A DNA stretch of 62,768 nucleotides, the filler included, from Collodictyon triciliatum (Eukaryota), in assembly GCA_043381765.1 (NCBI GenBank). It is 14 parts of 14 records of this genome, joined end to end, with 100 filler letters (N's around TTAATTAATTAA, not from the genome) between each part and the next. Parts side by side here need not be neighbours in the genome. Positions count along the whole stretch, not along the records: positions 30,742 to 35,185 come from JBHJMP010006089.1; 13 more parts are not named here. The stretch is one strand, 5' to 3'. Below the pieces are notes generated by a model that saw nothing but the letters and a program-made list of their open reading frames with translations, had not been told where the DNA came from and ran no database searches. The position numbers and the translations under genes were made by a program. Positions 1 to 62,768 of this stretch are shown one piece after another (position 1 is the first letter of the stretch; each line of letters opens with the position of its first letter).

Positions 1-120
1 CAAAAAGCAAAAAGCAAAAAGCAAAAAGCAAAAAGCAAAAAGCAAAAAGCAAAAAGCAAAAAGCAAAAAGCAAAAAGCAAAAAGCAAAAAGGAAAGGAAA
101 GAGCAAAAAGCAAAAAGCAA
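1..120 (+). repeat. (GCAAAAA)n microsatellite
   Basis: Direct tandem 7-mer at the window start. Confidence 0.95.
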
Positions 121-450
121 AAAGGAAAGGAAAACCAAGAAGGAAAAAGGAAGAATGAACTGAAGAAGGCTTCGTGCGGACGCTGCTCTCGCGCAGGAAA
201 ACTTGGTATCGCGCAGATAGCGAACACTTCAGAGGTGACTAGACAGCGAGATCAGAATAAATGAACCCCGATGAACACCCATTTGTGGAAAATAAAATAC
301 CAAGCTCGGGCCTTGCACAAAGAAGTCACGCCACAGGACATAATTACATATTCGTTGAGTCCACACCTTGCATCTTGAATTCGAACAAACAGCCAGGCGC
401 ACAACGGTACACAACCCACTTTCTCTCATTCACAATGCAATGACGGTTGT

Positions 451-1823
451 TTATTCCGTAAGATACTCATCCAGTCTTTTGACTTCGCTCAGAGAACCCA
501 GACAGATGCCGGTGCGGACGTCGCAGTGGGTGATGGGCATGTCCAAGATAGACCCCGTCTTGCAGTCGCTGCTGGCACCACCTTAATTTATGCGCGAGTT
601 TAGATCTGGCAAACCAATGCAGTTGCGTGAATCAAGAAAAAAAAAAGAGGGGCTGAAGGAATTTATTTTGTTCTTATGGGAATATATTATAATGAATGTA
701 ATGGCAGAGAAAAATTTATGGTAGGTATCAAGGGTGCATATTCGACAAACCAGCGCATTCCACAACCAAAGCCAAAGGGGCACATTCATAGAGGAGCCGC
801 AACTTGGCTGGGGCAGATGGGGATGGTGGATTGCAAAAGACTCCAGAGCCTTTCATCAGAATGTGGAAAATATCTGGAACCATGCCCCCAGTGTAGCGCA
901 ATGTGTAGCGGCTGGATATCCAGAACTGGACAAGTCGATTGTAAGCAGGATTGTCGTGGGTTGCACGGAGGTTTCCTGTGGAGAGTGTTAATATCGGATT
1001 AACTCGGTGTATAGTTTAGATTTTAGTATTTTTCTATGTTTTTTTATTCTTTATTCGATTCAAGTGAAGGAAGGGGGTTTTTAGATTTTGAAAAGAAAAT
1101 AGGTAAACACATCATCATTATTGATGCAGTATTCGAAACCTGGTGCAAATATTTTGGTGTCGTTTTTAATTATGACACTAGGCTTGGTGACTTTCCACCT
1201 GTTTGCATATTCAGAGTGGAAATTACTCATGATAATAGTATGTCACTATTTTTCTTCCAGTATTACAGATGGTTTTAAAAACAACAACACATGCATACGC
1301 ACCAGGAACCCTCCGTCAATGTAAACTCAACAACACAAGGACCAGAACGTTCCGATGGGACGTTTGATGCGTGCGGAGTCAAAGCAAGAGCGATTGTGGT
1401 GCGAGGCCCATACTGCGCTACAATAGCAGATACTTGTTCTCGTCCAGTTCTTCCAATCAACCGATCTCCTCTCCAGATTCCAAAGATGGAGCCAACAGCA
1501 AAGTTTGCGTCGATGATGCTGCTCCCATCGAGCGGATCGAACGAAACACTATAACCTGTACCACCTTAAGTTGGAGGAAAAAAAGAAATAAAGTTAAAGA
1601 TCTTAACATATTGTTTTCTTCGAAAAATAAACTATTCTCGAATACCTTCCGCTTTATTAATAGCCTAGAATATGTATTAATGCATAATTGTAAACTAGGC
1701 ACGTTCCCTTATGAATAATTAACCAGACCGATAGGGACCTCCTCGGCTGTCTCCTCGCTCGACGCTGTTGCAACCGCCCCAGACAATTTCAGCTCGCCTT
1801 CATCGCCAAATATTCAACAACAA

Positions 1824-1865
<42 letters not shown>

Positions 1866-2638
1866 AAAAAAATGAGTTAGCCAAGTACATTCAGTCCGAA
1901 TGACACCTTAAAAAAGAAAAAAAGAAGCAGTTTTCCTCGAGTTAAAGACATCCATTAACTTTCAAAGTATGCTTACTCCAACCGAATCAATAAGAGACCA
2001 TCTAAATCTAATTTATTTACTGGCAGGGATGCTTGAGTAACACAAAGCGGGCAATAGGAAGTCACAAGGCAATGGATATGCACATACCGAATATCACTTG
2101 GTCAGCAAGCACATCAATGTGTAATTGCTCATCACCAAATTTGTTGAAAGTCAGAGTGGAGCTGGCCTTGAAGTCTTCATTTCCTGTTCAGATGAAGATT
2201 GTTTATATGCGGCACGGAATAGATTTATATAATAGTTACTTAATCACTCGGACATCAGAAAAGAAATACAAATAGAAAGGCAGTGGAAAAGATTTGAATC
2301 ATCAAGGCGGGATTCGTTTCTTTCAGTCGATTTTTTGGGACATATCAGTCAATTACAATAGTGAATTTCGATCGAAAAATGTGAAAAGAAAAATGCATAA
2401 ATATATATATGTAGGGACAATATGAACGACAGCATAAGTATTAATAGAAAGGCATATGAGGTATTTGGGAGAGAGAAAGAGAGAGGGAGAGAGAAAAAAA
2501 GAGAGAACCTGTCTGCATAGACTTTGCTATAATGCCGACAGCATCTGTGATCGAATTGATGACTTTGACAAGTCCGTCCTCCACTGCATACAGCTGAAGC
2601 ACATCCACGAGAGTTTGTCCTTCTTTAAGTGTGTCCAT
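451..2638 (-). CDS. SBP: Sedoheptulose-1,7-bisphosphatase (FBPase class 1 superfamily), complete, about 7 exons
   Basis: Spliced translation: MDTLKEGQ...[19 protein letters not shown]...ASSEE...[53 protein letters not shown]...[47 protein letters not shown]...[25 protein letters not shown]...EYLTE*. FGDEQL, YGPRTT, GNLRAT and [10 protein letters not shown] are SBPase-type rather than FBPase-type motifs. GT-AG introns; TAA stop at 451-453. Confidence 0.9.
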
Positions 2639-2894
2639 CTCTGAGCACTAAAGGTATCGCTGTTTTATGCGACATTATTCCAATGAGTATCTATATAAGT
2701 GCTTTAAAAACATATTGAGTGAGGCAAACCACTTCTTTTTTCTTATATATATTCTTGTCTGTTTTTTCATTTTTTTTCTTCGTTTTATTCTTTTCTCATT
2801 TCACAAGGGGTCTCAGGAAAATGAGGACGCAGCGAATGCCCAGAAAGTACCACAAAAGAGACAAAGGGAATTGATGTTTTAGTTCATTCGCGGT

Positions 2895-4214
2895 CTAATT
2901 GTCTTTGCCGCGTCGAGATCCGCCCTGGCGAGAATCTATCAAGGAGCAAAGTCAATGGAAGGAGTCAAAGGATTTGGGGTTGTCCAGCAGGCCAGCACGA
3001 GGCCAAGAGCCGGTCACATGATGCATCCAACAAAGCGTTCCGAAAGGATGACAGAGAAAGGGTAAGAAAGAGTAAGAAACAGTAAGAAACAGTAAGAAAC
3101 AGTAAGAAAGAGTAAGAAAGAGTAAGAAAGAGTAAGAAAGAGTAAGAAAGAGCAAGGAGCAAGAAAGAGTAAGAAAGAGGAAGAAAGAGTAAGGATGACA
3201 GAGAGATAAGGTGCTCTAAGATTGGGTAACTAAATGCAAGAGGTGCGGTATAAAAAACTAAGTATCCCCATACCTTGATGACCATCGACCTGGTACTTTG
3301 ATGAGCGGCTGGATGATTGCGCGGGTGGAGGATAAACAACCTCGGCATCATCGTCATCCAAGCCTGTTTTTTATTTTTATTATTTTATTATTATTACTCA
3401 GATATTTACATACCAACAGATTCATTAAATAGGTCCGAAAACAAAACAAACATAAAAAAAACACAGAAAGTGATAAAAGAAATAGGCATGGTCGATTGTG
3501 AATTAAGATTCAATATGTTTTAACATTAAGTTGGTTCTAGTGTAAGGCTGATAATTATACTCATGAGTGAGTGATACTGGGATGATGATTGGCTTGAGCC
3601 ACGGCGGTTGAAAAACCGTGAGGAGATGCTACTGAACCGTGATTTTGCCGCTTTTAATCCATAAATGCAAATATAAAGTATTAGAATAGTTGCTCTGAGG
3701 ACACAGGAGGAGCAGAGCTAGAAGCGAAAAATGCGACATTAAGAACCTTCTCCTAATGATTCGATTTTCTTCTTCAACTCAGACGGGCTTTCGTGCTGAG
3801 GTTCGCCAGGGGAATGTGGAGGGGCGTATGAATCTATTACAATTTTTTTTTTATTTAGAATCATTTATTAGCACACAGATTTTATTTGACCTGCTGTCTT
3901 TATGTCGTGAACAGTGAAATGTTGTTTTGATTCGGCATCAAGCATCAAGAGAAAAAAAAGAAGAAATTACCTGGTCGACTTTGATTGGTACTTGTGCTTC
4001 TTTGTGCTAATCATTCGGAACGGTTGATACATTACTTACAAATCATATTGTATAGTGCTTTGATTCGAAATAATAGAGTGGAAACTATACATCGGCCGAA
4101 AACAGAGGCGAATTCCGGCTCGCTTCGCAACTCATTCATGAACATCTGGTCCTGAATCATTTTTGCAAACAACTCATCGTTTTGTATCTGCTCCAACTCT
4201 TCAGGGCGGGCGAA
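2895..4214 (-). CDS. CUEDC1-like protein, 3' part (5' end lost at the scaffold edge)
   Basis: Exons encode EQIQNDELFAKMIQDQMFMNELRSEPEF, then ELKKKIESLGE/AAKSRFSSISSRFF, SLDDDDAEVVYPPP and DSRQGGSRRGKDN* (TAG at 2895-2897). This resembles the conserved helical blocks of CUE-domain protein 1. The CUE domain itself is not seen. Confidence 0.55.
3060..3190 (+). repeat. (AGTAAGAAAG/C)n intronic minisatellite
   Basis: Tandem 10-mer inside an intron of the CUEDC1-like gene. Confidence 0.9.
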
Positions 4215-4447
4215 CTATGAGTCGAGGACAGTTTCATATATTAAGATACCCGATTAATCAGAGAAGAAATTAAAATGGAAAAAGGAAAAGGAAAAAAGGA
4301 AAAAAAAGGAAAAAAGGAAAAAAGGAAAAAAGGAAGAAGGAAGAAGGAAGAAGGAAGAAGGAAGAAGGAAGAAGGAAGAAGGAAGAAGGAAGAAGGAAGA
4401 AGGAAGAAGGAAAATGGAAAAAGGAAAAGGGAAAAAGGAAAAAAAAA

Positions 4448-4547
4448 NNNNNNNNNNNNNNNNNNNNNNNNNNNNNNNNNNNNNNNNNNNNTTAATTAAT
4501 TAANNNNNNNNNNNNNNNNNNNNNNNNNNNNNNNNNNNNNNNNNNNN
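4448..4547. other. Artificial scaffold spacer N44-TTAATTAATTAA-N44 (first of 13)
   Basis: Identical 100-bp spacers at 4448, 8994, 12458, 17005, 21551, 26097, 30642, 35186, 39730, 44274, 52382, 56923 and 61465. The 12-mer places stops in all six frames. Confidence 0.98.
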
Positions 4548-4732
4548 TTTCTTTTCTTTTCTTTTCTTTTCTTTTCTTTTCTTTTCTTTTCTTTTCTTTT
4601 CTTTTCTTTTCTTTTCTTTTCTTTTCTTTTCTTTTCTTTTCTTTTCTTTCTTGTTAGGTTCCTATATTTCATCTGGATTTCCCCTTAAAAAACATAAAAC
4701 TGCTTCTTTTCCTTTTTCCTCGTTCCGCAAAG

Positions 4733-6672
4733 TATCCGTTGTTTCGCTTCATCAGCGCCCTCTATGTGGCGACGTTGTTGCGAAAGCGCGAAGGGACCGT
4801 CGACCGCAGATTCTGGCTTCACAGCCTTGCTATGACTGTGTTGGTGACCTTTGCAGGTGCTTATCATAGTTTATAGAGAATAACATAATGTTATACACCC
4901 TTCTTTACACGGTGTTCATTTTACAAATTCACATGTTCAATTATTTTGATTTTGTTCATTCTTTTTCTTTTCTTTTCTTTTCTTTTCTTTTCTTTTCTTT
5001 TCTTTTCTTTTCTTTTCTTTTCTTTTCTTTTCTTTCTATTTTTCTCTTTCTTTTTTCTCTTTCTTTTTTCTCTTTCTTTTTTCTCTTTCTTTTTTCTCTT
5101 TCTTTTTCCTCTTTCTTTTTCCTCTTTCTTTTTCCTCTTTCTTTTTTCTCTTTCTTTTCTTTTCTTTTCATTTTAGGCGGCACTTTTGTCAGCCTTTTCA
5201 CCGGGCAAGTTCCTTACTTCATCAAATCTGCTGATAAGGACTTTGTCGTCGTTGCTGTTGCATGGTTCCCTCTTTTTTTTATTCTTTTTTCCGCCATAAA
5301 ATCAATGTTTATTATATAAATTATACTTTAACTGCTGCAGTATATCTTACTTGGATTTTAACTCATGATTCCTATTCCAAGGTATTTTGTTCAAGTGTCT
5401 CCTTTTGATATTGTTTACAAAGCACTGTTGCAACCAACTTTAAAGGTTATCTACATATTTTTGCATATATAATTAAGTATTCCATCAGAAAGATATGATG
5501 AAGGCAAACGTATCCCTCGTGATTATGTTACATTCAAAAGTTGTAAAACAAATGCTTTACTGAATGATTGAATATACTAATTGCTCTCTCTCTATCTATC
5601 TCTGGTTAGCTTCTCTTGGTCATGCTTTATTCGATCGCGCAAATGAAGAGTCATCTATCCACAATCGCAACTGCATACAAAGGCGTGGATAATCAAATGT
5701 ATTCTGCCCTTTTGCTTTCATCGATATCAGGTTAGATGAAAATCTTAAGAAAGCCTTATGCGCATCTTTCAATAAAGTTGAAGTCTATCTCCGACAATTA
5801 TTACTTTTCTTCTTTATTTCTTTGTTTCTTCGTTTCTTCGTTTCTTTGTTTCTTCGTTTCTTCGTTTCTTCGTTTCTTCGTTTCTTCGTTTCTTCGTTTC
5901 TTTGTATTTTCTCAAATCTCAATTCGTGCAGGTTGAGAAACTTAACTCATTTGTTGCTTTCACTTTTTTTTTCTCAATCACACACAGCTTAATGATGTCT
6001 TCATATTTGTATCTACCATCACAACACCCAATCCAAACTTCATTTTACTCATTTCTTCTTTATTTATCTCTTGTTGGATATACACAATTTCTGGGTTGAT
6101 TATACTATTTCTTTGAAGAAAAAAACACTTTGTAGGATTCGCCTCGCCACTCATCATGAACATTGAATCCTGCCTCCGTTTGAGAGATGATTCATTCTTT
6201 TTATCCGAGGGAAATCGGTACGCACAAACTCACACCAATGAAAGAAAAAAAAACCAAACCAAAAAAAAAAAAGGATTAATAATATTTCAAATGTTGAGGA
6301 ATAGAAAAAATATGTGCCTTCATAACTCTTTGCAACTTACCAAAGCAGCGCTCTCTCCAGCCATATTATGTGTTTCCTTATATGAATAATGAATAATAAA
6401 ATATATATATATAAACATGTAGCTCGGTGCAGATGACTTTCCTTGCGAGCGTCCTCTTTTTCTACCACAACCACTCGTCTTTCCTCGCTTTCCTGCACCC
6501 GTTCGTCCCTGTGCCTTCCATCATCCAAACACGTGTTGCAATGGCTCTGCTCTTCCTGTACAGCAACATTGCCACATTCGTGTCCGCATCGATTAAGCCG
6601 TTCTTTTTGCTCGACTTTATCTTTTACAGCGTGACTTTCCTTCATGGACACAAGGCTGAATCCAAACAATGA
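4733..6672 (+). CDS. TMEM38: Trimeric intracellular cation channel (TRIC/TMEM38 family), 5' partial, 6 exons seen
   Basis: Phase-consistent exons: YPLFRFISALYVATLLR...HSLAMTVLVTFAG/GTFVSLFTGQVPYF...VAVAW/YFVQVSPFDIVYK...LK/LLLVML...LLLSSISG/FASPLIMNIESCLR.../SVQMTFLASVLF...AESKQ*. Matches the TRIC motifs FAG..l..ll.G.P and WY.v..sPfD.v. Confidence 0.75.
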
Positions 6673-7235
6673 GGCGAGTGATAAATGCATAACATCGCTA
6701 ATTACAACACACTCACGCTCTTCTTTTTTTTCTTTTTTGTTATATTTTTATCTTTTTTCTATCTTTTTTCTATCTTTTTTCTATCTTTTTTCTATCTTTT
6801 TTCTATCTTTTTTCTATCTTTTTTCTATCTTTTTTCTATCTTTTTTCTATCTTTTTTCTGTCTTTTTTCTGTCTTTTTTCAATCTTTTTTCAATTTTTTC
6901 GTTCGAGATGTGAAAAGAATTCCGTTTGTAATTACATATGCAGGCATGAGATTGTCTATGTTTCCTTCTTATTTTTTCTTCTTTTTTCCTTGAACGAATC
7001 TATGTGACATTATTTATTATAATAGCAATTGAAAGATGATGAATGTTTCATGTTTAATTGCATACAATTTTATTCTTGTCTCGCGACATATTTCTCGAAT
7101 ATTGTTTTGTTTTGTTTTGTTTTGTTTTGTTTTGTTTTGTTTTGTTTTCATCTCTCTTTTCTTTTTTTTTCTTTAACTATGATTTGGATTATATCTTAAA
7201 TCAACTTTATGGGTCTTGTTTGCAGTGGCTGAACA

Positions 7236-8795
7236 CTACTTTTCAGGGTCGTAATGCTTGACAAGGCTTAAAATATTGACTTTGTTGGTCTCGACAATGT
7301 GTCCATTCGCTACCATTTCATCCAAAATCATGTGTGCTTTGTCCAAGTGCATGACAATCTGTAAGCACCGAAGTCAAGGAAGCGTAAAAGGATAACAATA
7401 ATTCATTTTTAGTCGGCATAAACAGAATATATTCTCAAAAGAAAGAAGAAAATAACGAATTGAGCGCGAGTATGCATCGAGAGAAGCATTGTTGGCAAAT
7501 CATGATAATCACAAAGCTTTTATCAACAATTTTGTTTTTTTGTTGAGATTTTGCGTTAGAGAAGATATATTGCTGAAAATGTATTTGCATAAAGGATACA
7601 TCCAACTCGCACTGTGTTTTTCGTTTGATTATTGCGGTGTTGATGGAAGTATCAGCAAATTCATATGAAACGGCGTGCAAATATTCACGTTGTGCAGAAT
7701 AGCGTTTACAGTTTTTGGTTTTGTAAAGTTGGCCAAGTTAAAAAAAAATCACGTCATTGTTGTGTCAAAACTGAATGATAATTAGATACAGCTTTTACAA
7801 AAAATAAAATATATTAATATAATAGTAGTATGACCGTATAAAATACAAGATACTTTTCAAGTGCAAAATCAAAATACCCACCACATTTTCAAAGTACTGG
7901 TCCAAAGTCTCCACGAAGCAATGCACAAACTCGAGAATTGAAAGCTCATTCTATTTTTTAAAAAATAAATTATCCCATTCATACAAACAGCGAAGAATAT
8001 TTGTGCGTCGTAATTATCATGGTTGCATGTTGTTTATAGGAAAAATTGAAAAAGAAAAGATATGGCTCGGTCATTTGTGTTAAAATCATAATCATAATCA
8101 AAATCAAAATCAATTAAAAGCAATCAAAATCAATCAAAATCAATCAAAATCAATCAAAATCATAATGATTCAGCTCGTTTCGGATGCATAAGGCCTCAAT
8201 GGAAAAAACCTCGGTTTGGTCGATACCGACGACAAAGAACAGGGATGCGTAACGCCGGTAAACAAGCTTGTAATTCATATACTCGACGATGGAACACTGT
8301 TAAATACATATAATAATAAAAAAAAATGGCTTGTCAAAATCAATTTACTTCTCAAAGCTTCAATCACATCGATGAAAGTAGAAAAGCATGGGTGTTTCGA
8401 CGATGAATCATAAAGCTAAAGATTAACAAAAGTCCTCAAAAAAAGAAAAAAAGAAACGACAAGAAGGAGGACGGACGACACTTTTGTGAAAGCTGGGGTA
8501 TTATAAAATACTTGCATGAGCATTTGGAATAGGCAAAATAGATATGAAAGTTACCACGAAACCAATAAGTCGGTTTAAAAAGACATGAGAATTAAAACAG
8601 AAAACAAAAGAAGAAAAAAGGAAAAGGTTATTAGGAAAGGGTGTGTCGGATACAAACCTGAAGCTCAGAGCGGGACATGCAGAGACGCACGAGACTGGCC
8701 TCCAGCGTTGTTCTTTCGTCGATGGAAAGCTGCTCGTAGTACTGGGAAAGGCGAGTTTGGCCCTCTTTGTTTGCGATAATGAGGAACTTAATCAT
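7236..8795 (-). CDS. AP4S1: AP-4 complex subunit sigma, complete, 5 exons including a 12-nt microexon
   Basis: [21 protein letters not shown].../[26 protein letters not shown].../[67 protein letters not shown] (TAG). The GQTRLS.YYE and NG.IVETNK motifs point to sigma-4. Confidence 0.88.
7359..7599 (-). other. U12-type (minor spliceosome) GT-AG intron
   Basis: 5' site GTATCCTTT (plus-strand 7591-7599). Branch site TTCCTTGAC (plus-strand 7373-7381), about 13 nt before the end of the CAG acceptor. Removal joins [13 protein letters not shown] in frame. Confidence 0.9.
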
Positions 8796-9227
8796 TTGGG
8801 CGGCGGCTGTTCTCTTGCAAACGCTCCTTCTGGGCAGGTGATCGGGTCGGACTTTGCGAAAGCTGCAATGTTTGTGAGAGGATGTCAACGCCGTTTATAT
8901 TGATATTTTGGGTTTTTTTTGGTTTTTTTTGGTTTTTTTTGGTTTTTTTTGGTTTTTTTTTTGGTTTTTTTTGGTTTTTTTTTGGTTTTTTTTNNNNNNN
9001 NNNNNNNNNNNNNNNNNNNNNNNNNNNNNNNNNNNNNTTAATTAATTAANNNNNNNNNNNNNNNNNNNNNNNNNNNNNNNNNNNNNNNNNNNNGGGGTTT
9101 TAAAGATAGACCCGTCGCGGGGTGCCGTCACCCCCCCCCCCCCCCCCCCCCCTCAAGTCATCCCTCCTCTCCTGGTTTGTCTGTAACCCGGAAGTAAATT
9201 AGTTCGTGAAATCTGAGAGAAACTCAC

Positions 9228-11387
9228 AATGAGATCATCGATCTGAGCTTCAGATGAACTATTAAGGAACAGATTGATGGCATATCCTCCTTCTCCATAA
9301 GAATCCTGAATTCCGTTATGAAGATCTCGGTAAAACACATTCGATGGATATAAAATTGGGTGGCCATCTGACCATGTGTACTGACCATCCCTAACGAAGG
9401 TATTTCGAAATGAAGGGCTGGGGTCTTAATTTCATATAGTTTTTTTTTAAAAAACAAAAATAAAAAGGAAAAACAAAAAACATATCGATTTTAAATCCCT
9501 CTGAATATGTGGCTAGAATGAGGATATGTAATTTTAATTGACATAAATATGGCGTGTGACTTTCGATCTATAAAAAGCTACCCAAATGGTGTTCGTTCTT
9601 CACTTTTTTGCGTAAAGAAGTCGTAACATAGGTCATTGCTTTTAGAAATCAATTTACAAGTAGATGGCTTGACCCTGACTTGTCGCAATAATGGAAGTCC
9701 GATCAATCTTTGGCTGTAAGAAAGGGAATTCACTCCTGAATTTGAATTCTCCTTCCCGTCTATTTTTAACCCAGGAATGACTGTGTTTTGAAGGAACTAA
9801 TAAAACATGACAGTTAGTGGCGCGCCAGAATTATCATTTGATTATGAAGAAAAAAATGTGGTTAGAAGAAGAACCGAATACTGACTTGATAGATATCTTC
9901 CTGGTGACGTTTCACAAAGTTTATTAGACAGTTAGAATTTGAGTAATTATTATTTTCTTAAATATTAGATATAAGTGAATGAAATATGCTGTTATGAGAA
10001 AATATATTTTAAGCATTTACTTTCGTTGTCACGGACGAAAAATCAATCCAGTTTTCATTTTGGGCTATGTTAAATCATTTTTTGGTAAATATAATATGAC
10101 ATGCTTTATTATTTTGTTTGTTTGTTTGTTTGTTTAGTTTAGTTTAGTTTGTTAAGTTTAGTTTAGTTTAGTTTAGTTTAGTTTAGTTTGTTTAGTTTAG
10201 TTGTTTGTTTTTAAGAAGAGATTGCATGTATTATCCATATATTTTTTCACTAAAACGGTTATTTGAGAAAAAAATGAAGGATAGTTTTTCCTATGATTAG
10301 GAAACCTGGGCTGAAGTATGTTCCAATCAAATCGACCTTGACAGAAGGGTGACATAGCGGGAAATATAGCGGTACGAGAAAAAAATCGGGACAGTTTAAA
10401 TTATTAGCACCTTTTTAACACATAATTAGTAATTCTTTGAATCGAATAAATGAAAAAAGCATATAATTGTTAGCTTTCAGCGGATGATATAATATAGCTG
10501 TGACAGTGTATAAATGAAGGTTAAATGACATTTTCTTAAGAAAATTAGGGAAAGCAAGATTCATGATGTTACTCAAACCTGCTCGAACGAATGATGCACA
10601 GGAATAAACATGAAGCTTACGGCTAGAAAGAATGCCAGATGGATTAAATATGTAGCCAACTGAACATCAAAGCTAACTCGCTTGCTCTCTCGTAGGAACT
10701 GAAGCGCCTCCTCAACGTTTAGTTGTTTCTTTTTGTAAAGATTGATTTTCTTTCGAATGCTACTTTCACCTGACATTGGACAACAGATAATACAATGTAT
10801 AGATTAATATACATATATTTACATTCTTCCCTTCAATTTGAGCAAGATACCGGGAATGTTGACTTTGGTAATATATCTTTAAGCAGTGCATATCACATCG
10901 TGCATGTATGTAAAATAGTATGTAGAAAGAAACCTTCGAATTGGTTAACTGAGAAGAAAAACGTAAAGAAAGAAATGGATAAACATTATCGACACGACTA
11001 CAACCACAACCACGAACAATCAACCAACTAATCACGATTATCTAGCCAAGATCAGACACATAAAAATCATAAAAGAATAATAATAATGATAAATTTAAAA
11101 ATAAATAAGACATATATGAAAAGTAAACTCCGTCACTCACTATCCCCAGTTATCTTGACTACAGAACCGATGCGATTTCCGGCACGAACCGCCTGAATGG
11201 CAACCTTGACGGACCGCCGATTGCCGGTTGTGCTTGTCCTTGGCCCGCTGCTTGTGCCTGGCCGAGACTGAGACTGCGACTGCGACTGCGACGGGTCACT
11301 TGCCCCTGTGTAGGCAACTGCTGGCTTATCCGAGACCAACCCAGGTGAAGCCCCGCTTTCGAGATCGGTGATGTTGTTGAGCTCCAT
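9228..11387 (-). CDS. Polycystin-2 (PKD2/TRPP)-like cation channel, N-terminal part, 3' truncated by the scaffold end
   Basis: Low-complexity N-terminus (MELNNITDLESG...), a TM segment (LATYLIHLAFFLAVSFMF), then TOP-domain motifs: F.sv.t, FLQNTVIPGL, QRLIGLPLLRQVRVKPSTC...CYDFFTQKSEERTPFG and SYGEGGYAINL. Confidence 0.8.
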
Positions 11388-12375
11388 AGCCCTGCCTCTG
11401 AGTTACCGGGTCCTTGCCTACGGCTTTTTCCTGACCAGGCGGCGGTATTGAAAGGGGCCCAAGCTGGTCGTTGCAAAAAAAAAAAAAGAACTTGAACAAC
11501 AAAATAAACATATTCTTTAAACTACTATAATTCCATACGCAAAACAAAAACAAAAACAAAAAACAAAAAACAAAAAACAAAAAACAAAAAACAAAAAAGG
11601 AAGAAAAGAAGGATCGCTGATATCTTAAACATGGGATGGATTCAAATGAAATAATGCGATGGCTGAGAGTGCATCGCACAGCGCACTTAACGAGTCGTCT
11701 GCTTTGGCTCGATCGAGAAAGAATCGCGGTTGATTCTTTTCACTCGCTTGGCTTCCCTGAATCGTCCTGTGTTTCGTTTTCGAAGACCCCGAGTCATTAC
11801 GCTGTTAAAAATGGAATGGAGCTAAACGGTTCCACATATATGCTATACCCTTGGACGCTTGGTTTGTGCAAATGCAGCACCTATATTTATGTACAAAATC
11901 ACATATGTAATTGATAATTTACTAATATCATGCGCTCTATGAAACTAAATGTTTTTTAATCTATATTATTATATATTCCATAAATGCAATATTCACATCA
12001 GGCCATGGAATGTTCTACATCATTTCTGGAATCTAAATTCAGAAGAAAATATCTTTTTGCGGTACAATTTTCGTGTGCGTTCCCTACTGGCTCATTTGAT
12101 GTCACCAAGCGAACCCACAAACAAAATAATTCATATATAAACAGGATTGCACAAACTTTGACAAGCTGGAAAATCCAAACCGCGTGGACACAGGGTATAA
12201 ATTCGCCAAAATAGGCCTTGGGCCAATATGAAGAGTATATATATCCCCGCACTAGATGCTTGACCTTCATCTCTTGATGATGTTTCCCCTTAACAAATCC
12301 ACTATCATCCATAGCCCTTCAGCAACTCCGCCGCCTTCCCTCTGCAGCCACCTCAGCCTCAACAAACTCCTCGCA

Positions 12376-12457
12376 ATGGCCCGCGCTGACTTCACTGGAA
12401 CCTGGAATCTCGATGCTGCCGCCTCTGGCAACCCCGAAGCCGTCGCTGAACTTGAGG
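12376..12457 (+). CDS. N-terminal fragment of a calycin (lipocalin/FABP-like) protein
   Basis: MARADFTGTWNLDAAASGNPEAVAELE, which has the calycin N-terminal F.G.W.L...S.N motif and GC-rich codon usage. Cut by the spacer after 27 codons. Confidence 0.45.
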
Positions 12458-27298: not shown

Positions 27299-28015
27299 TT
27301 TCCGTTTTTTTTTTCCCTTGGGACACACATAACCCCGTGCAAGCGTGAGATTTGCGTCACGTCGAACGTTAAGCGTGCATTGCTAGCAAAGCAGCAATGA
27401 TAGTGAAATGAAATAAAGTGAAGTAAAAATAGTTATAGTAACAGCAACAATAACAGAGAATACATGAAGACAAAACCCTCTTGAATATCCCAAATGTTTC
27501 CACGCAACACACAATATGTAAGTTTTTTTTTCTTGCAAAATTATGTGTATCCAATTCATTTATTTTTTCTTCGATATATTGCTTTGAGGGAGTATTTTTT
27601 TTTTTTTTTTTTTTGTTGTTGTTGTTGTAGCGTAGTAATTGCTATGATGGTTGTTAACTCGTAAGCAAGAGATTCACGTACAATACGTTCATCAATCGTG
27701 AGATGACAACCCCCAGCAGCTGTTTTTTTTTTTTTTTTTTTTTTTCCTTCTTGATGGAAAAACCCAAAAATAAAAATAGAAAAGACGAAAAAGAGGCAAA
27801 ACAAGACAAAAAAAAAAAAAAAAAAAAAGAAATACATAATGTGAATGAAGGCAGAAGGTAATTTGCAAACAAAATAAGGAGGCGGAATCGGATGATAAAC
27901 AGAAGGAAATTGTGTAAAATAATATTAAAAAAAAAAGGAAAAGGAAAAAGTAATTGAAAAGGAAAGTCGCTTCTCGGGGAGTGATGGAATATCATTGGGT
28001 TGAGACTACCGCGAA

Positions 28016-30452
28016 TCAAACGTTGCTCTCTGTGGTGCTTGCGCCATCCAATGATTCGGATGCTTGCGGGGCCACAGGCAACTCGGCTGCCATTTGCCGT
28101 CTCACAGACGGAGTGGTTGTTGCTGCTTGGTGTATGAAGCTATTAACCTCCGCCACAAGCGCATCGCTTGGAACATACACGCGAGGAATGTGAAAACGAG
28201 CAAGCTTAGGATTTGAATGGTGAATCCTGTCCGACTCTATAGACTCTAATTGTTGCGTAACTTTGTTGCCGTGGCACCTCCACCACGCCAGACACATCTA
28301 CCCACAACCAACCGAAGAGCATTTGATTACATAAAAGTATTCAAATAAGATTAGAATCCCACCACAGCCAAAAGAGATCATAGAGCTCTGCTCAGTCAAT
28401 ATATGCACTGCGAGGAAATCAATTTCCAATACACCAGGACAATTCACTCAATATAAATGCAATCATGTGACTAATACTCCATTCTTTCTCTTTCTTCTTT
28501 TTCTTAAGCCAAAGTTACCTCCTGTGTGTAAATCGCTCCGTGGAATAGTACCGCTTGAATTAGAAAAGGATTGGCCTGTATATCCCTTGTGATATATATA
28601 CGGACATTGCCCTGGGATAGAAATGGAAACGTTATGAATAACATTCTTTTCTTTGTGAAAAAAAAACTTCATGGAAAATCTTTTCATTGTTATGGAGAAA
28701 TCTAGTGATCAGACTTATACCTGCTCATAGGTTTTATATTCCATGTGAGGCAGCGAATCAAAAGGTATGGATCGAAATGGAGCAACATTAAGAGAAATCC
28801 ACTCTGTCCATTTGTAGTGATATTCAAACTACGATAAATGTCGCACTAATAAATACAAATATGTGGCATATTAATCATCGGGATAAAAAAAATGACAGAA
28901 TGGCTCGGTAAACATGAGTACTGTTGGATCTGGGGACGGAGGAGACAAAGCAGAGTCAATTCCATCAGATAATAGAGTGCCGTAGCCAAATGAGCTTTCC
29001 TACATTTTTTTTTATATTTCAATTTTTTACTTCAATTTTTTTTGTTTGCCTCTGTGCATTCTGTATTTTCTTTATAATTCACATATTTTGTATAAAAGAA
29101 CAAAAAAAAATTGTATCAAGAGACCTAAAAAAATATACTGATTATACTGACATATGAAAATGAGATAGTATGTCGAAATGCATGTACAATTATCCTTACA
29201 AAATTGTATCTGTGAGGGAGAGGTGAATCAGTCATAGAAAAATTCATGAACAGAGATTGTGTTGGACCTCCCGTTTGGTTAAATAAAACTCCGGAATCTG
29301 GATGAACCTTTGAAGATAATCGAAACATTGATTGCCCTGATATAATAGATTTCTTATTTGCATTCGCGAACTTCTGCACATTCTCAGAGCGGGCGAATGC
29401 TGACGCAGATGAATGGAAAAACTCTTTGACGATATCATGTCCTCTCTTTTTGCCTCTTGGTTCTGTCCCTTGGTTATCGTGCAGTGAAGCTACTCTTTTA
29501 GTAGTCTGACTTGGTACGGGCGATTCAGTGGGTGATACTGAAAGCGTTGGTAAAGAAATAAAATCTGCTGATATGCACTTATTCGAGTCAGTTTCACATT
29601 CTCCCACGTAGTGAAAGTCATGAAGGGCGTATTTTTTTGGTTTTCGTGATGGGTTGCGCTCTTGTCTGACTTGTGCCTACAAAGACGTATATGAATTTAA
29701 AGATAGGGGTAAAAGACAATAATTAAACCAGAATATGGGTTCATAGCTACTTTCTTGCTCATATATTCTATTGATATTATTAGAATACTACAATTAAGCA
29801 ATACCGATTTTGCAACGTAATCCCTGCATATGGATATAATCTAATATTTTGTATTTGTTCATATGAACAAGAATTAATAATTACAAGCTACATCTAAACA
29901 AGGCTACTCTTAATCCACAACAAAAAATTCGTATGAACTAAAATCGAGCTTAATTTTCTATTGTGTATCTTATATGGGGTTAATAGATCAGTGGTATTTA
30001 CTTCGGGTTTAATCCTGGTGACATATATTTTGCTGGGATCCAAAACAACGAATCCATTAATCACTCGTACACATGTGCTACCGCCATCTTCTATAATTTC
30101 AACGTATGGACTCCATCTGGGATTAATTTTTCGTAAAAATAATAATAATTGCGTTTATTAAGATAAGCAATAATGTGATGTTTCTATTCTTTGCCGTTTT
30201 CTACTAGTTTTAGATAATCATAATCATAACCAAAAGCATTATACTCATAATCATAAAGAAACCTTCCGAATTGTTTGGCGACATATAGTCTATTTTTTGT
30301 CAATAATCGGTATTTATCTCCATCAATCACTGCTATTGATTGCTTCGTATTTCGTGTTTGCATCACTGTTACTCGACTCTTTTTTTTGGTTGATTGCCCA
30401 GCAATAGAAGAAGCGATATTTTGAGAATCTTCCTTCTCGTCATCGTCTCTAT
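28016..30452 (-). CDS. Hypothetical multi-exon protein, 3' part
   Basis: Series of open GT-AG-bounded exons (DDDEKEDSQNIASS..., WSPYVEIIEDGGSTCVRVINGF..., a long S/T-rich exon about 29210-29676, EWISLNVAPF..., GNVRIYITRD..., MCLAWW...ESNV*). No family recognised. Confidence 0.55.
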
Positions 30453-30741
30453 CTGAAGCGTATTAAGGATAGTAAGTGTCGAAGCAACAGCGGTATTAAT
30501 AGAGGTCACCCGATACAGCATCTATTAAACTCATAAACATATTCAAAATCATAAACACAAAAAACAGAAAAAAACAGAAAAAAACAGAAAAAAACAGAAA
30601 AAAACAGAAAAAAACAGAAAAAAACAGAAAAAAAACAGAAANNNNNNNNNNNNNNNNNNNNNNNNNNNNNNNNNNNNNNNNNNNNTTAATTAATTAANNN
30701 NNNNNNNNNNNNNNNNNNNNNNNNNNNNNNNNNNNNNNNNN

Positions 30742-30815
<74 letters not shown>

Positions 30816-30947
30816 ACCCCCCTTCCTTCCCTTGAATCGAATAAAGAGAAAAATATTAACACTACCCTACTTGTATTCCCATTTATAAAAATGTTATTAC
30901 TGGGCGACTAAGAATTCCTCAAACTCTGAGGCACCCAGTATTCGCCG

Positions 30948-33383
30948 ATGGATGTCGATTTCACAGGAGCGGATCATAATCCAACAAAGTCGAATCCATT
31001 GTCTTCGGAAAGCACAACTGGCTTCAGTTCCTCCTCTATCGCCACTGGTGCTTATCCATCTTCATCCGCACTCAAGACACAGTTCAAAACCCCTGAAGGT
31101 CGCTACAGATACTTGCGAGAGTTCGGGCATCCCAATGGGAAGCCAAACGTCAGTGCACAGAAACCCACGCGCATTCAGTTCCTTTACCTGAATCACCGAA
31201 CTACAGCTGCAGAGCCCAATGTAGACCCACTTCAGGCCAAAGTCCTTCCTCCGCCTCTGTGTCCTCCGTCTCCAATGCGGCTTTATGTCTCATATAACAT
31301 CAATGAGTCTCTCTTCGTAAATGACTTCAATGGAAACGAACAGGTTTTTTTTTCATTCAAATGAACACATTCTCGCAGTTTGATGTTGAAACCCTCATTT
31401 CTAGATGTTGCATTAAAATCACATGCTCGACTGATTCATCGCACTCGTACTGAATGGTTTCTAGGTAACTCTAGAAAATTACCGATTGAGGTCGGCATAC
31501 CCGACATCCCACGCCATGATTCCATCGACTGTGCTGTCAAAAAGTGGTCAAGTGGGGATATTCCTTCTGATTGGATTTTCCACAGGAGAAATTTTTCTTC
31601 AAGACCCTGTCCAAAAATCTGTCAATAATCAGTACAACAAAGATGTATTAATTGTTTTAGATTATTCCCGGCTCATGCAGAAGACCAGAACAAAGTGTTT
31701 CAAAACATTTTGAAATCGAAATTCTTTTATTTTAATGTAAACATAACTGAATTTTCTTTGTATTGTATCACATATAGGGCTCTATCACACCATCAAGGGT
31801 AAATGCAGTCAGATGGCTGGGCACAACAAGCACTATATTCGTATCTGCTCATAGCGATGGTAGCTTGGTATTTTGGGATAGTAATCGAGAAGGAGAACAA
31901 CCACTGCAGGCACCTTCTCGAGAAACAGAGAGGTATATTACTTTTATTCTGTAATGTCTTTTAATTTATTTGTTTCTCTGATTGGATCACATGATAAACG
32001 ACTTGATACCCTTATTTCACACAAAAGGTTTTTTGTGACAAAATCAAAGAACCTAAAGACTAATCCCGTATCGAAATGGGCTATTGGCACCTCTGCTATC
32101 AAAGATATCCTTTTCATGATCTCCTCTGCAATTTCCTAAATAAAAGGGCTGAAATACTGTCTGCGTATAATATATGTGTACTGTCTCCCTCATGCTACAA
32201 TCATTTATTTTCGTATTGTAAAATAATGGATAATTTTCCTTTACCCCAAAAATACATGTGGCTTTTTCTCCGGACGAAAAACATTTCGCGACTGCTGGCT
32301 CGGACGGATTTCTTCGCGTCTTTGATTATGAGCAGGATAGGTTAATTTCTTCTTCATCTTTATTTTATTGTTATTTCATCTTTATTTCATCTTTATTTCA
32401 TTGCTATTTCATTGCTATTTCATTGCTATTTCATTGCTATTTCATTGTTATTTCATCTTTATTTCATTGTTATTTCATTGTTATTTCATTGTTATTTCAT
32501 TGTTATTTCATTGTTATTTCATTGTTATTTCATTGTTATTTCATTGTTATTTCATTGTTATTTCATCTTTATTTCATCTTTATTTCATCTTTACTTCTTT
32601 GTTGTTTTTCATCTTGTTTGATTTCTTGTTTGGTTTCTTGTTTGGTTTCTTGTTTGGTTTCTTGTTTGGTTTCTTGTTTGGTTTCTTTTTTACGAAAGAA
32701 GGGCGCCGTACGTTTTCTATTATTATTCTTCCTTTCAAATTTGTGCAAGATGGTGGGGTGTTGGCTTTGGTTCGCTAAGTGCGCCGTAAGTGTAACACTT
32801 TTATTTATTGTGATGCTGATATAGTATCGTGGCAGTATTCAAGAGCTATTATGGGGCTTTCACGTGTCTATGTTGGAGCCCTGATGGGAGATATATCGCT
32901 GTAAATCTCATTCTAAATTACAATGGTTTTCTTTCCATCATCATATTGATTAATTTTTTGATTGGCTGTTGATCTAGGCTGGGGGAGAAGACGACGTTGT
33001 TTCTGTATTCTCCTTTATAGAACGCTCTCTAGTTGCACGAGGGGAAGGACATCGCTCATATGTAAGTATGCTGTATGTATGTGGCATAGAAAAAAATCGA
33101 TACTCAACTCACTACCTTGTAGGTTAGCTCCGTAATGTTTGATCCGTTTCATTGCAAGGACACCACTTACAGAATAGGCTCGGTTGGGCAAGATGGGTTT
33201 CTGCTCCTCTGGGATTTTGCTGTTGAATCACTTTACAAACCCCGAACTGTAATTTATTATTATATATCATATGGAATAACTATTATAATGGTATTGGTAC
33301 ATCCCTTGTTTATGTATTGTTGTTTTTGTTTTGTTTTGTTTTGTTTTGTTTTGTTTTGTTTTGTTTTGTTTTGTTTTGTTTTG

Positions 33384-33414
<31 letters not shown>

Positions 33415-34293
33415 TCGTCTGCTATTTGCTCATGTGTCTTTGGTTTTTATGCGGAATTTTTTTTATTCTTCCTTTCAACTTTATGCGGAATTTTTATTAT
33501 TTATTTATTTCGTGGAAGTTGTGTACTGTGTACGGCATGTGTCTCAATTTCGACATTTATCTCATATAGATTTCAATTGGTTCCCGTCGTGAATCCAGAG
33601 CAATCAATGCCAGTCAGAATACTTCAAACAAGTCATCGATTACTCGACAAGGCTCTATTTCTTCCATAGGAACGCCTTTGATGGAACCCTTTGTTTCTGG
33701 GCGAGTGTTTTCTGAACCTGCGACAGGTATTTGGCATCCTGGTTATTACCATTTTGTGATGAGATATATATATTCATATACAAATGTATTGATTGAGATG
33801 CGAAGCATTGGTATGATTTAACTTAAGAAAATAAAACCTATAATCTAGATTTGGTCTTTCTGGAAGGCTGCATAGTTGTGGCTTGCGTTTCAGGCCATGT
33901 TAAACTGTTCGCAAAGATGAATGTGATACCAGCAGATGAAAAAGTAATTTAAAAAAATAAAAATGTTTATGGTGAAAGATACGCAGTATTTTTTTATTAT
34001 AAATAACTTCTTCATTTTATTGTAAATATTATTGTTTTCTCTTCAATAATACTAAAACAAAACAAAACTAGTTACAACTCGCGAGCGTGAAGGATATAAT
34101 ATCGGAAAATGTATGTGAATTGTATTACATATGACTCCATCACAACTCTAAAATAAATCGCATCAAGCTAATTGGGGTAACTGATCATATTATCACGGTT
34201 ATTTTTTATTTTATTTTATTTTTTTAGCAAACGCCATCCGTTGAGAACACAGTTGAACCAGACACATCAACAAACCAAGATGAAAGTAAATGA
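30948..34293 (+). CDS. WDR20: WD40-repeat protein WDR20/DMWD/CreC family, complete, about 11 exons
   Basis: KTQFKTPEGRY, LLIGFSTGEI, NPVSKWAIG...IKDVAFSPD...GSDGFLRVFDY, FKSYYGAFTCLCWSPDGRYIA/AGGEDD, VARGEGHRSY/VSSVMFDP, YRIGSVGQDGFLLLWD. TGA stop at 34291-34293. Confidence 0.92.
32105..32255 (+). other. U12-type AT-AC intron
   Basis: Begins ATATCCTTTT. Branch-like TTTCCTTTAC at 32235-32244; ends ...AATAC. Removal gives AAA G|AT GTG GCT TTT TCT CCG (K-D-V-A-F-S-P), restoring the WD40 repeat. No GT-AG alternative does this. Confidence 0.93.
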
Positions 34294-35141
34294 TTCCAAA
34301 ATGCACCCGAAAGCAATAAATAACTAAGCAACGTACATATCGAACGCACCTCTATTCAGTGCTCTATTGCCCAAAAAGCAATAGAATCCGCTCACAAGGG
34401 GTTATCCAAGATTGATTGTGCTTCCTTTCATCTCAGCGCCCGACATCACATTTGCTACCCAATAATATATGTCACACAGTTCTAAAATACTCTGGACAGT
34501 AACAAAGGGACATGTGCTGTGGTACTTAAGGAGTGTAAGCGGTGTTTATGGTGGTAATGATTTGATTGAATTAGTCATCAATCTATCCAGGCTGGAAAAC
34601 ATCGTATAACGCTACTTCTTTCATGTTATATGGAAATGCTCGTACATTTTTATTCATATTTATTTATTCATATTTATTTATTCATATTTATGTATTTTGG
34701 CTTATCCTACTCAAGCGGAGATTTGGAAAAGTATCTTTAGGTATCCCCCATCCCACATTTAGCCCTCTTTTCCTACTTGATGAACCAACCATCTGTGTCG
34801 CCCACCTGGTCATTTTTTAATGAATGAATTTTTCCAAATGCGTTGTCCTCTCACTAGTTTCTTACCCGCACCCGCTCGCAATCTCCTGCACATTTCTACA
34901 GTTTGCGTGGCTTTGCCCTCTTGAGCCTCTGGTCGATGAAGAAAATTGAAATCCACATTAGTGCAGCAACACAGAATTTTAGAATCTTACCCCACCCTTT
35001 GTCTGAACAAACCAGGAGAAGCCGCCTTACCCGCGCGCTCTAAAAGGATCGGTGGGAGGCGAGCAACAGCTCACATGTTCACGCCGTTCTTTCTTTTCTT
35101 TCTTTTCTTTCTTTTCTTTCTTTTCTTTCTTTTCTTTCTTT

Positions 35142-35185
<44 letters not shown>

Positions 35186-35286
35186 NNNNNNNNNNNNNNN
35201 NNNNNNNNNNNNNNNNNNNNNNNNNNNNNTTAATTAATTAANNNNNNNNNNNNNNNNNNNNNNNNNNNNNNNNNNNNNNNNNNNNT

Positions 35287-35460
35287 TGTATGGTATTGTA
35301 TGGTATTGTATGGTATTGTATGGTATTGTATGGTATTGTATGGTATTGTATGGTATTGTATGGTATTGTATGGTATTGTATGGTATTGTATGGTATTGTA
35401 TGGTATTGTATGGTATTGTATGGTATTGTATGGTATTGTATGGTATTGTATGGTATGGTA
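35287..35460 (+). repeat. (TGTATGGTAT)n tandem repeat
   Basis: Perfect 10-mer array at a scaffold start. Confidence 0.95.
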
Positions 35461-36301
35461 GATTATTCGGGTGTAGAGCTGCACCGTTAGGCACATAGTT
35501 GAATAATAGTCATCACGATGGAATATGCCCAATTTGTCGTTTCTTTTTCTTATTTTCCGTCTATTGTACTATCGTCTTTTTTTTTTCTTTCGAGTTTTCA
35601 GTTCATGCCTTGTAAAAGGCGTTTGCAAATTAAACTTGTGCAAAAGTGTTCAACTAACCCTCTCCGTTGATGGAAGCTCCAGCGTCCATCTTGATGGAAG
35701 CAGGTCCGGATTGTTTGAAGCTGGAGGGGAGAAAGGGGAAAAAAAAAAAAAGGAAATATTTTATACAGCTCAAGAGAGTCTTCAAAAAGTGAAAAACTAC
35801 AAGCAAGTAGGAAAAGGAAAGAAATCGCCCGAGTGTGAATAAGGGCTTCCATGTCACCCAGCAAACACTCCAGCCCTCAAGCGGAACAAGTTGTTGCCTT
35901 TGCTCTGAACGCCCTTCCGAGGCGAGTGGGTGCGTCTCAAGTGAGAGAGAAGCTATCAGTCTCCAAGCCCCAAGCAGACACTCCGCTCTTGCGGTCACAG
36001 AGCTGCGGTCCGGTCTTGTGCTTTGCACCTTCGCACGAATCAGGGTTCCTTCTATTCGACACAGCAAGAAGCAAGAACCTGGCTCAAGTGCTGAATGAGG
36101 GAAAAAGGAAACTGCAAATTATACCGCTTCATTGCTTTTCTGGAGTTCTATTCTTGGGAAGTGAATGCAAAATTTAAGTCCATTATCTAATTTTGGATTA
36201 GGGCTGAATCGACTGCCACCGCCGTGTTTTCTTTTCCTAGTTTGATAGCCAGCGCCTAAACTATTTCTTCTCCGTTTGCATGAGTTTATTAATTATATTG
36301 A

Positions 36302-36393
<92 letters not shown>

Positions 36394-36798
36394 AAAGCCG
36401 AGGAAATCGTCTTCACCTCTAGGAAAAAATGAGCTGTTGATAAATAAGTGGAAAGCCCCGAGTTGTGCGGTTGGAGTTTTTGTGTTTTGGGTGGAAAAAG
36501 AAAAAAAGAAAAAAAGAAAAAAGAAAAAAAGAAAAAAAGAAAAAAAGAAGATAGAATGGAGAGAAAGTGTTCTCACACGCAGACTATTCTACCCGAGGTG
36601 AATCAGCTCCAACGCGATTTCTGGTTGCATTCGAGACTGACAGAAGAGCGGATATAGTCGTCGGGTCGATGAAAGTACGCACACTGCATTTACTTCTCAA
36701 ATCGATTCCGACGAGTCCTTTCGACCATCTATCTCAGACAAGGTTTTCATCCTATTTCATTCCACAGGATGAGTCTTTTGAGGGGACAACGGGTCACT

Positions 36799-37430
36799 TT
36801 ACTTGCGTTTCTTGCTGGGCGACTCTGATAAAAAGCGATACATCGTTGTTTGTCTGGTATTCGCGGTAGTGGCGCTTGACCGTCCCCTGGCATCGGGACC
36901 ATGCGTAGCCAGCAGTGGACTTTACTTCACCGGGGTATGGATACGCATTTGTGGTTTTAGAAACATATGCTCCTGCTTGCTCGGACTGTCTTTGGTGTGT
37001 GAAGTTCCAATCTTGGATTTTACTTGTGCTTGCTCTTGCTCCTTGGTTCTCGGCACAATGAGCTGGGGCAGAGTAAACGGACTATCTTTGGTGGGCGCTG
37101 GTTCTTGTGTTGCCTTCGCATTGGAGTATCCTTTCGGATAAGTAACGAAGACTGCCTTGATGCCTCCAATCCAAACCACATTCACGTCAGTCTGAATGGG
37201 TAGTTTAAGGGGGGATTTCTTTCGGGGTTTGGAGATGCGCTGCTCTTGGGTCTTGCGATGTGCGGGCTTGCCCAGCGTTGGCGGTGGAGGGCTCGAATGT
37301 GCGAGGATTCTGAAGAGGAACCGAGATTTCCTTCCATGTCATCGTCGCTGTCGCTGTATGTGCGTATCTGCTGTGGGTCTTGAGGATTCAGTTGTTGCCT
37401 GGCCTTGGCTTCCTTGACCCCGTTGCTGCC
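36799..37430 (-). pseudogene. Degenerate intronless ORF with internal repeats and a C-terminal PIP-box/NLS-like end
   Basis: One frame reads QQRGQGSQG...QRQRR*HGRK...TKDSP...TKDSP...TPVK*SPLL...RQTTMYRFLSESPSKKRK*, with internal TGA (37339-37341) and TAA (36922-36924). GC-richer than its flanks. Confidence 0.35.
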
Positions 37431-37619
37431 TGATTTCCTGGATTATACTTTCTGCTTGACACACAGAACATTGAATAATGGGTCAAAAACGCAATTTTTC
37501 TTTCAATCTATCAATCTATTCGTTTTGTGCTGTTCTTCGCTTTATTATTTTCCCAAGCTGGAAGTATTAGTAGCACTCCTCATTTTCTCGGAAACCGCAA
37601 TGGAATCGGGGATACTTCA

Positions 37620-39197
37620 TCAACATTCGAGGTCAGCCGGGCGATCAGGTTGGTTCCTGTAGAATGAAATAAAAGTGATGAATCTGTCAAATGAGCATGA
37701 ATAATGCTAGTAAATGCATGTAGGGTACGGTTGGGCTCATATGAAAAAAAAATAGATTCGTGTATTGGTATTCATCACTTGCCCTTCACCTTGGCATACA
37801 AATAATTGACGAAGAAAAATAAAGGCGGGGGAAGAGTCAGATAATCTATAAAAGGATGACAATTCTAACCGAGGGTGGGCTGCATCGAATTCAGGTATTT
37901 TGGCCAGTTCGGCGTTGATACGAGAGATGACGGGATATTTTTCCATATCGACAGAGAATCTCAGGGCGTTGTATACCTTACATGAAATGGAGTAATATTG
38001 CATATCAAATCATCACCCAAAAAAGTCGTATAATTTAACCAGGACGAGCACCTTCACATGTTATAGAGGAATGGTTACTTGAGGAACCAAGCAAACATCT
38101 GCCAGGGTAACCTCGTCTCCGACACAAAACTTTCCTGATGTTTCACCCAATACCTTTTCCAACCCTGAGCATCAAATGTTCGCATCAAAAAAAAAAAAAA
38201 AAAGAAGTATTACTTACAAAACTGTGCTTTCAGTGTCAAAATAAAAAAAATTAAAACATACGCGGACAGAGGGAAAAAAGAAAGAAAAAGAAAGATATAT
38301 CATGCTACAACACCGACATACCATCAAAGTTTACTTCAATCCAGTGTTTTGCCCATTCATTCTTTTTCTCGCCGACCATTTTCAACACACGAAGATTTTG
38401 TATGGGTTGGGTATCACAGGCAATAATGTTTACAACTTGGCGCACACGCGAACGAAGGAAGGGGTCTCTGCAATCACAAAGCTTTTTAGTCTCAAGATAA
38501 CAATTTTGTGGACTAATATTAGCTATTTTTTTATATACTCTGTATGATCAGCACACAAGCTTTTGTTTGATGGCAAGATGAAACTAATCATCTGCAGGCT
38601 ATATATTTTATCGTTGTAATGATCGCTTATATTGTTGGTATCACTCTTTTTTATGTGTATTATGGTCCAGTTTACGTCGGGAGAAGCGCTGGACTGGGGC
38701 GTGTCTCTTCCAAGTATTCCATAATAGCAACACTTTGTCTATTTCGTACAGAAAATGAGATAGGTTCATTAATGTTGCATTTTTTTTTTCTTGTGAATCG
38801 GAAAGATTTTCAGTTTGTTCTGAATTGAATTCATCTGGCATCGATAATAGTTAAAGTAACCAGCGTTGGCAAAGAGGGCCCATTCAAGGCTTTACAGAGA
38901 GGGCGGGTGAGCTAGATACCGGAAAGTATGGCCGTCGATGTGGAGTGTGGGAACAGTCCTTGTCGGATTCAAAGCAGCATATTCTTCCTCCAGTTGGGAA
39001 TTCTTTAGGAGGTTTATGGCCGAGTATTCGTAAGGGATAGACTTCCAGTTCAGCACGATGCGGACGCGCCAAGAGCATGACGATCGAAAGTACGACCAGA
39101 GAATAGTCTGATTTGCGGCAAAAGAAGATCAATATGCAGCTCTTCCGGATATGAGACTAGCGACAGAGACAAGAGAAACACTCACCTTATCACCCAT
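37620..39197 (-). CDS. GSTZ1: Glutathione S-transferase zeta / maleylacetoacetate isomerase, complete, 7 exons
   Basis: [26 protein letters not shown]...[14 protein letters not shown]../[14 protein letters not shown]../[14 protein letters not shown]../[26 protein letters not shown]...AAHP/NQPD...* (TGA). The SSCSWRVR motif is diagnostic. Confidence 0.95.
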
Positions 39198-39829
39198 GAG
39201 AACACGTTGTGGTTTTATTGCAGTCTCTTTTTTTCGTTTGAAGCGGCGTGAGTTTGCAGGAAGGTGACTGGCTTGGGGAGAAATAACCCATGACAGAAAC
39301 GAACAGCAAAGCGAGGAGCACAGAAACACAGATAAAAACACAGCGACAGATACGCCAGAGGGCGGTGACTGAAATGTTCATTGGATTTGTTAAAATATGG
39401 AATATACATATATTGCTTTATTTAGGCCTAATTCTGCCATATGATTCCGTAATATAGTACATTTAATATTGATATATAAATCAATAGATTGTAGAGAAGT
39501 GTGGAGGGTAAAGGTGTTTTCCATTGTCCTCCGCCGCATCATGCCCAGGAATCACGATTCCTTTCAGATCATTGGTTGGCTCAACCGCTGTGTCTTTGGC
39601 TACGGCCGAGGGTGGACAAAAACAGTCTAAACCAAGCAACCATCAACAAAAAACACAAAAAACACAAAAAACACAAAAAACACAAAAAACACAAAAAACA
39701 CAAAAAACACAAAAAACACAAAAAACACANNNNNNNNNNNNNNNNNNNNNNNNNNNNNNNNNNNNNNNNNNNNTTAATTAATTAANNNNNNNNNNNNNNN
39801 NNNNNNNNNNNNNNNNNNNNNNNNNNNNN

Positions 39830-40115
39830 AAATAATAAAGAATAAATAACAAAGAATAAATAATAAATAATAAAGAATAAATAATAATAAATAATAATAA
39901 ATAATAAATAATAATAAATAATAAATAATAAATAATAATAATAAATAATAAATAATAAATAATAATAAATAATAATAAATAATAAATAATAATAAATAAT
40001 AAATAATAAATAATAATAATAAATAATAAATAATAAATAATAAATAATAAATAATAAATAATAAATAATAAATAATAAATAATAAATAATAAATAATAAT
40101 AAATAATAAATAAGA
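39830..40115 (+). repeat. (AATA/AAT)n AT-only low-complexity repeat
   Basis: Degenerate ATAAATA array at a scaffold start. Confidence 0.9.
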
Positions 40116-40130
40116 ATAAAGTAAAAGAAC

Positions 40131-44067
<3,937 letters not shown>

Positions 44068-44204
44068 CTAAAATCACACCAATTGCAGTTAAACAGAAAA
44101 GAAAAAAAAGAAAAAGAAAAAAGAAAAAAGAGAAAGAAAAAAGAAAAAGAAAAAAGAAAAAGAAAAAGAAAAAGAAAAAAGAGAAAAAAAAAAGAGAAAA
44201 AAAG

Positions 44205-44273
<69 letters not shown>

Positions 44274-44373
44274 NNNNNNNNNNNNNNNNNNNNNNNNNNN
44301 NNNNNNNNNNNNNNNNNTTAATTAATTAANNNNNNNNNNNNNNNNNNNNNNNNNNNNNNNNNNNNNNNNNNNN

Positions 44374-44469
<96 letters not shown>

Positions 44470-44508
44470 TCGCATTCCAAAATTAAGCGCGCTAATTTGA
44501 TATAGAAC

Positions 44509-47500
44509 ATGAGTGACGATGGCTTTGAGGAAGAGTACGAGTATGAAGAGCTCGAATTCGAAGCCGAGGGGTTTGACGGCGTTGATCTCCAAGAGTCCAG
44601 CTTCACTGAGGAAAGCTACGATGCTGAAGACTTGAACGAATATAAGTGTCTGACGAAAGGTTTTCTTGTTTTAATGTACATCGTATTGTAAAGTATAGCC
44701 CGTTTCTGAAATGAAATCTTTTCTTTTGCTGAATTCTTAATTTTAAAACGCCCCAGAACACCTGGAACAAAGACAGGAAGCTGAGTTCTCCAAGCTTAGC
44801 GAGGTGTTAAATAAAGATATTTGGTCCATCGGCGTCCTTTTGAGCCACTATCGCTGGAATGTAGACAGTATCATCGCTGACTACCTGGAAGACCCAGAAA
44901 ACGTATGCCAGCGGGTTGGATTGTCGTTGGAGGATGATTTCAGAATTGAGAAGGCAACGAATACACATTGCGGCATCTGCCTGGAGGAAAAGAGGGAATG
45001 CACAGGGATGCGTTGCAAACACTACTTTTGCTCTGATTGCTGGATAGATTATCTAAATTATAAGATACTCGAGGAAGGGTAAGACTATGAATTTCTTAAT
45101 ATCATGTTTTTTTTTTTTTTTTTTGGTTGTCTGTTAAAAAACCAACATATTAATTTTGTTTTATATGCCTTTTGCTCTTTAGTGACTTTAAAATATGAGC
45201 TACTTGTTTGTTTCGAACATTTGGTAAATAGGCATTATTTTTCAATAGTGCCACGGCTACAAGAATAATGTGCGCAGAACCCTGTTGTAATATCTTGATT
45301 GATGAAGCTTTCATTAAGATGTTTGTTTCGTCAGGCGTCTATGCAAAGCTGCGAAGCTTCATGTTTAAGTAATTCCTGAATGTTTGGGAGTCTTGATGCA
45401 TTTGAATAAGAAAAAGAATAATATCATTTTGTATGTCTCCATAAGCACATTCCAGGCTCCAAAATAGAATGGAAAAAAGAAAGCACGTATCTGCTATCCG
45501 TATTTAACATGGTGTTATTTCTTCTTTGCCCTTCTTTTGTTTGAATCTATACTAGGTCTCTTGTAGATGACAATCCAAGTTTGAAATGGTGCACTCGACC
45601 AGGATGCGAAAACGTTTTATCGAGGAGAAATGTCCCATTCTTTTCCGCTGCAATATGCGATTGTGGACAACGATTTTGGTAAATTTTCTTTCAGTTAATC
45701 CCTCAGAATGTGTGATATTGAGTTTTCGATCTTGCAAAATAAGGTTCAATTTGTAATAATAGTTTCAAGTGTTCTCAAGATGCACATTCACCAGTCAGCT
45801 GCGAACATGTATTAAAAATTACATTTTTCATGTATTCAGTTCATTTTCTATTATTTTAAAAGAAATTTCTTGTTTAATTGCTCTTTCTACAAGATGAAAA
45901 TGTGGACTGCAAAATGTAAAGATGACTCTGAAACGTACTCATGGCTAATTGTGAATACGAAACCATGTCCGAAATGTCTTTGTCCAATTGACAAGAACGG
46001 AGGGTGATTTTTTTATTTCCGCTACTTTAGATATGAACTTTTTTATAATATATTCAATGGAGAAGTCGAAATTTACACGATTTCCCTCCACAAATACGCT
46101 CACAATTTTGTTCATTCAGATGTAATCATATGACATGTGTCAAATGTCGGTATGAATTTTGCTGGGTGTGTAACGGGGATTGGAAGGACCATGGGACTCA
46201 GTATTACAATGTAACCTTCTATTGCCCATCAATACCTATTTGATTGGATATGGTATATCAATATTTATGTTAAAAAAAAAAAAGAGTATTCTATTTTGAT
46301 AATAATAATAATCACATCAGTGCAATCGGTTCGATCCAAATAAGTCAGGAAATGCCGAAGTTGAATCTTCCAAAAAGTCTCTGGAAAAATACCTTCATTA
46401 TTATGTCCGGTACGTGCTCTTTTAACACCGTTTCAATCCCTTGGTTTCGCAATTGATTATCTCCTTAAAAGGATGCACTGAGACTATATTATACCAAAGG
46501 TTCTCAAATCATGCGAGCTCTCTGAAACTTGAGCAACAAATGATGAGAAAAATGGAAGCCAAGGTCTTTTGACTCCTCTCAATGATAATAGTTAAATTTT
46601 TTCAAGTGTGGAAAAATAAAGTGGTTGGGCAATAATTACAATCGATACACCAAGTACTAATTTATATTTTTTCTGTCTAATTCTGCTGTGATAGATAACT
46701 CAGTTAATTCAAGGCGGACAAATTTCGTGGATTGATCTCCAATATCTTACGACGGCAGCCACTCAGTTGAGCGAGGTAATAATATATCATATCTAGCAAT
46801 ATAGGAAAATATAAATCATGGTATCCGACAGAATTTAATCAGAATTGCTATTTTCTTTTACTTTATTCGTGAAGTATGTATTTGTATTTATATTTGTATT
46901 TATATTTGTATTTATATTTGTATTTATATTTGTATTTATATTTGTATTTATATTTGTATTTTTATGTGCGATATTTTCAACATAATACTCAAATTTAAAA
47001 GTTCCGGAGAAAAAGACTCAATCGAGGTTTAATAACCATCAAAAGTGTCGTAGAATTCTACAGTATTCTTATGTCTTTGCATTTTATAAAGAAGATGGAC
47101 CTTCAAAAATGGTAATATTGATATCTCGACAACTTCGATGAAAGCATTGTGTCACTCTTTTATTGCTCCATTTAGTACCTCGATCCAAAAATAAATAAAT
47201 ATATTGGAATCCGCTCTGTTAAAAGTGAATTATGCCATCTCTAGCTATTTGAAAACTTACAGCAAGAATTGGAGCGGACTACAGAGTACCTGTCAGAGTT
47301 GTGGGAAACAACAGATGTTTCGCACGAAGCCACACACAAGCCACTCATTATATCAGAGTCTAGGAAAGCGCGCAATATGGTTCAGAATCTGCTCAAGGTG
47401 AGTCAATAGTTTCTTGGGAATCACACTTTCCGTGTAGATGCACAATTTATTTCACTTTTTTTTTAAAAAAAAACAAACAAACAAACAAACAAACAAACAA

Positions 47501-47605
47501 ACAAACAAACAAACAAACAAACAAACAAACAAACAAACAAACAAACAAACAAACAAACAAACAATAACCCATCACCAGGGTGTCAAAACTGGGCAGGCCT
47601 CTTGA
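44509..47605 (+). CDS. ARIH: Ariadne-family RBR E3 ubiquitin ligase, complete, about 13 exons
   Basis: Acidic N-terminus; LLSHYRWN; RING1 CGIC...CKHYFCSDCW; IBR KWCTRPGC...CDCGQRFC/FKC..DAHSPVSC; RING2 NTKPCPKC..IDKNGG/CNHMTC..CRYEFCWVC; Ariadne domain SLEKYLHYY..FSNH...CRRILQYSYVFAFY..LFENLQ. TGA stop at 47603-47605. Confidence 0.95.
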
Positions 47606-48133
47606 CGTGAAAATGTCGGGATAATATCTAAATAAAACACAGCTTCGGTGAAATACTTCTATCCTTCGAGTTACTAATGTAANNNNNNNNNNNNNNNNNN
47701 NNNNNNNNNNNNNNNNNNNNNNNNNNNNNNNNNNNNNNNNNNNNNNNNNNNNNNNNNNNNNNNNNNNNNNNNNNNNNNNNNNNNNNNNNNNNNNNNNNNN
47801 NNNNNNNNNNNNNNNNNNNNNNNNNNNNNNNNNNNNNNNNNNNNNNNNNNNNNNNNNNNNNNNNNNNNNNNNNNNNNNNNNNNNNNNNNNNNNNNNNNNN
47901 NNNNNNNNNNNNNNNNNNNNNNNNNNNNNNNNNNTGTTTTTTTTGTTTTTTGTTTTTTTATGTTTTATGTTTTATGTTTTATGTTTTATGTTTTATGTTT
48001 TATGTTTTATGTTTTATGTTTTATGTTTTATGTTTTATGCTTTTACATTTCATTTTTGTGTTACGCAATTTGTGGCACGTTTGCTATTTTTATTGTTTTC
48101 TTTGTCTCTGTATAAATATCTATGGTGGGCCTT

Positions 48134-51100
48134 TCATTTTGCTTTGCGTGGAAGAGGGCATGCATTCGTTGCGGCTGTGTTGCAGCCGGGAAGGGTAATA
48201 TCCAAACTATCCAACCCCTCGGAACCCTTCAGCGATAGACCCTTTTCATTTGCTAGGTGGAGAAGGCAGATGAAGTAGATGGGGACTGACGCATTCTGCT
48301 TCTCAGTCTCAGGTAAACGCTAATGTTGGTGCGCGAGTCGTGAGAAGCGGTGAGAAAGTTTCTTTCATTCTATTTATTCCTTTCTTTGTAATTTGCGGCG
48401 TTAATTTAAACGGCACTATTTGAAGCGAATAACAACTTACATCTCCTAGATTCGATACAAGGCTATGAAACGTGGTAGACACACTATCAGAACTATTTGA
48501 TGGCCGCCTTTCGCTCGTTTGAAGTTCAGCCCAAATAGATTCTTTCACAGACTTTACATCAACCTGTTGTGTATTATTGATTTGCTGAGTGATTGCGATT
48601 CCTTTGCTCAAAAAGAAGAATGATGATTTAATACGATTACACAGAAAAGTAGAAGGCAATAATGATAATGAAAATGATAATGAAAATGATAATGAAAATG
48701 ATAATGTATATGATAATGATAATGAAAATGAAAATAATTATGGATTTATAATGGTGATTGAGATAATAATACCAAGAAGCAAACCTGTTTGGCCCTCGTA
48801 GCGAATCCTATCTCAATTTTTGCTGCGCGTTGAGGTTCATCGACCAGACGAAGCTCATTCTCAACTTCTTCCGTTTGCCCAACCTGATTATCATGCGCTG
48901 ATGGAGTTGCTTCTTCCTCGGAATCATAAGCACCTGTAGGAATTACCGCAGTGAGAATATATTGCGGACTTGAAGTCGCGATAAAATCTTCAACCAAAGG
49001 CTGTGAATTTTCGCTATGTTTTTCTTTCAAAATAGTGAATAAATGTAAGAGATTAACTACCTGCTATGTCAGGGCAGAAATTGTCGATATCGTTTGAATT
49101 GTTGTAATCGTACCAACCTTCAGCTTCAACTTCCTATGATAATGTATCAAAACAAAAAGCACATATTGTTAGGTCACTATAAATTCTTTTTTCTTTTCTT
49201 TTTCATTATGCAATACACTTTGAAAAAATTGAACCTGTGTGCGGATTTTCTCAGCGGCCCCAACCCACGATTCACGCGTAAAGAGCTTCATAAGATTATT
49301 CGCCTCGTACCGAATATCTCTGTGTTTGATAATAACTTGATTTTAAGGTACTCTTTTGAAATAATCCAATTAATTTGAATTATGCATATATTGATTGGAT
49401 TATCGATATAAACTTTGGAAATGTCCTTGAAATCATTTAATAATGAACATATATAAGATAGTGACATCACCTTGGCAACGTAGTATCATAAATCGAGGCT
49501 TTAGATAGCTGGGCTTCAGAAAGTAGGTGGTTGGTTTTCTTGCTGATTTTAAAACTTTCCTCTCCGTCAAACTATGGAATGCATGTTGTTGGTTTTATAA
49601 ATAAATAAATAAATAAATAAANNNNNNNNNNNNNNNNNNNNNNNNNNNNNNNNNNNNNNNNNNNNNNNNNNNNNNNNNNNNNNNNNNNNNNNNNNNNNNN
49701 NNNNNNNNNNNNNNNNNNNNNNNNNNNNNNNNNNNNNNNNNNNNNNNNNNNNNNNNNNNNNNNNNNNNNNNNNNNNNNNNNNNNNNNNNNNNNNNNNNNN
49801 NNNNNNNNNNNNNNNNNNNNNNNNNNNNNNNNNNNNNNNNNNNNNNNNNNNNNNNNNNNNNNNNNNNNNNNNNNNNNNNNNNNNNNNNNNNNNNNNNNNN
49901 NNNNNNNNNNNNNNNNNNNNNNNNNNNNNNNNNNNNNNNNNNNNNNNNNNNNNNNNNNNNNNNNNNNNNNNNNNNNNNNNNNNNNNNNNNNNNNNNNNNN
50001 NNNNNNNNNNNNNNNNNNNNNNNNNNNNNNNNNNNNNNNNNNNNNNNNNNNNNNNNNNNNNNNNNNNNNNNNNNNNNNNNNNNNNNNNNNNNNNNNNNNN
50101 NNNNNNNNNNNNNNNNNNNNNNNNNNNNNNNNNNNNNNNNNNNNNNNNNNNNNNNNNNNNNNNNNNNNNNNNNNNNNNNNNNNNNNNNNNNNNNNNNNNN
50201 NNNNNNNNNNNNNNNNNNNNNNNNNNNNNNNNNNNNNNNNNNNNNNNNNNNNNNNNNNNNNNNNNNNNNNNNNNNNNNNNNNNNNNNNNNNNNNNNNNNN
50301 NNNNNNNNNNNNNNNNNNNNNNNNNNNNNNNNNNNNNNNNNNNNNNNNNNNNNNNNNNNNNAAAAAAAAAAACTAGGGAAAATTATGCCTACATTAAATA
50401 TAGCTTGTGTGGCGTTGAGTCCGTGTGTATCCTGCCGTTCAACAGGAGGCTCTGTCTATTGTCCGAAGTTAAGAAGGGCACAATAGACTAAAGCGTTCGA
50501 TGAATAATAAAAAAAAAAAACCGGGGAATTATTGAAAAATAAAGTATCTTGTAGGTTAAAGTGCCTCAAAATCGTCTTCTCCGATGTCAAACCCTGGCTC
50601 GTGCTCACTATCACTATCTTGCCCTTGAATTTCGTTCCCACCTTTCACTGAATCTATACCTAGAATACAGGTCCAATTTTTCTTTAAAAGAAATTAAAGT
50701 GAAAGACTTCGCACGATGCAATTTTACATCAATATTGACAAGAACAGATCCATTGAGGAAAAATGAGCGATAGAATATTATGTCAACCTGTCGCAAAATC
50801 TGAGGCTTGGGGGACAATCTCATCATGGCTCTTATTCGTGTGTAAAAGGCTTTGAGTGATGCCGCTGGAAGGGTACAACCCAGCGTGCTCCATATACTGG
50901 TAAAAAAAAAAAAGTCAGAGCTATTACATTGAAGTACACTTAAATCCAATAAAATATTTTGAAAGATAGAAATGGTCTGGTAATGAATCAATGAAGAGTA
51001 TGAAGTCAAAGTACATGACCAAATTCAGGGCATATTGTCGATCGTTGGCATGATTGCAAAAGCGATAGTCCTATATCTATACAGGTGATTCGCCGTTAGA

Positions 51101-52317
51101 TAATATTTTTATGTTTTCATAATATTATAGTAGAATAATCAACTGAATTATCATTAATGATGCAAAAGAACATAATACCACTTAACCCAGGTAACTCTCG
51201 TAATGACTCGCCTGAGAACGAATCAGCTGTGACAGCATATGCTTTAGAAGATTCGCTCTGTGATGATTAATTAAATTTTAAGTAAATATAAATATATAAG
51301 AGACTAAAAGAGGAAGCATGTAAGGTTTCCTTCATTCATACTAGATAATGCTGTTCAAAATGATTGGAAAAATTTCGAATAAGATCGTGAAACTGAGAAA
51401 CAGACTGAATCAAAAATGAGTTCGCATCCTCCATTTATCTGGAGCCTGTTTAGCAGAAGACCCTTCGCTCCTCCCTATGATACACATCAATTATGATAGA
51501 TTTATTCGACACAATCCCAACATGTAAGGGGTTTCCCGTATCAATTGTGAGTCGAATCTGCTCCAATGAGTACATTTTTAAAATTAGATGTTTTTTTTTT
51601 TGGGAAAATGCGGTATGATACCTCGTCGAAAGCAGCAGACGTCTTTCGAAATAGAGGATCAACACTGAATTCAATATCGAATTTCTTGCAATTAATATTG
51701 TCCAAGTTTGTTTCTAGTGTATTCACCCCAGTTTGATTGTGCTTAAAATAGGTATGATAAATCACGTTAATTACATTTGATAGAGAAACACATTTTTTTT
51801 TATTTTCTTCTCTTCTTCTTTTCTTATTCATTGTAGGCTGAGAGACACATTTAAATGGACACTGAGCAAAAGGTTGCGATGAATCCTTTATGAATTCGAA
51901 TGAAAAGGTAGCAGGACATACTTTTCTCTGTGTCTTGATTTTTGCTCCAGAGCTTGTTCCTTCATCACGATTTTCTTCATCCTCTTCACCGATATTCTCT
52001 CCATCATCAATTACATCTAACAATAGGTAACAACAGGTAACAATAGTAATTTACCAAAAGTATGTAAGAAAAATGATCAAAGGAATGTAATCAGCAAACT
52101 ACTGAATAAATCAGCCAAAGTCTAAAACTTAAGGAGCGACCATATTCTATTTGTGGTAGTGTGGGAAAATTATAGATATGATGATTTTAACAGGAAGAGA
52201 AAAACCTTTCCCGTCTCCTCTGGATAGTCCACCAAGCACTTTGTAAGTTTCATTGTGCACTGAATCAACCCGATAAGAATATATCTTAACCCCAGCATCC
52301 AAGGTGCAGCTAGCCAC
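48134..52317 (-). CDS. NCAPH: Condensin I kleisin subunit (CAP-H/Barren/Cnd2), partial, spans an assembly gap
   Basis: VASCTLDAGVKIYSYRVDSVH; FSVDPLFRKTSAAFDE/GGAKGLLLN; IGFATRAKQ/VDVKSVKESIW; SVPIYFICLLHLANEKGL. TGA stop at 48134-48136. Confidence 0.93.
49622..50360. other. Sized assembly gap (another at 47683-47934)
   Basis: Plain N-runs without the TTAA linker. Condensin exons continue across the 49622-50360 gap. Confidence 0.9.
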
Positions 52318-52321
52318 CTGA

Positions 52322-52381
<60 letters not shown>

Positions 52382-52481
52382 NNNNNNNNNNNNNNNNNNN
52401 NNNNNNNNNNNNNNNNNNNNNNNNNTTAATTAATTAANNNNNNNNNNNNNNNNNNNNNNNNNNNNNNNNNNNNNNNNNNNN

Positions 52482-53148
<667 letters not shown>

Positions 53149-53173
53149 TTATGCTGTATTGGGGGTGAGAAGG

Positions 53174-53647
53174 ATGGGGGTCTTTCCCGACGGCCTTCAC
53201 CACTACACGGCCATAGTGAAAAAAGTGGCGAGACCTTGGATACTAGCGGACCAGATTTACCAATCTTTCGATTCGTATATCACTACAAGTAAAGTAAAAA
53301 AGCGAAAAAAAATGGAGGGAGAAATTACGGGCGAAAGAAATAAAATGGTTCATAAGCACACTGGGCTTAGAGTAGGCCATAGGGTAGGGTTACAAGGTAT
53401 ATAGACCACCGATGCAACAGTTTTATTTTCAGCGTGAGCAAAAATAAGAAAAGAGAGGTAGCCATATCATAGTCCATCTAACACACCGACGGGCTGGTAC
53501 CCCAAGCCACCTGCCAAACGGCACGAAACACAGTATCCATTTTTCCACGAAACAAGTACACCTACTTCTGTTCTTAATGCTTTCGTGCGGCTCACGTTCA
53601 TGTGGAATACGCAGCAATCTTCGAAACACTTAGCATCATTTTACTAG
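53174..53647 (+). CDS. Possible small hypothetical gene divergent from centrin
   Basis: ATG at 53174 (MGVFPDGLHHY...FDS) joins in phase 2, via a GT-AG intron, to PSNTPTGWYPKPPAKRHETQYPFFH.... No homology recognised. Confidence 0.25.
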
Positions 53648-54464
53648 AGTGTTTGAAAAGATGGAAAAGGCATCTGGGCATAAGCGACAAGAAATAAACA
53701 TGCAAAGACGTTTATTTAGGGTCTATGTTAAATGTATACTCACTAAACACCTCCACAAACTTATTTTTCTAGATTTTGATAAAATCTATTCGTTTTTTGT
53801 AATCTAATCGCCACTTGCTTTGACTGCCCATTTGAATTGCCAAGAGTTTTTTGATTTGTTTTTTTTTGATTGGCATTTCAGCACTCTCTCAGCAACTTAA
53901 AGGAGCAGCATTTAAATCTGTTAACGAGACGAGCATTCTACATGAAATAGAGTAGACAAGAATTCGAGGATACGAATAATTCCATATTTTTTTCCAGTAC
54001 AATGAAGGGCAGTAAAAAATCATAAGCCATCCCATTCTAACAGTGCTGACCCATCGCATCAACAGCCCTCCCATATTTCTTTTGAAAATCACGGGCTGGT
54101 ATATAACCAGACCGAAAAAGGACGGCTGATAGCTTTTTCTCCCTTCCTTTATTCGATTCAAAGTTTAAGGAAATATTGCCTTTCAAGAGGCCAGTAAAGT
54201 GCGCATGGTAGAGTGCTGAAATGGGAAGAAGAGACCTAGAAGGATGGCACCACTAGAAAGAAACCAGTGATAGCGAGTTGGTTGGGTGGGCGACCAAACT
54301 AGTTCATCGACTGTGCATGTAAAAAACGGCCGAATACGATATGGGATATATCTTACAACACTTTCTCGCATCTATTGTCGAGGACTGTAAGTTTTTTTCT
54401 CCCTATTTGGAGCCTATCACGAAGCACTAGACGCCCATACGTATCGGCTAGTAGATTTTTCATA

Positions 54465-56907
54465 CTATATTGAGTAGCATCCTATAGTGGATGTGGAGGA
54501 CCGGTCGGCTGAGGCAGAATTCAGCATCGCACCATCTTGCGTGAGACTGAGGGCGACAGAAAGTAGGGTTCCTATGTATATTTTGCATACTTAGATTTTC
54601 TGGAAGTGATGTTACGTTTTGTCCTTTGCATGTCCTTTTGTATATACTATGTTCAAGCAGAGATATATCCATCAAATATTAACCCAAAGCTGTTGCTCCG
54701 GCATAAAGGAACATCACTTCGTTGTATCCTATATACTCTATAATCAATCCTGCCCCGATGGGGCACAGATACAACCCGAAGTCAAGGATTGCCTGGCAAA
54801 TTTCATCCATTAATTAGAATGAGATAGTCTAGGGCGTTTCATCTGGTGAATTTCTATTATTCGAAAAAAAATTACAAAATAAAAATAAAAATGAAATGCT
54901 ATTAAGAGACATATACTTGAAAAAGTCCGAGGGCAACACCAAGTTCGCTAGGGTCAATAAGTAAAGAAACCGACGGAAACAGGGTAGTGGATATTATTAA
55001 ATGAGAAAACCCCATAGTTATCTAAAATAATACCGCTTATCACAATTCAGTATGCCAAACATGCAAATGATCTACTACCCATCTGATTTACACATTAATT
55101 GAAAAATCAACACTAACTGACCAATGCATAAACTGGATTAACATTTGTCATAGCCATTACAAGAAACGCTGGGAACAATTGGATGAGGGCAAATGACACT
55201 AAGGAAAATAAAGAACATAAATTAGTTTGTTTTTTAAAGAAAATGATATGGAAAACAAAACAAAACAAAAACAAAATAAAAACAAAACAAAACACGAAAA
55301 ACAAAAATAAAATAAAATAAATAAATAGAAACAAACAAATAACCGAAAAAAAATTAAAATTAAGCAGACGCAGATATCCTCTTTTTCCAAATCGGTTGAC
55401 AAAGTTCTTTAGGAACGGTCTATACATGACATAAAAAATTACAAAAATTCATCAAATAATTGAAACTGGACGGTGGCTATTCATTATTCTGGGGGTTTGC
55501 TGATGATTTTCGTATTTTTAATAAATTTATGTCACGTTTCAAAATGGAAGCCTTTTTTCTTTTTACGTAGGATAGTGTTAAATGTATCAATGCTAACCCG
55601 AATATCAAAAGAACTAGGAAAATTATCATCGTTTCAAGCCCTGACTCGAATAGTGCCATATTTCTTTCCTCCTGTAGGTAAATCCTATTCATGAGGGTGA
55701 TCATTAATAGCTTCTGAATGGAGAAAAACATAACAAAGATGTATGGCCAAATAAGACTACATGCTGTTTTAAATTTATTGATATTGATTTTTTGGATAAT
55801 AACACTGAAAATGGAACAAAGCAAAAGACCGAAATATAGAAGGTCATTCCAACTTTTCCATTTTTAATTAATTGTTTCGTTTTAAAAAGATACTAATTGT
55901 AACTTCGGGACAGGTATTCAGGTAAGCTTATAATATTAATAATAATGTAATGAATTACCAAGCTTAACAGGTAACTTTATATATTTGAAACAAAAAAAAG
56001 GGAAAGAAAGACATATATGACGAAGCGCAATCAAAAAGAACCTGATATTCTTTGAATCAAATAAAGGGAAAAAAAACCTGATATTGCCCACCAATATGTT
56101 AGCGACAATCTGCGCAGAGTTTCCATGTCGATATTATCAGAGAAATTTATTTCCTAAAAGTAGAGTATAATAAGATTAAAATGACTAATTTACTTACAAA
56201 AATCAAATATTTACAAGTATAAAAGAGAACCTCATTCAAAATTTATACAGAAAATTGCTACGCAAATTGAAAGGAGGAATAATAATAATAATAATAAAAA
56301 AAAAGGAGACAATTTGAAAGGCTCGTAGTTTCTTTCATTTATTTTTCTCGACAACCTGTATGCTTTCTTGAGGATTGTAGTGATAATCGATTACATAATA
56401 GAGTGCAGATGCTATGAAAGAACTGAAACATACATAATTCCCTATTTTTTGGTAATATATAAAAGGCATAAATAATTACATAAGAGACAGCGTAGTTCTG
56501 TCATATCGAGTTATATGTAATTTTTTTTTTCCTTCATTCGATCCAAGGGAAGGAAGGGTCCGAGTTGAGTGAAATATATTTTTAATTGGGCAGTGAGTAA
56601 ATATATAATGAAACATGATTGACTCAAATGGAACCTATCCATAACGAAGTTTCAGCTCCATACTTTTCAGTTGTTGAAGGAATAAATGCGAAACAGAGAA
56701 TGCTTCCCTTTACATTAAATCGCTTAAATAGAATCTGACTGTAATTCTCGAAAGAAGTTTGCGATACCAAACTATATGTTTCTCAAAGTATAGTTTACCA
56801 TTCGAGAAACAGTCAAAACGATGGAATAAGATTGGCTCTGTCGTTCACCTCCAAACCATCTTGTAACAGCAGCATTTTGTATCACAGCGAGCGTTTCTCC
56901 TCCAAAT
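54465..56907 (-). CDS. MFS transporter, MFSD1-like, 5' truncated; exact stop uncertain
   Basis: FGGETLAVIQNAAVTRWFGGE...VSRM/GSILCF; GPFLKNFVNRFGKR; LFPSVSLLIDPSELGVALGLFQ/AILDFGLYLCPIGAGLIIEYIGY. This follows the MFSD1 pattern G.GGES..V.Q....WF.G.E and P..lGtA.G..q. Confidence 0.8.
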
Positions 56908-57194
56908 CTGTTTTTCGTTTTTNNNNNNNNNNNNNNNNNNNNNNNNNNNNNNNNNNNNNNNNNNNNTTAATTAATTAANNNNNNNNNNNNNNNNNNNNNN
57001 NNNNNNNNNNNNNNNNNNNNNNATAAAAAAAGATAAAAAAAGATAAAAAAAGATAAAAAAAGATAAAAAAAGATAAAAAAAGATAAAAAAAGATAAAAAA
57101 AGATAAAAAAAAGATAAAAAAGATAAAAAAGACAAAAAAAATAGAAGGAATATTTAGATACTTAACAGAGCATTTAAATTACAAATTCATTACA

Positions 57195-60100
57195 TTACTT
57201 ACGGGGCATGGGGGAATACCCTTTTGCTCCTTCGGACAACTTAAGCTTTGGTTGGTTCACAGAGGAAACTGCAATAATTTTTCAAAAGTCAACAAAATGA
57301 TAATTCAGCAATAAATGAGCCACCGAATCAGGAATACAATTTTTCGTCTTGCACAAATTGTTAAAATAAAAAAAGAAAGAATAATCAAAATATATCAAAT
57401 AGATGGTTGAATTGGAGAAAAAAAGAAAGGACTAAATTCAATGCTGTTTTAGCGTAATACATGCCATGAATAGGAAACCAAATATGAAACATGATATTCA
57501 CCACCCGAACACCCACCAAGGTCGCTCCGAAATGTTTGGCCCGAGTGATACCCAATCAGTTGTTTTCTGAGATGCATGGGAACATAAACAGACACTCGAC
57601 CTGCCTTGTCAACAGGGGGTGAACCAGAGATGAGGCGTCCAGTGGAACGAACGCGCTCGGTTTCGTACTGTTCTTCCTAAATTGTAGATAAGGATGTTTT
57701 TGTTTATTATTATTATTATTTTTTTTTTTTTAGAAAAATTATAATTATCACGTTGAATTTTTGAGAGAATTGAGACATAATATCATTCTTGACTAGTATA
57801 AAAATGTAAAGTCAAGATGCTGAATATTGAAGTAAATAATTATCTAGCTCACCTTCACCTTTGGTGGAAAAGGCGATGTGTGATTGTGCTCGTTTGTTAC
57901 GCCGTCTGCTGCTGAAATCATACAGACACTGAGCTGGAGAAACATCAGGGTAAAATATGAATATGTAAACTGTTGGTCTTATATGTGAAGAACCTTCGTT
58001 GATATTTGAATCCCTTTTCATAAGCCTTTGCGCGAGCGACTGTTGTCTGTAATGCACAAATATCTTCAATTAAATATCCAAAGCAAGGAGGAAAACCAAC
58101 TTTCGAATTCATTTAATAAGCTATGGAAAAAGAATTGCAACATAAAATTACGTAAAGCGTATGAATTAAAGGATGAGTATATCCGTGTTGTGGGTATACT
58201 TTGCTATTTTCTGGGCATCCTGTATTGAAAGAATCATTTGCGTAACTTTTTCTCGAACATTTAACACTTTCATCATCCGGATACGTTTTTGATAGTCTGC
58301 ATTTCGAAACCGGTCGTCTGATATGGGGAGGCACATCTCTTGAGCTTGAGATTCCTTCGATGGTTTCAGCGTTTAAGGGATAATTAGTTTTTTTGAATTT
58401 TTCTTATCTATCCAGGGAGATTACGGAAATGAAAAGAAAAAGAAAAAGAAAAAGAAAAAGAAAAAGAAAAAGAAAAAGAAAAAGAAAAAGAAAAAGAAAA
58501 AGAAAAAGAAAAAGAAAAAGAAAAAAAAGAAAAAAAAGAAAAAAAAGAAAAAGAAAAAGAAAAAGAAAAAGAAAAAGAAAAAGAAAAAGAAAAAGAAAAA
58601 GAAAAAGAAAAAGAAGAAAATAGAAGAGTTTGAAAAATTAAACTGATTGATATATATGCCAACAGACTACTACCGATAATCCGAGTAGGTCTCGTTTCTC
58701 CTCAGATGCACTCAAATCAAAAGCGCTCGGCGAATCGTGGATTGAAGGAAGAACAAGCGAAGCCCGGCTTGATAGTTGCCCACGTGAGCGTGATGAATCA
58801 ATGTTTCCACTTTGGTCAATAAAAGGTGACCGGACTCCCTGATATTTGAAGAAAATATAATATAAATCAGAATAGAGATGATTCCATGCAAGAAACAAAA
58901 TACAAAGACTGTGTTTGGTATCACGGAAAAAATATATACCAAGAAATTATATATACATACAAGCTTTCTTCTGGAATCTGCATCATCGTTATTTGGTGTG
59001 TCTCGTTGGAGGTTCAACTCAGCAAATGGTAAGTCATCAGAATCTCGCAAGTTGCGATTCTTTTTCTCGCCAAGTTTTTCTGTTACCAAGTTAAGTCTGT
59101 CTGGTAGTATCTTGTCAGGAAGAATCTTTTCTGGTGCATTCTTCTCAACAGCCTTCTTATCTCCAATTGCTTTTGTCGATGGCGCTTTGAATCTGAAGAA
59201 TGAAATTATGAGCTTGTCTTTATTTCTTACGCTAGCTCGTGGAAGGCACTACAAGCATTATATTTCGAGAAAGAAAAAAGAATTGAGGTAATAAGTTAGA
59301 AAAAAATATGACTTACGGTTTTGACAAGGGTGGTTTTTCTGGTTCATCTACTTTTTTCATGGCAGAAAGTTTCTTGCTTATGGATGCTTGTGTTTCTAAT
59401 GTATGTTTTACGAAAAACAACCACAAAAAAAAAATTATTAAGATTAAAACATGGTTATGAGTGAATCAAGTCGCAGCATTAGTATTAGAATGTTTACTGC
59501 AGTTTTCGATGAAACATATCTTTCGATCAAACAGACCTCCGATGATTCCATTAAAGGCAGCGATAAAAAAATGATCATATTTTGCAGAATCTTGGGTTGG
59601 ATATATCCGCGTGAAATTTCCCTGCATTAGTCAAATTATTAATACTAGTTGTTGAAAAGTTGATATATGCATTCTTGTCTTGTATTTTATGTACATGATT
59701 CATAAACTGATTAAAATATGAAGATCGACGTACTATATTCTCGTCTTCCCATTTAAGCCTCTCTTCTTGCTCCTTCCCCTTGGTCTCTGACTAAAATTAG
59801 ATTAGATTACGTTTCATCGATGCCAATAAATATAACCGAAAAAAAAATTCAAACTAAAAGGGAAATGGAAGGGAGAAAGAAGAGAAATTACATCCTTTCT
59901 ATCAGTCAAAGGGGCGTCAATATCCTCGCTTTTTCTTCGACTATTTCCAAATATTCTTTGCTGAGCTCTTGCACGTTCTTCTTTTCGGTATCTTTTTTTG
60001 TAATCTGCATCTATTTTGAGCAACTGACAAACACTTCGTAAAAGGTTGTCTTTTATGTAGAAATCCAAAGCTGTGTCGCAGGTAAGACTGGGAGAGTGGT

Positions 60101-62768: not shown

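Follow-up and report, generated by a model that had tools for sequence, protein, structure and literature searches.

The WDR20 orthologue of a protist near Diphylleia rotans very probably contains a genuine U12-type AT-AC intron. The intron occupies positions 32105 to 32255 of the window, by which is meant the whole stretch of 62,768 nucleotides that was analysed. Introns of the U12 type start with /RTATCCTT, have a branch motif (TCCTTRAY) about 10 to 20 nt from the 3' end without a pyrimidine tract, and have either AT-AC or GT-AG termini. The 5' splice site, the branch motif, the AT-AC termini and exact excision were all found in this intron, which has the properties by which its class is known; it fills a gap and overturns no established view. 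The intron, its signals and the exons on either side of it are as follows:

30948..33952, plus strand: WDR20 orthologue, from the likely start codon to the stop, with at least 10 exons; delimited by tblastn collinearity with the Diphylleia protein P0001
32028..32104, plus strand: exon upstream of the intron, ending in FFVTKSKNLKTNPVSKWAIGTSAIK plus the first base of an Asp codon; placed by the GT-AG joint 31930^32026 (cut +2) in sequencing runs X1 and X3 and by the match to P0001 residues 332-363
32105..32255, plus strand: U12-type AT-AC intron, 151 nt, phase 1; from the sequence, the contig joint 32104^32256 and unbroken homology over the joint
32105..32113, plus strand: 5' splice site ATATCCTTT, with nine of nine letters as in the U12-type consensus
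32234..32244, plus strand: branch-site motif TTTTCCTTTAC; likely branch A at 32243, 12 nt from the 3' end, and then no pyrimidine tract
32254..32255, plus strand: 3' terminal AC; from the sequence and the contig joint
32256..32340, plus strand: downstream exon, with the last two bases of the Asp codon and then VAFSPDEKHFATAGSDGFLRVFDYEQD; aligns with residues 227-250 of human WDR20 (5k19_A) and is present in an X1 contig

The first bases of the intron (32105-32114) read ATATCCTTTT, with the AT terminus at 32105-06. At the other end, the 11 nt that follow TTTTCCTTTAC are CCCAAAAATAC, and the intron finishes in AC. The core branch word, TCCTTTAC at 32237-32244, has one mismatch to the consensus, a T at the R position, and the A at 32243 is its putative branch nucleotide. 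The exon flanks are ...GCT ATC AAA G on the upstream side and AT GTG GCT TTT TCT CCG GAC on the downstream side, so that the split codon is Asp, and excision of 32105-32255 yields ...AIKDVAFSPD.... A first-pass annotation, made from the sequence alone, had described the 5' word, a branch word 11 nt from the 3' end and the AC terminus, all of which proved correct to the base. It had also described the branch site as a variant with T for R, as is the case in TCCTTTAC, and had predicted that excision would restore the motif IKDVAFSPD, which can be read across the joint as part of AIKDVAFSPD. Every sequence criterion that it had named for a U12-type signature holds.

The gene is an orthologue of WDR20, since it is collinear with P0001 and P0001 in turn matches human WDR20. 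Ordered high-scoring segment pairs from a tblastn search of P0001 against the window span 30945 to 33943, most of them with identities of approximately 50 to 55%. P0001, which has 588 residues, was the sole match for WDR20 exon 1 in the homology search (1 of 258 candidates), and its alignment with human WDR20 (6jlq_C) had an E value of 8.4e-72, compared to 1e-23 for the next WD40 protein. Both the collinearity and this E value bear out the name that the gene had been given in the first-pass annotation. Among solved structures, WDR20 was the best match for exon 1 by itself, at a weak E value of 0.024, and exon 4 (25 amino acids) alone had no match. Around the intron, the segment with P0001 residues 332-363 finishes on the upstream exon, the one with residues 362-404 begins on the downstream exon, and no residue is gained or lost at the joint.

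Four of five public sequencing runs contain part of the stretch, and the contigs of all four (X1 to X4) were mapped on 30930-32345. X3 and X4 are recorded as metatranscriptomes. X1 contains processed transcripts, though its RNA status is a guess, because spliced contigs are present in it. The following joints were found:

31341^31463, plus strand: GT-AG joint in X1, X2 and X3
31644^31778, plus strand: GT-AG joint in X1
31930^32026, plus strand: GT-AG joint in X1 and X3
32104^32256, plus strand: joint that skips 151 nt with AT and AC at its ends, in X1 only (one contig; depth, 3; shorter side, 28 letters)

The junction 32104^32256, which the first-pass annotation had proposed to look for among transcripts, is thus present and exact but thin, with one X1 contig at depth 3 whose shorter side of 28 letters compares to an advised minimum of 31 letters per side for counting a bridging contig. 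The cut can slide by 2 bases without altering the product. Contigs of X2, X3 and X4 do not cover the junction. Beyond 32340, the X1 contig over 32256-32340 continues with letters that agree with the beginning of the next exon, and therefore the next intron (32341-32824, GT..AG) is also spliced, bridged by the loose end of the contig. Pieces of the WDR20 gene without any differing letter were found in two freshwater metatranscriptomes.

An unspliced X1 contig (32077-32285) also crosses the U12-type intron, and at a depth of 7.1 it is deeper than the single contig with the joint, which has a depth of 3. This would be expected if the stretch were mostly unspliced in vivo, with the spliced contig being a rare product or an artefact of assembly, and with another junction, or intron retention, in the main mRNA. 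However, retention of the 151 nt shifts the frame (151 mod 3 = 1) and leads to a stop 11 codons past the junction, within a conserved WD40 blade, whereas with the joint the product is perfectly collinear with the proteins of Diphylleia and human. Furthermore, seven of the eight Diphylleia isoforms of this protein read through AIKDFAFAPD. The adjoining GT-AG intron is also unspliced in another X1 contig, and therefore the unspliced cover in X1 is not specific to the AT-AC intron. Thus, it seems highly improbable that the stretch is mostly left unspliced, and excision of 32105-32255 is the preferred reading. The unspliced contig carries 10 differing letters and one gap; the nine substitutions listed all lie within 32119-32229, and the 1-nt gap is at 32248. 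Its source may be pre-mRNA, or DNA of a strain or allele that is somewhat different. Neither the 5' word nor the branch word is altered in it, an outcome with a chance probability of about 1 in 6 to which no weight was given.

The P0001 cluster has eight members, all of them Diphylleia rotans Trinity isoforms from EukProt. Seven run uninterrupted through ...SAIKDFAFAPD..., and the eighth, P0006, has 13 unrelated residues first and then agrees with P0001 at every residue from 361 onward. P0006 diverges at codon 360, which is His rather than the Asp of the other isoforms. Retention of a phase-1 intron that ends in C gives CAT (His) at such a codon, compared to GAT (Asp) for an intron that ends in G, and the window's own retained reading (open reading frame 32234..32824) also gives His at that codon. 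The His at codon 360 is what a retained phase-1 intron of the former kind would give, and the isoform thus fits a putative C-ending intron at the same site of WDR20 in a second genus, Diphylleia. The P0006 peptide before the break, ...FTLTLQH, could be the translation of a word that includes CCTTAAC and lies 8 nt before the end of the intron; this observation was not counted.

Diphylleia is placed in the Collodictyonidae, in CRuMs, in the NCBI taxonomy. The best protein matches for two unrelated genes of the window, WDR20 and TTLL, were all from Diphylleia, and the best three of the four matches of the TTLL exon (82, 72 and 68% identity) were three Diphylleia paralogues. The source of the window is thus probably a collodictyonid-like protist of fresh water. 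The level of identity over most WDR20 segments shows that it is not Diphylleia but a relative at a greater distance. An Ariadne-like exon had no homologue among 77 candidates, and a search with a MORN open reading frame gave a vague likeness to arthropod and bacterial clusters. Searches for orthologous DNA in metagenome contigs returned 33 pattern matches with P0001 as the query and 385 with WDR20 exon 1 as the query, none of which was confirmed by tblastn.

The motifs by themselves are only mildly unusual. RTATCCTT occurs 5 times in the window, compared to 5.12 expected, and is not enriched (61 of 100 shuffles reached 5), and TCCTTRAC occurs 6 times, compared to 3.73 expected. A composite pattern was defined as the 5' word followed within 1 kb by TCCTTNAY and, 8 to 16 nt after that, by the corresponding terminal dinucleotide. 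The window contains exactly two instances, one in the WDR20 intron and one in an intron of an AP-4 sigma gene. In 400 order-2 Markov simulations, the mean number of composite matches was 0.43, and two or more were found in 26 simulations. With the 5' motif at its chance frequency, and with at least one composite in 141 of the 400 simulated windows, the motifs could be regarded as a chance match that is irrelevant to the kind of splicing. However, both composite matches start and end exactly on exon junctions that were set independently by protein homology, and the chance of a composite at a given position is about 4e-6 (0.43 per approximately 121,000 strand positions). The weight beyond chance comes from this agreement to the base, which was found twice, with one of the two introns also joined in a contig. 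In addition, AT and AC termini are unusable by an ordinary GT-AG intron. A chance match is thus exceedingly unlikely, and the motifs are better read as the splicing signals of a U12-type intron.

Other occurrences of the motifs were rejected. GTATCCTT at 37126 (plus strand), with TCCTTGAC at 37411, has no AG for about 47 nt and lies in a region that looks coding on the opposite strand. ATATCCTT at 34090 (minus strand) and GTATCCTT at 43465 (plus strand) have no fitting branch motif or terminus. A loose U12 scan of the window gave many matches, which were judged to be due to chance. A scan with one 5' mismatch and open flanks gave five rows, of which two are the introns accepted here, one is a variant 5' site for the first of them, and two belong to a weak U12 candidate at 50452/50456-50876 on the minus strand.

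The second composite match lies in the AP-4 sigma orthologue, whose exons match the sigma-adaptin profile PF01217 of Pfam and for which the following features were found:

8658..8795, minus strand: AP-4 sigma exon, PF01217 positions 1-43
8210..8296, minus strand: AP-4 sigma exon, PF01217 positions 47-75
7882..7950, minus strand: AP-4 sigma exon c, PF01217 positions 76-98
7600..7611, minus strand: predicted 12-nt micro-exon (CELD), PF01217 positions 99-102; from homology only
7359..7599, minus strand: U12-type intron, GT-AG subtype, 241 nt, phase 0; from the sequence and homology
7239..7358, minus strand: AP-4 sigma exon e, PF01217 positions 103-139

GTATCCTTT opens the intron and TCCTTGAC is at 7380-7373, with the terminal AG 14 nt beyond it; the intron falls exactly between PF01217 positions 102 and 103. 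The 12 nt at 7600-7611 lie between an AG and the GTATCC word, with a GT-AG intron (7612-7881) upstream and the U12-type intron downstream, and probably represent a micro-exon that gives exactly the four profile positions absent between exons c and e. For both terminal exons, the best solved relative was human AP-4 sigma-1 (E values of 5.1e-12 and 4.1e-7, compared to 3e-3 and 2e-3 for the next sigma subunits), and the last exon begins at human AP-4 sigma-1 residue 103 in the alignment.

Vertebrate AP4S1 also has a minor intron. Mouse Ap4s1 is entered as a minor-intron gene with the 5' site GATGTATCCTTT in supplement file 1 of Olthof et al. 2019 (PMC6717393), and the zebrafish ap4s1 minor intron is among those responsive in an rnpc3 mutant in Table S6 of Olthof et al. 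2024 (PMC11347168). The mouse entry and the window's AP-4 sigma word have the same 12 letters, so that the exon-intron word GAT followed by GTATCCTTT is common to the two. The shared GAT, together with the protein alignment, suggests that the mouse intron is at the same codon, and 7359-7599 thus appears to match the vertebrate minor intron in position and signals. The mouse branch word, TTCCTTAAT, differs from the TCCTTGAC of the window, and in the window gene the exon upstream of the intron is the predicted micro-exon.

For the seven other introns tabulated in these genes, the first six letters are GTTTTT, GTATTA, GTATAT, GTTAAT, GTTTGT, GTTTTT and GTGGGT. None of the seven is like RTATCCTT, and the two RTATCCTTT introns stand apart from them.

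An AT-AC intron could be real and yet be removed by the major (U2-type) spliceosome, with the minor machinery lost and the U12-like motifs left as relics. U2-type AT-AC introns exist, and many protist lineages are without a minor spliceosome. Several such lineages are given in Larue and Roy 2023 (PMC10639083). In agreement with such a loss, no minor snRNA or minor-specific protein was seen within the 62.8-kb window. Rfam searches of the window gave no hit at all at the gathering score, which says nothing on the rest of the genome, and at an E value of ≤1 they gave three weak matches (snoR113, SCARNA7 and CrcZ) and no spliceosomal snRNA. However, two independent introns keep full U12-type 5' motifs, with nine of nine letters each, and both have branch motifs 12 to 15 nt from the 3' end without a pyrimidine tract, whereas the seven other tabulated introns look quite unlike them. 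Lineages that lost the minor machinery have lost or converted such introns, a pattern that speaks against relic motifs here, and P0006 of Diphylleia suggests that a C-ending intron has been kept across genera. Thus, removal of the intron by the major spliceosome seems very unlikely.

The organism most likely keeps a working minor spliceosome. Support comes from the window's other U12-type intron, which appears to be placed where vertebrate AP4S1 has a minor intron. U12-type introns were thus found in two unrelated genes, WDR20 and, by homology only, AP-4 sigma, which indicates that minor machinery may serve several genes in this organism. The WDR20 intron is predicted to depend on the U11/U12/U4atac/U6atac snRNPs.

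Under the established model of U12-type splicing, the U11/U12 di-snRNP would recognise the intron as a unit, binding the 5' word and the branch word together, with U11 pairing with ATATCCTTT at the 5' end and U12 pairing with TCCTTTAC so as to leave the A at 32243 bulged. The U4atac/U6atac.U5 tri-snRNP would join next, and U11 would be replaced by U6atac at the 5' site. The branch A would then attack 32105, the freed exon end would attack after the AC at 32255, and joining of the exons would rebuild the split Asp codon in ...AIKDVAFSPD.... Removal of the intron would be obligatory, because retention shifts the frame and brings in a stop after 11 codons. The T for R in the branch word would set a U opposite a U in the pairing with U12. 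Nothing in the window suggests that U12 is altered in this organism, since the second intron has the standard TCCTTGAC.

U12-type introns and their spliceosome date to early eukaryotes and have been lost many times, so that each deep lineage with minor introns sharpens the reconstruction of the ancestral set. U12 introns are widespread, and their presence in a sister group of Amorphea is expected. The coverage of Olthof et al. 2024 (PMC11347168) is given as six of seven supergroups (TSAR, Haptista, Cryptista, Archaeplastida, Amorphea and Excavata), and CRuMs is unmentioned in its text. CRuMs, Collodictyon, Diphylleia, Mantamonas and Rigifila are unmentioned in the text of Larue and Roy 2023 (PMC10639083), and CRuMs, Collodictyon and Diphylleia are absent from the supplements examined of the two papers. 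Among titles and abstracts, no on-topic paper was found that links CRuMs, Collodictyon, Diphylleia or Mantamonas to the minor spliceosome; other literature may cover this subject. If the window is from a collodictyonid, it provides direct evidence that CRuMs, missing from those surveys, keeps minor introns.

WDR27, WDR11, WDR91, WDR1 and WDR41 are in the mouse/human minor-intron table of Olthof et al. 2019 (PMC6717393). Because WDR20 is unlisted in that table, no deep conservation backs the WDR20 intron, and no mammalian WDR20 minor intron to which it would be orthologous was found there; the name WDR20 has no occurrence among the mouse/human minor-intron genes in eight supplementary files of that paper. 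WDR20 is also absent from the supplements examined of PMC10639083 and PMC11347168, and no paper that pairs WDR20 with the U12 type was found in a literature search.

The AP4S1 intron looks shared with vertebrates. Two U12-type introns in a single 63-kb window of about a dozen genes could reflect a high U12 density, or luck. It is possible, but rather doubtful, that the minor spliceosome is fully functional in collodictyonids, and in CRuMs with them, and that these organisms have comparatively many U12-type introns, with the AP4S1 intron being ancient and the WDR20 intron being kept between two collodictyonid genera. If so, the vertebrate-shared AP4S1 intron would predate the split between CRuMs and Amorphea, and the lineage would offer a new point of comparison for reconstructions of the minor introns that early eukaryotes had.

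The WDR20 intron has the AT and AC termini of U2-type AT-AC introns. Introns of that kind depend on a pyrimidine tract and have neither TATCCTT as their 5' word nor TCCTTRAC at the branch, whereas the WDR20 intron has both words and no tract. With the U12-type AT-AC introns of animals and plants, such as those entered for WDR11, WDR1 and WDR91 in the supplementary table of PMC6717393, it has in common the 5' word ATATCCTTT, a branch of the type TCCTT.A. near the 3' end and the AC terminus, and like them it is a single odd intron amid the ordinary GT-AG introns of a conserved gene. It differs from them in its branch word, which is TCCTTTAC compared to TCCTTAAC in the entries for WDR11, WDR1 and WDR91 (T versus A), and in its host organism, which belongs to CRuMs.

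The AP-4 sigma gene is predicted to contain a 12-nt micro-exon that lies between a GT-AG intron and a U12-type intron:

7612-7881, minus strand, GT-AG intron on one side of the micro-exon
7600-7611, minus strand, micro-exon of 12 nt, coding for CELD and predicted only from Pfam profile positions 99-102
7359-7599, minus strand, U12-type intron on the other side

If the CELD micro-exon is real, then exon definition would span both spliceosomes, which would be an unusual case.

There is one weak third U12-like candidate intron, for which two 3' ends can be drawn:

50452/50456-50876, minus strand, with GTACCCTTC, then TTCTTAAC 12 or 16 nt upstream of AG

The flanks of this candidate are open for 20 to 31 codons, and an N gap adjoins it. 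N's total 2136 in the window, in several gaps, many of which adjoin short tandem repeats. Such repeats (10- to 12-nt units, and di- and trinucleotide runs) crowd the introns and spacers, with rich stretches at 32346-32690, 33330-33420, 4504-5300, and 21300-21970, among others.

Genes for cilium and cytoskeleton functions were abundant across the whole window. To this group belong the MORN-repeat, kinesin, centrin-like, and TTLL entries in the list below, which also gives the DEAD-box helicase and RBR/Ariadne-like exons of the window:

23199-24164, plus strand, MORN-repeat open reading frame
about 26444, plus strand, DEAD-box helicase exons
40631-42517, minus strand, kinesin motor exons
44747-45082, plus strand, RBR/Ariadne-like exon
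52434-52967, minus strand, centrin-like EF-hand exons
60943-61272, minus strand, TTLL exon, with PF03133 present in its matches

The unspliced contig from the public sequencing run X1, which covers 32077-32285 of the WDR20 gene, differed from the window at 10 letters and by a 1-nt deletion. All of the listed differences were intronic, with none in the exon flanks. The public data probably contain a second strain or allele with ∼5% divergence within the WDR20 U12-type intron.

The WDR20 protein isoforms of Diphylleia rotans (P0001 to P0008) vary in the N-terminal region, where two repeats set them apart, one of 32 residues with low complexity and one of 5 residues. In P0004 and P0008 the C-terminal tail switches after ...LYKTRS. 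Because this is the site of another intron in the window, the switch suggests intron retention at this position too.
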